From contig OX337236.1 in NCBI GenBank assembly GCA_946965045.2, positions 1,798,001 through 1,862,000 on the forward strand: DNA of 64,000 nt, given 5' to 3'. Numbering within the stretch: the stretch's first letter is position 1; each line of letters starts with the position of its first letter. This DNA is from Epithemia pelagica (taxonomy: Eukaryota > Protista > Bacillariophyta). The position numbers were made by a program, and so were the translations under genes. Shown in pieces: positions 1 to 64,000 of this stretch. The notes under the pieces were generated by a model that was not told where the DNA came from, searched no databases, and worked only from the letters and a program-made list of their open reading frames with translations.

Positions 1-404
1 GTGGCACTATGGGGGTAAGTGGTAATAGGGCATAGCATCAATAGGATAGCCTAAGTAACACTATTCCCCGAGCATGAATACATAAAAAAGATCAAACATT
101 CATCCATGGCAAATAGCTAGATTTATTGTCAAATGCGGGAGCTCTGGATCAAATGTGTCGACTTCATCCGTCATATGGGTGTTACCGAATCATTATAGAT
201 AATGAAGGTCTTGTCCTCCCGAGCAAGTCACAAAAGACCGTTGCGGTGGCTCTTCGTGGAGTTTCGTACTTTGGAAAGATGACGTTGCATGAATCATCCT
301 TCACACCCTTGACCGTGGGTTTTCGTCCCATTGGTGCTCCTATTGAATGAGACTTCTTCTCATACCAAGATGCGAAGCCACACATGGCTTGACCGATCGG
401 CAAA

Positions 405-1814
405 CTACGGATCACTCAAAAGGGGAACTTTGGATTCTGCCATCTTCTTGGATTTGGAGTGTGGCGAAGAAGGCAAACACGCATATGTACAGCAAAGTCC
501 CAAGAGCAAAACCTCAATTCCATCCAACACCCTTCCTGCCTTGGGATGATCAATCCATAATAAACAAAGAGATATACCACAAAGACCGATACCCCCCAAT
601 CGAATCCGAAGCAAGTACTGCAGTCTCTGCGTCCAAGCTTGATTCAAGCCTTCCCGTTTCTTCCAATCTTCGTCTGCTTGAAATTCGGCTTCGAAAGAGG
701 CAGCTTGGGCATCCATATCGGCCATTAGTTTGGCCACATGCTCTTCTCCTCGGTCCTCAATGATTTCAAGTTCCATACTCCGCCGAAGAACGGGATCTTT
801 GAGCGTCTGAATAAGGTGTCTTTTCCCGCGTTGTCGCTGCGTCTCACCGGCCATGAGGCGTCGTTGCAATCCCGAAAGTGCCATGCACGAAAGTGCAATG
901 TACAACCATAGGACGATATCCGCCACTGGCATATCCCACTGAAATTCCATCTCTTCCATCTTTTCAGCAGCTGCATCCAGTGCTCGACGACAGGACTGCG
1001 ACAGTAGCATATCCGAACGATAGAGTTGCCGAATGCATTCACTCTTTTCCACTCCTCCCACCGAGAATGGAAACTCTGGAAGCGGATTCAGCGATTTGGG
1101 TTCCATACCTACCTTCGCCACAGCCTGGTCCAAAACTTGATCCAAAATGTCCACGACCTCGTTGGTTTGGGACCGTCCCTCTGGAGATGACAAGACAGCC
1201 TCGTGGATCATTGTTCGGAGTTCTTCGATTGAGAATTCACCCACCGGTACATGGACTTGTTCTGGCAAGAGGATCAGTTTGCCATCCAGTAAGCCTGCTT
1301 TCTCGTTCGCGAAACTCACAGCAATCAACACTTCAAAGAGAGATGACAGAAAGACCAACATTGCCCGAGATCGCACACTCAAAGTAGAGATGAATCGCGA
1401 GTTGACATGGGGTCTTCCCTGTAGGGCAAATTCATACCGCGAACTGCCCTGAGGGTTTTGTGCTATTCGATAATCGTTGAATATTTGTTGCATGGATAAT
1501 GCGATTACATCGGCCATGACTTCTTTCTTTTCATTGAGAGTATCCGGTTGAGATACGATCATATGGGGTATCGGGCAGGAACTCGAATACATGAATGGAC
1601 TGATCAAGGAGAAGAACGGATTGGGAATCACATGCTCGGCACAATCCTTATAGTCTTGCATCAATAACAGAGATAGAAATTTGGCTTTGCCCTTGGAGTC
1701 CACCTGATCTTTGAAGATTCCAAAACGATACATGGAGGGCAATTTGCAAAAGGCATCGACATCTACTCGACACTGATCCACCAACGTAAGGGATAATTTG
1801 TGAGCATTCTCCAT
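405..1814 (-). CDS. Hypothetical protein (~470 aa) with hydrophobic C-terminal segments
   Basis: Long uninterrupted ORF (405..1874); first ATG (MENAH) at 1814; no recognisable motif. Confidence 0.5.
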   Translation of the reverse strand: MENAHKLSLTLVDQCRVDVDAFCKLPSMYRFGIFKDQVDSKGKAKFLSLLLMQDYKDCAEHVIPNPFFSLISPFMYSSSCPIPHMIVSQPDTLNEKKEVMADVIALSMQQIFNDYRIAQNPQGSSRYEFALQGRPHVNSRFISTLSVRSRAMLVFLSSLFEVLIAVSFANEKAGLLDGKLILLPEQVHVPVGEFSIEELRTMIHEAVLSSPEGRSQTNEVVDILDQVLDQAVAKVGMEPKSLNPLPEFPFSVGGVEKSECIRQLYRSDMLLSQSCRRALDAAAEKMEEMEFQWDMPVADIVLWLYIALSCMALSGLQRRLMAGETQRQRGKRHLIQTLKDPVLRRSMELEIIEDRGEEHVAKLMADMDAQAASFEAEFQADEDWKKREGLNQAWTQRLQYLLRIRLGGIGLCGISLCLLWIDHPKAGRVLDGIEVLLLGLCCTYACLPSSPHSKSKKMAESKVPLLSDP

Positions 1815-2425
1815 ATGACGCTTAATTGCTTTTGGGTTTCCAATGTGGTGGAGAACGTAGGAGCATAGAAACAATCATGAGTGCAAGGGAGAGCGACGAC
1901 CATTACGCGGAAGTAGCACAACATGTGCGTTACGACGTTTGGATAATCTCTCACGTACCACTGTCTGTTTCGGCAAGGTGGGAAGACCCAATGTTTGTAC
2001 GAAATCCCAAAACAACCAGCAACAGGATCAGAAACAGGCACCATTCTTTCTCATGCACCAAGAACGTTCTCTCATGGTTTCGGACGTTCATCGTCGCTCG
2101 AATGAAAAGTTGAGGACTTGAGAAAAAAATGAATCACGCTGTCCCGCGTGATAGGAACAGATCGCTTAGTCATGTTTAGGTCGCGTTTAGGTCGTGTTTA
2201 TTTCATTAAAAAGGGTTTGCAGAAAGATTGTACGCCATGTACAATACTATAGATTAGAATAGTCGCAGGAAGAACAGACTGCAACAGATGGTTGCTGCCA
2301 ATTGCCAAACGCCGCCAAGTTTTTTGGTGATCTTTCGGAATCTTCTTTCACAATAAACCAAGAGAGCGTAAAAATTAGGTGGAAATGACCTCACTGCAAT
2401 CCACAATCAACTAAAGACGAGACGA

Positions 2426-3814
2426 ATGGTGAACAAGGACGTTGTCGAAGAGACTCAACACGAGCTGGATGTGGCTGTCAGTCAAGCGCTTCGGTGGTTT
2501 GACAAGCGCCATCACCAGCAGAAGGTCAGCAAGACTAGCGATCGAGCAAGACACTTGTACCTGGATTTCCGACATTTGGTGATTAGCCATGGCATTGATG
2601 TCGACGAGCTGTCAACGCGTATTCGAGCCAAAGTTCCAAGCGATGTGCCCATTCACATGTCTCTCAAGTGTTGTCGAATGGACGATGGTGGTCTCGAGGT
2701 GATGGAGACCTTTCTGCGCAATCTACCCAACGTGACGTTCATCAATGTAACGTGGCTATGGTTTGATTATTGTGAAATCTCCGAGGTTGTACAAGCAGCA
2801 ACTCAATTGAAGGAACTAGAACTGCCATTTGGAAACAAGCCGGGCATCGGAGAGGTGCTTCGAGCTTGTAGTGCGTGTGAGCTGGAAGATCTTCGTTTCC
2901 ATTCGTGTGGCTCATCAATTGAAGCCGAGTACGTTTCGGAATTACTCCGAGAGCTGCCTTTGCTAAACTGTTTAAAGACGGTCTCCTTTCTATCCTTTGA
3001 ATGCAATGATGAATGTTTTGAGGTGCTTGCAATCGGATTAATGAATTTGAGAAGGCCATTGGAAAAGCTCCAGTTGTCTTGTGTGGGTGGTCTGGAGGAA
3101 GCGTCTCTCCCCATTTTGGCAAAACTGATTCGGGGAATGCCAGCGGAGACTCAACTTTCCATTCGAATTCGGGAGACACCTGCACTCTTTCAAAACGCTT
3201 CTCGAAACGACATTGAGCAGTTTCTACAGTCTGTCCAAATGCAACGCTCACTAAAATGGTTGGAGCTCGATCATGTCGGAATGTCCAGTACCCATACAAC
3301 TCGACTCTTTCGTTCTTTGGAAGCGCCGAAAAAGAGCCCATCCGAGGCTGCCGTTGTGAGTCTCTGTGGTCCATTTCTTCTTCATGGAAAATCAGCATTT
3401 GGACAGTTGCTCAAGAGTATCCCTCGAATGCGCACAGTGGAATGCTTGGCAGTCATTGATACACATTGCAATCTCAATCAAGTCCTCACTGGACGCAGCA
3501 AAACCAACCAAGCCAGTCATGACGAGCTTGTGACGGCCGCTGTACATGGGAACCCTGAATTGCAACATTTATCGCTACTCATAGGGGATGACTCCGTCTT
3601 TCCGTCATCGTTGGATGAGGTGTTGGAACGCAATGCGAGTTTGGCCACGGCACGAGAAACGATATCCAATGCCTTTACCGAACGAAAACAATTCCCAGTG
3701 GCATTGTGGCCTCGTGCCATGGAAACAATCGCAGCCAAAGGAGGCAAGTTCGGAGCTGATCCAGTCTACTTGCTCCTCGAACATTTGTTTGCCACGTTGA
3801 CCAACAAGTCGTGA
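2426..3814 (+). CDS. RNI-like leucine-rich-repeat protein (diatom-expanded type)
   Basis: 462-aa ORF with LxxLxL repeats (LKELELP, LEDLRFH, LEKLQLS, LKWLELD, LQHLSLL) and a C-terminal VALWPRAM...VYLLL tail typical of diatom LRR families. Confidence 0.7.
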   Translation: MVNKDVVEETQHELDVAVSQALRWFDKRHHQQKVSKTSDRARHLYLDFRHLVISHGIDVDELSTRIRAKVPSDVPIHMSLKCCRMDDGGLEVMETFLRNLPNVTFINVTWLWFDYCEISEVVQAATQLKELELPFGNKPGIGEVLRACSACELEDLRFHSCGSSIEAEYVSELLRELPLLNCLKTVSFLSFECNDECFEVLAIGLMNLRRPLEKLQLSCVGGLEEASLPILAKLIRGMPAETQLSIRIRETPALFQNASRNDIEQFLQSVQMQRSLKWLELDHVGMSSTHTTRLFRSLEAPKKSPSEAAVVSLCGPFLLHGKSAFGQLLKSIPRMRTVECLAVIDTHCNLNQVLTGRSKTNQASHDELVTAAVHGNPELQHLSLLIGDDSVFPSSLDEVLERNASLATARETISNAFTERKQFPVALWPRAMETIAAKGGKFGADPVYLLLEHLFATLTNKS

Positions 3815-4112
3815 GTGTTTTGGAGAAAACCAAACAACTTGTAAGAGAGGAGTCTACGCATTCCAATGAAAAAAAACTTTAGAGAAGATGCATTGCTCAT
3901 ATAATACACTCTCATCTGACATTCATTCACCGGCCTTTCCATGTGTACTTTGGACGACTCAGTGCGAAAGTAGATAGCATACAACCTAAAATGACGCGCG
4001 TGCGAGAGGGTATCTACAGCATGGCAAGCCTACGGTATCTGTCAGAGTAGGAATTGATGAACTCTATATGTAGAGTGACCTCTCTTCTAAGCGAACCTAA
4101 ACAGTGTTGTTC

Positions 4113-6148
4113 TTACTCGGCAACGCTTTCATGTAAGAGGGCGCATTCAAGCTTGATAACTTTGATGGCCTTTTCCACTGCCACACGATCCATGGCTGCT
4201 TTCTTCCAATCTTGAATCACAAAGGCAGTCTGTCCTTGGAGTTTCTCCAACTCGTCAATCGCCGCATTGAGTTCACCCAGTTGCACATATTTCCTTGCTC
4301 GTGCCAAAACATATTCGGCGTTATTGGGTTGGTCCGACGGCGGTGGATCATCGGGTTGAGGAGGATACTTGAGCGATGCAAAGAGCATTCCTGCCAGTTG
4401 TCCATCCAAGCCGGGACGTCCTGGAGGTACCAATGCCGCTTGCCGACACGTCGAATAATTATCCTCAAATTTGGTCTGCAACTCTGACAATGTTGGTACA
4501 CCGTCCGATGTCACCGACTCGGGGAGAGTTCGAACAACCGTGGCAATGACGCCGTCTTGACCTGCTGCAGTTTTCAACGCCTTCACTTCTCTGGATGCTG
4601 GTGTATGAGTTTCCAGCACCTCCGAAAGGGCCAGGGCTGCCGCAGATAACTTGTGCGCCTGAGAGGATCCCTGCTGAGTCCTCTGTGACGCCTCCAGGGC
4701 AGCTTCCAGTTTTCTCAACTTCTCCGATAATGATGCCAATGTAGTCACCTTGTCTTGAAGATCCTTCTCCATCTTTTGTTTATACTCGGCCATTTGTTCA
4801 CCATATTGCTTGTTCAAGGCAGTTTGAGTTTCGGCTTGAAATTTTTCGGCAAAAGCCTCCTTATCTTGGTTATGTTCTTCTTGTTGAGCCTCCAGTGCAG
4901 CGTTTACCACTGTTTGAATGGCGGCATCTTTTTGATTCAAGGCCTCCCTTAATTGTTGATGAAAGGCGGCGTCCTGTTCCCGCAATCGTTGCGCCAAAAG
5001 GTCCTCAAACTGCAAACGCTGCTTCTGAAGAACATCTTGGTACCTAAATATCAACAGAATTTCGATGAACGCATTGAGAGGATGGGAAATCCTGGATCAT
5101 ACAAAGTTCATTCTTCATGACACACTTACTCCTGTGCTGTTTCCTTTTCCTTCAAGGCCAAAAACTCTTTGAGACGAACAGCCTCCCATTGCGTTCGATC
5201 TTTCATCTCGGTGGCCAACTGGACAACACGAGCTTTTAGCTGTGAGGTTGACAAGGAATCTAAATCAGCAAAAAAAGTGGCATCCATTGAGGTCCACAGG
5301 GATTGGTGCGATTCAATAAGAGATTTGGCGGCGGCCTCCGTTGAAGAGCTCTGTAGTTGCTCAATGGCCTGTTTGGTCGTCGAAGTGTCAGTAACGTCCA
5401 CTACAGGAGCTTTCTCTTCCTTCGAAACTACCGGCTCAGGTTCTTCCACCGTGACTGGTTCAGGCGATGTGCCCTCGCTGGAAGACGATTCGCTCATCAC
5501 AACAGCAGGCATCTCTCCCTGGTCTCCCGCATCCTCTCCTGGAGTGGAGCTTGCTTCACCTGTCATATCAGCAGCTTGAACCTTTTCATCATCGCTTACT
5601 GCGGATGATTCTTCAATGGACGGTGTCTCCACGGAACTGACTTCCTCTGGACTTGGCTCGGTGGAGGGCTTTGCTTCTTCCACAGTGGTCTCCGGAGCAG
5701 GACTTTCAACGACTGTAGGTTGTGATGGTTGCTCAGGTTTTGAGGAATTCCAGGGGAACTTGCTCGCAAAGTCGTCGTCCGTGTAATACATGTACGCTCC
5801 GCCACCGACCACAGCTGCCGTTCCGACCAACAAGATTGGTGTCATACTCCCTCCTCCTCCACCACCACCACCACTACTTGGAGCGGCAGCAGTTGGTGGT
5901 GGTGTCGGTGGAGTTGGTGGTGACGGTTTTGAGAATTTTCCCGGAGGAACACCTCCTCGAGGAAGCTTGCCGGGCGGTGGGCGATTGGTCCTGGAAGGTG
6001 GAGGAGGTGATCCACCTCGTAGTTGTCGCTCACCCAGCGGTCGTTTGTTGGTGGAAGAGGTCGTTGTGCCACCGGCCATCATTGTTCGCCGACCACCTCC
6101 TGAACTCAACGTCTTGCAACGTTGGAAACGTACCCCATACCGCCACAT
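4113..6148 (-). CDS. MIC60: MICOS subunit Mic60 (mitofilin), 2 exons: 5130..6148 and 4113..5043
   Basis: Basic mitochondrial presequence, TM segment (ILLVGTAAVVGGGAYMYY), coiled coil and C-terminal mitofilin domain (LARARKYVQLGELNAAIDELEKLQG...DWKKAAMDRV). GTAAGT..TTTAG intron 5044-5129 joins the two ORFs in frame (ETAQE|YQDVL). Confidence 0.9.
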
Positions 6149-6460
6149 TTTTTATTCGTCTTTCAAATCGTGGACACTTTCAACACACGAGAAAGAGCGA
6201 GGGATCCTATGCCTTGTGTCGTATCTCGATGCCGTTCGAGATGCGAATGCCGACATCCAAAATCCAAATGCAACTTAAAGTCAAAGCGCACAGCGATCTT
6301 TTGCTGCCGGCCGGGCTGTAGACGGACCAAACCACTGCCCACGCTCCAAAGTTCGTCCTCCACTCCATCCGCTGATCCATTATGACGTGTTGCTGTTGTG
6401 GATGACTTCTCAAGTCTCAAGTGCAACATTGTGCTTCATTTCCTTTCTCCCACACATTTG

Positions 6461-7117
6461 ATGAGAGAATCCATACAACAGTGCATCATGTCAGTGTGGA
6501 GAAGGGGGTCATTCACGAGAGGAAGATTGATGGGACGGCGGATGGAGCTTCTATCTCTTACCACCACATCAGATGTCACAAATTCAGAACCGAACCACGG
6601 TCCACAACGGCGGTCCTTTTCGCTGTTGATTCAACCAATCCACCGCAATTCACCACACCTGTCATTGGTCTGTCCCCCCACTATCAGCTTTGACCGAAGC
6701 CGCTCGCCCACGTGGATTCTCACAAATGGTGGTAGACACGGAGCACCTCGCATGAGGCGATATTTTTACTCGGAAGCGGAGTATCACAAGGTGGCCGATG
6801 CAACGTTGGAATCTCTCATGGATGCCGTGGAATCCGTGTTGGAATCTTCCGACGTGAGCGAGGATGAAAACTTTGAAGTCAATTTGGCTGCCGGAGTGCT
6901 GACGATACAAGTTCCACCGCATGGGACATGGGTCATCAACAAACAAACACCCAATCAACAATTATGGTGGTCCTCTCCCCAATCAGGACCCAAACGATTT
7001 GAATACGACGAATCGTCCAATTCCTGGGTTCCGACCAAGGATGGAATGGGACTTGTCGATCTCCTTTCAAACGAAATATCACAAATGATTGGGGAGCCTG
7101 TGGAACTAGAGGTTTAA
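6461..7117 (+). CDS. FXN: Frataxin (CyaY/Yfh1), mitochondrial
   Basis: GVLTIQVPPHGTWVINKQTPNQQLWWSSPQSGPKRFEY is the frataxin signature; Arg/Ser-rich N-terminal extension; exact start ATG uncertain (6398/6461/6488). Confidence 0.92.
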   Translation: MRESIQQCIMSVWRRGSFTRGRLMGRRMELLSLTTTSDVTNSEPNHGPQRRSFSLLIQPIHRNSPHLSLVCPPTISFDRSRSPTWILTNGGRHGAPRMRRYFYSEAEYHKVADATLESLMDAVESVLESSDVSEDENFEVNLAAGVLTIQVPPHGTWVINKQTPNQQLWWSSPQSGPKRFEYDESSNSWVPTKDGMGLVDLLSNEISQMIGEPVELEV

Positions 7118-7309
7118 GGTACTCAGACGGAAGGATACTACTCCTACCGCTCCATGCGTCGTTCTTTCGGCAACCGTGACACAGCAATGTACAGTTCGTC
7201 ACCCCCTCCGCTCTCTAGTAGGTAGTTTCAACGCTAGTTCTAAGCTGCACGTTCCACCTCCGTCTATTCGTTTCCTCCATTTACCCCGTGCCATGTGCAA
7301 GGATGGTGT

Positions 7310-9236
7310 TTAGCCGTTGAGAAGATCATCTAGATCATCATCGTCACCCCAATCATCACTGGAACTTTTCGCCAATGGAACGGCGCCCAATGTGCGTGTG
7401 GTGGTGGTTGGTTTGGATTTTTTGGTAAATGTGGGTTTGGCCGAGAGTCCCATGTCGGAAAAAATGTCATTGGCGGGTGGCTTTGGTTTCTGCGGTGGCT
7501 TTGGTTTTTGGTAACTACTGGAAGCGACTGATAATGTGGTTGGTCGACTACTACTCCCTGGACTCGTGCGGGTGGTGGGTGGTTTCGGCACGGTGGTGGT
7601 TGTTCGCGCACTGGAAGAGGGCGACAATCGAATCGACGACGTTGGGGATGCCGGGACACGAGACATTTCCATATCACCCGAACGACTCGAACCAATGTCG
7701 TCTCCCCATCCCCAATCGTCAGTGTCGTTCGAATCTCCAGGATCATTTGTCGAACTGTCATTTGTGCAACAGGGAAACAAGAAGCATTGTTGTCAGGCAA
7801 ACCAACCACAAAACGGGTCAACGATACTGGACCTCCCATACTTTTTTCCAAACTTACAGTCCATGATATCTGCTTTCTTGCTGTTGCGGTCGAAACATGG
7901 AGGACGTGGGGGCGGCCCTCGTATGTTTGCTGGGGTCTGCCACGCCGCCTCCAGTGGTACCACCACCACTTTTGCAACACATGCGGCACACGGCAAAGAC
8001 AATCACAATGGCAATGACACCAATCATTTCGGTAGATCCAAACGGTAAGGACGATTCTTCCGTGTAGTCTTGTGACCCACTGCTACTACTACACATTTCG
8101 TCCAGAGACGGCAAATCATTATTACTTGGATCCTTCAAGATACAAATGAACACGTTTTCATCCAAGGGTTCCCATCGACATGTTTTGGTGGTGCTTCCCT
8201 CTTGCGTGCCCGCTGCTGTTTTACAGTCTTGACAAGATAAGGCGTCCTGACAAAAGTCCGTGACGGGATTGTTGTCAGTTGGTGCCTTGGATGGAGGTGG
8301 AGTGTCGTTTTTGGTTGTTGGCGCTTCGGAAGGAGGTGGTGTGTCGTTTTTGGCTGGCGCTTTGGAGGGAGGTGACGTGTCGACTTTGGCTGGCGCGTTT
8401 GTTGGATCTGCTGTTTTGGTTTTCATGGGTGCTTTGGTTGGACTGGGTGTCTCGGGAGCTTTGGTCGGTGCTGGAACAGGTGCCTTGGTTGGTTCTTTGG
8501 TCGGTGGTGGTGGTACTCCAGTGCCCGGTCCCTTGGAGCTGGGTGGCACGGTGGTGGTGGTTGGTGGTGGTCCACTCTTTGGTGGTGGAGATGCGGGACT
8601 ACTACACATGTCCAACAACGGTCTCACGGCGGCTTGGAGTGTGGTGAGTTGACACACATAGATTGGTGCGGCACCGAAACCTCCCCAAGAACCTGCTGGA
8701 ACCCATTGACAGGTATTCGTGGGATCATTCTTGTGGACCGCAAGTGCGGCATACGTACACAAATCACAGGTGTCTGCCGCGTCGCAAGACTGGACAGTGA
8801 CCATGCCGGGAGTCTTTGGTGGCACATTGGGTGGTGGATTGCCTTTGGCGGGTGGATCCGTAGTGGGTTCCGGAGGAGCCGCCACAGGAGCCTTCGTAGG
8901 CAGTGGCGTCTCCACCGGAGTAGGATCCGTTGGTTGTTTCGGAGTGGTGGGAGGATTGGTTGGTTCATTTTCTTGAAGATATCGTCGAGCCAAGGTATTT
9001 GTCATTGATCCACGCACACCATTCTCCTTGGCTTGTCGTCGTCGTCTCGTTGTTCCCTGGGCCAACGACGAACCGGAAGCTTCCGAAAAGGCTATCATGG
9101 CAATGGCGAGTGTGACGACCAGTGGTCCTGCTCCACGAAATGGTATTCTTCCACAAGTCGAATTCTCATGGACCCTGCTGCTTCTTGAAGAAGTGCATTG
9201 TTGAGTGTGAGGCTCATGGTTGGCTCGAAGCATCAT
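7310..9236 (-). CDS. Type I membrane protein with Pro/Thr-rich ectodomain, two Cys-rich modules and an acidic Trp-motif tail; 2 exons (7858..9236, 7310..7754)
   Basis: GTAAGT..GACAG intron 7755-7857 fuses ORFs 7854..9236 and 7310..7780 in frame (YHGL|STNDP). Signal-like hydrophobic stretch, TM MIGVIAIVIVFAVC, tail with YHGL, DDWGWGDD and DDWGDDDD. Start codon uncertain. Confidence 0.75.
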
Positions 9237-9667
9237 TTTTTTTAAAAATGAAAGTACTTCCTCTCGTCTGGAAGAGCTTCCGCTCCAACACGTCCTTCTT
9301 CCTTTTGCGTGCTTGATATGTCTTGGAACGATATTGGGGCCAAAGGCCGTAAGGAAGGCGTCAGTAAGTAAAAATAGGGGAAGGACAAAAGGATGGTTGC
9401 GTCCTCAGTCCTCAGTGTGGTGGTGTCTTTGGTTGTTGTTCTTGTCGTCGTTGTCGTCGTTCGCACGAATGCACAACTTTTTGAATTTGGGGGGTTCTTT
9501 CGGCACTACCGAGCGTGATCGACCCCTTGACTTTCGCCCCCGGGGTAAGCCTATCAGACCCAGTCTTTCGGGGGTCGGGGAAAGCGGCGCTTCGTGTGAC
9601 TGTGATGCCCCCCACACACGATCCAGATCGGAATCGGACCCAACAAAACGGGAGGGAGATACCTACC

Positions 9668-11226
9668 ATGGTGAAACAAACACCGGTTCAGGCGGCTTAT
9701 CAAAAGCCAGGAGAAAAGAGCAACAAGTAAGAATCGTTGCCTGCAACGCGAGGAGTTGCTGTCATCTATTCGGGGTCATTTTTAGATACAAGAATGGATG
9801 ATGTTGTGCAGGGTCATTTTGCTCACTCGTTTTGCTCGTTTCGGTTTACATTGTGGTCGTGTGTCTCTTTTGGTGTTTGTGGTAATGTTACCCTCAACCT
9901 CAATTTTTCTGTTTCAGAGATGGCGGATATGCCGCATGCTGTGGACGCTTTGCCACATTTGGCTTGTTCATTGTTGTGGCCTTGTTCCTAATGACGTTGT
10001 CAAATGATACCAAAGCCATGGAAGAAGGTATTTACGAGGGGGAAGAGGAGCATGTGGGCCAAGAGTACCGTCCCACCCACAGTAATGAAACCTCGCACTA
10101 CACATATACTGTCGGTCCCAATGGCGCGAAACCTCTTGCACCAGGTGAGGTACTCGAGAACCCCAACGTGGACCCTTACAACAACAATGGTGGTACCTAC
10201 GGATCGCCGGGCATGAATACCGGGAACAACGCGTACAATCCTGATCCCTATACGGGGCTTCGAGGAAGCACTGGTGAAACCGAACAGCAAATGTCGGATG
10301 TAGTCGACGTTGCAATTGACGCGATTGGGAAAGCGGAAGAAGCAGAAGTGAAGAAGGAGGAAACGATGCTTGGTTCTATTTTGGGGAGTATGAGTGGTAG
10401 TATCAAGTCTGGTTTGGCCTCTCTCCTCGGAAAGAACTCAAATGATGCAGAAGTCCAGGCAATTGCACAAGAGGTGGAAACGAAACTGAAAGTGGAGGTA
10501 GACGAGGAACTTGAAGAAGATGCAGAGGAAATTAAGGACACAATCGTAGGAAAGATTGAGATGGGAGCCGAGATGGAAGATGAGTATAATGTGGACATGA
10601 AAAAGATTGAAGATGATGTGAAAGACCATGAGAAAACAGCCCTGGTGGAGGTCCGACAAGAGATTGATGAAAAGGCGCACGAAATTCAAGACACACTTGC
10701 GTTCAAAACAGCAATGGTCGAAAAGGACATTCTAGAAAAGCGTCTCTCGAATCAGCTGGGGTACCAAGTCAAGCTCACCGTTGTGAATGATCATGTCGAG
10801 GGGGTGCAAGAAGCACTTCAGCGTGGACAAGGTCAGCCGTATGGCAACAACTACCTCCCAGGACAAGGAATGTACAACCCTTATTATGGCTACCAACCAC
10901 CCGGTGGTGCAGGTTATCAGCCGCAGCCAGGTGGAGCAGGCTATCAACCACAACCAGGTGGAGCAGGCTATCAACCACAACCAGGCGGAGCAGGCTATCA
11001 ACCACAACCAGGTGGAGCAGGCTATTCACCACAGCCGGGAGGAGCAGGCTATCAACCACAGCCAGGAGGAGCAGGCTATCAACCGCAGCCAGGAGGAGCA
11101 GGCTATCAACCACAGCCAGGAGGAGCAGGCTATCAACCACAGCCAGGAGGAGCAGGCTATCAACCACAGCCAGGTGGTGCAAGTGGTTCAGGAGTTGGTG
11201 GATACAATCCCCAGGGAGGGAACTAA
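9668..11226 (+). CDS. Type II membrane protein with acidic coiled region and C-terminal GYQPQPGGA repeats; 2 exons (9668..9726, 9918..11226)
   Basis: GTAAGA..TTTCAG intron 9727-9917 gives MVKQTP...SNK|DGGYAACCGRFATFGLFIVVALFLMTL in frame with the 420-aa ORF. Confidence 0.75.
10912..11181 (+). repeat. 10 x 27-bp coding tandem repeat (GYQPQPGGA)
   Basis: Unit ggctatcaaccacagccaggaggagca repeated 10 times, with mostly synonymous variation. Confidence 0.95.
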
Positions 11227-11350
11227 TTTGTTCGATGAACCTTTTCATGTGTCATAGATAACGACCGTATATTTCAACATTACATTCAGATTCTATCCGT
11301 TCTATCCATCTCAAATCTCAAATGGAGTTACTCTTTCAAACGTCATAGCC

Positions 11351-11864
11351 CTAGGGGAAAAATTTGATTCCATCTTCTTCCGAGGTTTCACCTTTGAATA
11401 TGGTACATTTTCCTCGTTGCTCCACAATTGATAGGGCTCTTCTCAAAAGCTCCTCATCTGCCCCTTGAAATGACATACCGTTCACATCTTCGCCCGAGTG
11501 AAGCTCGTAGACTGTGCAAACAGAATTGATGTATCCATTTTTTTCTGCCCATTGATAAATGTCAGTTGCTAATTGCTCAGGTTTTCGCCACAAGATGCGA
11601 GCTACAGTTCTATTTTCATCTTGCCATTCGCCATGACCACTCTGACAAAAATCGTCCATGACGGTTTGAATCTCATTGGGTTGGAGCTGTCGTTGAATAC
11701 TGGTGTTCTTCCATAAAGGACATTCGTGCACCACCAATGTTTTTATTTTGAGTTGAGTGTGATAGTTAAGAATAAGCTCTCGCCACAGGGCCAATTGTTT
11801 CTCTCTGGTAGCCAAGACTGGCTGTATTGTGAAGAAGGGAGGGAACGAGTAAAACTCGGGAAAC
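11351..11864 (-). CDS. VPS25: ESCRT-II subunit Vps25 (main exon; short first exon unresolved)
   Basis: FPEFYSFPPFFTIQP...EKQLALW...CTVYEL...GIKFF; TTGCAG acceptor directly before TTTCCCGAG. Confidence 0.9.
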
Positions 11865-12370
11865 TGCAACAATAAATGAACAAGGAATAACATAATCAAA
11901 TCAGTATGAGGAACCCACGCGGCACCTTCACAACGAAAGCCACATTCATGCCTTCACTTTTACACAGGAAAATCATTGTCAAACACAAACGGACCTGAAA
12001 CTTCGTCTTGCTCATTGTCGGGTCTCTTTGGTATTTATTTGTCGTTGTTTTTTTTCCTCAAAGAAAATGGTGGCCTTTTGGTCGCTCAACCGAATAGCGT
12101 AGCTATGTGGGGGTTTGGAGTTTGGCTATGGGGTATTCCTACTGTTGAGAGAGAGGGGACTACATATAGGAGATTGATCTTGGAACCAAACACTTCAGTG
12201 CTAATCGAAGATCATGCATGAACCTTGGGCTTGTGCACTAGAAAGGGTATCACGAGATGCTATGAATTTGGGAGTATGAACTACTACACTGTGAAACAGT
12301 AAACACAAATGATGGCGTGAAAAGAATGACGGCCGCATCGTGACGATAGATAGAAAACGCGTCCCGGAAA

Positions 12371-13289
12371 TTACTTTGTGTCGAACTCTGTGTTCCACTG
12401 GTCGTCATCACCGTCATAGACAGCGCCACCAGATTCGTGATCATCGTCACTGCCATCACCGCCTCCACTCGGAGCATTCAAATCAATCCCGTCCAAAGAG
12501 ATTGATATTTTCTCCACATTTGTGTCCTCTCCTGGTGGAGGGGGCTTCTTGCCCAATAATGGAACGGCTCCACCACCACTTTTCCCCTTCTTTATAACAG
12601 TTGATTTACCAGTTTTGTTAACGTGGATTTGCTCTCCTTCACCAAGTTTAGGAACATGGTAGGAACCCACCTTGGATTCGGCTTCTGATTCCCGTTTGAT
12701 ACTTTTCTCATAGTGATCGATAGATTCTCTGAGATCCGTCGCCTTTTCGCGGTCACGAAATCCAAATCCAATTGTGGCTTCGCGTCCACCGCCTCCCTGG
12801 ATTTTCACTACAAAGTACCGACTGGAATCAACAACTTGTTCCAGGAATTGTGATACTTTTCCGCCTTTGGTGACGTCCAGCTGAGACTGAGCGAAGATAC
12901 CACCTTCGTGTTGGAACTCCAGTACTAGCGCGTCACCTCGACGTTCGACCAATAGATTGCATGTTTTTAGAGGGTCCGATAAATTCCAGTCTTCAGCCCT
13001 TCAATTCAATAAATCCAATAAAGCAAATGGACAGTTGAGTCAACAGTCCCCATCTGTAACGAAAGCAAAACTCATCTCATCCGAGTAATACGGAGGTCTG
13101 AGACCTTACCTATGACCTCCAGCATTTTTCATCGGGGGAATCTTGTAAACATAAACTGCCATACACATCAAAATTCCTGTGAGACGGATAATTACGAGTG
13201 ATCAAGATCGATGTGTCGTTGCCTCAGGACCCACCTTCATCAGCCGTCATCAGACGCTGTCTCATGGCTGAAGTAGCATCTTCTGTCAT
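12371..13289 (-). CDS. NECAP: NECAP (adaptin-ear-binding coat-associated protein), 3 exons: 13235..13289, 13110..13155, 12371..12998
   Basis: Spliced product reads TADE|VYVYKIPP...GGHR|AEDWNL and VVDSSRYFVVKI...IGFGFRDR, the PHear (DUF1681) domain; exon phases are consistent. Confidence 0.88.
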
Positions 13290-13506
13290 CTTCCATGAAA
13301 TGTTGACGGATCTGGTCCAAGTCCAAGGATGAGATTGTGAAACGGACAGAAAAAGTGGGAAACGTGTTTGCGCAACGGATCAAAAATCAACCTTCAAGGC
13401 GATCCATATGCGACTTTAGTCGCCGATCCGTCGACTTTGACCTTTTGATGTCTGATGGTTCGCTTCCATTTTGACCATCACCGACCATGACAATGGAAGT
13501 TGAAGA

Positions 13507-15147
13507 ATGGTATGGTTTGAGTGTTTTTTCCTTACCGTTACTTGTTGCGCTAGCTCCCATGCACTTCTCAGTTCAAAGAAGATTCATGGACTGACGCAAC
13601 GATCACAGCGGCTAGAGTCGACAGATCGGAATCGTCCTCGCACAACAGATGGAGTCTCTGTCCAAGAATTCAATCCGGGAGACTCGTTCGAGGAAGATAC
13701 TAACCTCGGGGATACAACCGAGCAATTTAACTGGTTCAAGGCATGGTACCCTCTGACACCCGTCGAGATTCTCGATCCAGAAATCCCACACCGATATCAG
13801 CTCCTTGGTATGGATTTGGTCGTTTGGAGAGATGGAGCTATTGAGGGAAGAGAATTTGGCAGCAAGAAAAAGCGATCCAAGAAAGCTGAACGCGTCGGTG
13901 GAGAATGGCGAGTTTTTATGGACGAATGTCCTCACCGTAAAGTACCGTTGTCAGAAGGCCGCGTTGAAGACGATCGTACGCTGTTATGCAGCTATCACGG
14001 TTTCCGTTTTGATGGGAACGGAGCTTGCATTGACATTCCTCAGATTAGCAAGACAGAAGAGTTCTCATTGGAACGAGTGGCAGCCAACCCGAAAAGTCAC
14101 TGCAACTCGTTCCCAGTTCGAGTCATTGACGGGTTGTTGTGGGTGTGGCCTGAAACAGGTGACGATGCTCGCATTGAATCTGCGTTGACCGAACCAAAGA
14201 ATTATCGCTTGAGTGATAATGTTGACGCCGACCGCCTCTGGTATGGACCGTGGAACTACCGCGAGCTTCCGTACTCGGCAGATTATTTCATTGAGAACGT
14301 GGTGGATCCAGCACACGTAGGCGTCAGTCATCACGGAATCGTGGGGAATCGGTACAAAGAGCAAACCATGACTCTTGAGAAAAAGAGTCCTTTGACAAAA
14401 GATGGATTTTCTATGGTTGGTGTTATTCCAGGTCGGGACAGCCCAACCGTCACGAACTACATAGCTCCATGTCTTGTTGCAATTGAAAACATGTATGGCT
14501 CGGAGGGGGCCATGCAGACACTTGAACTGTACGCTTCACCAAGCCGACCAGGTTTCTGCAACCATGTAGGGCGACAGGTGGTATGTAAGGATCGAAATGG
14601 CGAGCTCCCGAAAGTGCTGAAGAGATTCACATCTATTCCTGTCCTATCATGGTTGAATCATGTGCTTACTGCTTCCTTCTTGAATCAAGATGCAGTGTTT
14701 TTGCACTATCAAGAACGCTATTTGGCCAAGACAGGATTGTTTATATCGCACAAAAAGTCAAATATGACGAATTACATGAGTCCAATGTTCCTGACGAAAG
14801 GTGATTATGGCGTTGCAAAGTACCGTACGTGGTTTTCCAGAATGGCGGGTGGGTTCATACCATATAAGAACGGTGGTTCATTGCCAGAAGCAAACGCAGA
14901 TATTTGTTTTGACCAGTGGAAGTCACATACAGCGAAGTGCAGGTACTGTCTCGATGCACTGGCAAATCTTCGAAAAGCTCGGATGTTGGCCTTTTTATTG
15001 AGTGGGATCCTTGCAGTTTGGCAGCCTTCTCCTCGTAAAACACTGAACGTTTTATGTGTTCTTGGAACCTCTGGCATTGGGTTTGGCATCAACTCTTTCA
15101 CTCGCAAGTTCTATCGACAGGAGTTCTCTCATGGCAGAAATGATTAA
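13507..15147 (+). CDS. Pheophorbide a oxygenase/TIC55/PTC52-like Rieske non-heme iron oxygenase, copy 1
   Basis: Rieske CPHR...CSYHG, mononuclear Fe site ENVVDPAHVGVSHH, C-terminal HTAKCRYC CxxC motif and TM hairpin; N-terminal signal peptide. Confidence 0.88.
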   Translation: MVWFECFFLTVTCCASSHALLSSKKIHGLTQRSQRLESTDRNRPRTTDGVSVQEFNPGDSFEEDTNLGDTTEQFNWFKAWYPLTPVEILDPEIPHRYQLLGMDLVVWRDGAIEGREFGSKKKRSKKAERVGGEWRVFMDECPHRKVPLSEGRVEDDRTLLCSYHGFRFDGNGACIDIPQISKTEEFSLERVAANPKSHCNSFPVRVIDGLLWVWPETGDDARIESALTEPKNYRLSDNVDADRLWYGPWNYRELPYSADYFIENVVDPAHVGVSHHGIVGNRYKEQTMTLEKKSPLTKDGFSMVGVIPGRDSPTVTNYIAPCLVAIENMYGSEGAMQTLELYASPSRPGFCNHVGRQVVCKDRNGELPKVLKRFTSIPVLSWLNHVLTASFLNQDAVFLHYQERYLAKTGLFISHKKSNMTNYMSPMFLTKGDYGVAKYRTWFSRMAGGFIPYKNGGSLPEANADICFDQWKSHTAKCRYCLDALANLRKARMLAFLLSGILAVWQPSPRKTLNVLCVLGTSGIGFGINSFTRKFYRQEFSHGRND

Positions 15148-15449
15148 ATCTTCGTAATTTATGCATAAATCTCAGTTGACATAGCACTGAAACTATAGTT
15201 CAGTGAACGTTTCAGGAGCATCCTTTCACACTACGAATAGTCAAAGCATTAGAGATTAGGCTGCTTGCTTCGTGCTCGACGACAAGAAGTGTTAGCTTCT
15301 CGTTTCTGACTCACTGTACCGTTCGTCCGGCTCGAAAATAGTGCGACGTGCGACTGAAGGTTTGCTTAGGGATAAATAGTACACTTTGGAGAATAGGAAG
15401 CTGGGGCGTATGTCATTGCAAAAATTAAATAGGGAATGAGTCGCAACTG

Positions 15450-15477
15450 TGACGTGTGACGTGTGACGTGTGACGTG
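15450..15477 (+). promoter_or_regulatory. 4 tandem TGACGTG (bZIP ACGT/CRE-like) elements upstream of PAO-like copy 2
   Basis: Exact (TGACGTG)x4 ending 88 bp before the ATG at 15565. Confidence 0.55.
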
Positions 15478-15564
15478 GTTCGTAAATCGTAAAGCGAATG
15501 CTTTTCGGATTTTGGATTTTGGATCCACATCGCGCGTCAACGTCGTCGACACAAAAGGATTGCC

Positions 15565-17172
15565 ATGAGGGTAAACGGTGCTCTTCTTCTTTCTGCTGCC
15601 TTCGGCACATGGTGCCATGCGTTTGTACCCACCAGTCGCAATGTACCTGTGATCTTGCCGCGAACTCGTTTGTCGTCGACCCTCGATTATCCTCAAACGA
15701 AGGATGATTTGAGCTTTGAAGAATACGCCGAACCCGAAGACACAAGTGAGCAATTTAACTGGTTCAAGGCATGGTACCCTCTGATAGCCGTCGAGATGCT
15801 CGATCCAGAGATCCCTCACCGATATCAGCTTCTTGGTATGGATTTGGTCATCTGGAAAGATGCAGCTATTGAGGGAGGAGAATTCGGCAGCAAGAAAAAG
15901 CGATCCAAGAAAGCTGAACGCATCGGTGGAGAATGGCGTGTTTTTATGGACGAATGTCCTCACCGTAAAGTGCCGTTGTCAGAAGGCCGTGTGGAAGATG
16001 ATGGCACGCTGTTGTGCAGCTATCATGGTTTCCGTTTTGATGGTGAAGGAGCTTGCATTGACATTCCTCAAATTAGCAAGACAGAAGAGTTCTCATTGGA
16101 ACGAGTGGCAGCCAACCCGAAAAGTCGCTGCAACTCTTTCCCAGTTCGAATCATTGACGGGTTGTTGTGGGTGTGGCCTGAAACAGGCGATGATGCTCGA
16201 ATTGAATCTGCTTTGACCGAGCCAAAGAATTATCGCTTGAGTGACGATGTAGACACTGATCGAGTCTGGTACGGCCCATGGAGCTACCGCGAGCTTCCGT
16301 ACTCAGCCGATTATTTCATGGAAAACGTGGTGGATCCCTCACATGTGTCAATCAGTCACCATGGAATTGTAGGCAACCGTTACGAGGACCAGACCTTGAG
16401 CCTCGAGAAGAAGGATCCTTTGAACAAAGATGGATTTTCCTTCCGGACCCACACTGCAACAGGAGACCATCCATCCACAACCACGTACAAAGCCCCAACA
16501 ACTGTGACCATTGAGGCCCCCTACGGATCGGAGGGAGCTCAACAGACGCTTGAACTTCACGCTTCCCCTAGCCGGCCAGGCTTTTGCAATCACATTGGAA
16601 GAATGGTAATTGTCAAAGACGAAAGCGGGAAAATGCCTGGGCTTTTCCGTCAATTTACCCTGCCTCTTCCTAAATGGGTGAATCATGTGATGGCAGCGTC
16701 GTTTCTGAATCAAGACGCTGTGTTCTTGCACTACCAAGAACGTCATTTGGCCAAAACGGGTTCTTACATTTCGCATGAGAAGTCAGATAGAACCAACTAC
16801 ATGACTCCCATGTTTCTGACCAAGGGAGATTACGGGGTTGCCAAGTATCGTACCTGGCTCTCGAGATTGGCGGGAGGCTTTGTGCCGTACAAGAATGGAG
16901 GTGCATTGTCGGCCGCCGATCCTGCGGATTGTTTTGACCAATGGCATTCGCACACGAGCAAGTGCAAGATTTGTTTGGATGCCCTCAAAAATCTCAAAAA
17001 GGCTCGCATGGCCGCCTTTGTTCTCAGTGGAATACTGGGTGTGGGACAGCCACTTCCCCGGAAAGCGTTGAACCTGGTGGGTATGTTCGCAACGGCAGGA
17101 ATCGGCTTTGGAATCAACTCCTTGATTGGAAAGTTTTACCGAAACGACTACTCACACAATACCAACGACTAG
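15565..17172 (+). CDS. PAO/TIC55/PTC52-like Rieske oxygenase, copy 2, plastid targeted
   Basis: Same motifs as copy 1 (CPHR, CSYHG, DPSHVSISHH, HTSKCKIC); signal peptide ending CHA^FVP resembles the diatom ASAFAP bipartite signal. Confidence 0.9.
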   Translation: MRVNGALLLSAAFGTWCHAFVPTSRNVPVILPRTRLSSTLDYPQTKDDLSFEEYAEPEDTSEQFNWFKAWYPLIAVEMLDPEIPHRYQLLGMDLVIWKDAAIEGGEFGSKKKRSKKAERIGGEWRVFMDECPHRKVPLSEGRVEDDGTLLCSYHGFRFDGEGACIDIPQISKTEEFSLERVAANPKSRCNSFPVRIIDGLLWVWPETGDDARIESALTEPKNYRLSDDVDTDRVWYGPWSYRELPYSADYFMENVVDPSHVSISHHGIVGNRYEDQTLSLEKKDPLNKDGFSFRTHTATGDHPSTTTYKAPTTVTIEAPYGSEGAQQTLELHASPSRPGFCNHIGRMVIVKDESGKMPGLFRQFTLPLPKWVNHVMAASFLNQDAVFLHYQERHLAKTGSYISHEKSDRTNYMTPMFLTKGDYGVAKYRTWLSRLAGGFVPYKNGGALSAADPADCFDQWHSHTSKCKICLDALKNLKKARMAAFVLSGILGVGQPLPRKALNLVGMFATAGIGFGINSLIGKFYRNDYSHNTND

Positions 17173-17413
17173 ATAGTTCATCCAAATGGCTGTCTCTCAA
17201 ATCTGACTGAAAAAATGACTTACTCCCTGAATAGGAAGTATGAAGGACTTGCCTACGTAGATGATCCCTTCATTGAAATGGACCAACCAATGCCACAAAA
17301 CATAAGTTAGATAACTTCATGACAAGACACATGTACACAACAGAAATGCTTGCCTCTGTTGCATTACTAGAGTTAACGTCACTAGATAGAATTGGTAAAG
17401 GACGCTCTTCGAA

Positions 17414-19329
17414 CTACGAAATGGGTGTATTGGTCAATGTTTCTTTGTCGTCTGCGCTGTGCGGTTGAGTGAGACGCAAAATGGCTTCCAGGTCAGCTTT
17501 GGTAGAGTCCTGTTGTATCTCGATTCAAAGGAGCAACCAACAACAGGTGAGCGGTTCCAACAAAAACCAAAAAGCAGACAAACAAACTAGCAAGGAAGGA
17601 CACCGACGGACGCTGGTCACCCACCAACCCTTATACGTACCTTGCAGGAATGAAAGGTGGTGCATTGACCGGCCAAATTGTCTTGCGCAATCCGATACAG
17701 TCGTGGTCCTTGCAAATACTCGTGTACTTGCACCACTTGATGCCGCGCAATTTGAAAACTGGCATACGCAAAATGCCAAAAGGCATATTGCATCCAGGGT
17801 GTGTTTTGGGACAAGCCGGTCGAGTCCGAATTTTGTGGTGATGATTCTGGGTGGTGCGCCAGAGCCACGGCGGCAGCCGCCGAGTCGGGACCCTTGGCAG
17901 CGGCCTTCGATGTGCTGGTGGTATTCATGTCGACCGTGTCGGCCAAGACGCGGAGCATTCCCGCCGAGGTTGGGGTCCGCGATCGAATGGCATCAAACGA
18001 AAAATTGGTTTCCACAAAGGACACACAGTCGGAAGGATGCCGGGCTCCACACAAGGACGACGATGTTGTTGTTGTCGACGTCGTTGTCTTGGCTGGTTGG
18101 GTCAAGGTATGCCACAACAAGTGATGTTCGACAACGGGAATTTCCGAGTCGTCCACACCGACTGGATATCCCACAGTAATACCAGGGGTAATGCACATGT
18201 GAGAATGGACCGCCACTTGCAACACGCCCGCACCACCGGGTGCTACACCAACCGAACGATCGGGAGGAGATTGCCGCAATTCCCAGTGCCATTCCAAACT
18301 GCGTCGCGAACACCAATACTTGAACCGTTGGAATCCAGTCGGCTGTGACTTGGTTTGCCGAGTGGACGACGAGGTCGAACCAAATAGTTGAACGGCTTGA
18401 TCTTGAATGTATTGGAGGTAGTGTTGGTGCAAACCATCGTCGGCATCCAACCGTGTTTCCAACATGGTCAAATGATCCGCCAAGGCCATGGTCAAGGCCA
18501 GACGACGACGATGGCCCGAATACACGCGAACCGGTTCTGGTGGAACAAATTGGGATGCGCCGGTCCGGTTGTTCTCCCTAGATAACTTGTTTTGCAATTC
18601 TTTAAGTTCCGAACTCCGCCAAGCACCGGTCGCGTTGGGATTGATCAAGAAATTGGTATTGGATCCCACTACGTAAATGTAATTGTAGGGTTGCACCAAG
18701 GCAATCAACTGCCGCAAGACGGGCAAGTGCAAGTGCGGATCGGTTTTGATGATCCAAATAAATCGAGAAGAGGATTGATGCACAATGGTGGGCAGACAAA
18801 AGACTTGAAACAAGCGCAATCTCGCCCACGCCAAATGCGTCAAATGACCCTGTTCTTGCATAAAGCGAGTGTGCAAAATGTGAATAAAGGGAGGAGGAGC
18901 CGTGTGATTGAAAATCTCGTCCCATGCCTCGAGCGCCATGGCAGGAGTGTGCCATGTCGCAGGTGTGTCTCCATCAGGGTCCGTCATGGTGTAATAAACC
19001 AAGGGTGGTTCCGTGACGGACGTCAAAGTCGTCGTTGTTGGTGTCAGGACGCGTCGTCGTACCATCCATAAACCCGAACCCCACACTACCAGAATCAACA
19101 GGAGGCATCTCCGACACAGTTCATGGCGAATGGAACGTGGAGAACAGACAGATGACCGAACGCTGGTCGTCCACCATTGTGTGGGTTGGCCACGTTGTGA
19201 TCCTCGTTCTCCAGATCTGTACAAGGGCAATGGTAGATTGGTCTGGAAGGGATCGACGAGTGTTGTTTCCTCTTTGTTGTGCGATGATGGTTGTGGTTGG
19301 ACGCGTCGTTTTCGCGCCGTCGTTGTCAT
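17414..19329 (-). CDS. Glycosyltransferase-like type II membrane protein (putative rhamnosyltransferase-like family); exons 17641..19329 and 17414..17509
   Basis: TM LLLILVVWGSGLWMV; motifs HTRFMQEQ..RLRLFQVFCLPTI..QSS..FIWIIKTDP and ETRLDADDGL; GTACGT..AACAG intron 17510-17640 gives CTTFHSCK|DSTKADLEAIL. Confidence 0.65.
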
Positions 19330-20045
19330 TGTCGTGGTTTTTGGGTTTTTGGGAAGGGCGAGAAAACCAGCCGGAGATTTCCCGCGCACGCATGCACGTT
19401 CCCCCTTTCTCCCCCATCGCGCGAGCACTCGTATGCTTCCTTACTCGTGACTTGAATACCTACATAGTCCCGCCTATCATGGCTAGGAAGGTATCGTGAA
19501 TGACAACAATCCCAAGGTTTAGGAGTACGTTGGAGATTTGAGAGCCTCTTGTAAAACTCTACCGCATGTCTACAATGGATCCGTCTGGATGCGTTCCAAT
19601 GATGGCGTTTTGTTGCTGCTCGCCGTGCTTCGACCTGTGGCTTGTTGGGATGGACAGCGTCTGGATCTTGGTGTGGCTCTGACAAGTGTCATCCAAAGAA
19701 TGAGCTTTTGCTGTTGCAAGCGTACTCGTCGATGCAGTGTCGGGTTGCTGAAAATACAATACGGTATGTATGCGGAGTCCGTTTTTGGAGAGAACAGTCC
19801 AGGCCGTATCGATGGTCCGCACTAGGCGTCATTCGTACAAGATGACTCTCTATGTAGTAGAAAAGATCCATTCTCAATTTCTACTTGTTCTCGTCCTCTT
19901 GCAACATTGTTCTTACCTAGACAAGGCCCGCACGCTGCTTGAAAAAACACAACCGTTTGTTGGGAGGAGATTGTTGGCTCTCGAGAGATTAGATAGAGAT
20001 GACAGAAGCACGAGAGGACGACTCTGACTTTGGGGGGTCCAGGAC

Positions 20046-20061
20046 TTAGGGTTAGGGTTAC
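20046..20061 (+). repeat. Interstitial telomere-like tract TTAGGGTTAGGGTTAC
   Basis: Read directly; its exact reverse complement lies at 21511..21526. Confidence 0.8.
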
Positions 20062-20205
20062 GATGCAAAAAACACATCCAGGCGCGAAGCGTTGATCCCG
20101 CAGTCATACTTTGGAGTTTGGAAGAAACTTTTGTAGAACCAGACACACCACAAAAACACTTCCCATTGTGATTGTTTCGCCTTGCCTTGATACTTGGAAT
20201 ACAAA

Positions 20206-21339
20206 ATGGATGTGAGCGAACATGCACGCTTGTCAGGCCTCGTGTTGGGCAGTAATCAAGAAGAATCAGCATCATGGACCAGGAATGACCAAGACTGGCT
20301 TCCCCGTAAGCTGTGTGATCACGCCTCTGTTGTCGCGCATCCTCCATACAACAACAAGGAAGAAAGTATTGTGGTAGTAGGAGGCTTGGACCAGCAAGAC
20401 AAGGCAACCAACTCCGTGCTTCTCTTGAATGCTGCCGAAGGATCTAACTGCAGACACTGGATTGAAGGGCCCGCTATGAATGAAGCGAGATCATCTCTCG
20501 CTGCGGTAGTCTGCAACGGCAGCGTGTACGCAATTGGTGGAAAACATGACCGCTTTTCCGTCCTGAACACCATTGAACGGATTGATATCATTCATCTTCT
20601 CTCACCCAAGAAATGTGACAAGGAGAACCCATGGTTCACACTGACGTCTCAATTGTCGAAAGCAAGAGAATACTTTTCCGCTGCCGCGATTCACAACAGG
20701 TATATTGTTGTGGCTGGGGGATGGAGTATCGATGTAGGAGCTTTGGCGTCAGTCGAAATTATTGACACTGTGCAAGAAAGTCAACCACATGTCTTTCCTG
20801 GTCCACCGCTGAACGTGCCTCGTGTTTTTTTTGGAATGACTGTGATTGGGTCGTGTATGTATGTTGTTGGAGGTCTATCTCACGATTTATTGGAAGCAGA
20901 AGCTTTTAAATCAGTCGAATACTTGAAATTGAGTGATTCACGTGGTGAAGGGACAAATAACAACGCAACATCTATGTTCCCGTCTTCTTTGTCATGGGCT
21001 ATACATGAGGACTTGGCTCTGAATGAGCCTCGATGTGGGCATGCTGTGGCTCGAGTTGGATCATGCTTGGTCGTATCAGGAGGTTCTCCCAGTACTTCTC
21101 ATCCTTCTGCGCAGTCTGTTGAAATAATGGACACAAAACGCAACAAGGTGTGGAAACTGATTCCAGAAATGACTGTCCCACGCATTTGGCACACCATGGT
21201 TTCGATTTCGACTGGTATTTTTTGTATATCTGGTTCGGGAGTAAACGCCTATGAACAACTGTCATTGATGGACCAGAACTCGGTTGTGTTTCGCAAGTTG
21301 TTGATGGGTAGCAAACGTCCATGTTTGAAGGAAATGTGA
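20206..21339 (+). CDS. Kelch-repeat protein
   Basis: Repeated GG..W/P..PR motifs (IVVVGG, VYAIGG, IVVAGG, MYVVGG, LVVSGG); intronless. Confidence 0.88.
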   Translation: MDVSEHARLSGLVLGSNQEESASWTRNDQDWLPRKLCDHASVVAHPPYNNKEESIVVVGGLDQQDKATNSVLLLNAAEGSNCRHWIEGPAMNEARSSLAAVVCNGSVYAIGGKHDRFSVLNTIERIDIIHLLSPKKCDKENPWFTLTSQLSKAREYFSAAAIHNRYIVVAGGWSIDVGALASVEIIDTVQESQPHVFPGPPLNVPRVFFGMTVIGSCMYVVGGLSHDLLEAEAFKSVEYLKLSDSRGEGTNNNATSMFPSSLSWAIHEDLALNEPRCGHAVARVGSCLVVSGGSPSTSHPSAQSVEIMDTKRNKVWKLIPEMTVPRIWHTMVSISTGIFCISGSGVNAYEQLSLMDQNSVVFRKLLMGSKRPCLKEM

Positions 21340-21510
21340 ACCAACTCGATAGAGTGGTATTTGTGCCAAAGGGTAAATACTTCTATAGTATCATTGTTTC
21401 ATCCACTTCCTTGCTGTGTTATGACAATGATGGATTCCAATGGACTTGTTTGCTTGCTCGTTGGGTCGCATCGAATGGCTTGACCATGGTAGCTATGTGA
21501 GCTTGTGCGA

Positions 21511-21526
21511 GTAACCCTAACCCTAA
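21511..21526 (-). repeat. Interstitial telomere-like tract GTAACCCTAACCCTAA
   Basis: Read directly; upstream of XPB and inverted relative to 20046..20061. Confidence 0.8.
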
Positions 21527-21700
21527 CACGCACTAGCACGTACAGACATGCAGACGACAATTGCGGGTTTGGAGTTTGGAATTTGGAAGATTTCTCTGAA
21601 CCAAGGCAAGGAGCAAAGGAGCTGCTCGAAGAAACAAGCTTCTGTTCTCGTGCACAGGTGACGTCGGGAACGGTTGGACGAGGAGAGGAGTTGTATTGGC

Positions 21701-24178
21701 ATGGCACCCACTTCCTCAACGAACGACGAGGGGCTGGACGAATACGCCAGTGCCCGAAAATTGGTGAAACGTGCCGCCGCACGGGAAGAGGCCTTGTCCA
21801 AAGGCAAAAAGAGCGCTGGCAATGATGAATTGCCGGTGGGAGCCGATTTTTCTCGTTTGCCTCTCAAACTAGATCACTTGCAACGTCCCTGTTGGACCTG
21901 TCCAGACGGAACCATTTACTTGGAAGCCTTTCATGATTTGTACATTCAAGCCTATGACTTTTTGGTGGCCATTGCCGAACCAGTGGCCCGTCCAGAATTT
22001 ATTCATCAATACAAATTGACACCCTATTCTCTCTACGCTGCCGTGGCAACAAACATTTCCACCGACTCCATTGTCAGTGTTTTGGAACGCTTGTCCAAAA
22101 ACAAGTTGCCCAAATCGGTCATTACTTTTATTCGTGATTGTACGCAGAAATATGGCAAGGCGAAATTGGTACTCAAACACAACAAATTCTTTGTCGAAAG
22201 TGAATTCCCCATGGTATTGCGAGAGTTGTTGCGCGATCCCACCATTGCCCAAGCTCGCGTCACCGAGGATCATACTAGTAGTGCCGCCGAAGTGGATGCG
22301 GATGGATTTTTGACGCATACCAAGGCGGAAGAAATGAAGGAGAATTTGCATATATTGAGAGAACCGGGAGACGATTCGGATGAGGATGACGACGACGAAG
22401 ACAATCCGCAGCAGCAACAACAAAAAGCGCAAGCACCAAAGACGGTAGTGAGCTTTCAAATTCGTGGAGAAGCTGTGGAACAAGTCAAACGACAAGCCAT
22501 TGAACTTGACTATCCACTCAGTAAGTCTTTCGATAAGCAACCGTGTATTTATTAAGACTGTTCTTGTCGCTCCTTGGTTCGATCCGAAGGCTGACACTCT
22601 TTTTCTGATGTTTCTCGTTTGGCAGTGGAAGAGTATGATTTTCGGAATGATTTGGTGAATCCAAATGTTCCTCAAATGGATCTGAAACCACATACTCGCA
22701 TTCGTCGATACCAAGAACGAAGCCTGGCAAAAATGTTTGGAAATGGTCGAGCTCGGTCCGGTATCATCGTCTTACCGTGCGGAGCGGGCAAAACACTGAC
22801 GGGTGTCACTGCCGCACAAACAATTAAAAAGTCGGTGGTTTGTTTGGCTACCAATGCCGTGTCGGTATTGCAATGGAAATTTCAGTTTCAGCTATGGACA
22901 TCCATCCCCGATGAACACATTGCCGTATTCACGTCCGATCGAAAAGATAAAATCCATCCGGATGCCTGCGTATTGGTTACAACCTACACCATGATTTCCT
23001 ATTCAGGTAAGCGATCGGCAGAGTCTCAAGAGATTATGGACATTATTACTGGTAGAGAATGGGGATTGCTGTTGATGGACGAGGTACATGTGGTACCGGC
23101 CAAAATGTTTCGTCGTGTGGTCGGATCGGTCAAGGCCCATTGCCGCTTAGGCTTGACGGCAACATTGGTTCGGGAAGACGACTTGATTTCCGACCTCAAC
23201 TTTCTGATTGGTCCCAAACTCTATGAAGCCAATTGGATGGATCTCACGGCCCAGGGTTATTTGGCCAATGTTCAATGTGTCGAAATTTGGTGTCCCATGA
23301 CTGGTCCATTTATGAAGGAATACTTGCTCTCAGCCAATGCTCGATTGAAACAAATTTTGTACGTGATGAACCCCAGCAAATTACGAGCCACAGAGTACTT
23401 GGTACGGTTCCATGAAGCACGGGGTGACAAGATTATTGTGTTTTCTGATCTAGTCTACAGTCTCAAGTTGTATGCCAACATGCTCAAGAAACCCTTGATT
23501 TATGGAGAAACTCCGGAACGAGAGCGACAAGTCATTTTGGGAACCTTTCGAGCCACGGATGCGATTCGCACCATTTGCATTAGCAAGGTGGGTGACACCT
23601 CCATCGACTTGCCCGAGGCCAATGTCATTATACAAGTTTCATCGCATTTTGGTTCTCGTCGACAAGAAGCACAAAGACTGGGGCGTATTTTGCGTCCCAA
23701 GAAGTTCACACAACAAGATGGCAGTAACCGATCTTCCTTCAATGCCTTTTTCTACACATTGGTTAGCACAGATACACAAGAAATGTTTTACAGTGCCAAG
23801 CGCCAACAGTACCTGATCGATCAAGGATACACGTTCAAGATTGTGACGAACCTTTGTGAAAAGGCCAATGCCATTGCCGAAGAAGAAGGCTATACCTATG
23901 CGACTCCAGAACAAGACAATGAGCTGCTTGTTACTCTGCTGAGCAGCGACGTCGATCTAGACAAGGAGCAACGGTCGGAAGATACAGCCATTCGAAAAAA
24001 CAATGCTGACGGTGCTGCCTTGGCCGATGCGGCAGTGAAACGGACCGCCGGCATTGCCATGTCTCAAATGAGTGGCGGTAGTGGTCTCCGATACCGGGAG
24101 ACCAAAACAGCAGGGTCTTCGTCGTCCGCTAGTAACTCCAAACGACACCCCCTCTTTCGCAAACGACTCCGCCGATAG
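21701..24178 (+). CDS. XPB: TFIIH DNA helicase XPB (ERCC3/Ssl2); exons 21701..22520 and 22626..24178
   Basis: [13 protein letters not shown]-like N-terminal motif ([14 protein letters not shown]), Walker [28 protein letters not shown]; intron 22521-22625 restores DYPL|MEEYDFRND. Confidence 0.97.
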
Positions 24179-25544
24179 TTGGTCTCGTTCGAGCATCCCG
24201 TGGGTGGAACCTGGCTTCAGTTCTTCCCATTCATAAACTTCAACCTTGGCGTGGTTAAGACCGCCATGAAATGACCTCTGTTGCCGATTCCGTTCACCAT
24301 GTCACTGATTCGAAGCAAGTTTCAGGATTAGTCCCTTCAATCATCATGATTGGTATTTGGTTGTTTTTCGTTTCTCTCTGATTTTGCGGGGCCGGAAGGA
24401 ATGACAGAGATCATTATCAATTCTGTCGTGACATGCTTATACGCCAATATCAAGCCGTCCCACAACAGCGAAAGCTCGCTTTTCGACATGAGCATCTCGG
24501 TCAACTGATGTAATCTAAATTTTTCGAAATGTTCTTTTATCATCGTTTCGTATCATTCTTCCAAGACAATCGTTTAGTATCATTCAATGTGGAGACTTGT
24601 TGATGGGTATCATTGTCAATTGCCAACGGCAAATCTTTTTATGCCATGGTCACATGGTACGCAAGACGTCTGGCATTGAAATCAGATCCACCAAGACCAA
24701 TCGGATGTAGTTTCTTGTTGGGCGCGACCATTTGCACTCTTGGCAAGACTGGTTTAGTCGCAGAAACCGCCATCTCGACATTTAGAAGTCGATTGGGCCC
24801 GTGGAACTTTGGTTGCGCTTGTCAAACAAAGCTGTCGGGTCATGGGGGTATTTTACACCCCATACTTCTCTGTAAATACACGAAAGATAATGTCATAAAC
24901 AGGAATCCAATACAGCTCTGGAGAGTATCGATTTTGTCTCGACTTCGCGCAACCAACTAGCAACCTCTTGGGAGCAGAACGAGGTCCTCCCAAGAAACGG
25001 TCGCGGTATTGAGCGAGATTTTAGCGAAACATAGACCTCTAGGTTAGAGGATCCTAATAGTCACTCTTTTGAAATATGACTGGTATCATGACCGAATTTT
25101 GGTTTATCAGACCCAATGACTCTGAATCCGAAGGAAAAGCTAAGGCACAATGGGCCTGGGAAGGTCGTGAAATATCTAGATCGGACAGAAAAGGTCCATA
25201 ATGATCTGCTCATGGAAGATTATAGTATATCTTCTACCCATCTTAGAATATGTTCAGCCTGCAACGGGGAGTGAACAAGATTGGGTTAGGGGTGCGGTCA
25301 GCTTATGCGCGCACCCTGGGCAATGGCGGACGCGCCACTCCTTGCCGTTGAAAGGAGAAGCCTGCCATGCGCCATGCGATAATACAATATCACTTATGTG
25401 ACGCTGGACGATAATGCAGCTGTGCACGCTTTCTACCTTCTGGATCGCCAGTGAATGAGGTCGTAAGAAAAGATGAAGTGCAACACACTTCCGAATACCT
25501 GAAAGTCTGAAAGAGTCCCAAGATCTTAAGAAGAAACATCAACC

Positions 25545-27071
25545 ATGGCGATGCCCGCACCTCCTGCTCCTCCTGTTCCGCCGCCAGCACCTCTGACTGC
25601 TGCGCAACTTCTCACCCAAGTAAACGACTACTTCCAAAACGTTTTGATGATTGCGGACCAGGATGTTCGAGACGCCTTGAATGGTCAAGGTCTCGTCTCT
25701 ATCGGCGATTTCGAAGGTCTCACGGAAGATGACATCGCCGAAATCTGCAACAATGCCAGGAAGCCGGGTGGAACCATCCCGAATCCAGCATATGATCCAG
25801 CTAACCCAGTTGCTGGAGTCCCTCAGACAATTACAAACCCCGGAGTCCTTGTTGGGCATGTGATTGAGAAGCGTCTGAAGATGGTACGATACTACGTCCA
25901 TCATCTCCAGAAAGTGTCAAGAACTTTTGATCCTGCTGCGAGTCATGCTAATTTACAAGGCTTACAGAATCTTTATCGTTTCAAGACGAGTGAGGACGAA
26001 TATGACAACGATATTGACCTCCCCGAACGTCTCATTGCGGTTGAGAACATTCGAGTTGTCTTAGAAGATTTGGACAACTACTTGGAGCGAAAGAGGGGAT
26101 GTACCGGAATCCCTTTAGCTGCCTACACTCGTGTGGTACAAGCAATTCCTCCTCTCAACCGCGATCCTGGGTATGCGACTCCAAGCATCTCAGCTGAATT
26201 AATCAGGCGTGCACCTCACAATGGTCCAACGGCTCTCACCGACAACGAAGCTGTTTGGGACGCTGTACGCCATGTTACCCATGATGGCCCCGGATGGGGA
26301 TGGGTACAGTCCTTTAGCCGAACTCGGAATGGTCGTCAAGCTTATTTGGCCTTGAAAAGCCATTATTTCGGAGACGCCTACCAGACGAGACTTCGTGCAA
26401 AGGCTGATCAAACATTGGAAACCAATTACTATGATGGCACCAAACGCCATTATACTTATGAAAAATACATTGAGTCCTTGCAGAGGGCTTTCACTGACTT
26501 GGAATCTACAGGAGAGTTCGTTAGCAATGAGAGAAAAGTTCGTGTACTAATGACAGGAGTGCACGATCCTCGGTTGGAGAGCGCCAAGAATACGATCTTG
26601 GCAACACCAGAACTGCGAGTGTCCTTTGAAGTTGCATCAAACTATATGGCAGAAGTCCTTGACAACAAGGTTTCCTATAGCGCAACGACGCGGAAAGCCA
26701 GAATCTCCGCTGTTCAAGTAAATTATAAGAAGAATGGAGGACAAGGTAATAACAAGAACAATAACAAGAACAAGAATGAAGACAACAAGAATTTCAATCC
26801 GAATCGCTATTTCCCATTCACCCAATGGATTAAGCTCACTAAAGAGCAACAACAAATGGTTCGAAGCGTACGAGATGCGCAAAACAGCAGCACCAAGAAA
26901 AGGAGTGCATCTGCGATTCAGTCGTCTGGCAAGAAGAAACAGAAAAATGACGGTGGATCGACCACGACGACAGAAGACACATCAAGTAGTGATGGAGAAC
27001 AAAATGAAGAAAAGGAATTGGGAATTGGCGCCATCATGAGCCAAAGGAAGAAAGGAAAGAACCGTGTCTGA
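25545..27071 (+). CDS. Copia Gag protein (CoDi type, no CCHC knuckle)
   Basis: 508 aa; THDGPGWGWVQSFSRTRNGRQAYLALKSHYFG and YDGTKRHYTYEKYIESLQRAFTDL match diatom/oomycete copia gag; basic C-terminus. Confidence 0.8.
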   Translation: MAMPAPPAPPVPPPAPLTAAQLLTQVNDYFQNVLMIADQDVRDALNGQGLVSIGDFEGLTEDDIAEICNNARKPGGTIPNPAYDPANPVAGVPQTITNPGVLVGHVIEKRLKMVRYYVHHLQKVSRTFDPAASHANLQGLQNLYRFKTSEDEYDNDIDLPERLIAVENIRVVLEDLDNYLERKRGCTGIPLAAYTRVVQAIPPLNRDPGYATPSISAELIRRAPHNGPTALTDNEAVWDAVRHVTHDGPGWGWVQSFSRTRNGRQAYLALKSHYFGDAYQTRLRAKADQTLETNYYDGTKRHYTYEKYIESLQRAFTDLESTGEFVSNERKVRVLMTGVHDPRLESAKNTILATPELRVSFEVASNYMAEVLDNKVSYSATTRKARISAVQVNYKKNGGQGNNKNNNKNKNEDNKNFNPNRYFPFTQWIKLTKEQQQMVRSVRDAQNSSTKKRSASAIQSSGKKKQKNDGGSTTTTEDTSSSDGEQNEEKELGIGAIMSQRKKGKNRV

Positions 27072-28269
27072 CAATCTGTCAGTGCTGTTGTAAGTGAAAT
27101 TGAAGCCGCGACGGCAACTTGTGAATTGGATAGTCATGCCGATACTTGTTGCTTGGGAAGTGTCTGTCTGAAATTATACGAAACGGACAAAGCGGAAGTC
27201 AGTGGTTTCACAAACACACTTGGAAGTCTCAAGGAAACACCGATCATCACAGGTGTAGTAGCGTATGATGACCCAACAAGTGGAGAGACATATCTCCTAT
27301 ATTTTCACCAATCGTTGCACCTCCCAATGATGGACAAGTGCTTACTCAATCCAAACCAGATGAGAGAGGCAGGGATAAAGGTCAACGATGTTCCCCTCAA
27401 GTATTTGAAAGAAGAACAGAGGGAAACGGATTCCCACTCGATAGTGGCTCCAATAGAAGGAAAACAAGACGGTCTCGTGATTCCCTTTGACTTGGTTGGG
27501 GTCATGAGCAGTTTCACCGTCAGGAAACCCACTTGGGATGAAATCAACAATGTAGATCCGTCATACAAGATCAACATGACGAACGAAGGCCCGGAATGGA
27601 ACCCGAATGACTCGGCAAAAGATGTCGATGAAAGTAAACTCCGGAAAGGGCTTTCGGAAACAACATTGAGACGGGTAAAAGATACTCGTCATCTCCATCA
27701 AAGAATGGCCCGAATGGTGCGAGTCAATTCGAGGACGATAGCAGATATTAGGCATCGTCGAAAGGGGACAATCGATCCCATGACACTGTCATCAAGATGG
27801 GGAATTGGTCTCCCCATGGCAGAGAGAACGTGCGAGATGACGACGCAGCTCGGGATAAGAGATTTCTCGGACTCTGTCGGAAGCAAACGGCTTAAGCACA
27901 CTGCGTATCAATTAAAGCACCGCAGACTGAGAGCAGATGTCTATACAGACACTCTCTTTTCAGATATCAAGTCCTTGGCACAAAACACTTGCGGACAAAT
28001 TTATGCCACCAATTTTGGATGGGTACAGTTTTACCCAATGGCAAGAAAGAAAGACGCCCACACTACCTTGGAAAGGGTGTTCGATGATTTTGGAATCTTT
28101 AATAGTGTCATTCCGGATAATGCGCCGGAACTCACAAGCGGACAATTCAGAAAGACTGCTCATAAGTTTGGTTGTCGCATTCGGCCTATCGAGGCATGGA
28201 CACCAAACCAGAACCTCGCCGAGGCCAACATCCGGGAAATAAAGAGGATGTATCGACGAGAGATGAGAC
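27072..28269 (+). CDS. Copia Pol (aspartic protease plus integrase N-terminal part), partial; in frame with gag after one TGA
   Basis: ELDSHADTCCLG protease motif; integrase YTDTLFS...NTCGQIY, IPDNAPEL, EAWTPNQNLAEANIREIKR (D,D35E-like); truncated by Ns. Confidence 0.88.
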
Positions 28270-28469
28270 NNNNNNNNNNNNNNNNNNNNNNNNNNNNNNN
28301 NNNNNNNNNNNNNNNNNNNNNNNNNNNNNNNNNNNNNNNNNNNNNNNNNNNNNNNNNNNNNNNNNNNNNNNNNNNNNNNNNNNNNNNNNNNNNNNNNNNN
28401 NNNNNNNNNNNNNNNNNNNNNNNNNNNNNNNNNNNNNNNNNNNNNNNNNNNNNNNNNNNNNNNNNNNNN
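28270..28469. other. Assembly gap (200 N)
   Basis: Run of n characters. Confidence 1.
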
Positions 28470-28470
28470 A

Positions 28471-28931
28471 ACACAGCAAGAACAAGCCTCTCTTGAGCTT
28501 GAAAAGCAAAATTCCAAGGTAGGAGCGTCGCATTCATGTTCTCTGTTATCGTAGTGGACCAAGGAGATAAACACTGGTTGCTGACCGTCATCCTTTTGTT
28601 TTTTTCTGACATGACCACGAACCATGAAATGTTCAGTTTGGATACAAAGCTCCTGAGAGTGTCTACAAGAACCGAGTCGATCCCAAAAAGTCCATGACAT
28701 CCAAGGGTCAGGCCTTTCAAGGTGTCAGTCCCAGTACGTGACATCAACCCGTTGATATGCTCATCTGTTTGCCTTGTTTCCTCGTTGCTAATAATGTCTT
28801 TGTTTCATTGTCGACATGATACAGTGGACTTTTACTTGCGACAGAATGCTCAAAAGAAGGCCGCCCAGGCCAAGGAACATGACACCAAAGTTGGCATGTA
28901 CAAGAACAACCTTTTCAAAAGTGCATTTTGA
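28471..28931 (+). CDS. 3' end of an unknown 3-exon gene whose 5' part is missing (exons 28471..28518, 28637..28733, 28825..28931)
   Basis: Two canonical introns (GTAGGA..TTCAG, GTACGT..ATACAG) with matching phases give TQQEQASLELEKQNSK|FGYKAPESVYKNRVDPKKSMTSKGQAFQGVSP|MDFYLRQNAQKKAAQAKEHDTKVGMYKNNLFKSAF*. Confidence 0.6.
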
Positions 28932-29186
28932 GAAGTACAAATCCATTGAATTTCGACGGGAAAGCTGTGAGTGGAATAGTTAGAGAGAATTGCAGTGGCT
29001 CAAAAGGATGTTGCAATACAAAAAAGAGAGGTAGAAACTTGGGTCTGGCTTGGCAGAGAATCTCAAGTGTCATAGAGGTTTGTTTTGAATGGAATGATTG
29101 GATGGCCGTGAAATGGATCTGGTGAAAGCAATATCAACTAGAGAGATTTGTTGTGGAAACAAATAAGGTAATAATTCAACACCCAA

Positions 29187-30623
29187 CTAGTCTATCACAT
29201 CATAGTCCACATCCTTGTCTTTTGAGGCAACTGCAAGAGCGGCCGTCGACGAGGATTCCAAGATTCGTTTGTAGGCACTGCTGACAAAGGCGTCCGAACT
29301 ACCCTCTTGGGTTCCTGCCTCATCTCGTCTCAGGTATTGCACACATTCATTAAAGCATTCGGAAATTTCTTCCGATTCTTCCACCATATCGGCCCACTTG
29401 ACAATCACATAGGTTCGATCCAACCGCAATCGCTCGCGAGAGGCACGACCCGACGCACACAATAACAGCAGGGATTCGACCAAGTACAAGCGCGTGGGTT
29501 GATCGGGTTCTCGTTTCTTATCCGGACCTTCCAACCACAAGTCTGGATGCAAGCCTTGCTTTTCCTGCACGTCCAGTTCCTCGGGTCCAGCGAGGGGATA
29601 CAGAATATCCTTGGAGAGTTGGACGACATTGAGTAACCACCAGGCCGAGTCCTTGTCGAGACACACATTCCGAATCATACCAGCGGTTCCCCGACGTCGA
29701 ATCGGATTGGCACTCTTTAAATGAGGTAGTAGTCGTTGAAAATTACAAGTTGCATCGGTTGCTTCTTCTTCTTCTTCTTCTTGTTGTTGTTCCCCTTTGC
29801 CGCCAGTTGTATAGTGTAGTTGCAGCAAAAACTTGCGACCCTGTTCGGTTTGGGTCGTATTCATCAACACTGCCGCAAAGTGTTGATAGGGGTCCCAGGG
29901 TTGACTGTCGAGTTGCTCGACGGTGAGTTCCGCCTCGACACCCTCACCCAAAGGAAATTCTCCAATATAGGATGGATTCATGTACCGATCCAGCAACAAA
30001 TCCATGGTCACCCGAACATCCAATTTTTCAATCATGGAATTGGACGATGCGACAATGGCTTGTTCTGGTAATGTACGACCCACCATATCGACAGCTCCCT
30101 CTTCGTGTCGTGTCAAGTTTGCCATGAGAGCCATGGCAAAGTTGATTTTGGATCTCCATGCCTCTTGTTGTGCTTTGGTGGTGGTCGTCGTCGTCGTTGT
30201 GTTGGTTAATACAATCTCCAATAAGCGCGCAATCATGTTGGCTTTGAGTAGCAAATCAATGCATTGGTTCGCCGTGGAGCCCAACGACGAGAGATAGACG
30301 AGGGCATGCAACGAATTCACCGGGATCATGAGAGCCGACACATCGTTGGCCGTTGTTGAGGAGGATTCGTCGCTGCTCGTAGTATTGTCATAGGAGCAAT
30401 TCCGAATGATGCAGGGGAGCAATCCACTGCTACTACTAGTAGTGGCAGTGTCCGTGTCGGCCGTCGTCGTCGTTGTCTGGAGGATCCGTTGTCGATGTTC
30501 TTCTGTCTCGGAGATTTGTAAAATGGCTTCCGTCGCCGCCAAACGTACGTCCACTCGGTCCGACTGGAGAAACCCTTTCAATTCATCATAGAGCTGCACT
30601 TGATCGTTCCCTGCTGCTGTCAT
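29187..30623 (-). CDS. HGH1: HGH1 (FAM203; eEF2 chaperone, DUF383/DUF384)
   Basis: IRRRGTAGMIRNVCLD, ILYPLAGPEELD, PDKKREPD..TRLYLVESLLLLC, ECVQYLRRDE; probable ATG (MTAAG) at 30623. Confidence 0.88.
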   Translation of the reverse strand: MTAAGNDQVQLYDELKGFLQSDRVDVRLAATEAILQISETEEHRQRILQTTTTTADTDTATTSSSSGLLPCIIRNCSYDNTTSSDESSSTTANDVSALMIPVNSLHALVYLSSLGSTANQCIDLLLKANMIARLLEIVLTNTTTTTTTTKAQQEAWRSKINFAMALMANLTRHEEGAVDMVGRTLPEQAIVASSNSMIEKLDVRVTMDLLLDRYMNPSYIGEFPLGEGVEAELTVEQLDSQPWDPYQHFAAVLMNTTQTEQGRKFLLQLHYTTGGKGEQQQEEEEEEATDATCNFQRLLPHLKSANPIRRRGTAGMIRNVCLDKDSAWWLLNVVQLSKDILYPLAGPEELDVQEKQGLHPDLWLEGPDKKREPDQPTRLYLVESLLLLCASGRASRERLRLDRTYVIVKWADMVEESEEISECFNECVQYLRRDEAGTQEGSSDAFVSSAYKRILESSSTAALAVASKDKDVDYDVID

Positions 30624-30851
30624 GGTTTTGGTTGCGCAACGTTTATCGTGTCGTGTCTCTTTTGATTCGACGTTGGAAGAATTTTGGATGGATGCGACGA
30701 ACATGGATGATGGCTCATTGGCGACCAACGGTCGCTTTTGTGTTTTGTATTTTTTTCGATGTCGAAAATCTAAAATCCGACTCCATTTTCATTTTTCCAA
30801 ACGGACAAACCGAATCCAATAGATTTTTCATTTTTTTCCATTGTTGCAACC

Positions 30852-33800
30852 ATGGAAGACGACGATGGCAACGACGAGTACGCATCTTCCACCCTGGGTC
30901 TTTCCCCTTCTGGTTCTGGTGACCAGCATGGGTCCCACGAAGCTCCGTGGCAACTCGAGTGGAAATGTCCTCGGTGGAGTGTCGTTACGGAATCTGTGGA
31001 CAAAACTCCAGACAAGGCAGCACAACAACCGCATGCACTCTGTCACACCTCGGCCGCTCTTTCCATCCAGGAAGATCTGATGGACACGGAGGGACTGAAA
31101 TCGCTCGGAATCGAGAAACAGTCCCATGATTCCTTTATCCTCACTGTAACCCTCCTGGTCGACAAGAATACCGCCAATACTACCAAGGGAACAACCTCTC
31201 GAAAGCGCCGTCGACAATCCACCACCCCGCAGCGTTCCATTACCTATGCGGATTCCATGCGCATGGAATTGGTTCGTCACCGACCAAAGGACAACTCTTC
31301 CGAGTCTAGTAGTAGTACGCCAGAACAAGTGTATTCGAGGCTGTTTCGGTGGCCCGAATCCGCCTTGTTTGAAGAGGAAGACGACGACGAGGAGGACACG
31401 AAAAGCAATGACGACGATTTGGAGGCCGAGAATCTCCCAGAAGGAGACGAAAATGACGACGACGACGATGAAACGAGTGACACTGCAAAACAGACAAGCA
31501 AACAGACTGGATTGTTTGGCTTTGCAGCATGGGGCAATAAGAAGGAGCAGAGCACTCCAGAAGCTCCTTGGAAGCCCAAAACGTCGGGTCTCATTTCGGC
31601 ATGTCTCTGTCGCTTGCCCAAACCAGATCCCTACGCGGATGTTGCCGATGCCATGGATGTCGTGAATTTACTCTCATTGGGTGGTCTCATGTCATCCTTT
31701 CCCAATGCTGCCGCGGAAGAAGAAGAATCCACAGAGATTCCCTCGGTGGAGGATCCTGGAAACGAGTCCACTACTGGTGCACGAGTGTTGTTTGACGAGA
31801 CGGCCAACACAACGCATCCGGATCAAGATGACAGGGCACACTCGCGACTGGTTCTTTGTTGTTTGCATAGCAGAGGCAAAGTCTATGTCTATTCACCAAA
31901 AGAACTCTTTGAGGATTCTTCCTCCTCCTCCTCACATTCGTCTAAACCCAAGGACGAACTCGAAGATGTCGATGGTGAAATGGCCTCTCTGTTCCTGGGA
32001 GGTGCAATGGTACAAACACTACAGACTTCCTACCTTCCTCTCACGCGACCCTCCCATGTCATTCGACTGACGGTACCCTTGCGACGAAGTCGCAAGTTGG
32101 TCAACCCTCATACACAAACCTTTGACACGGCCTCCACACAACAACTGCTCGACTCTGCCGTGTGGGACAATACAGTCGATGGACCGAGTTTACAGTTCCG
32201 AACCAAGGACAATATTCCTTGCTTGCTGACCCATGCGTGTGACTTGTTGTGTGTCGCCGGACCCGGCCGTCGGGTTCAAAAACGCATGGATGGTGGTACC
32301 GCGGGCAAATCCATGGAATTCCTCCCAGAGGATGCCGCAGCCAATGATCATGGCAGTGGAACCTTTTTTTCGTCGGCCAGTGGACGGACCGGTACCGGAA
32401 CGCATGTATCGGCGGCATCGGCAGCCATTGCGGCCCTTCGGTTGCCACCATCCGGGCCCCGGGCCGGTGGTTTTGTCAGCTTTCTTTCCCTGCGCAAGTT
32501 TGCTCCCCTTCGAACCGTGTATTTGCCCTTTGTTCCCTACCGGATCTCACCCATGACCTGGGGCTGTATAACCTTTTTGTTGGTCATTGGAGAAGGTGGA
32601 ACGGACAAGAATCAAACGGTAGCCGTGGCCATTCGCATGGATGACGATACCAACAGCCGATATCACGTATATCCACGTACCGCCACCCGATCGACCATTG
32701 TTCAAGTGGGACAAGCTCCACCGCAAAGTCTCGCAGATGCCATCAACAATGCGTTGGAACGTGAAATGATGGCGGACAGTGGTCCACCCAACCCGGGGAG
32801 CTCCGGCGATGAGAAAAAGTTTGTTTCCATTCGACGGTTTCAGATCTTGCCCATTGCACTCACAGGTATCGACGACGTTCCCAATCTCGTAGTGGGGTCC
32901 ACGCCGACGTCGGTTCCTCCCACACTGGCGTGTTTGTTTGTCGATAACCACGCGGCGCAGCTGGAAGTCACTCAACGGTCCTTGGTCTGTATCAATCAAG
33001 TTGCCAGCGTTGACTATGCCACGGGAGCGGCGGCCCATCCATTGTTCCAAACCTATGTTACGGAACGAAACCGCGACGGATCCGAAGATCACAGCCGTTA
33101 CTTGACTCGGATTGAGACACATTGGGACAGGCGCCATAGAGGACGAATCTTGTTGACGGATGAAATCACATCAAACGACACGCTTTGGTGTCATCAAGGT
33201 CAGGGTTGGTGTTTGGTCGGTGGATCTCGAATGGCCTACTTTATTTCCTGGGAAGGTTCTACGACCATTCGCGGATCCCATGTCATGGAAACATGCGAGG
33301 TCGATGAAGATAGTGGTCAGGACTTGGTTTCCTTGATTGCTCCCACAGAAGATGATGATTTAAATAATGGCCACAACACTAAGCTGCCGTTCCCGCGCTC
33401 GGAAGCGGAGGCGAGGGAACGCCTCTCCGGATTGTTCCCAGCGTCAAGGCATGACTCGACGGACAGTAGTGCTCGAGACGAAGAGGATCCCTTCCTTATG
33501 GATGCCATCGAAAGCATTTCTTGCTCGTCGTTTCGCCAGACATCTTCACCGAGTATTCATCTCCCAGGGATATCGCGCAGCGTCAATTCCTTCTCTCACG
33601 AAGAGAAATCTCAGAGACTCTTGCGTCGATGTTCCAGCTGGACCGCTCTAGAATCTTTGGATACAGTAGAACATGGAAATGTTCAAACTCCAGTCGTGAG
33701 TGTAAGAATTGGTTCCAAGACGTTTACACTAAGTCTTCGGGCAAGTGTGGTCCAAGAGCACTATCAACGAACATCTTCCTCTCCCTTTCATGAAGTCCTC

Positions 33801-35576
33801 GCGTGGCTAGCCAACAAAAGTGATTACTTTACGGCGGCTAGCGTCGCTTTAGATCTTTTGAAAGAGGATAAAACGCTTTTACATCTCTGGCGCAGCTTTG
33901 AAAAAATAGACAATGACGGTGAAATTCCTAAACCAGAAGGACTGTTGGATGGCGTCCGGCCTGTGGAAGATTCGGATGACAGGGATGTTGATTCAATTTT
34001 GGTTACCCTGGCCGACATGACTGTGGCTTGTCTTGTCAAAGGGGCCTTTGCAATGTCATCTACGCTACGCTCGTTTCTCGCCGAGGACCAACATTACGAT
34101 GCTAGCCGTGCCTCGATCATGCTAGCCGCCACTGCTGCTCGCATGCTTTCGGTAGACCCCGAAGTGGTGTCGGCGGCCATGGGTGAGGCATATGAACCAA
34201 GCGATACATCCACTCCCTTGGAATCGGACGTCGTGTGGCCTGTCCGCTGCCTCTTGCAAGTGGGCGTTTCAAGAGACAATCTCAAAGACACGTTAATGTT
34301 ATTGAACGCAACGATTCCGGATGAACTTCGTCACCGACGTCGTGGAAATGTCCCCACTTGGTCTATTCCGTCCATGAAACTCTGCGCTGACTTGGTTTCT
34401 CTCATTTTGAGCTCATCTCCCGATGCTGCTACATTGCTTCTCAATCTTGTCGATGAGCAATCTCGTGAGACATACTGGGAGTCACTGGAACACGAGACGC
34501 AGCTGGCTCTGGCTACGATCAAGGTGGACGGAAAGACGCCGCTGTTGCAAGAAGAGGAAGTACGGGAGTGGGTCTTGAAACAACTCCGGGATTCTGTCCG
34601 CGGGCCAGCCTCTGACAGCAAGAATTCTGAGAGGATTCCACATTCTTGGTTACGAGAGCTAGTTTGGGCTTGTCTCGAAAGTGGAGGATGCAATGTTGGT
34701 ATATTGAAAGGCAAAATGGTCGTACCACTTGACAATGATGATGACTATGGTGTTTTAAAGTTTAATCGATTCATACAAGGGGTGCGCGAAGAGTTATCCG
34801 TGTCAACTGGAATGTTCGGAATCGACTACGACATTGTGGTCTCCAGCTTGTTGCTTCTCGAAAGCCGAGGGGAGATGTGGTGTGAAGACGCGGCTTCCAA
34901 GGTTAAGACGCAGGAACTCTTGAACGCCGCATGTTTCATGGCTGGTCGGCGTAGCAAAGTCGAACCTCGTTTCCCGCTTGACGGATCGACTTTGATGGGT
35001 CTTTGTCATCTTTCTGGAAACATCCCAGCAGGAGCCAATCTAGTTGGTGGAGAAACTGGACTAGTTCTGGAGTGTACCTATGTGTTGGTGCGTGGTATTG
35101 GACTTGATGTCGACGCAGCGGAGCGGGCTCTGTCAGCAGATGCGGTTGTTAACGAGGCGCAAAGAAAAGACGAAGAGAAGAAATTTAAGATTACGGATCT
35201 GCATCGACAGTTATTGGTCCTCCTGGAACAACATGTGTTGGGAATCCGAAAGTACGGAGACTTCCGATCGACACGCCGTGGGCACATCGACCCAGTTTTC
35301 GCAGCCAGGATATGCTTACGCGCATGGTTGCACCTCAACCAAGGAACACGCGGAGCTTCTGAATGGATTGTGGATTGGCTCATGAAACGCCTTGAAATTT
35401 CTGATGAGTCTGAAAGCCCACACAGACTGGCCTGTGCGGCATTCGTCCGAGCGCTCGTTTGGCCTTCAGCAGAAGAAACTCCAGATATCTGTTTGGCTGG
35501 ACAACTAGGGTTTCCCGATTTGTTCGTCATCCAGCTTTCTCATGCCTGCTGTGGCCTTGTAGAAGCCGTGCCGTGA
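30852..35576 (+). CDS. Large hypothetical protein (1574 aa)
   Basis: Single uninterrupted ORF; beta-rich N-terminal half and helical C-terminal half; no family recognised. Confidence 0.75.
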   Translation: MEDDDGNDEYASSTLGLSPSGSGDQHGSHEAPWQLEWKCPRWSVVTESVDKTPDKAAQQPHALCHTSAALSIQEDLMDTEGLKSLGIEKQSHDSFILTVTLLVDKNTANTTKGTTSRKRRRQSTTPQRSITYADSMRMELVRHRPKDNSSESSSSTPEQVYSRLFRWPESALFEEEDDDEEDTKSNDDDLEAENLPEGDENDDDDDETSDTAKQTSKQTGLFGFAAWGNKKEQSTPEAPWKPKTSGLISACLCRLPKPDPYADVADAMDVVNLLSLGGLMSSFPNAAAEEEESTEIPSVEDPGNESTTGARVLFDETANTTHPDQDDRAHSRLVLCCLHSRGKVYVYSPKELFEDSSSSSSHSSKPKDELEDVDGEMASLFLGGAMVQTLQTSYLPLTRPSHVIRLTVPLRRSRKLVNPHTQTFDTASTQQLLDSAVWDNTVDGPSLQFRTKDNIPCLLTHACDLLCVAGPGRRVQKRMDGGTAGKSMEFLPEDAAANDHGSGTFFSSASGRTGTGTHVSAASAAIAALRLPPSGPRAGGFVSFLSLRKFAPLRTVYLPFVPYRISPMTWGCITFLLVIGEGGTDKNQTVAVAIRMDDDTNSRYHVYPRTATRSTIVQVGQAPPQSLADAINNALEREMMADSGPPNPGSSGDEKKFVSIRRFQILPIALTGIDDVPNLVVGSTPTSVPPTLACLFVDNHAAQLEVTQRSLVCINQVASVDYATGAAAHPLFQTYVTERNRDGSEDHSRYLTRIETHWDRRHRGRILLTDEITSNDTLWCHQGQGWCLVGGSRMAYFISWEGSTTIRGSHVMETCEVDEDSGQDLVSLIAPTEDDDLNNGHNTKLPFPRSEAEARERLSGLFPASRHDSTDSSARDEEDPFLMDAIESISCSSFRQTSSPSIHLPGISRSVNSFSHEEKSQRLLRRCSSWTALESLDTVEHGNVQTPVVSVRIGSKTFTLSLRASVVQEHYQRTSSSPFHEVLAWLANKSDYFTAASVALDLLKEDKTLLHLWRSFEKIDNDGEIPKPEGLLDGVRPVEDSDDRDVDSILVTLADMTVACLVKGAFAMSSTLRSFLAEDQHYDASRASIMLAATAARMLSVDPEVVSAAMGEAYEPSDTSTPLESDVVWPVRCLLQVGVSRDNLKDTLMLLNATIPDELRHRRRGNVPTWSIPSMKLCADLVSLILSSSPDAATLLLNLVDEQSRETYWESLEHETQLALATIKVDGKTPLLQEEEVREWVLKQLRDSVRGPASDSKNSERIPHSWLRELVWACLESGGCNVGILKGKMVVPLDNDDDYGVLKFNRFIQGVREELSVSTGMFGIDYDIVVSSLLLLESRGEMWCEDAASKVKTQELLNAACFMAGRRSKVEPRFPLDGSTLMGLCHLSGNIPAGANLVGGETGLVLECTYVLVRGIGLDVDAAERALSADAVVNEAQRKDEEKKFKITDLHRQLLVLLEQHVLGIRKYGDFRSTRRGHIDPVFAARICLRAWLHLNQGTRGASEWIVDWLMKRLEISDESESPHRLACAAFVRALVWPSAEETPDICLAGQLGFPDLFVIQLSHACCGLVEAVP

Positions 35577-35693
35577 CTGTGAAGAGGCATTGGATATCTC
35601 GATACGCAAGGTCCAATGTTTTCAGCATTGCTACTTGTTGCTTTTCGCCCACATGTTCACATCTTTATTCCACCATCCAAAGAAAGCATTTTC

Positions 35694-38600
35694 TTAGCTT
35701 GGTACCCGTGGTCGATCCAGAAGTTCACGACTTCGTTCAAATACTTGATGGAAATTCGAGGAGAAAGAGCGGGAGGCCCGCCGAACTGCTTCCAAACTTA
35801 CTTGCGGGGGTTTGTCTGTAATTGCACGTGTTTGGTTGAGTGCTTCACGAAACTTGAGTAAGACTGCATGAGACATCCGACTAAACGCTTCTAATGTTTT
35901 CATTGCAATAGGCTTTGCCCTCTCACCATGGGTATCATATAACGCTCGTCCAACCTTTGTGAGCACGCGGCCAGAATGTACTAGGCGTTGCAAGAGTTGC
36001 ATCGCGAGTTGGTGGACTCGTGGTTTAAGATTCTTCCAAAAGACTTTTCCTTCCCGAGTCACTTGTTCTAGCCGCAAAAGCAGAGAGCTCAGAACAACCT
36101 TTCCTTCACGGCCTGCTTGTTTAAGAAGATAAAATTCAGACGACATCTTATCCCATGATCGCACGACTTCACCAATCAATATCTTCTTGTACATCATCGG
36201 ATGTTTTAGAATGTTCAAGAGATGGAAAACAAATCGATTGGGGGTTTCATCTCTCGTAGCAAGGGCGTGACTTGGTTCACCAGGAAAATCTACAGCTTCT
36301 CCTCTGACGTCCCGATCATAACCCTCATTTTCCAGAACCGGTTCCGAGACGAACGAGTCCGAAATGGTTGGTTCAGAGCAATCAACGTCGACAATTACTG
36401 GCTGAAGCTCAACCGAATCGGCAGTCGTACTTTCGACAGAGACTTCCACGGGGACAGAGTCACTGAGATCCAAATCATACTGAGGTGGTTTTGGTGGTGG
36501 TACGTCTTGCTCAACAAATACAAGAGATCCCGAAGGTTCCGAAGGATCGCTGGCCGAACCCTCCATGGAGGAATACTGTTTCATTGCGACACCTACTGCA
36601 ATGGCCACGACTGCGACTCCCAAGGCTCCCAGGATAATGTACCGTCTCCGCCTTCGTTTTCGACTCTTGGCTTCCCCTTCACTAAAGCCCAGGGCAACAA
36701 TTGCCGGGCTGTCTCTCATGCGAGAAAGAATTGATTTCAACGGTTCTTCCTCTTCCTCTTCGAGGTCCGGAATAACGCTTTCACCCGTCGACTGTTGTTT
36801 GAGAGCTCTCTGTTCCAATACCCAATCGGCTGTGGTGCGCGACCGGACGGCGAAATCAAAGGGACTCGAAAACAACCGAATGTTTTGAGAGGGAGCGAGC
36901 AAGGATGCCACATGCGGACCTCCATAATACCGGACCGCCAATGGCAACAGCTTTCTCGGTGGTACACGGCGCATAAAGTCTAGCGCCAAATCAATAATCT
37001 CCTGAAAGGGCACCCGAGCCTGCGTCTCAGTCATACTTGCCACACACGTTGAAACGGACGACTGCGTTCCGTTCAGATCTTGCTTGTCGGAACTGACCAG
37101 TTCCGATTGAATTTTCTCAAAATCTCCCGCAATCCCCGCTTGTTCCAAAGAGTCATCCTCCTCTTCATCCTCAGCCTCACCGTCATCCGAAACATAACCG
37201 TCCCCGGGACGATACTTCCACCCGGTCATACTCGAATTCTTTGGCAAGTCGCGCAACGTTTGATGCACCGTCCCAAAGTCCGGATCGGATTGCAAAATAC
37301 CGAGCCGATTCACCGGGTGGAGCACCATTGCGACGGAAAGATAAATTGGCATCAAGGCATGAGATACCAAAAACACGTCAAACAGTCTCTTGACAAGTTC
37401 CGTATCTCGAACTTCGTGCGAGAACCAGGTAATCACCCATGAAAGGGCAAAGAATGGTTGCATATCAGCATCTCTCAAAAAATCGTGCACGTCCATATCC
37501 AATCTGGCAATCAGAGGAAACAAGGTCAATTCCATTGCCGTTTTCAATTCTTTAAAATCCGATTTCAAGAAATCACGGAGGTGGGATTGGGAAACTTGCA
37601 AAAGGACGCGAGCTGGCAGATCCAGGCCCATTGCAGCTGCCAATGATTTCATATCCGATGGGATACCATCCTTTCCAGTTTGTTGTGTTGTGCCACCTCC
37701 AAGTGTAGCCATAAAGATACAGGCAACATCATGGTATCCCTGATAATACCTTAATTTCTCTGGAGATGTCACTGGATAGGACTGCACCAAGGTGTAGTTG
37801 ATTAGATTTGCCAAGCGGCGCTGTTTCCGCCGTATCAGCCTCGCCACTTTGCGATTTCTCTTGTGCTCCATCTGAAGTCGTTGAATCCGTTGATCACCCT
37901 GTGGATTGGCTTGTGTGAGAGATGTTGTCGATAATGGTGCTCAAAAGTCCAACGGTCACAGACAAACTACATACCGTTAATAAATGCCAGGTACATCGTT
38001 GGACGTCCAGCTCAATTTGACGAGAATCGAGGCTGCTCGCCAGCACTGGAAGATTGTGGCGGCGTGAACCGGTCCCCGGCATGCCACCCACATTGGTAAC
38101 CGAAGCGGTGGTCGACGAGGAAATGGAAATGTCGTCGCGATGCAAATTTTGTCGTTGCGAGGTTGTCATGACGGTTTGAAAATAGGCACCGAGTTGAGGT
38201 CGACGACCAGGTCGATTGGAAGACACAGAAGCCACGGAAGATACCGAAGCAATGTGATTGTCCGGACCTTGTCGAAGCAAGGGTTGAGATGCCTCCGAGG
38301 CATCGTCCGTTCCGCCATCGGGAACCGCGGCTGTCGAACTGACCGACACATCATCGACAGCGCCAGAAGTACTGGCGACACCGGAAGTACTGGCTACTTC
38401 CGATGCGTCGGCGGCATCGTCGCTGGCATGATTCGCAGGGGGTGCCGACGGCCGATCTTTGGTATCGGCCGCTTGCTGCTGCTGTGGATAGGTGGCCACA
38501 ACCGTGCAAAATTGATTCGAATCCTCGGAGGGATGAGATGTCTCCAAGACAGATACCAAACCTAAAAGTTTGGGCCAAACCCGCCGTCGTAAAGCGTCTG

Positions 38601-38833
38601 AACAAAACGGAACAGAAAAAATCAGTTTTGCGATCCACCCAATTGTTCTTCCGTCGAGACCAGAAATACAACTCGACAAACGCACCATTCACCAAGCCTC
38701 CTTCACTCAAGGCCAGCTCACGAAGTTTCCATAGATCCACTTGTGGTTCGGCCAAGACTTGCTCAATTTGTTCGGCCTTGCCGTCAGCGGCGGGTGGCGA
38801 AGACCGCCGGGACGGCGACGACAAAAATACCAT
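35694..38833 (-). CDS. TBC-domain RabGAP, TBC1D20/Gyp8-like; exons 38686..38833, 37975..38597, 35694..37898
   Basis: VDLWKLRELALSEGGLVN|DALRRRVWPKLLG, ELDVQRC, LRYYQGYHDVACIF, FFALSWVITWFSHEV..RLFDVFL; TM YIILGALGVAVVAIAVGVAM; introns 38598-38685 and 37899-37974 keep frame. Confidence 0.85.
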
Positions 38834-39488
38834 GATGGTTCGAATGAGTCAGTGAATGTCAAAACACACAATGGTGGCGAATCGCCCAGTCGTTCACCAA
38901 TCAATGGATCAAGATCAAGAATCAGGAGTTGACATCCACACCCACAACTGCTCTTCTCCGCTCCACAAATGGTAGGAGTCTCTAGCAGATTAGCCGCCTA
39001 TTCTTTTGTAGTGTTGATGGAACGGAGACTGATTCATTTCCAGTCTTCTTCGGAGTTTGTTTCACAGCGCCGACAGTGACACTACTGATCGGTTGTAGGG
39101 AGGATCGCTTTTAGATAGTATTAAAACTATTTCTTTACTTGAACGCTCGAAAGTGGCATTGAGACCCATTTTTTCCGCTACAATTCGTTTACGCACGTTT
39201 TCTGGAAAAAGAAACAGACGGCGACAATTGAACCAAAGTACAAAGCGATCGCCAGCGGGTCCAATAGAAACTTGCGAAGAAGGCGAAAAGAATTTTTCAG
39301 GTCGCCCCGCGCAAAATGCGAGCGAGCCATGCCTAGTAAAATAACAGCCTTCCTCCAGTGGGGCGTTCGGTGGGGGAGAAGATAGAGTTTACCGTTTACA
39401 CTCTTACTATTTTTTTACAGAGTTCCATCTTTCATCCGACCTTCTCACACGTCGAATCCGGCCTGTAACAACAACAAGCACCAGAAAC

Positions 39489-40371
39489 ATGTCTGCACCA
39501 GAAGGAGAAGGTGGCCGCGGAGGCCGTGGTGGTTTTGGACGTGGTGAAGGCGGCCGCGGACGTGGTCGAGGCCGAGGACGAGGTGGCCGTGGAGGTCGGG
39601 GTCCTCGTGAAGAAGAAGTGAGTAGTGTTGGTTGCCTTGTGTTTGTTTGGAGGGCTTGACTTGTTTGTTGGATTCGAGAGACTCATTCATGATGTGTGTT
39701 TCTAGGTCTGGGTCCCCGTTACCAAGCTTGGTCGTCTTGTGAAGGAAGGAAAAATTGGATCCATTGAAGAAATTTTCCTCTTTTCTCTTCCTGTCAAGGA
39801 GGCCGAAATCATTGATTACTTTTTGAAGGACAAGCTTCAGGATGAAGTCATGAAGATCATGCCTGTGCAAAAGCAGTCTTCGGCTGGTCAACGTACGAGG
39901 TTTAAGGCTTTTGTGGCTGTTGGAGACAGCAATGGACACATTGGTATGGGTGTCAAGTGCTCCTCCGAAGTCGCCAATGCCATTCGGGGTGCCATTACGT
40001 CGGCCAAGTTGAATGTGTGCCCCGTCCGTCGTGGATACTGGGGACGTATTTCTGGTCTTCCCCATACCGTGCCCATGAAAGTCACGGGAAAATGCGGTTC
40101 GGTCAGTGTCCGTCTCATTCCGGCTCCTCGTGGTACGGGATTGGTGTCCTCTCCGGCTGGTAAGAAGCTGATGCACATGGCTGGAGTCAAGGATTGCTAC
40201 AGCAGTTCTCAAGGTCACACCCGTACCATGGGTAACTACATTATGGCCATTTTCTACGCTCTCCGTAACACGTATGGCTACTTGTCGCCGGAACTTTGGA
40301 AGGACAATCCGATTTTGCCCTCTCCCTACCAGGAGCACACGGACTTTTTGGCCAAGAAGCAAATCAAGTAA
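39489..40371 (+). CDS. RPS2: 40S ribosomal protein S2 (uS5); exons 39489..39617 and 39706..40371
   Basis: RGG-rich N-terminus, then [16 protein letters not shown]...[14 protein letters not shown]. Confidence 0.98.
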
Positions 40372-40754
40372 ACAAACAGTTCCGGCAGTGACTTGGGTCC
40401 ACGGGTATCACCTTTCGGTCCGACAGTGGAGAACGGTTGTTGGATTGGCTCTTGGATAATGGGATGCATGGAAGCGTAGAAGGAACGCGGAGCAGCGTAG
40501 GTTGCCGCCCGCTCATTGACCAAGGGTTAATTTCTAATCACTGCGGAAGTTCCTTGTTATTGACTTTTACGACTGTTGGACATTTTGATTTTAGGGACGA
40601 CTTGATCCTCGATGTTTATCCTTAGTCCTCTCTAGGAGCACTACCTTATTAGGGTTTCTTTTTGAGCATTGGCGGATCAGTCGCATCTGCATCAGTCGGG
40701 CGGAATGAATGAGGCGTGGTCAGTGCTTAGGATCGCAACCTCTCCTGTTGGACG

Positions 40755-42200
40755 ATGGGTTTATTGCCATGGTCAAACCCCAGGACATCTTCTCCTTTGA
40801 TGGTGAATCTGACAACAAGCGATATCAAAGTTGCTTTGCTTGCCTCAGCTGCAACCAGTTTAGTTATTTGGGCTTGGTTCTCGACTCGTACAAACAACAG
40901 CCACCATGACGACGACGGCTCAACCACGAACCAACCGGTGACGGATTCGTCTTCCTGTTATGAAAAGCTCATCGGTAACACGCCGTTGGTTCGATTGGAC
41001 ACTTTATCCAAGCTTTTGAAACGCTCCATCTTTGTCAAAATGGAAAGCTTGAATCCCGGTGGAACTGGCAAAGATCGAGCAGCCTGGAGCATGATCCGAG
41101 CGGCCGAGAAGGCACAACAACTTCCACCACCCACCTACTCAAAGCAATCGTCGGCTCCTGACATGTCGAGTGATGGAACACAGTCTCTTCGTACGGCAGC
41201 AGACACTAGTGAAACTGGGTCGTCTAAGAAAGGGAGGGAACACAACGACAAAAAGGCCTACGACGATATCATTCAGGCAGCAGGACAGTCCTCCAGAACG
41301 GGTGGGATTGTAGTGGAAGGAACGTCTGGCTCGACTGGAATTTCCTTGTCGATTTTGGCAGCCAGTCATGGACACGGATGTATAGTAGTCTTGCCCGATG
41401 ATCAAGCCGTCGAAAAGCGAATGATCTTGCAAAGTTTGGGTACCCAAGTTCAGGTTGTTCCGACGGCCAGTATTTCCAATCCCCAGCATTACGTGAATAT
41501 TGCCCGTAACATTGCGGAGTGGGCCAGAACAGAGTGGGGATACCAGGCCGTGTTTATCGACCAATTCGAAAACACATCGAATTTTCAAATACACTTCGAA
41601 GAAACAGGCCGTGAAATATATCGACAATGCTCCTCTATTGATGCATTTGTCATGTCGGCCGGAACAGGAGGTACTATATCTGGAGTGGGGAAATATCTCA
41701 AAACAAAAACTAATGGACATGTACAGATTGTTTTGGTGGATCCTCCGGGAAGTTCATTGTACAACCGAATTGAACATGGCGTTGCGTACGCACCGCAACA
41801 AGCCGAACAGGGATTAAAACGTCACCGGTATGATACTGTAGCCGAAGGCATTGGTTTGGATCGCATCACACGAAATTTTGCTGTGGGAGAATCATGTGTG
41901 GATAAGGCAATACGAGTAGAGGATCAACAGGCTGTCGATATGGCTCATTGGTTGTTGGCGGCCGAGGGTTTGTTTGTTGGATCCAGTTCGTCCATGAATA
42001 TTGTGGGAGCGGTCGAAACGGCACTGAGTCTTCCACCTGGATCAAATGTTGTCACAGTAGTATGCGATAGTGGACAGCGACATTTAACAAGGTTTTGGAA
42101 TCGAGAGTTTTGCTTGTCATGGGGGTTGATATGGCCAGGAGATGAAAAAGATCGAATACCAGAGTGTCTTCGAACTGCCCTGAATGAGGACAGGAAGTAA
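40755..42200 (+). CDS. Cysteine synthase/CBS-family PLP enzyme (fungal Cys12/Mcy1-like)
   Basis: IGNTPLV, KMESLNPGGTGKDR (PLP Lys), EGTSGSTG, SAGTGGT, YDTVAEGIG, EGLFVGSSS, VCDSGQRH; N-terminal hydrophobic anchor. Confidence 0.88.
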   Translation: MGLLPWSNPRTSSPLMVNLTTSDIKVALLASAATSLVIWAWFSTRTNNSHHDDDGSTTNQPVTDSSSCYEKLIGNTPLVRLDTLSKLLKRSIFVKMESLNPGGTGKDRAAWSMIRAAEKAQQLPPPTYSKQSSAPDMSSDGTQSLRTAADTSETGSSKKGREHNDKKAYDDIIQAAGQSSRTGGIVVEGTSGSTGISLSILAASHGHGCIVVLPDDQAVEKRMILQSLGTQVQVVPTASISNPQHYVNIARNIAEWARTEWGYQAVFIDQFENTSNFQIHFEETGREIYRQCSSIDAFVMSAGTGGTISGVGKYLKTKTNGHVQIVLVDPPGSSLYNRIEHGVAYAPQQAEQGLKRHRYDTVAEGIGLDRITRNFAVGESCVDKAIRVEDQQAVDMAHWLLAAEGLFVGSSSSMNIVGAVETALSLPPGSNVVTVVCDSGQRHLTRFWNREFCLSWGLIWPGDEKDRIPECLRTALNEDRK

Positions 42201-42423
42201 ACTAAACTTGCTTTTCATCAGAAACACGTGGACTAGAAAAATATCACTCTACAACTGCTACCCTTGATTTTTTGCAACCTTCGTCACAGATCATGCTACA
42301 CGCTACATCTGACAGACAAAATAAAAAGAGAACACCCAGAACAGAAAGGTGATAGGAAGAAGCGAGTTGTGGTTGCTCCCATGGCACGTTGTTTTTCTTT
42401 AGATGTATTGTCGTCCATCGTTT

Positions 42424-43197
42424 TCAAAAGAACGCATCTTCATAGTCGGCTCCCATTTGGTCGTAACTATCATACTGGTCATTATCTCCAAATGTCTCAA
42501 CTTGAATGTTTCTCGCCTTTGCCTCGGCCGCTTTGTCCACCTTCTTCGACTTTTGTGCTTGCCCCTTGACTTTTCGTTTCGCTGCCTGCACTTTTTCATT
42601 CTTGATGAGATTGCAAACCTTTATGATATCCGATATCGCCGCATCATCCAACAGTGATTTGCTTTGTTCCAAGACTTCTTTTACAAACGCCGTTGCCAAG
42701 TGAATTTTGCCGTGCTTTTTGAAAGCATCACTAACACGATGCGCATGTTTCAAATGGTCCTTGACATCGGTGAGTACCAACTTGTCACCTGCATCCGCAC
42801 CCGCAGCGGCTCCGCGGTTTCCACCACCACCGCCACCAAACAAATCGTCTGTCAGGGCATTGTCCGCTTCTTCGATCTGTCGTTGTTTGAATGCTTTCAA
42901 TTCGGCTGGTGTCATGCTTGCTTCGGCTTCCGCCTCCACTTCCATGGCTTTTTTGGCAATCTCAATTTCTTCCAGTCGCTTCTTCTCCGCCTCTTTTTTG
43001 GCCGCCAAGGCCGTTCCCTTCTTCTTCAGATCGGCGTGTTGTTGGGCTTCACTTGCGGCCTTTTCTTTAAGCGTCAAATCTTCTTCTCCCTCAAAGGAAG
43101 GCAAGGCGTCCTCCACTTTTTTCAGTCCCAAGCGCGCGTCGAGTTCGTCGTCATCGGCGTCCCACTCATCGTCACTGTCGTCCCAATTGTCGGTCAT
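42424..43197 (-). CDS. EIF3J: Translation initiation factor eIF3 subunit J
   Basis: Acidic N-terminus DNWDDSDDEW, EEADNALTDDLFGG and C-terminal YEDAFF are typical of eIF3j/Hcr1. Confidence 0.85.
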   Translation of the reverse strand: MTDNWDDSDDEWDADDDELDARLGLKKVEDALPSFEGEEDLTLKEKAASEAQQHADLKKKGTALAAKKEAEKKRLEEIEIAKKAMEVEAEAEASMTPAELKAFKQRQIEEADNALTDDLFGGGGGGNRGAAAGADAGDKLVLTDVKDHLKHAHRVSDAFKKHGKIHLATAFVKEVLEQSKSLLDDAAISDIIKVCNLIKNEKVQAAKRKVKGQAQKSKKVDKAAEAKARNIQVETFGDNDQYDSYDQMGADYEDAFF

Positions 43198-43973
43198 GGT
43201 TGCTTCGTCTCAGTCTTCTCTGTCTGCCTCTTTCAGTAGTGTGCTTGTCTTCTCCTTTCTGCGTCTAGGTGGTCGAAGGTTATGCCCACGGCGGAAGAGA
43301 GACGATTGGCGTCTGGCCACGAGTGCGTGTTTGAGGTTTATCTTGTTGGTGGGTTTTGTTTTTCGGCCCCCCGCGTTATAAAAACCGACCGCTCTCCTGT
43401 CTACTGATATTTTTGGAAGGAAGACGCTTGGTATTCGATCGGCAGACTACCAACCCACTCGAAGTCGAAGGACCTCGATCTCTACTAGTAGAGGTTGGCA
43501 ATCGTTAATCCTTGGCAGAGTTAGAAAAGAAAATTCTTTCGAGCTCGGTCTTCCCATTCGAGTCCTATTTACTCTCTACCGTGCTCTCTAGGGAAGTTCC
43601 CTTGCGCGGCCATGGTCACTTTCCAAGTCCTGTGGCAGAAAACAAAGATGTTCTTGAGAAGGGAGATGGAGACACCAGCTTGTGGCATGACATGGTTAAC
43701 AGCCACAACAAACACTACTCCGTGATAGTGTGATAGTGATCGGGAGTCCTTTGCCGTTCGTCCCTTTTCTTTTTATTGACTCCAACTTCTCTACTACCTA
43801 CTCCTGGCTAGCTAGAGGAGTAGAGACTAGCGAAAGGAAAACAGCACTCTACCTAGCAAACAGGAGTCCTGTCCCGCGTGACTCGTGGACGAGAAGTTCG
43901 TCCGACTTCTCGTTTTTGTCGACAATTCGATATTTCTGTTGCAGTGACAACGAACTTTCAGTGTTGATTTACC

Positions 43974-45764
43974 ATGGCATCATTGGAACAGCAACCTACA
44001 TTGCAAGAGGCATCAGCAAATGGGGACGATGCCCAAGGAGAATCGAGCGAACATTCCGATACGGGAGAGGTTGCCGTCATGTTCTTGGGCGATGTCGACA
44101 TGGAACGAGATTTGGACGGCTTGGACGACGATGAGGGCTTTGACGCGGATGGAAATCTCGATACAACGATTCGATTGGGGACAACGTCTTCTGCAAGGTT
44201 CAATATATTAGCGACCATGGTCGGTGGGGGGTCCTTGTCGTTGCCACTGGCGTTTGCCAAGTCTGGAAATGTCTTGACTGGACCAATTCTGTTAATCGTC
44301 ATGGCAGCCATTTCGGAATATTGTTTTCAAATCATGGTCAAGTCAGTGCGTACGTTATCGTACAAAAATGCGGATTTGGGTGCCAATTATATCAAAGTGG
44401 GTCGTGATTCGTTTGAGTCTATTGCCGCTGCAGCCTTTGGACCGCAAGCCTACGTCGCATCCATGGCCTTGGTCACTGCCATGTGCTTCTTTGCCATGGT
44501 CGCCTACGGAGTCTTGCTGAGAGATATTCTGGAACCAATCACCGTTACAATATATGGTCCCCGACCACCTGGTCCATCCTGGCAAAACAATTCGCTGTTG
44601 TGGGTCGTGGTGGTGTTGGTTACGCCCCTGTGCACCCTTCGAACCTTGACCTCCCTGAAACGGTATGGAGCGGCCTCCATGTATTCGGTCCTTATTTTGG
44701 GCTGTTGCGTTTTGTATCGATCCTTCCAGTGCAATGTTTTTCTTGGTCCACACAACGACAATTGGCAACATTGGACGGATAGTTTCCGTTTGTGGCCCGA
44801 GCGGTGGTGGGACGTCTTGGATGTCTTTCCCTTGTACATTTCGTGTTTCGTATGTCATTACAACATTCCAACGGTGCACAATGAATTGCGACGTCCTACG
44901 GTGGCCCGTGTGAATTGGTGGTTGCGATCGACAACCTGGGCTGCCACCTTTTTTTACATGGCCATGGGAATTGCTGGCTCGGCCTATGGCGCCAAATGTA
45001 CAGCGACGGGTCATGTCCAAGGGAACATTTTGTTGGATTTTCGCAATTCGGATCCCTTGTTGTCCGTTGGACGAGCATGTTTGGCCGTGACGATTAGTAT
45101 TGCCTTTCCCATGTTGACCATTCCAGCTCGAGATATTGTCTTGCGGTCCCTTGAATCCTATCTCACGGCACACCGCACGTCCGCGACACGACGACAACCA
45201 CCACCACCCTTGAACGATGCCGTGACCGAAGATGACATTACCGAACCACGGGCTACCACCAGCTTGCGAGAGCCCTTGCTTTCAACAAGCAATGAAAATG
45301 GAGAGGAAAGTGGACGAGACGAACACGAAGTGTCGGCCGTCGAACTGGCACCCGTGGCGGCCGCCGATACTCCCTGGTGGATGCGATTGGTGGTTTCCAT
45401 AGTGTTATTGTGGACGGGGACTGCCGTGGCGAGTATCGTAGATAGCATTGACACGGTTTGGGATCTCCTGGGAAGTTCACTTTCCATCTTCTTATCCTTT
45501 TTGATACCAGCTGGATCGTACTTGGTAATTATGCATCGTCACCAACAACATTCTCAAAGAGGGGCTGAGACGCTAGACGATGGTGTGGAACAAGGAGAAA
45601 CAGAGGATGACGATGAGGAAGAGGAGGAAGAAGATTCATCAGCGGGACTATGGTTCACCCGCACTGTCGCAAGAACTCTGATTGCCATCTTTATTCCCTT
45701 GATGTTTCTGTCCATGGGAAATGCCGTTTATCACACATTTTTTGAGTCCAACAAATCTTCCTAG
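43974..45764 (+). CDS. Amino acid transporter (Aa_trans/SLC38-like, AAAP family)
   Basis: FNILATMVGGGSLSLPLAF, ISCFVCHYNIPTVHNEL, ~11 TM segments. Confidence 0.88.
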   Translation: MASLEQQPTLQEASANGDDAQGESSEHSDTGEVAVMFLGDVDMERDLDGLDDDEGFDADGNLDTTIRLGTTSSARFNILATMVGGGSLSLPLAFAKSGNVLTGPILLIVMAAISEYCFQIMVKSVRTLSYKNADLGANYIKVGRDSFESIAAAAFGPQAYVASMALVTAMCFFAMVAYGVLLRDILEPITVTIYGPRPPGPSWQNNSLLWVVVVLVTPLCTLRTLTSLKRYGAASMYSVLILGCCVLYRSFQCNVFLGPHNDNWQHWTDSFRLWPERWWDVLDVFPLYISCFVCHYNIPTVHNELRRPTVARVNWWLRSTTWAATFFYMAMGIAGSAYGAKCTATGHVQGNILLDFRNSDPLLSVGRACLAVTISIAFPMLTIPARDIVLRSLESYLTAHRTSATRRQPPPPLNDAVTEDDITEPRATTSLREPLLSTSNENGEESGRDEHEVSAVELAPVAAADTPWWMRLVVSIVLLWTGTAVASIVDSIDTVWDLLGSSLSIFLSFLIPAGSYLVIMHRHQQHSQRGAETLDDGVEQGETEDDDEEEEEEDSSAGLWFTRTVARTLIAIFIPLMFLSMGNAVYHTFFESNKSS

Positions 45765-45977
45765 GAGGGATGGAAAATCGCCTACGTAAAGTAGCAGCGA
45801 GTAAATGACCTGTACTCCTAGTCGTCAGTTTGGTGTCCTTGAAAAGACTTCTACCGTATCCGTATTCAGGCAAAAGATACGACCTACAGATCGACACCGT
45901 CAAGGAAAATATAAACTGTTATACAATACAGAAAGAAGTTCTCTCGTCGCTCGATAATTTTGAAGGTTGGTCTTTGC

Positions 45978-46877
45978 TTATTCCTCATCATCCGAATCCA
46001 CAAGTGTGGTGGCGTTTTGCGATTTTTGCTGTTGGGTCGCTTCATTCTGACGACGCGCACGCTGGATCAGGAGTCTTGTTTCCAAATCTTCCTCCAGCTG
46101 ATCTAACGTCACATTCCTATTGCTACAGCCAGGAATGGGACATTGACAGGTCACTCCACGTGCCTGCCTACTTTTGATCATTTGTTCAATTCCCGTTCTT
46201 GAATATACGTGACCACACAGCTTATTTTTGACGGGATCTTCCATTTCCTTGGCCAAAATGGGACATTTAAGTCGATTTTTTGCGGATTGAGTTCCTGATT
46301 GTGTGCCTGTCACTTCAATCTCATCGTCGTCCCCATTCGATGTGCGCTTGCGTTCCACTTGAATGCCCAACATCTCACAAATGTCCTGATACTTTTCGTT
46401 TTGTTCCGGCGGATTTTTTGCCATGAGTTCAGCTTTTGACTTGTCCATGAGGTCTGACAAGAGAGCATTATAGTCAGTTGATTCTGTTTCGTCGGACGAT
46501 TCTTGGTCAGCTTGAGCAAGCAACTGCTCTCGGATGCTTCGAATGGAAGCCAAAAATGCATCGGTCTCCATTTCGGCTTGGACTGTTCTCAGTGAAACCT
46601 CTTGTAGCTTGGTACGTTGCTCGGTAAGAAAGTCCTGTAATTCCGACTTCTCTTCTTCCGATGCTCCTCCCTCCTTGTCATTATTCAATAAATTCAAAAG
46701 CGCATTTTCGAGACCACCGTCTGTGCCGGGCATCAAACGAGTGGCTGCCATTTTGGTGAGCGTATGGTTCGTCGCAGTCCCTTTTCGATACTGACTCTCC
46801 TTGTTCAGGATTGTGCTGCAAATGGCAAGGCCGACATTGGCGTTGGTGTTTCTACCTCCAGATGCGTAACGAGACAT
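45978..46877 (-). CDS. NSE2: SMC5/6 SUMO E3 ligase NSE2/MMS21 (SP-RING)
   Basis: LKCPILAKEMEDPVKNKLCGHVYS....CPIPGC zf-Nse domain after a helical N-terminus. Confidence 0.8.
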   Translation of the reverse strand: MSRYASGGRNTNANVGLAICSTILNKESQYRKGTATNHTLTKMAATRLMPGTDGGLENALLNLLNNDKEGGASEEEKSELQDFLTEQRTKLQEVSLRTVQAEMETDAFLASIRSIREQLLAQADQESSDETESTDYNALLSDLMDKSKAELMAKNPPEQNEKYQDICEMLGIQVERKRTSNGDDDEIEVTGTQSGTQSAKNRLKCPILAKEMEDPVKNKLCGHVYSRTGIEQMIKSRQARGVTCQCPIPGCSNRNVTLDQLEEDLETRLLIQRARRQNEATQQQKSQNATTLVDSDDEE

Positions 46878-47166
46878 TTTGTGGATGTAATGCTTCGAAA
46901 AGAGTCTCCTTCTATGATCATTCAAGAATAATGCAACCGTCGATTGTCATTGCAACTTGCAACATGCACAAAACATCGATTGTGCTTCCATTGTCGCCCG
47001 GCATGCTGTGCAAAAAGGGCGGGAAAAGGTACGCGAAGCGTCTGCCCTTCAGCCGTTGATGGATCAAAAACTTCATGCCGACAAAAGCGGGAAAGCATCG
47101 TCTCGGTAGGCGTGCGACATGCATCCTCTTATACGAGTACTTAATTAAAATTCAAGCGTGACACGC

Positions 47167-50100
47167 ATGAGATCCCGGGGAACCTTCGCCCCTCACAAAA
47201 TGCATCCCGTTCAAAAGCCAAACGTCGCTCGGGCCGTCCCGAGACAGAGAAGCACACACAAGAAAGAAAATCACAACACTGTGCCTACAACAACAGGATT
47301 CCGTTCTGACATGAAGAAACCACTGTCCACCCGAGAAAATGATCGACCGAGTCGTCAGCGGAAACAAGCTCAGCGACGCGTAGACACGGATGCAGACAAT
47401 GAAGGTGGCCTGATGGGCATGTTTGCCGCAACGGATGAAACTCTCCGACCCCAAAGTTCCACTCGAGGTCGGAATCGCTTACGGCAAAACAAGAGTTTGT
47501 CCAATACGGTTGTCGTTGTTCCCCCAAAGTCGTCCAAAGCAAAAGCCGTCCAACCTTTATCCAGAATCACACAGAAATCGATCCAGGAACAAACTCAAGA
47601 AGACCTTGACGACTCGGATGATGGTCAAGTGGATGAAAACAGCGAGGATCAAACTTCTGATCTCGATATTTCCGAGCTTTCGTGTACTCTAAATTCATCA
47701 TGCCGTGTTTCACAAAAAGAGACGAGCAATCCGAGAACATCGTTCAATTGTGGTCCAAGTCCCCATTCAACGGAATCCAGTCAAAGCGATAACCAAGTTA
47801 CTGATTCTGAGTGTTCATCCGATTCGGATACGGACTCATCGTCACGTCAGGATGGCTCGATCGAAATCGAATCCACAACGGATTCCGACATGGTACCACG
47901 GACTCCTGCTTCGGTCATGTCGAGTCAGGAAGACGATAGGACATCATCTTGTCAAAACGACGACGGTGACGACGACGAAGAAGAAGAGGAGAAATCAACT
48001 TCAATGAGCTCCAAGCGCAATATGGAAAAGAAGTACGAAAACATCATGATTGACTCAAACAATGAAGTAAGAATCAAAGATGGAGATGAGGAAGTGAGCG
48101 ACGACGACGAAGAAGATGATGACGATGTTGTTCTTGAAGGAGACGACGAATACAATCCAGACGACGACGATGACGACACTGAGACAGAAGGCGAGGAAGA
48201 CGAAGACTATGAGCTCATTGAAAATCATGAAGACGACATTATTTGTACTAAAGGCGCCTCAAGAGGCGAAACAAGTAAGAAGAATATGGACAAACAAATC
48301 ACTTCCATTGACAGCGATCATCCGGAATCCCCAAGAGCAGAGTTTCCTACAGAGGATGAGCATGACGACGACGAAACGATTTCGGATCATGGCTTTGATG
48401 ACAGCATAGAAGGAGGATCAATGAGTGAAGTGGAGGACGATATCGACGCTACAGTAGCAACGATCGACAACGAGGCTACCGACTTATCTCGGCAAGACAA
48501 AGACGCTATTCCAGTCCATCATCTGGATGACGATGTCCCTGTTGTGAATACTATAGAGAGTGATGAATCGCGCTGTCATGATGCGACTGATATCCTGGAC
48601 AAGATAGATGCGGTACAAACTGAGATCAACAATGAGTCAAACAACTCTGAAACCGGCAATCTACGCAAAACTAGTGAGGAGGACCAGATCTTGCTTGAAA
48701 AGTGTGCCCCTCAAGAGGAGGAAATAATTGTATCTCCAAGAGTATTGTCTACAGAGGACCTTGACATTAAAGGCCATGAGATTGTTCAAAATTCTGTTTC
48801 GCACGAAATGACCGAAACTGCGCAAAGCTCAAAACCTAAAGGTGTGACGAGTGACACAGAAGATCTCACAGCTCTCACCGAATCGAATGAAAATGAGGAA
48901 AACGACGCGGTCCATGAAATGATTGAACCTACACGAAGGCCCGTAATTGAAAATATAAGGAGTGAAGTAGAGAATCCCACGGCTCCCGTGAAACCTCAAT
49001 TCGAAATACAAGAAGCTTCGGAAAACGTAGCGATCGAAACACACAGTGAAAGGGAAAACTTGGTAGCGACAACTCCTAAAAGTGTCCGTTATGGAACGAG
49101 GCAGACAAAGCAAATTCTTACGGAATCAGTGGAGCTTGGAGAAGGACCAAAGCGAGCCCTGCATCGCGGCGCATCTAAGGTTGATAACTCTCGTCGTAGT
49201 ATGATTGTCAAACCAGGAAAATGGACGCTCGGATCCCAGATTGGCCATGGTGCGTTTGGAGTCGTTCATATTGGAATGAACACGGAAACTGGAAGGCTCA
49301 TGGCTGTTAAAAGCATCCAAATGGATAAAGCCGCACTAAAAGACTTGCGCCGAGAAATTGATCTCATGAATTCGTTGAAGCATGAAAATATTGTCCAATA
49401 TTTCGGTTGTCAGCAAGACCGTGGATACTTGAGGATCTTCCAAGAATGGGTTGCTGGTGGATCCGTAACGGAACTTCTGAGCAAGTTTGGGGTTTTCACA
49501 TCAGACGTTACTCAGACATATATTTCCCAAATGCTTGCTGGGTTGTCATATCTACACGAAAACAACATTGTACGTTCTGGGGAGAATTCATTGCTCACGT
49601 CAATGTCGAATTCTCTCACGCATCATTTGCTCGTTTCTTGTTCCGTAGTTACACCGTGACATAAAGGGCTCGAACGTACTGGTGTCCAATGACGGTGTGG
49701 TAAAATTGGCCGACTTTGGGGCCAGCCGCAAAATGTCGCAATTGCACGCCGATCTCATGATGAGCCTTACAATGCGCGGGACACCATACTTCATGGCCCC
49801 AGAGGTTTTTGAAGAAAAATACAGTTCGAAGGCCGATATTTGGGCCGTTGGATGCGTAGCATACCAAATGGTCACTGGCTTTCCACCTTGGAAGAAGCTT
49901 AATTTTACAAATCCTGTGGCGCTTTTCAACTACATCAAAAATCGGCAATCTCCACCTGACTTTGAGCTCTCTGAGAACTTCACCGACTGCGATTCACAAC
50001 GTCGAAATTTCCTGTCATTGATGGAAGAGTGCTTCGCAAGGAGTCCATTCGACCGCCCCAGCGCGGACGCATTGCTCAACCATACATTTTTATGCACTAG

Positions 50101-50695
50101 TTCACATATTTGGTCCACAGAACAGCAAGATCCATGGGAAGATAAGTCGTTACATGATATGGGGAGCCCCGCACCTACGACTGCTTATTTGACGAGTCCG
50201 ACCGATATTTGCGCAGCTGGTCGAATGCGACGACGAAGTAGCTTTGGAGGTTCCACCAATCAGACTCCGTTCTTATCTCCACCTTTGCCAAAAAGTAGTA
50301 GTCGGCGGCGGAGAAACGAAAAGGGAACGCACTCGACACCGAAGACTCTAAGGTCACCAACACCAGATATGCAAGAATGGCCCACATGGGCCAAAGAAAA
50401 GTACAACTCTGAATCCTGCGACCAAGTGACCCCGGTCACGCAATCCGCCGCTGCTAACAAAGAGAACCAGTGCATCCACCAAAGTCCTTCTGCTTCTCGT
50501 CAGCTCGATGACAGTCTGCAATATACATGGGATACTTCCGTTTCAGCTATGCAATCTGGCAATGAAATGTTTCGTGGTGCGCCAACAAATAAAAAGACAT
50601 CTGACATGTCACCATCCAATTATTCCGTATCTCACAGTGGAGTATGTGGTGAAAGTTTGGATATGCTCGGAGGACTAAAGTTTTTGTCATCATAA
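47167..50695 (+). CDS. STE11/NPK1-like MAP kinase kinase kinase with long acidic N-terminus; exons 47167..49569 and 49649..50695
   Basis: WTLGSQIGHGAFG, MAVK, HENIVQY, ENNI|LHRDIKGSN, KLADFG, GTPYFMAPE; intron 49570-49648. Confidence 0.9.
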
Positions 50696-50996
50696 TCGTA
50701 GAACGACATGACATCGCCAATTGTCCGCTGTACATGACAAGAGGTAGTGTTCCAGGAAAGGATATAGAAGGTATGTTGGAAGATATCAGGACACTTTCGG
50801 CTCTGAATCCAATTTAAAACTTTGACTCTAAGCCATCTGTCTACTCCTAAGTACTCCTACTCCTAGCTGATGATCGATTTTGCCTCGTACTCCTAGCACA
50901 CATAGACTTTCTGTCGCAGATACTGTGCATGACACTGTTTCTCGGGGCATCGCGTTCATTCCATCACATCCGTCCATCATCCATCGGCATGTGGCA

Positions 50997-51745
50997 ATGG
51001 CAACCGCCAACAAGTCTCTGCTCTCTTTTTATTGGAGACTTCTAGTTTGGACGTTGCTTGTATGTATCCGACGTGTTTATCCGATGAGGCTAGTAGTGCA
51101 GCGAGTCAAGTCGGCTTCGATTACGGTGGAAGGTCAAGTTGTGTCGTCCATTGGACCCGGCGCGTTGGCTCTTGTTGGCCTTCATGAGCACGACCAACAA
51201 GATGATTTGAAAGAATGTTGCAAGAAGTTGTTGGCTTGCAAGCTGTGGGAAAATGACTCAGGAGCTCTATGGAGACATTCCGTCAAACAGAGAGAACTGG
51301 AAATACTGCTTGTCAGTCAATTTACGCTTTATGGCAAATTGTCAAAGAAGAATCAACCTGACTATAAACATGCAATGAAAAATGAACCGGCTAGAAAAAT
51401 GTACAGGGAATTCTTGGATCTAGTAAGAGAATCTTACGTGAGCGACAAGGTTAAGGATGGCGTTTTTGGGGCCATGATGGTAAGTGGCAACGTCCATCAA
51501 CGTTCTTTGGTTGTTGCATTGGATAGAGGAAATGTGTTAGGGTGCGACATGACCTATGGCTCCACTTCTTATGATTACACATTCCTTAGCTAACTTCGCC
51601 GTTTTTACCTGCTCAGGACGTGGCGCTCGTCAACGATGGTCCGGTTACCTTGATAATTGAATCAGAGCCCAAGGCTCCGTTAATGCAGGACGCCGAGGAC
51701 GAAGCGAAAGCATCCATTGAACTGTCGGGAGAGGATCTAAGCTAA
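50997..51745 (+). CDS. DTD1: D-aminoacyl-tRNA deacylase; exons 50997(or 51084)..51479 and 51617..51745
   Basis: MRLVVQRVKSAS, SQFTL, GVFGAMM|DVALVNDGPVT; intron 51480-51616. Confidence 0.93.
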
Positions 51746-52030
51746 CGTTGGACATGTACTTGTGGAACGACCAGTTTCCAATTGTCCTAGAGTATGGGCA
51801 TTGGTGAACTACTCCTACTGTTGTTACACCCAATATTTGGTACGAAGGATTTTACAATACAACATAAATGAACCTGCTGGACTAGATTGTGGAGGTTCGT
51901 AGGCACAAAAGCATCTACCTTGTTCCTGTACCAAAATTACATTATGTTAATACTAGTGCCATGGGGGAAATATAAACAATCAAGCTCTACAGCGTCGACA
52001 AGTCTTCGGACTTAGCTTTGTCAGTCTCAG

Positions 52031-52477
52031 TCATGGATCAGAAAGATCCAGGAAGTCGACAACTCTTTGGATGTAGCTTATCGTCGACTCTTCTGGGTCT
52101 ATTGAAGCAAACCCTATCATAGGAGTTCTGAGCTGCCGATTAAATTGCGATGCACATCGGACTTGGGAACTTGATGAATGATTTATCTTGGACATCTCGA
52201 AGAGACTCATTCTTGACTCCTTGTGGCTGCGAAGTCTTAACGTAGGAGCCTTGTCCATTTTTCTTTCATCAGAGTTCCAGCGATTCCAAGTCTTTTTCTT
52301 CAGGGAAGTTGTTCTTCTTTGTTGAGCGCACATGGAGGAGCAGCTAGCAGCGTCAATGGAAACAGCCTCCGAAGTCTCACCCGATTCTTGTGCGGCGCCT
52401 CGATGACCAGAGCAATTGTCAACAACAATGGATACTTCTTTCTCCTTCAACAGATTTTGCAAGTGCTGCGCAAACAT
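52031..52477 (-). CDS. Small hypothetical protein (IVVDN...RW.S motif type common in diatoms)
   Basis: 148-aa ORF with SIVVDNC and RWNSD motifs; family assignment is from recall only. Confidence 0.5.
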   Translation of the reverse strand: MFAQHLQNLLKEKEVSIVVDNCSGHRGAAQESGETSEAVSIDAASCSSMCAQQRRTTSLKKKTWNRWNSDERKMDKAPTLRLRSHKESRMSLFEMSKINHSSSSQVRCASQFNRQLRTPMIGFASIDPEESTISYIQRVVDFLDLSDP

Positions 52478-53236
52478 GGTTTTCTTTTCCGTTTGAAGTC
52501 TTGTCGACGCCGCAGGAGATCAATTTGTGGCCACTATTCGGTACAAGCAAACCAAGAGTAGGATGTTACGAAATGCGAACGCGGACAAACTATGTGGTCT
52601 GATAATTCGTCAGAGAAACTTTGGACTTCGATGACCTACGCGGCACTTATAGATGCGCTTCCGGTAGTTAGACTGGTAGGACGCGATGAGTTTCGAAGTT
52701 ACGAAGCATCGCCTTTTAATTCGTGTAGTGACCGCAGCGTCTCGCGATGGCGACATAAGAAAATCCCTATCTTTCATATTCTTGTAAGCGGAAAAGGAAG
52801 ACTAATATTTATTACGTGGAGTCTGTCTACTCCCTATACTTCAGGAGGGGAGTAGTCAACTCCCCATCAGAGATCAGAGACATAATGAGGAAGACGGAGG
52901 ACACCATGGGTCATAAGGGAAGTCATAGTCTTTTGACTCACCTCAACATTAACTTATATTTAAGTACGAGTACTCGTACCTCGTACTCGTATTCTCGTAG
53001 ATCAGAGCTTGTTCTTGTTCCTTGCTAGCTTGAGAGAGTTTCCTATTGGACCTTATCCTTCCAGTTTTCAGAAACGACGTTTTCTGCTCATAATTCATAA
53101 TTCACGATATATCGTCAGCTACAAGTTGGTGTTCTTGTCAGGGTTGTGTAGTACAATAATCACACATTTGCCAAAATACATGACTATGTGATTTACTATG
53201 ACTAACTATGAAGTCATGTAGTAAAATCAGTAAGTA

Positions 53237-53841
53237 AGGGCTGGGTAAGCCGATCCATGTTCGGCTAGGTAGGCTCAGTACAAAAGCTACGTAGAGTACA
53301 TAAAATCAGATAGTACACGTCACGCCGGAAATGGTCGGAATTTCAAAAAAAAGCAAAAACGCTCGACAATGATGGCGAGATCCGGTGACGCCGTATGCAT
53401 TCACCCATGCATCGCATAAACATCCAACCACCGTAAGTCCTTTACCTTTACCTTTGACATTGTTGTCTGAAATTACAGAAGATTTACCCAGTTGGCTGAA
53501 AAGGTATGCTCATTTTTCTGCAGTGATGAAATCGAACGACCGCCCTAACTCACTCATTTTTCAATGCTGACTCGACCGAATTGAAAGCATAGTCACTCTA
53601 GTAGTAAATAATCTTCTTGTCAAAGCGGTCGAGGCAAGCTCTATTATTGAGGAAGTTATGGCCATGGGGGTGATGGCTTCCACCATTGTCGAGCGATGGC
53701 TTCCAATTTGCATTGTTTCTCGTGGCAGCAAGTTTTCAATTTGAAACCATCCGCCCCACTTCTTACACAGACGAAAATAGTACTACGTAGGTTAATGTAC
53801 TGAGCCTACTTAGCCGAACATGGATCGGCTTACCCAGCCCT
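53237..53841. mobile_element. MITE (605 bp) nested in the left subterminal region of the hAT
   Basis: 46-bp TIR AGGGCTGGGTAAGCCGATCCATGTTCGGCTA(G/A)GTAGGCTCAGTACA with 1 mismatch, flanked by TA on both sides; no long ORF. Confidence 0.85.
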
Positions 53842-54246
53842 TATGTTCCCCAGTTACTTTCAGTTGCCAATCAATCACTGCCTTCTCACTCTCACCCCAC
53901 CGACTACAGTCATCACAGTCAGTCACCCCTCATTCTTCAGACGTACTATTACTCTGTTAGTAAGTAACTCACTTACGGATCTCCCTACTATTAGTCTCCA
54001 AGTCAATACCCTGACATGGGTAATATCGACTCTGTAGTACAAAGTCACTCCTCATCCAACCGACAAAGTACGACTACAATTGCATTCTGTCACACAATTC
54101 ACCAAAATTCCAAACAAAACAGATGAGGATGATCCTCATCGTACCTATGCACCTCTGCTTCTCTGTATAATGACAGATCTTTTGAGTCTCATCCTTCAAC
54201 AATCCAACAGCAATCTTCCTCCTCAGCACAGTGTATTCGATGGGAG

Positions 54247-57200
54247 ATGTCTGAACCTATGGGAGATCCCTCGGACAAGATGGATTCTCTTCCCACCCAG
54301 GCCACTGACAAGACATCCAACAAGAAGACTCCTCCATCGAAGACCAAAGGTTCAAAGAAGAAGTCATCGTCTTCATCCAAGAAGCCTTCCTCTTCCTCTT
54401 CCAAAAAGACCACTCCCCCAACAATCAAGATGAAGCCATCAGCACTTGAAGCCCGGAAAGAGATTGTTGAGAAGGAAAGGGCTCCAGCCAAGCAAGCCAG
54501 GGACGAGCAATATCAGCAAGAGAAGCAGCTTGTACCTCTTCTGGAACGTCCCCATCCCCTGATATTTGAGTCCAACTGCTCTCCATACTGGAAGTGGGCC
54601 CTACACATTGACTGGATGAAACTCGAGAAGTATATTCTCGAGAACGAAGGCAATATCCCCCAATATTCCGGCCTCATTAAACTGATACAGGATTTTGCTT
54701 CTACTACACTTCTTGGTCCAAATGACAAGATCGAAAACGCCACATCAACAAAAAGCAAGAATGCCGCCTTTGTGGAGAAGTATCAGAAAGTCAGCCGGTG
54801 GATTGTTCTTTGCCCGTTATGCTTTTATTCCAACGAAAAGTCTTTGGATCAAGCTGCATTGCGGTGTGGCAATAAAACTGGGAGGACGTCCAATATCATG
54901 ACTCATCGAAAAAACCATCACAAGAACGTTGTATTTGAGGATGAGACAGCACCAAGCAACCAATCAACTCTGTCTTCTTTCCGAGTAAAGACCACTACGA
55001 AATCACAATCATCTCAGCAACTACAGAAGCTGATCTACCAGTTCGTCAATGATTGCTGCCTACCAGCGATCACAGTGGAGAAACCTCAGTTCCGCGACCT
55101 TATCCGTTTCGCTATTAAAAATGCTCCCGCGCTGAAAGATTCTTCAGCAGAAATTATGAGCAGACGGCAGATAACAAAAATTCGCTTGGACTCCTATCAA
55201 GGCTTCTTTGACATTGTCTCTGGTCTCATTACGCGGGTGCGTGCGGAATACAACCGTCTTTGCCTACAAGACATTCCATTTGTCACGGTCTGCCATGACA
55301 TCTGGCAGGCCAAAGACCATGATGTCTTAGGCGTTACAGTAATGTTCATCGATCCAAGGAACTGCAAAATATATCGCATTCCCATTGGGCTGGCGGATTG
55401 CGAGGGCCATGCAGCAACCGATGTGGCAAATCTCACCGAGACCCTGCTTCTAAGTGTGACACTCACAAAAAAAGATCTCTGTGCCTCAGTGAACGACAAC
55501 ACGACGGCTGCTGTACTTGCCGGAAAGTACATTGTCGGGACCGACCGTGCTGGCAAATGTGACATGCACAAGGCAGAGTTAGTGCTGAAGCATGCTACCG
55601 GTCTCGTGCAACGCTACCAAAACCGGATTCTGATGGATTCTAATCCCTCCTTTATTGAATTCTGGTCTATATTCAAGAAGTTTTCAGCATGGTTGACGAG
55701 TAGCAAAGCACCTTGTCGGTTTCAAAATTTCCGAGAAAACTGTGAATCCTATGGATGTCAAGTGATCAAGATTCCCCTACCAAACGATACAAGGGTTGGT
55801 GGTATTGTTCTCTCGTTGGAAACCCTTGCTCGACTGAAGTGGGCAATGGATCAATACGCACTTCTTGCCGCTGGGAGTGATCCCAAATTTGCCAAACTAT
55901 ATCCCAGCGAAGAGGATTGGCAATTATTGTCACAGTACGAGGGTATTCTATCGCCACTGAAACAAGTGGCGATGACACTACAATCAGATGCTCCTGGTGC
56001 AAGCTCGGCCGCTTTACTCGAGATTTTCTGTTCATACTTTCAAGCCACAACCATGAGCCTTCCTCCAAATGGAGAAAATAGTGGAGTTTCTTGCATCAAA
56101 CTAGCAAAAGGCAGTCCGGATCAATGGGATGCTCGGCTTTCGATAGATGATCTAGACACCTTTCGAGACACAGTTGAATTTGATGACCTTTTGCCAGGAC
56201 CCCGACTACTGGTCCGTCGCATTATATCAGAATATAAGCACTACCTTGTCCACCGTGATCATGATGGACTAAAGGCTGTTTGTTGCAATCCTCTATTGGC
56301 AAACATCTACGAAAACATGTTTGTCAATTTTGGTATTTACAACATGGACACTGTCAAGGAAGGTCGAAGAATAATTATACAGGACATGGTGGACAAGTTC
56401 AGCAACACGCGGGTCTCTACGATCGGTGCAGCAATGGCCGCCCAATCCAACACAGCAAACAAACCTGCCAACAAACCTGCGACACGGTCTTTCAATTTGA
56501 CTGCTGAAGACGACTCACAGACGAATAACAAAACAACTAAGCGCAAGACCAAGAATGTTTTCGCCAGCATGCGCAAGTCCCATGACTTGCAGCAACAGGT
56601 GCTCCTGCACTTGAGTGGAAGAGCTTCGGACGCCGCCTCTGATCAGGAGAAAATGCGAGCCCTTAAGAAGACATGCACTACCTGCTATGACGATTTTCGG
56701 AAGAACTGCGAAAATCATATTGACAATCATTGGGAAAGTATAATTTGACAATATAGTACGGAGGAGTTTGAGAAAGTTTCGAAGAAGTGGGACGATGATG
56801 AAACTGAAGAGTTCAAAGAGAATTGTGTCAATAGGAACTACCTGGAGATTGGCAAGTACTTCGATCTCCTTGGTTGGTGGAGGGCCCATTCCATGATGTT
56901 CCCCTACTTGTACCCAAGTGCCATCATATGGCTAGCGAAGCCAGCCACCAATGCCTTCCAAGAACGCATCTTCTCAATTGGTACATGGATGCACCAGAAC
57001 AAGTTAATGAGAAGGGCCCACAAGAAAACCAACGAGATGCGCACAATGGAATGTGTCAACCGGTCCTTGTTGGAAGAAATCAAGAAGACTGAGATTGACA
57101 TTGCGAATGGAGTGTCGGTTAGTAACTCTTATGTTCAGCCTCCGAAAGCCAAGGATAGTCCTGTATTGGAAGCAGCTACTCAGCAAAAACAAGTTCAACT

Positions 57201-58197
57201 GTCGGCTGTTAGAGAGAATGCCAATGGGTTGGCATCCTACGAACTATCGTTTGACCATGAAACCCACTTGATGGAAGATCCCGCCGTGATAATGACGTTT
57301 CTGGAAACCTTTCCTGAACGGGACAGCTCAGGAAAGGTTCTCGCCGGGACAGAATGGGACGAGTCTGGTAGAGTTATTCTCAAAGGAGAAGAAGATGGAG
57401 AAGAAGATGATGACAAGGCCGGTGATCCTCCGGTAGGAAACCCACCCAGCAAGGGTGTGGACACAGTAAATGACAAAGATGCAACAGAGGCCGTCCAAGG
57501 ACTGTCCGACGGTAAGAAAAAAGCTGCCCGTCCCACGAAACCGAGAGAATTTGTCGCAAACCGTATCGTACATGTGCGCATTAAAGCACGTCATGAAGAA
57601 AACTCGGAAGATGAGTCCGATGATAAGTCAGAACCCGAGGAAGACAGTGACAAGATGTTGCAATGTCTCATGAAGAAAGGGATCGACAATCCACAGGCTG
57701 ACATGGACCGAAAGGAAGTAGAGGATGAGTACAACGACGACCTGGACAGAGACAAAGACCATAATACTGTTGTGGATGTCGAAGAAGAAGATGAAGAAGA
57801 AATTGTCGTTATAGAGACTCCGCCCAAAGAAAGTGGAAGGCCCAAAGAAAGTGGAAGGACGAAAAAGTCTATGAAGAACAAGAATGCAGAGCCCAGTACG
57901 AAGAAAAGGAAGCAATCAAAGATAGTTCCCCGAAAGGGAATTAGACAATCGCCACGACAGAAAAAATCGAAGACCTCAAAATCCATGGATAGCCAAGGGC
58001 ATTCGGGGAAGAAAACCAGTCGATCCTTGGCTGCGAGTTTGGAAACAGCCAACACAGGGGAGAAAGACGGACAAGTACAAGACAGGAATGAAGGAAGCGA
58101 AGGAGAGAACGAGAGCAGGGATGGAACTGAGGAAGGAGAAGACAATGGCGAATCCGCATTCGAAAATACTGACGACGATGGAGACTCGTCAGCGTAG
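54247..58197 (+). CDS. hAT transposase (BED finger + DDE RNase-H fold + C-terminal dimerisation domain), interrupted by one in-frame TGA at 56746-56748
   Basis: BED-like WIVLCPLC...TSNIMTHRKNHH; VEKPQFRDLI; catalytic CHDIW, VNDN; CDMH (CxxH); PNDTR; WWRAH...PATNAFQERIFS. ORFs 54247..56748 and 56893..58197 share one frame with no other stop. Confidence 0.9.
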
Positions 58198-58242
58198 TAA
58201 ATGTCAAGAAAGAATACATGTGATATGCAAGCAACTATTTAA

Positions 58243-59127
58243 TTATTTTAACGGACGATACTTATTAATCATAGTCTTGACCTTTTGGAACATATCGGCA
58301 TCCAAGTGAAGGGTTTCTCCAAGTCTTGTCAATAGAATACCACGGCCAACAATTGTGTTTGAATGTTGTCCAAGCGCCCCAAAAAGAGGATTCACAAGTG
58401 ACCATTGATTGTGAGGGACCCAGGCCTCAAGATACTTGGAGACCGTAAGTCCAGTATGTTTCGGGAAGGTCCAGCCGAGAAAAGCAGACCATTTGATTAC
58501 ATGAATATCCGCAGGGATTCCATCAACGCGTCCAAAGGCAGCTTCTAAAATAATGCATGCCGTCTTGTAGCCAATGCCATGTAGCGTCGTCAGTTCGTGG
58601 ATTGTTATGTCTCTTGGGATTACTCCATTATGCCTTTGGATGAAGTAGTCCGCAGCATTAACAATGCGTTCCGTGTTTGCATAGAACCTACCAGATTCGG
58701 AAAGAAGGGAAAACATTGCGTTCATGCCGAATTGTTGAGCAATGTCAATCACACTCGTTGCAGAAATCATGCCACAAGCAAAAATCCGTGGCATGATTAA
58801 GCTCAATTGCAAATCGGAAGTGCTTGAACTCATGCAGATTGTCATTAGTACCATGAATGGTCGGTTGGCAAATGGCTGGTTAACATGATTGTCAATCCAG
58901 GATTCCCAGTTGTCACGTTGTGACACCAAACCAGATAATTTCAATTGTTGGTGAAATTTGATCATCTGGTTGATTTCCTTGATTTGTCTTTCTTTGATTG
59001 TTGTTGGAATGGGGGGAACATGAACTTCCAATGACGACGGACTGATGTCTTTGAGTTTTGGAGGAGTGCCTGGCTGGTGATTACTTGCAGGATATTGTAT
59101 TTTTGTTTTCGATCTGGAGGCCAGCAT
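58243..59127 (-). CDS. Endonuclease III (Nth)-like HhH-GPD DNA glycosylase, cargo of the hAT element; no 4Fe-4S motif
   Basis: PFMVLMTICMSSSTSD, QRHNGVIPRD, HhH LTTLHGIGYKTACIILEAAFG with catalytic Lys, GIPADIH with catalytic Asp, LGW...LEAWVP...VNPLFGALGQ all align by eye with Nth/NTH1. The reading frame stays open upstream to about 59285. Confidence 0.88.
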   Translation of the reverse strand: MLASRSKTKIQYPASNHQPGTPPKLKDISPSSLEVHVPPIPTTIKERQIKEINQMIKFHQQLKLSGLVSQRDNWESWIDNHVNQPFANRPFMVLMTICMSSSTSDLQLSLIMPRIFACGMISATSVIDIAQQFGMNAMFSLLSESGRFYANTERIVNAADYFIQRHNGVIPRDITIHELTTLHGIGYKTACIILEAAFGRVDGIPADIHVIKWSAFLGWTFPKHTGLTVSKYLEAWVPHNQWSLVNPLFGALGQHSNTIVGRGILLTRLGETLHLDADMFQKVKTMINKYRPLK

Positions 59128-59216
59128 TATAATCTTGGTGATTAGATTGTTCCTTGATCGTGTAGCATAGGAATGTATAGGAGAATGAATGTGTTTTCGG
59201 ATTGATGATTCGTTCG

Positions 59217-60089
59217 TTATCCTTTTCTTGTCGGGTAACTTGTTTTCCTTTTTTTGGATCGGGAAGTAACCAATTCGTGATTTGCATTAGGAGAGTCGTT
59301 TGGGGCCGGGCCAGGAGAATCATTTGGTGGGTCTTTATTACGGAAAAGCGTACTTGGGGAAGTACAGTGACATTCATGCGATTCTGTGGATACAGAAGCT
59401 TTGGTTGGAGAGTTGGAATGGTTGTATTGAATTTCCATTTCTTGTAGATATGGGGATATGCAGATTGGAATACATTCCTCATCGTACGAGTCTTCTTCAC
59501 AGCATTGCCGAATAACGTATTCGTTGGTGAAGTTTTGTGCGGATTGTTTGCAGTGAAAAACAACCGTGGTGCGATTCAACCATGAAAGAAGAATGGCTTG
59601 AACACTGGCAGTCGGGAACTCCTCTTTGCATTGTCGAGTGTAATCTAAACATTGCTGGAAAAGGGGAGACCGGTTAATTGTTATCTTTGGAGTGCATCGA
59701 ACCACAAGGAAAAGAAGACTCAAATCATTCGACACGGAGGGAGATAGAATGTGTTCTTGGAAGTCTGATGGAGAAATTGTGGTCGGATGGTCGTAGATAC
59801 ACCGAACAACAATGCAACAGCACAGTTCCAGACGGTGTGTGAATTTTAAAGCAGACAGTAAGCAAGCGTGTGTTGTAGAGCTTTGTGTATTGTCGTCTTC
59901 AAATACAATGTGCCCTTGGTGTCGAATGAGCCATGCAATGGTATGCCGTTTAACCCAAGTAAGCAGTTGTAAGCGGGAGATGCCTTCGTGGGGACTGACA
60001 AGGTACTCTTGAATTGCTTTGTAATACGATGCATTACAATGAAGGATGTACTTGATGTTGCATTCGGATTTACATTCAAGAAAGTTCAT
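59217..60089 (-). CDS. Cys/His-rich unknown ORF inside the hAT, probably the N-terminal half of the glycosylase gene (frameshift)
   Basis: 290-aa ORF overlapping the open glycosylase frame; one extra A in the A7 run near 59249-59255 would fuse the two. Confidence 0.55.
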   Translation of the reverse strand: MNFLECKSECNIKYILHCNASYYKAIQEYLVSPHEGISRLQLLTWVKRHTIAWLIRHQGHIVFEDDNTQSSTTHACLLSALKFTHRLELCCCIVVRCIYDHPTTISPSDFQEHILSPSVSNDLSLLFLVVRCTPKITINRSPLFQQCLDYTRQCKEEFPTASVQAILLSWLNRTTVVFHCKQSAQNFTNEYVIRQCCEEDSYDEECIPICISPYLQEMEIQYNHSNSPTKASVSTESHECHCTSPSTLFRNKDPPNDSPGPAPNDSPNANHELVTSRSKKRKTSYPTRKG

Positions 60090-60189
60090 GATTTGGTGCT
60101 GTGGGTCGCTGCTGTGAAATGGTAAGGCAAGGGGGGAAGAGGTCGCTGTCCATTTTCTCTGTGTTGTATGTAGTATGTCGTAAGACTCT

Positions 60190-60535
60190 ATAGTGGTGAC
60201 TTAGTCATCAATAGTCATGACTATGGAGAGAAATTTAGTAAATCATTACTCAGTGAGACGAGGTACTTTAGTCGTAAAGTATAGTCATAGGATGACATGA
60301 CGGTGATTAGTCAATGGTAGTAAAGACACTTACTAAGAGATGTATGACTCTAGTACTGTAGTGAAGTAGCCTCTAATATGGAGGAGGACTATAGTCAATA
60401 AGTCAAGTAGTTATCAGTTGGTGAAATGACTAAGAGTAATTCAGTAAGTCGATGAGGTGAAGTGTAGGGTACTTGATAGTATCTAGTAAAGGAACTAGAT
60501 GCTAAGATCATGATAGATAGTCAATTAGTCATAGA
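60190..60535. repeat. hAT subterminal short repeats (TAGTCA/TGACTA)
   Basis: Many copies of TAGTCA/TGACT at the right end, and TGACTA copies at 53180-53210 at the left end. Confidence 0.65.
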
Positions 60536-60686
60536 AAATTCATTATGTCATTACTACACAACCCTGGTTCTTGTTCTTTGCACTTTGCAGTTGGGAGTTG
60601 GGAGTGCAGTAGCTTGCTAAAGATGTCGATGATAACATTATGAGCTTAGGTCTAAAGCGAAGTGTGAGACGTGATACGGGTTTGAC

Positions 60687-60763
60687 GCATGTCTGAAGTG
60701 CAGGTCTGCGCATGTTCGAGGTGCAGGTCTGCGCATGTCTGAGGCGCAGGTCTGCGCACGTCT
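60687..60763 (+). repeat. 3.3 x 23-bp tandem repeat (gcatgtctgaggtgcaggtctgc consensus)
   Basis: Units start at 60687, 60710, 60733, with a partial unit at 60756. Confidence 0.85.
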
Positions 60764-61463
60764 CGCATTAGAGCATGTTTCACATTGCAGGGAGACGTCG
60801 AGCGTCGAGCCTAAAATCTTCTTCACCTACTCGTATTCCTTCCTTACTCCTTGGCCTTACTCGCCTTACAGCAGCTCGGGTTGTTCAGAGATTCTCGCTC
60901 GTCGTACTCGTATGTAACTACTCGTACTCCTATCTAGAGCATCGTGTCTCGCTCCAAGTAGATAAAACACCATAGCAGCGTACACATCCAGAAAAAAACA
61001 GAAAGCATCTCTAATCTCTACCCTTCTCTACACTTCGTATTATTTCTGTTTCCTGTCGTGGTCGTTGGTCTATCTGTTTGGGGTTTGGGATCCAACTATT
61101 CTTACGGATATACTCTATCAAGGAAAAGCGGCGCGATCGGTAGGTAGAGTGGTGGCACCATTTTAGAACGAACCACGACACTGACACTCTTCCTCTCCTA
61201 TCCTGTTGATCTTGCGTGGACGTGGACCTGGACCCCAGAGGACCCCGCCCCCATTCCCTACTCCCTACTCGTACTCGTAATCTCCTAGGTAGTTCAGGCA
61301 CTTTCAAAATCTGTTGGGTATGTTTTTATCGTTGGGTTAAGGAGCAATAATAATTATTTAAGCCACCCAAAGACGGGGCAGCCAAGAGTACGCCCCTAAA
61401 ATGGACCCCCTAAACCTTCCCTTATATCTAAACTCATCGAAGAGATGACAAGTCCGATCGACG

Positions 61464-64000
61464 ATGGTGATTCCATCTCAGGTGGACGGAGAGCCATGGG
61501 TCCAAAAATCCTTTTTGAAAGAGTCCGGAAAACTTCGGACAAGAGAGCGCTACTGGCATCCACTACCTGCTGATGATACAACGCTCCTAAAAGATGGAAA
61601 CCATGGCGCAACGACGACAGATTCCTGGTCCGCACAACCGGCGAGTGCGGCCCTAACCATTGCCTCACGTGATCCAAAGGATACGACCATTGTGTTGCCA
61701 GACGCGATCTGCATTCGAAAATACTTGCGCTTCTTCAAATACATGTTGACAAACCAAAAGAGTATGAAGCTGAGCTGTTTCCTTCTGGAGTCAGTTGTGG
61801 ATTGCATGGATTATCGAAACCAAGCTCCTGTCCTTCACGGCGGAGGCCAACAAAATGAAATGGCGGCTCCTCAAGAACGATCTACGTTGCAACAACTAAT
61901 GAAAGAAGGAAAATTCATTCCATTTTGCGACTTGTCGATTCGAGAAAATCAAGACAACCTTAACAGTACAGCATCCACAGATGAATGGAATTGGTTTGCC
62001 TATGAATCGCTGTCAATAGAAGAACGAAGCCGGAATGCCATGGTGCGAGCCGCCCGCGTCCTGTTGAATTCTATCCAAAGTAGTTCTGATAACAGAGCGA
62101 CGAATCCGGAACGAGCAAACCATGGTTCTGTCGTCATTTTAGTGGATGTAGAAGTTGTTTCCGATACTACCGGTTGGGGCCAGCTTCATGTGGACGAAGG
62201 TATCCAGATATTAAATTTGGACACATTCTTTCAACCCGTAATCCAATCGCTTGAATCTGCCGATCAGGAACAAGCGTCACATTTGCTGTCTATTTGTAAA
62301 ACGGAATATGATCGACGTAATGCAAACAAACTTGTGCTTGAAGATCAAGCGTCCTCGGAAGACAGTGTCCAAGAGTATTGGTCCACCGAGGCCGTTTCCA
62401 CTGGCATGAGGAAAGGTGAACTTTTGCGTGGCCGTCTGGATGTAACCAAGGAAAATTCCAAAGAAGCCTTTGTACGAGCGGATGGAAAGCACTGGTTCAT
62501 TGATATCCGTGGAGGGAACCACAACCGAGCCATTCATGAAGATGTTGTTGTTATTCAGCCATTACCTCCAGAAAAGTGGGGTAGACCAGTCGGCAAACGG
62601 CGGTTAGTTTTTAGCAAGGATAGTGACGATGATCAGGACACGTTAGTTGATAGTTTGTCCTTTCCGACGTTCCCCTCGGCCCAGATCGTGGCCATTCATT
62701 CCTTGTCTCGACGGTCCTTTGTCGCCACAATGGTGGATATACCCCTTCCCGAAGAATCCGCTGTTCTTCTGGTACCAATGGATATACGAATTCCAAAAAT
62801 ACGTGTACCTACGCGGTCTTGGCAGAAGCTTGTGGGTATGCGACTGTTGGTTCATGTTGATGAATGGCCAGTCGGATCCAATTACCCCCAAGGTCACGTT
62901 GCGGAGGTATTGGGTCCGGTTGGGGACTTGGAAAGTGAAATCAAGTGTTTACTCTGCGAAAATGAAGTTCGTTTGGATCCCTTTAGTGTGGCTGCGTCGG
63001 CTTGTCTCCCTCAGGAAGGGGCGGCGTGGACGGTGGACTCACTGGCGCAGAACGAGTTGAACCGTCGGCGTGACCTTCGAGAAACACATCAAATTTTTAG
63101 CGTAGACCCTATCGGTTGTCAGGACATTGATGACACGATGCATGCCCGGTACTTAAGCAACGGAGATGTGGAGATTGGAGTACACATTGCAGATGTGACT
63201 TGGTTTGTGCCTTTGGATTCCGCACTGGATCGCGAAGCCAGGATTCGGGGAACAACATTTTATTTGGTAGATCGAAGGTTTGACATGTTACCGGGATTGC
63301 TCAGTTCCAATCTATGTTCACTCCATGACAATACCGATCGACTGGCAGTCTCTGTTATCTGGACACTGTCTCCTGATCTCAAAACAATCAAGTCCACCTG
63401 GTTTGGTAGGACAATCATCCATAACGTTGCGGCCATGACATACGAGCAGGCGGCGAATATTCTGGAAGGAAAGAAACCAGAAAGTGACGGTCAAAAGCCC
63501 CCTCCCCCCTTGACAGCTGGGGGACCGGTCAATCCGGCTCTGATTCCTTCACTACGGGATGATCTCGCACTTCTCACCAAGCTGGCTCGAATGCGTCGTA
63601 AGGGAAGGGAAGACGTTGGTGGAGCTGTGGATCTGTCCAGTGGTGACCTTGGTGGCGAGCTCAAATTCACACTCGTGAATGGTAAACCCGTTAGTGTGAA
63701 GCCCAAGCAAGACCTGGAAATACATCACACTATTGCTGAACTTATGATTTGGGCTAATACATCAGTCGCCACCAAAATATATGAACGATTTCCTGGCTCT
63801 TCTCTTCTCCGAATTCATCGCGAAGTGGAAGAAGACCGGTTTGATGACTTGAAAGAGATGTTGACAGCGGGAAATGTCGAATTGAGAGGGAAAACCAACA
63901 TGGAATTGGCAGATACCCTGAAGAAAGCTGGACACAAAACGGTTCCTGTGGTGGCTTCTCTCTTTCGATCTCTTGCCACAAGGGCCATGTCGGAAGCTCA
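61464..64000 (+). CDS. DIS3: DIS3/Rrp44-like exosome ribonuclease (PIN-CSD-RNB), 5' partial, runs off the window
   Basis: Hand translation from ATG 61464: IVLPDAI (PIN), NRAIHEDVVVIQPLP (CSD), RIPKIRV, SVDPIGCQDIDDTMH, EIGVHIADV, RGTTFYLVDRRFDMLP, IAELMIWAN (RNB). Absent from the ORF track because it has no stop in the window. Confidence 0.92.
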   Translation, partial: MVIPSQVDGEPWVQKSFLKESGKLRTRERYWHPLPADDTTLLKDGNHGATTTDSWSAQPASAALTIASRDPKDTTIVLPDAICIRKYLRFFKYMLTNQKSMKLSCFLLESVVDCMDYRNQAPVLHGGGQQNEMAAPQERSTLQQLMKEGKFIPFCDLSIRENQDNLNSTASTDEWNWFAYESLSIEERSRNAMVRAARVLLNSIQSSSDNRATNPERANHGSVVILVDVEVVSDTTGWGQLHVDEGIQILNLDTFFQPVIQSLESADQEQASHLLSICKTEYDRRNANKLVLEDQASSEDSVQEYWSTEAVSTGMRKGELLRGRLDVTKENSKEAFVRADGKHWFIDIRGGNHNRAIHEDVVVIQPLPPEKWGRPVGKRRLVFSKDSDDDQDTLVDSLSFPTFPSAQIVAIHSLSRRSFVATMVDIPLPEESAVLLVPMDIRIPKIRVPTRSWQKLVGMRLLVHVDEWPVGSNYPQGHVAEVLGPVGDLESEIKCLLCENEVRLDPFSVAASACLPQEGAAWTVDSLAQNELNRRRDLRETHQIFSVDPIGCQDIDDTMHARYLSNGDVEIGVHIADVTWFVPLDSALDREARIRGTTFYLVDRRFDMLPGLLSSNLCSLHDNTDRLAVSVIWTLSPDLKTIKSTWFGRTIIHNVAAMTYEQAANILEGKKPESDGQKPPPPLTAGGPVNPALIPSLRDDLALLTKLARMRRKGREDVGGAVDLSSGDLGGELKFTLVNGKPVSVKPKQDLEIHHTIAELMIWANTSVATKIYERFPGSSLLRIHREVEEDRFDDLKEMLTAGNVELRGKTNMELADTLKKAGHKTVPVVASLFRSLATRAMSEA

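What the first reader, a model, noticed from the sequence alone, without database searches (positions are those of the whole stretch)
53139..60566. Complete hAT transposon carrying an endonuclease III-like DNA glycosylase as cargo: candidate anti-silencing or self-repair module
Seen: perfect 15-bp TIRs, an exact 8-bp TSD, a BED-finger hAT transposase on +, and between it and the right TIR a convergent HhH-GPD glycosylase on - (stop codons 45 bp apart). The glycosylase keeps the HhH Lys (GIGYKTA) and the Asp (ADIH) but has lost the C-terminal 4Fe-4S cysteines. Established: Lys-type HhH-GPD enzymes are bifunctional glycosylase/AP lyases; the superfamily includes Nth, the T:G mismatch enzymes MIG and MBD4, and the plant 5mC glycosylases DEMETER/ROS1; diatom TEs carry CG methylation; other eukaryotic transposons carry epigenetic cargo (VANC in Arabidopsis VANDAL elements, TET/JBP with fungal KDZ transposons). 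Inference: the element may use the enzyme to remove 5mC, repair T:G lesions from 5mC deamination, or process hAT hairpin/abasic intermediates. By eye the sequence is closer to Nth than to DEMETER. I do not know of a described diatom hAT with this cargo.
Basis: partly seen in the sequence, partly recalled or inferred. Interest (0 to 1): 0.92.

Follow-up and report, generated by a model that had tools for sequence, protein, structure and literature searches.

The report
Diatom hAT transposon with own glycosylase
This is one copy, with both genes broken, of an old family of cut-and-paste (hAT) transposons in a pennate diatom whose members carry, beside the transposase, their own endonuclease III-like DNA base-excision enzyme; I found no paper describing such cargo, and it may help the element resist DNA-methylation silencing.

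Summary
The anatomy is real. There are perfect 15-bp CAGGG inverted ends, an exact 8-bp target duplication, a hAT transposase gene and a convergent endonuclease III-like glycosylase gene that keeps the catalytic Lys and Asp and has no Fe-S cysteines.

The copy is not "complete". A 98%-identical sibling in the same assembly (L004) has an uninterrupted 1316-aa transposase ORF and a 615-aa cargo ORF. The window copy differs in three ways:
- a CGA>TGA stop in the transposase;
- a 1-bp deletion that splits the cargo gene;
- a nested 603-bp MITE.

The true cargo protein has three parts: an orphan N-terminal domain, a conserved basic motif, and the glycosylase.

At least six subfamilies in this one raphid pennate diatom genome (30-49% protein identity) keep the same two-gene layout. 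Five are shown to lie inside their own CAGGG ends, four of them with exact duplications. Transposase and cargo distances correlate, catalytic residues are invariant, dN/dS is 0.3-0.4, and the cargo clade lies outside canonical NTH1/Nth. Neutral capture is therefore rejected.

A contig consistent with an empty site suggests the insertion is polymorphic. CpG sites mutate 12 times faster than other sites, which fits methylated elements.

Function, anti-silencing or repair, remains untested. The scan had already found this family on other DNA of the same genome. I found no paper describing it.

The parts
53131..53138 (.). Left copy of the 8-bp target-site duplication GTTCTTGT
   Evidence: identical to 60567-60574
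53139..53153 (+). Left terminal inverted repeat, starting CAGGG like Ac
   Evidence: identical in sibling L004
53154..54246 (+). Left subterminal and 5' region holding TAGTCA(T) motif copies, interrupted by the nested MITE
   Evidence: (counted on sibling L004): the motif occurs 12 times in the two terminal 450-bp stretches and 0 times in the 5.9-kb interior
53237..53841 (.). Nested 603-bp MITE with 46-48-bp inverted ends and a TA duplication; specific to this copy
   Evidence: I1; absent from L004 and from sibling contigs (joint 53234>53842); word depth 5,000-41,000 against about 120-150 for the flank
54247..58197 (+). hAT transposase gene, 1316 codons, no intron, broken in this copy
   Evidence: the intact 1316-aa ORF is in L004; 27 relatives at 35-99% identity
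54811..54921 (+). CxxC...HxxxxH zinc-finger-like motif (codons 189-225), BED-like
   Evidence: C189, C192, H220 and H225 are invariant in 19 transposases; no Pfam zf-BED hit
56746..56748 (+). Premature stop TGA at codon 834, a CpG-to-TpG change from CGA
   Evidence: sibling contigs and L004 have C at 56746
56812..57030 (+). hAT C-terminal dimerisation region with the QERxFS motif (catalytic Glu)
   Evidence: PF05699 E 4.1e-8; aligns to Hermes; E906 invariant
57040..58194 (+). Long acidic/basic low-complexity tail of the transposase
   Evidence: translation; dN/dS 0.95 against L004
58243..59222 (-). C-terminal part of the cargo gene: conserved basic motif plus the Fe-S-less Nth-like glycosylase/AP-lyase domain (Lys at 58564-58566, Asp at 58507-58509)
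59222..59226 (-). Frameshift site: the A-run is one base shorter than in sibling copies
   Evidence: extra base after 59222 in three sibling contigs and in L004; the fused frame equals the 615-aa P0024
59223..60089 (-). N-terminal part of the cargo gene: orphan domain of about 235 aa plus a disordered linker
   Evidence: no fold match
60090..60551 (-). Right subterminal region and cargo promoter side, dense in TAGTCA(T) motifs
60552..60566 (-). Right terminal inverted repeat
60567..60574 (.). Right copy of the target-site duplication

Best explanation
Shown. The stretch is a copy of a two-gene hAT transposon lineage of a raphid pennate diatom. Autonomous members are about 6.8-7.1 kb. They have CAGGG inverted ends, make 8-bp duplications and carry TAGTCA(T) subterminal motifs. 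They encode two convergent intronless genes. One is a 1,200-1,400-aa transposase. The other is a 540-640-aa protein with an orphan N-terminal domain, a conserved basic motif (TR..SRSK..I.Y..RH.PG.PPKLK) and an endonuclease III-type domain. That domain keeps the Schiff-base Lys and the Asp but has two helices in place of the 4Fe-4S loop. Both genes have diverged together and stayed under purifying selection. The window copy probably sits at a polymorphic site. It is defective (stop codon, frameshift, nested MITE), so it could move only with transposase supplied by a sibling.

Inferred. The cargo is a catalytically active bifunctional glycosylase/AP lyase that the element keeps for its own benefit. 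I think it most likely excises modified cytosine (5mC or an oxidised or deaminated derivative) from element DNA, so that host base-excision repair restores unmodified C and CpG-methylation silencing is weakened. The N-terminal domain and basic motif would supply targeting.
For: Architecture and mobility:
- Ends and duplication.
- Sibling L004 with the same ends, a different duplication and intact 1316-aa and 615-aa ORFs.
- A contig that runs to 53138 and continues with 21 nt of the right flank, consistent with an empty site.
- Subterminal motif 12 versus 0.

Conservation of the pair:
- Six subfamilies in the same assembly. Five were checked for ends and have CAGGG ends; four have exact duplications.
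- Pairwise identities of transposase and cargo correlate, r 0.83, Mantel 7/720.
- dN/dS against L004: transposase core 0.19, cargo 0.31 and 0.37.
- Lys and Asp invariant in 13 and 20 divergent members.
- The cargo clade is monophyletic (SH-aLRT 93; core 99) and lies outside a clade of 86 canonical Nth/NTH1 sequences (100).

Enzyme type: NTHL1 and EndoIII are the best sequence and fold matches.

Methylation context:
- Transitions are 12 times more frequent at CpG than at other sites, and element CpG o/e is 0.75-0.83 against 0.85-0.95 in flanks (four of five at 0.92-0.95).
- In a model diatom, loss of DNMT5a removes methylation and young TEs become overexpressed: PMC9998398.
- Precedent for transposons carrying enzymes that reverse DNA modification: TET/JBP in fungal DNA transposons, including hAT7 (PMC12730594).
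Against: - No biochemical, methylation or expression data exist.
- The one probable RNA run covers only two short stretches of the element and none of the glycosylase ORF.
- By sequence and fold the domain is nearest ordinary Nth/NTH1. No DEMETER/ROS1 chain appears among the PDB sequence hits at E<=1 or in the top 50 fold hits.
- Copies still lose CpGs 12 times faster than other sites, so any protection is incomplete.
- A related hAT in another diatom-like assembly (L008, transposase cluster of 205 members) has no glycosylase. The cargo is therefore not needed for proliferation everywhere.
- The N-terminal domain has no recognisable DNA- or methyl-binding fold.
Confidence: 0.4

Rival explanations
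1. Transposition-linked repair. The cargo is an ordinary Nth-type enzyme for oxidised pyrimidines and AP sites. The element uses it to clean up damaged bases or abasic sites at or near its ends, or at donor and target sites, which raises the yield of excision, integration or gap repair.
For: Nearest relatives by sequence and fold are Nth/NTH1. The Lys and Asp of bifunctional Nth enzymes are invariant. Other eukaryotic DNA transposons and Helitrons carry nuclease or repair-type second genes (own knowledge).
Against: The known hAT mechanism (nick, hairpin on flanking DNA, host end-joining) has no step that needs base excision (established from Hermes and Ac work). The host should already have a canonical NTH, since the canonical clade is separate, although I could not retrieve the host copy. 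This reading does not explain why an orphan N-terminal domain and a basic motif are conserved with the enzyme.
Confidence: 0.22
2. Anti-decay mismatch repair. The enzyme removes T (or U) opposite G that arises by deamination of methylated CpG in silenced copies, as MBD4 and MIG do, and so slows mutational death of the family.
For: Copies do decay mainly at CpG: 40 of 78 transitions, a 12-fold excess, including the stop codon of this copy. Like MBD4, the domain has no Fe-S cluster.
Against: The mismatch-specific HhH-GPD enzymes (MutY, MIG, MBD4) are monofunctional and lack the Schiff-base Lys (established). This family keeps it invariantly. The 12-fold CpG excess shows little protection in practice. 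A silenced copy cannot express its own enzyme.
Confidence: 0.1
3. Non-catalytic role. The Nth fold serves as a DNA-binding or regulatory subunit, for example an accessory factor that recognises the ends or recruits host factors, and base excision is irrelevant.
For: The wedge Gln of Nth (SSQT) is Ser in all members (SSST). The Fe-S DNA-binding loop is replaced. The protein has extra conserved modules.
Against: The catalytic Lys, the Asp and the HhH-GPD motif residues are invariant across about 30% identity. That is hard to explain without catalysis.
Confidence: 0.07
4. Neutral passenger. A host NTH gene fragment was captured once (Pack-type) and has no function for the element.
For: DNA transposons do capture host genes. 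This particular copy has a broken cargo gene.
Against: The cargo is present in six subfamilies at 30-49% identity and diverges together with the transposase. dN/dS is 0.31-0.37. Active-site residues are invariant. The clade is separate from canonical Nth/NTH1. Intact 543-639-aa ORFs occur in several subfamilies.
Confidence: 0.02

Closest known systems
TET/JBP-carrying DNA transposons of fungi (KDZ, hAT7, Harbinger, EnSpm and others; PMC12730594)
   Same: These are cut-and-paste transposons, including hAT members, that carry beside the transposase a gene for an enzyme acting on modified DNA bases. Cargo-bearing and cargo-less relatives coexist. The presumed use is against methylation silencing.
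   Different: The enzyme class differs: an Fe(II)/2-oxoglutarate dioxygenase there, an HhH-GPD glycosylase/AP lyase here. The fungal TET genes moved between transposon superfamilies. Here the cargo co-diverges with one hAT lineage. The host is a diatom, not a fungus.
VANC anti-silencing proteins of Arabidopsis VANDAL (MULE) elements (PMC5735166)
   Same: A second gene of a DNA transposon, kept by selection, that acts on the element's own copies to undo epigenetic silencing.
   Different: VANC is a sequence-specific DNA-binding protein without known enzymatic activity. Here the cargo has a complete base-excision active site. Anti-silencing is only inferred here.
Endonuclease III / NTH1 (Nth family of HhH-GPD glycosylases)
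   Same: Best sequence and fold matches. The HhH motif, the Gly/Pro-rich loop with Asp, and the catalytic Lys are all present.
   Different: There is no 4Fe-4S cluster. The wedge Gln is replaced by Ser. An N-terminal extension of about 320 aa carries an orphan domain and a basic motif. The clade is separate from canonical Nth/NTH1, and the gene sits inside a transposon.
DEMETER/ROS1 5-methylcytosine glycosylases of plants
   Same: Bifunctional Lys-type HhH-GPD enzymes descended from an Nth-like ancestor. This is the activity proposed here.
   Different: DME/ROS1 keep the Fe-S cluster and have large lineage-specific inserts and a C-terminal domain. No DME/ROS1 chain appears among the PDB sequence or top fold hits. 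If this family has 5mC activity, it would be an independent invention.
Yeast Ntg1 (Fe-S-less Nth homologue)
   Same: An Nth-family enzyme that works without the iron-sulfur cluster (own knowledge). It is among the fold hits (P31378).
   Different: Ntg1 is a host repair gene for oxidised bases, not transposon-borne, and lacks the N-terminal orphan domain.
Ac / Hermes (hAT superfamily)
   Same: 8-bp duplication, CAGGG-type ends like Ac, subterminal short repeats, C-terminal dimerisation domain with the catalytic Glu, a CxxH block and an NDNT-type second Asp motif.
   Different: The transposase is twice as long, with a low-complexity tail of about 400 aa. There is a second conserved gene. Pfam sees only the dimerisation domain.

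Membership tests
hAT superfamily of DNA transposons | 8-bp target-site duplication | tested here: met
   Exact 8-bp duplications flank the window copy, L002, L004, L006 and L008. L001 is not exact.
hAT superfamily of DNA transposons | Short terminal inverted repeats of the CAG/YARNG type | tested here: met
   15-16-bp perfect ends starting CAGGG in all six elements examined.
hAT superfamily of DNA transposons | C-terminal hAT dimerisation domain (PF05699) | tested here: met
   33.3 bits against a cut-off of 21.4 in the window piece. 19 of 19 relatives hit it. The family profile hits Hermes at E 1.3e-6.
hAT superfamily of DNA transposons | DDE catalytic residues in an RNase H-like core with the CxxH block | tested here: inconclusive
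   Invariant D351 (HDIW), D417 (NDNT), C438/H441 and E906 (QERxFS) fit the hAT blocks. Only the Glu region aligns to Hermes by sequence. No transposase structure was predicted.
hAT superfamily of DNA transposons | N-terminal BED zinc finger (present in many hATs, not all) | tested here: inconclusive
   Invariant C189, C192, H220 and H225. Pfam zf-BED hits none of 19 members at E<=0.01.
Endonuclease III / Nth family (HhH-GPD superfamily) | HhH motif followed by a Gly/Pro-rich loop and catalytic Asp | tested here: met
   GIGYKTA...GIPADIHV aligns to the NTHL1 and EndoIII motifs. D207 is invariant.
Endonuclease III / Nth family (HhH-GPD superfamily) | Schiff-base Lys in the HhH motif (bifunctional glycosylase/AP lyase) | tested here: met
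   K188 aligns to the catalytic Lys of NTHL1 and EndoIII. It is invariant in 13 and 20 members. Activity itself was not tested.
Endonuclease III / Nth family (HhH-GPD superfamily) | C-terminal 4Fe-4S cluster (Cx6Cx2Cx5C) | tested here: not met
   No Cys cluster in the window protein. The motif is absent from every family member placed in the tree; the one hit in the range scanned, P0047, is a Citrus NTH homologue outside the family. Two helices are predicted in its place.
Endonuclease III / Nth family (HhH-GPD superfamily) | Nth fold | tested here: met
   AF2 model with pLDDT 87.8. Top PDB and Swiss-Prot fold matches are NTHL1, EndoIII and NTH1, probability 1.0, TM by hit up to 0.73.
Endonuclease III / Nth family (HhH-GPD superfamily) | Pfam HhH-GPD (PF00730) above threshold | tested here: inconclusive
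   No hit for the window ORF at E<=0.1. 12 of 20 family members hit at E<=0.01.
Endonuclease III / Nth family (HhH-GPD superfamily) | Placement inside the canonical Nth/NTH1 clade | tested here: not met
   The family is one clade (SH-aLRT 93; core 99) lying with other Fe-S-less divergent groups, outside an 86-row canonical clade supported at 100.
DEMETER/ROS1 5mC glycosylases | Sequence or fold closer to DME/ROS1 than to Nth; Fe-S cluster; DME-specific extra domains | tested here: not met
   No DME/ROS1 chain among the PDB sequence hits at E<=1 or the top 50 fold hits. No Fe-S motif. The N-terminal domain matches nothing.
DEMETER/ROS1 5mC glycosylases | 5-methylcytosine excision activity | not testable with these tools
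   Needs an enzyme assay.
MBD4 / MIG mismatch glycosylases | Monofunctional active site without the Schiff-base Lys | tested here: not met
   The Lys is present and invariant.
Pack-type neutral gene capture | Cargo limited to one copy or subfamily, evolving neutrally, nested within the host gene clade | tested here: not met
   Six subfamilies carry it. dN/dS is 0.31-0.37. It is a separate clade.
Transposon-borne DNA-modification enzymes (as TET/JBP+ transposons) | Enzyme gene lies inside the ends and duplications of an autonomous transposon and recurs across families | tested here: met
   The enzyme class differs from TET/JBP (PMC12730594).

The most novel reading that the evidence does not exclude
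The cargo is a 5-methylcytosine (or oxidised or deaminated 5mC) DNA glycosylase. It would have been invented from an Nth-like ancestor independently of plant DEMETER/ROS1, and a diatom hAT lineage would use it as its own active-demethylation weapon against DNMT5-type CpG silencing. The orphan N-terminal domain would aim it at element DNA. I know of no other active DNA demethylase reported from stramenopiles or other transposon-encoded DNA glycosylase system.
Probability: 0.3. Interest if true: 0.9.

Novelty: new variant of a known kind. Interest (0 to 1): 0.7.

Why it matters
Transposons that carry their own counter-silencing tools are known from only a few cases: VANC in Arabidopsis and TET/JBP genes in fungal DNA transposons. 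This diatom hAT lineage has kept a complete base-excision active site next to its transposase through divergence down to about 30% protein identity, which points to a direct enzymatic action of the element on DNA bases.

If the substrate is 5mC or one of its derivatives, three things would follow. It would be a second, independent origin of glycosylase-based DNA demethylation. It would supply an active demethylase for diatoms; I know of no TET or ROS1 homologue reported there and did not check this. And it would offer a compact Fe-S-free Nth-type enzyme with new specificity.

If the substrate is ordinary oxidative damage, the family still shows a new kind of transposon accessory gene. The genome supplies natural controls for testing either reading: intact, broken and cargo-less lineages.

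Tried and rejected
- An intron joining the two transposase ORFs. Rejected: both are in one frame, separated by a single TGA that is CGA in siblings.
The join is real, but the lesion is a 1-bp deletion in the A-run 59223-59226.
- A Cys/His-rich metal-binding N-terminal domain. Rejected: the cysteines are not conserved across subfamilies; only W53, W170 and P208 are.
- Identity of the N-terminal domain. Foldseek against PDB, AFDB clusters and the ESM Atlas, and VIA-align wide, gave nothing above noise (best Z 4.5, weak Myb/HTH-like three-helix matches to residues 139-230). Atlas feature hits (SAND, TDBD) scored only 0.55.
- RNA evidence. No RNA run was found by search. Run X4 looks like RNA because its contigs have GT..AG joints. 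It covers only 54198-54413 and 60339-60566.
- The metagenome-contig scan with the glycosylase alignment returned only generic Nth genes at 23-38% identity, so it gave no information on distribution.
- L007 (a distant 796-aa Fe-S-less relative): its two convergent neighbour ORFs are not related to the hAT transposase.
- The single-sequence PDB search with the first transposase ORF found nothing.

Full report
**1. The observation**

The ends are as described. 53139-53153 and 60552-60566 are perfectly complementary over 15 nt. They are the only two matches to this sequence in the window even with 2 mismatches, and 0 of 100 shuffles give two. The 8 bases outside each end are identical, GTTCTTGT.

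ORFs on the + strand at 54247-56748 and 56893-58197, and on the - strand at 58243-59127, are present. The convergent stops are 45 bp apart.

The 294-aa minus-strand ORF matches human NTHL1 (E 2.6e-12), Geobacillus EndoIII (6e-10) and E. coli Nth (4e-8). The Lys of GIGYKTA and the Asp of ADIH align to the catalytic Lys and Asp. No cysteine cluster follows the GQ motif.

**2. The copy is not intact**

The two + ORFs are in one frame. The frame 54247-58197 has 1316 codons with a single internal TGA at 56746-56748. Contigs of public DNA runs of the same organism carry a 98-99% identical version that reads C at 56746, giving CGA. They also have one extra base after 59222 (repeated).

That extra base lengthens the minus-strand A-run 59223-59226. 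It fuses the upstream minus ORF (60089-59220) in frame with the glycosylase ORF.

A sibling element fetched from the same assembly (L004, ENA ERZ21939226) is 98.0% identical over 6.7 kb. It has the same ends and a different exact duplication, and it holds an uninterrupted 1316-aa transposase ORF and a 615-aa cargo ORF, P0024. The P0024 sequence across the junction is what the repaired window frame predicts.

The window copy also has a 605-bp insertion at 53237-53841: a 603-bp MITE with 46-48-bp inverted ends and a TA duplication. This MITE is absent from L004 and from the sibling contigs.

So this copy has a nonsense codon (a CpG-to-TpG change), a frameshift in the cargo gene and a nested MITE. 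It can be mobile only in trans.

**3. Host and genome**

The window's cysteine synthase is most similar to proteins of Epithemia (75%), Nitzschia, Cylindrotheca and Pseudo-nitzschia. The window also encodes pheophorbide a oxygenase paralogues. The host is therefore a raphid pennate diatom.

The same host protein is encoded on ERZ21939226 contig ctg1231l. The loci L001-L004, L006, L012 and L013 therefore come from the window's own genome assembly.

**4. The transposase is a hAT**

- The piece after the stop hits the hAT dimerisation domain PF05699 (33.3 bits, cut-off 21.4). All 19 aligned relatives do the same.
- Hermes is the only PDB relative, for the single sequence and for the family profile (E 1.3e-6).
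- Invariant columns in 19 transposases at 29-51% identity to the L004 transposase include C189, C192, H220 and H225 (a BED-like pattern that Pfam does not recognise), D351 in HDIW, D417 in NDNT, C438/H441, and E906 in QERxFS. These fit the classical hAT blocks.
- The motif TAGTCA(T) occurs 12 times in the two terminal 450-bp stretches and never in the 5.9-kb interior. Such arrays are typical of hAT subterminal binding sites.
- The last 400 or so residues are an acidic/basic tail evolving neutrally (dN/dS 0.95).

**5. The cargo protein**

Full-length relatives are 517-715 aa, with the glycosylase at the C-terminus. The protein has four parts:
1. An N-terminal domain of about 235 aa. AF2 folds it with moderate confidence (blocks mostly 75-97). 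It matches no known fold and no Pfam family, and its cysteines are not conserved.
2. A disordered linker.
3. A conserved basic motif with invariant T310, R311 and Y333 and near-invariant R337, H338 and G341.
4. The Nth-like domain. Its model has pLDDT 87.8. Its best fold matches are NTHL1, EndoIII and eukaryotic NTH1.

Lys188 and Asp207 are invariant. The Nth wedge Gln is Ser in all members (SSST in place of SSQT). None has the Fe-S motif.

**6. Is the cargo a kept part of the element?**

Yes, on five lines of evidence.

- The same layout recurs: cargo gene convergent with a 1,170-1,380-aa hAT transposase. It is seen in L001, L002, L004, L006, L012 and L013. The five elements checked for ends (L001, L002, L004, L006 and the window copy) have CAGGG ends. 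All but the degenerate L001 have exact 8-bp duplications. I did not look for the ends of L012 and L013.
- Among the six subfamilies, pairwise identity is 29-49% for both proteins and the two correlate (r 0.83; 7 of 720 permutations as high).
- Against L004, dN/dS is 0.19 for the transposase core and 0.31 and 0.37 for the two cargo pieces.
- A profile search of 1.84 billion representatives finds 39 clusters at E<=1e-30. Scores then fall sharply, from about 130-420 bits for family members to about 80-120 bits for generic Nth.
- In a tree of 147 domains the family is one clade (SH-aLRT 93; core 99). It groups with other divergent Fe-S-less proteins, outside an 86-row canonical Nth/NTH1 clade supported at 100.

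One caveat applies. A related hAT in another assembly (L008, ERZ25042306) has no detectable glycosylase or N-terminal domain. Its transposase is 36% identical, and it has the same CAGGGTT ends and an exact duplication. Its transposase cluster is the largest, with 205 members.

**7. Activity and methylation context**

In run X2 a contig aligns up to 53138 and then continues with 21 nt identical to the right flank just after the duplication (60575-60595) before diverging. This is what an empty allele with a single GTTCTTGT would look like, so the insertion is probably polymorphic.

Word depth over the element is about three times that of the flank (336-403 against 117-148). That suggests only a few near-identical copies, but the tool warns that depth is a poor copy-number measure.

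Between the window copy and L004, 40 of 78 transitions lie at CpG sites, a 12-fold higher rate per site. Element CpG o/e is 0.75-0.83 against 0.85-0.95 in flanks, with four of five flanks at 0.92-0.95.

This is the footprint of cytosine methylation. It fits published work showing that loss of DNMT5a in Phaeodactylum removes methylation and de-represses young TEs (PMC9998398).

Run X4 is probably RNA, because its contigs carry GT..AG joints. It covers only 54198-54413 and 60339-60566 of the element and nothing of the glycosylase ORF. This is weak evidence that this subfamily is largely silent in that sample.

**8. Mechanism**

What is shown: a conserved, selected two-gene hAT whose second gene has a complete bifunctional Nth-type active site.

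What is inferred: what the enzyme does. The retained Schiff-base Lys speaks for an Nth/DME-type lyase-coupled enzyme and against MIG/MBD4-type mismatch enzymes, which lack it (established knowledge). hAT chemistry needs no base excision.

The elements are clearly targets of CpG methylation, and other DNA transposons carry demethylation-related enzymes (TET/JBP; PMC12730594). I therefore rank the readings as follows:
- excision of modified cytosine as an anti-silencing device: about 0.4;
- ordinary oxidised-base or AP-site repair linked to transposition: about 0.2;
- T:G anti-decay repair: about 0.1;
- a non-catalytic role: below 0.1;
- neutral capture: about 0.02.

The sequence is nearest ordinary Nth and not DME/ROS1. 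CpG decay continues. A cargo-less relative has been successful.

**9. Novelty**

Seven full-text searches were run. Six, combining hAT, transposon, transposase, glycosylase, endonuclease III, HhH-GPD, diatom and cargo, found no description of a transposon-borne DNA glycosylase. The seventh was for diatom methylation background.

The closest published systems are TET/JBP-positive DNA transposons of fungi, including hAT7 (PMC12730594), and VANC of VANDAL elements (PMC5735166).

This scan had already flagged and followed up the same family at several other places of the same genome. Those notes agree with what I tested here.
- the exact lesions of this copy;
- the intact sibling;
- the full 615-aa gene model and its orphan domain;
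- the tree position outside canonical Nth;
- the co-divergence test;
- the CpG decay rate;
- the probable empty site;
- a cargo-less relative.

I class it as a new variant of a known kind: a transposon-encoded enzyme acting on DNA bases, of unproven function.

Noticed in passing
window 53237-53841: A 603-bp MITE with 46-48-bp inverted ends and a TA duplication is nested in the hAT's left subterminal region. Its word depth in public runs is 5,000-41,000 against about 120-150 for single-copy flank, so it belongs to a very abundant family. In the probable RNA run X4, contigs show GT..AG joints inside it (53432>53588, 53432>53593 and 53499>53584), as if parts of MITE copies are spliced out of transcripts.
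   Followed up: partly
L008:4950-12014 (ENA ERZ25042306 ctg3424l): A related hAT (transposase 36% identical, CAGGGTTTGG ends, exact duplication AGCACCAC, 7065 bp) has no detectable glycosylase or N-terminal domain. The 3.3 kb downstream of its transposase has no long ORF. Its transposase cluster is the largest found, with 205 member sequences.
   Followed up: partly
L003:9983-12880: Two glycosylase-family fragments lie in opposite orientation about 1 kb apart, one 75% identical to the window's cargo, with no adjacent transposase. They sit in a region with Ty1/copia-type genes and look like nested or rearranged dead copies.
   Followed up: no
L009-L011 (JGI and ENA metagenome contigs): P0050/P0160, a 334-aa Fe-S-less Nth-like protein among the family's nearest outgroups, recurs on several metagenome contigs among many short unannotated ORFs. 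The context is unlike the hAT elements and may be viral or from a compact genome.
   Followed up: no
window 60686-60761: Three tandem copies of a 23-bp unit (CGCATGTCTGAAGTGCAGGTCTG-like) lie about 120 bp to the right of the element.
   Followed up: no
window 13507-15147 and 15565-17172: Two tandem paralogous genes with Rieske and PaO domains (pheophorbide a oxygenase type).
   Followed up: no
window 51478-51616: Run X4 shows a 137-nt GT..AG joint in the flanking gene to the left of the element. This suggests X4 is an RNA data set and that this neighbour gene is expressed and spliced.
   Followed up: no
window 57040-58194 (transposase codons ~930-1316): The transposase has a tail of about 400 aa made of acidic and basic low-complexity sequence after the dimerisation domain, which is unusual for hAT. 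It evolves neutrally between siblings (dN/dS 0.95), yet a tail of similar length is kept in all subfamilies.
   Followed up: partly
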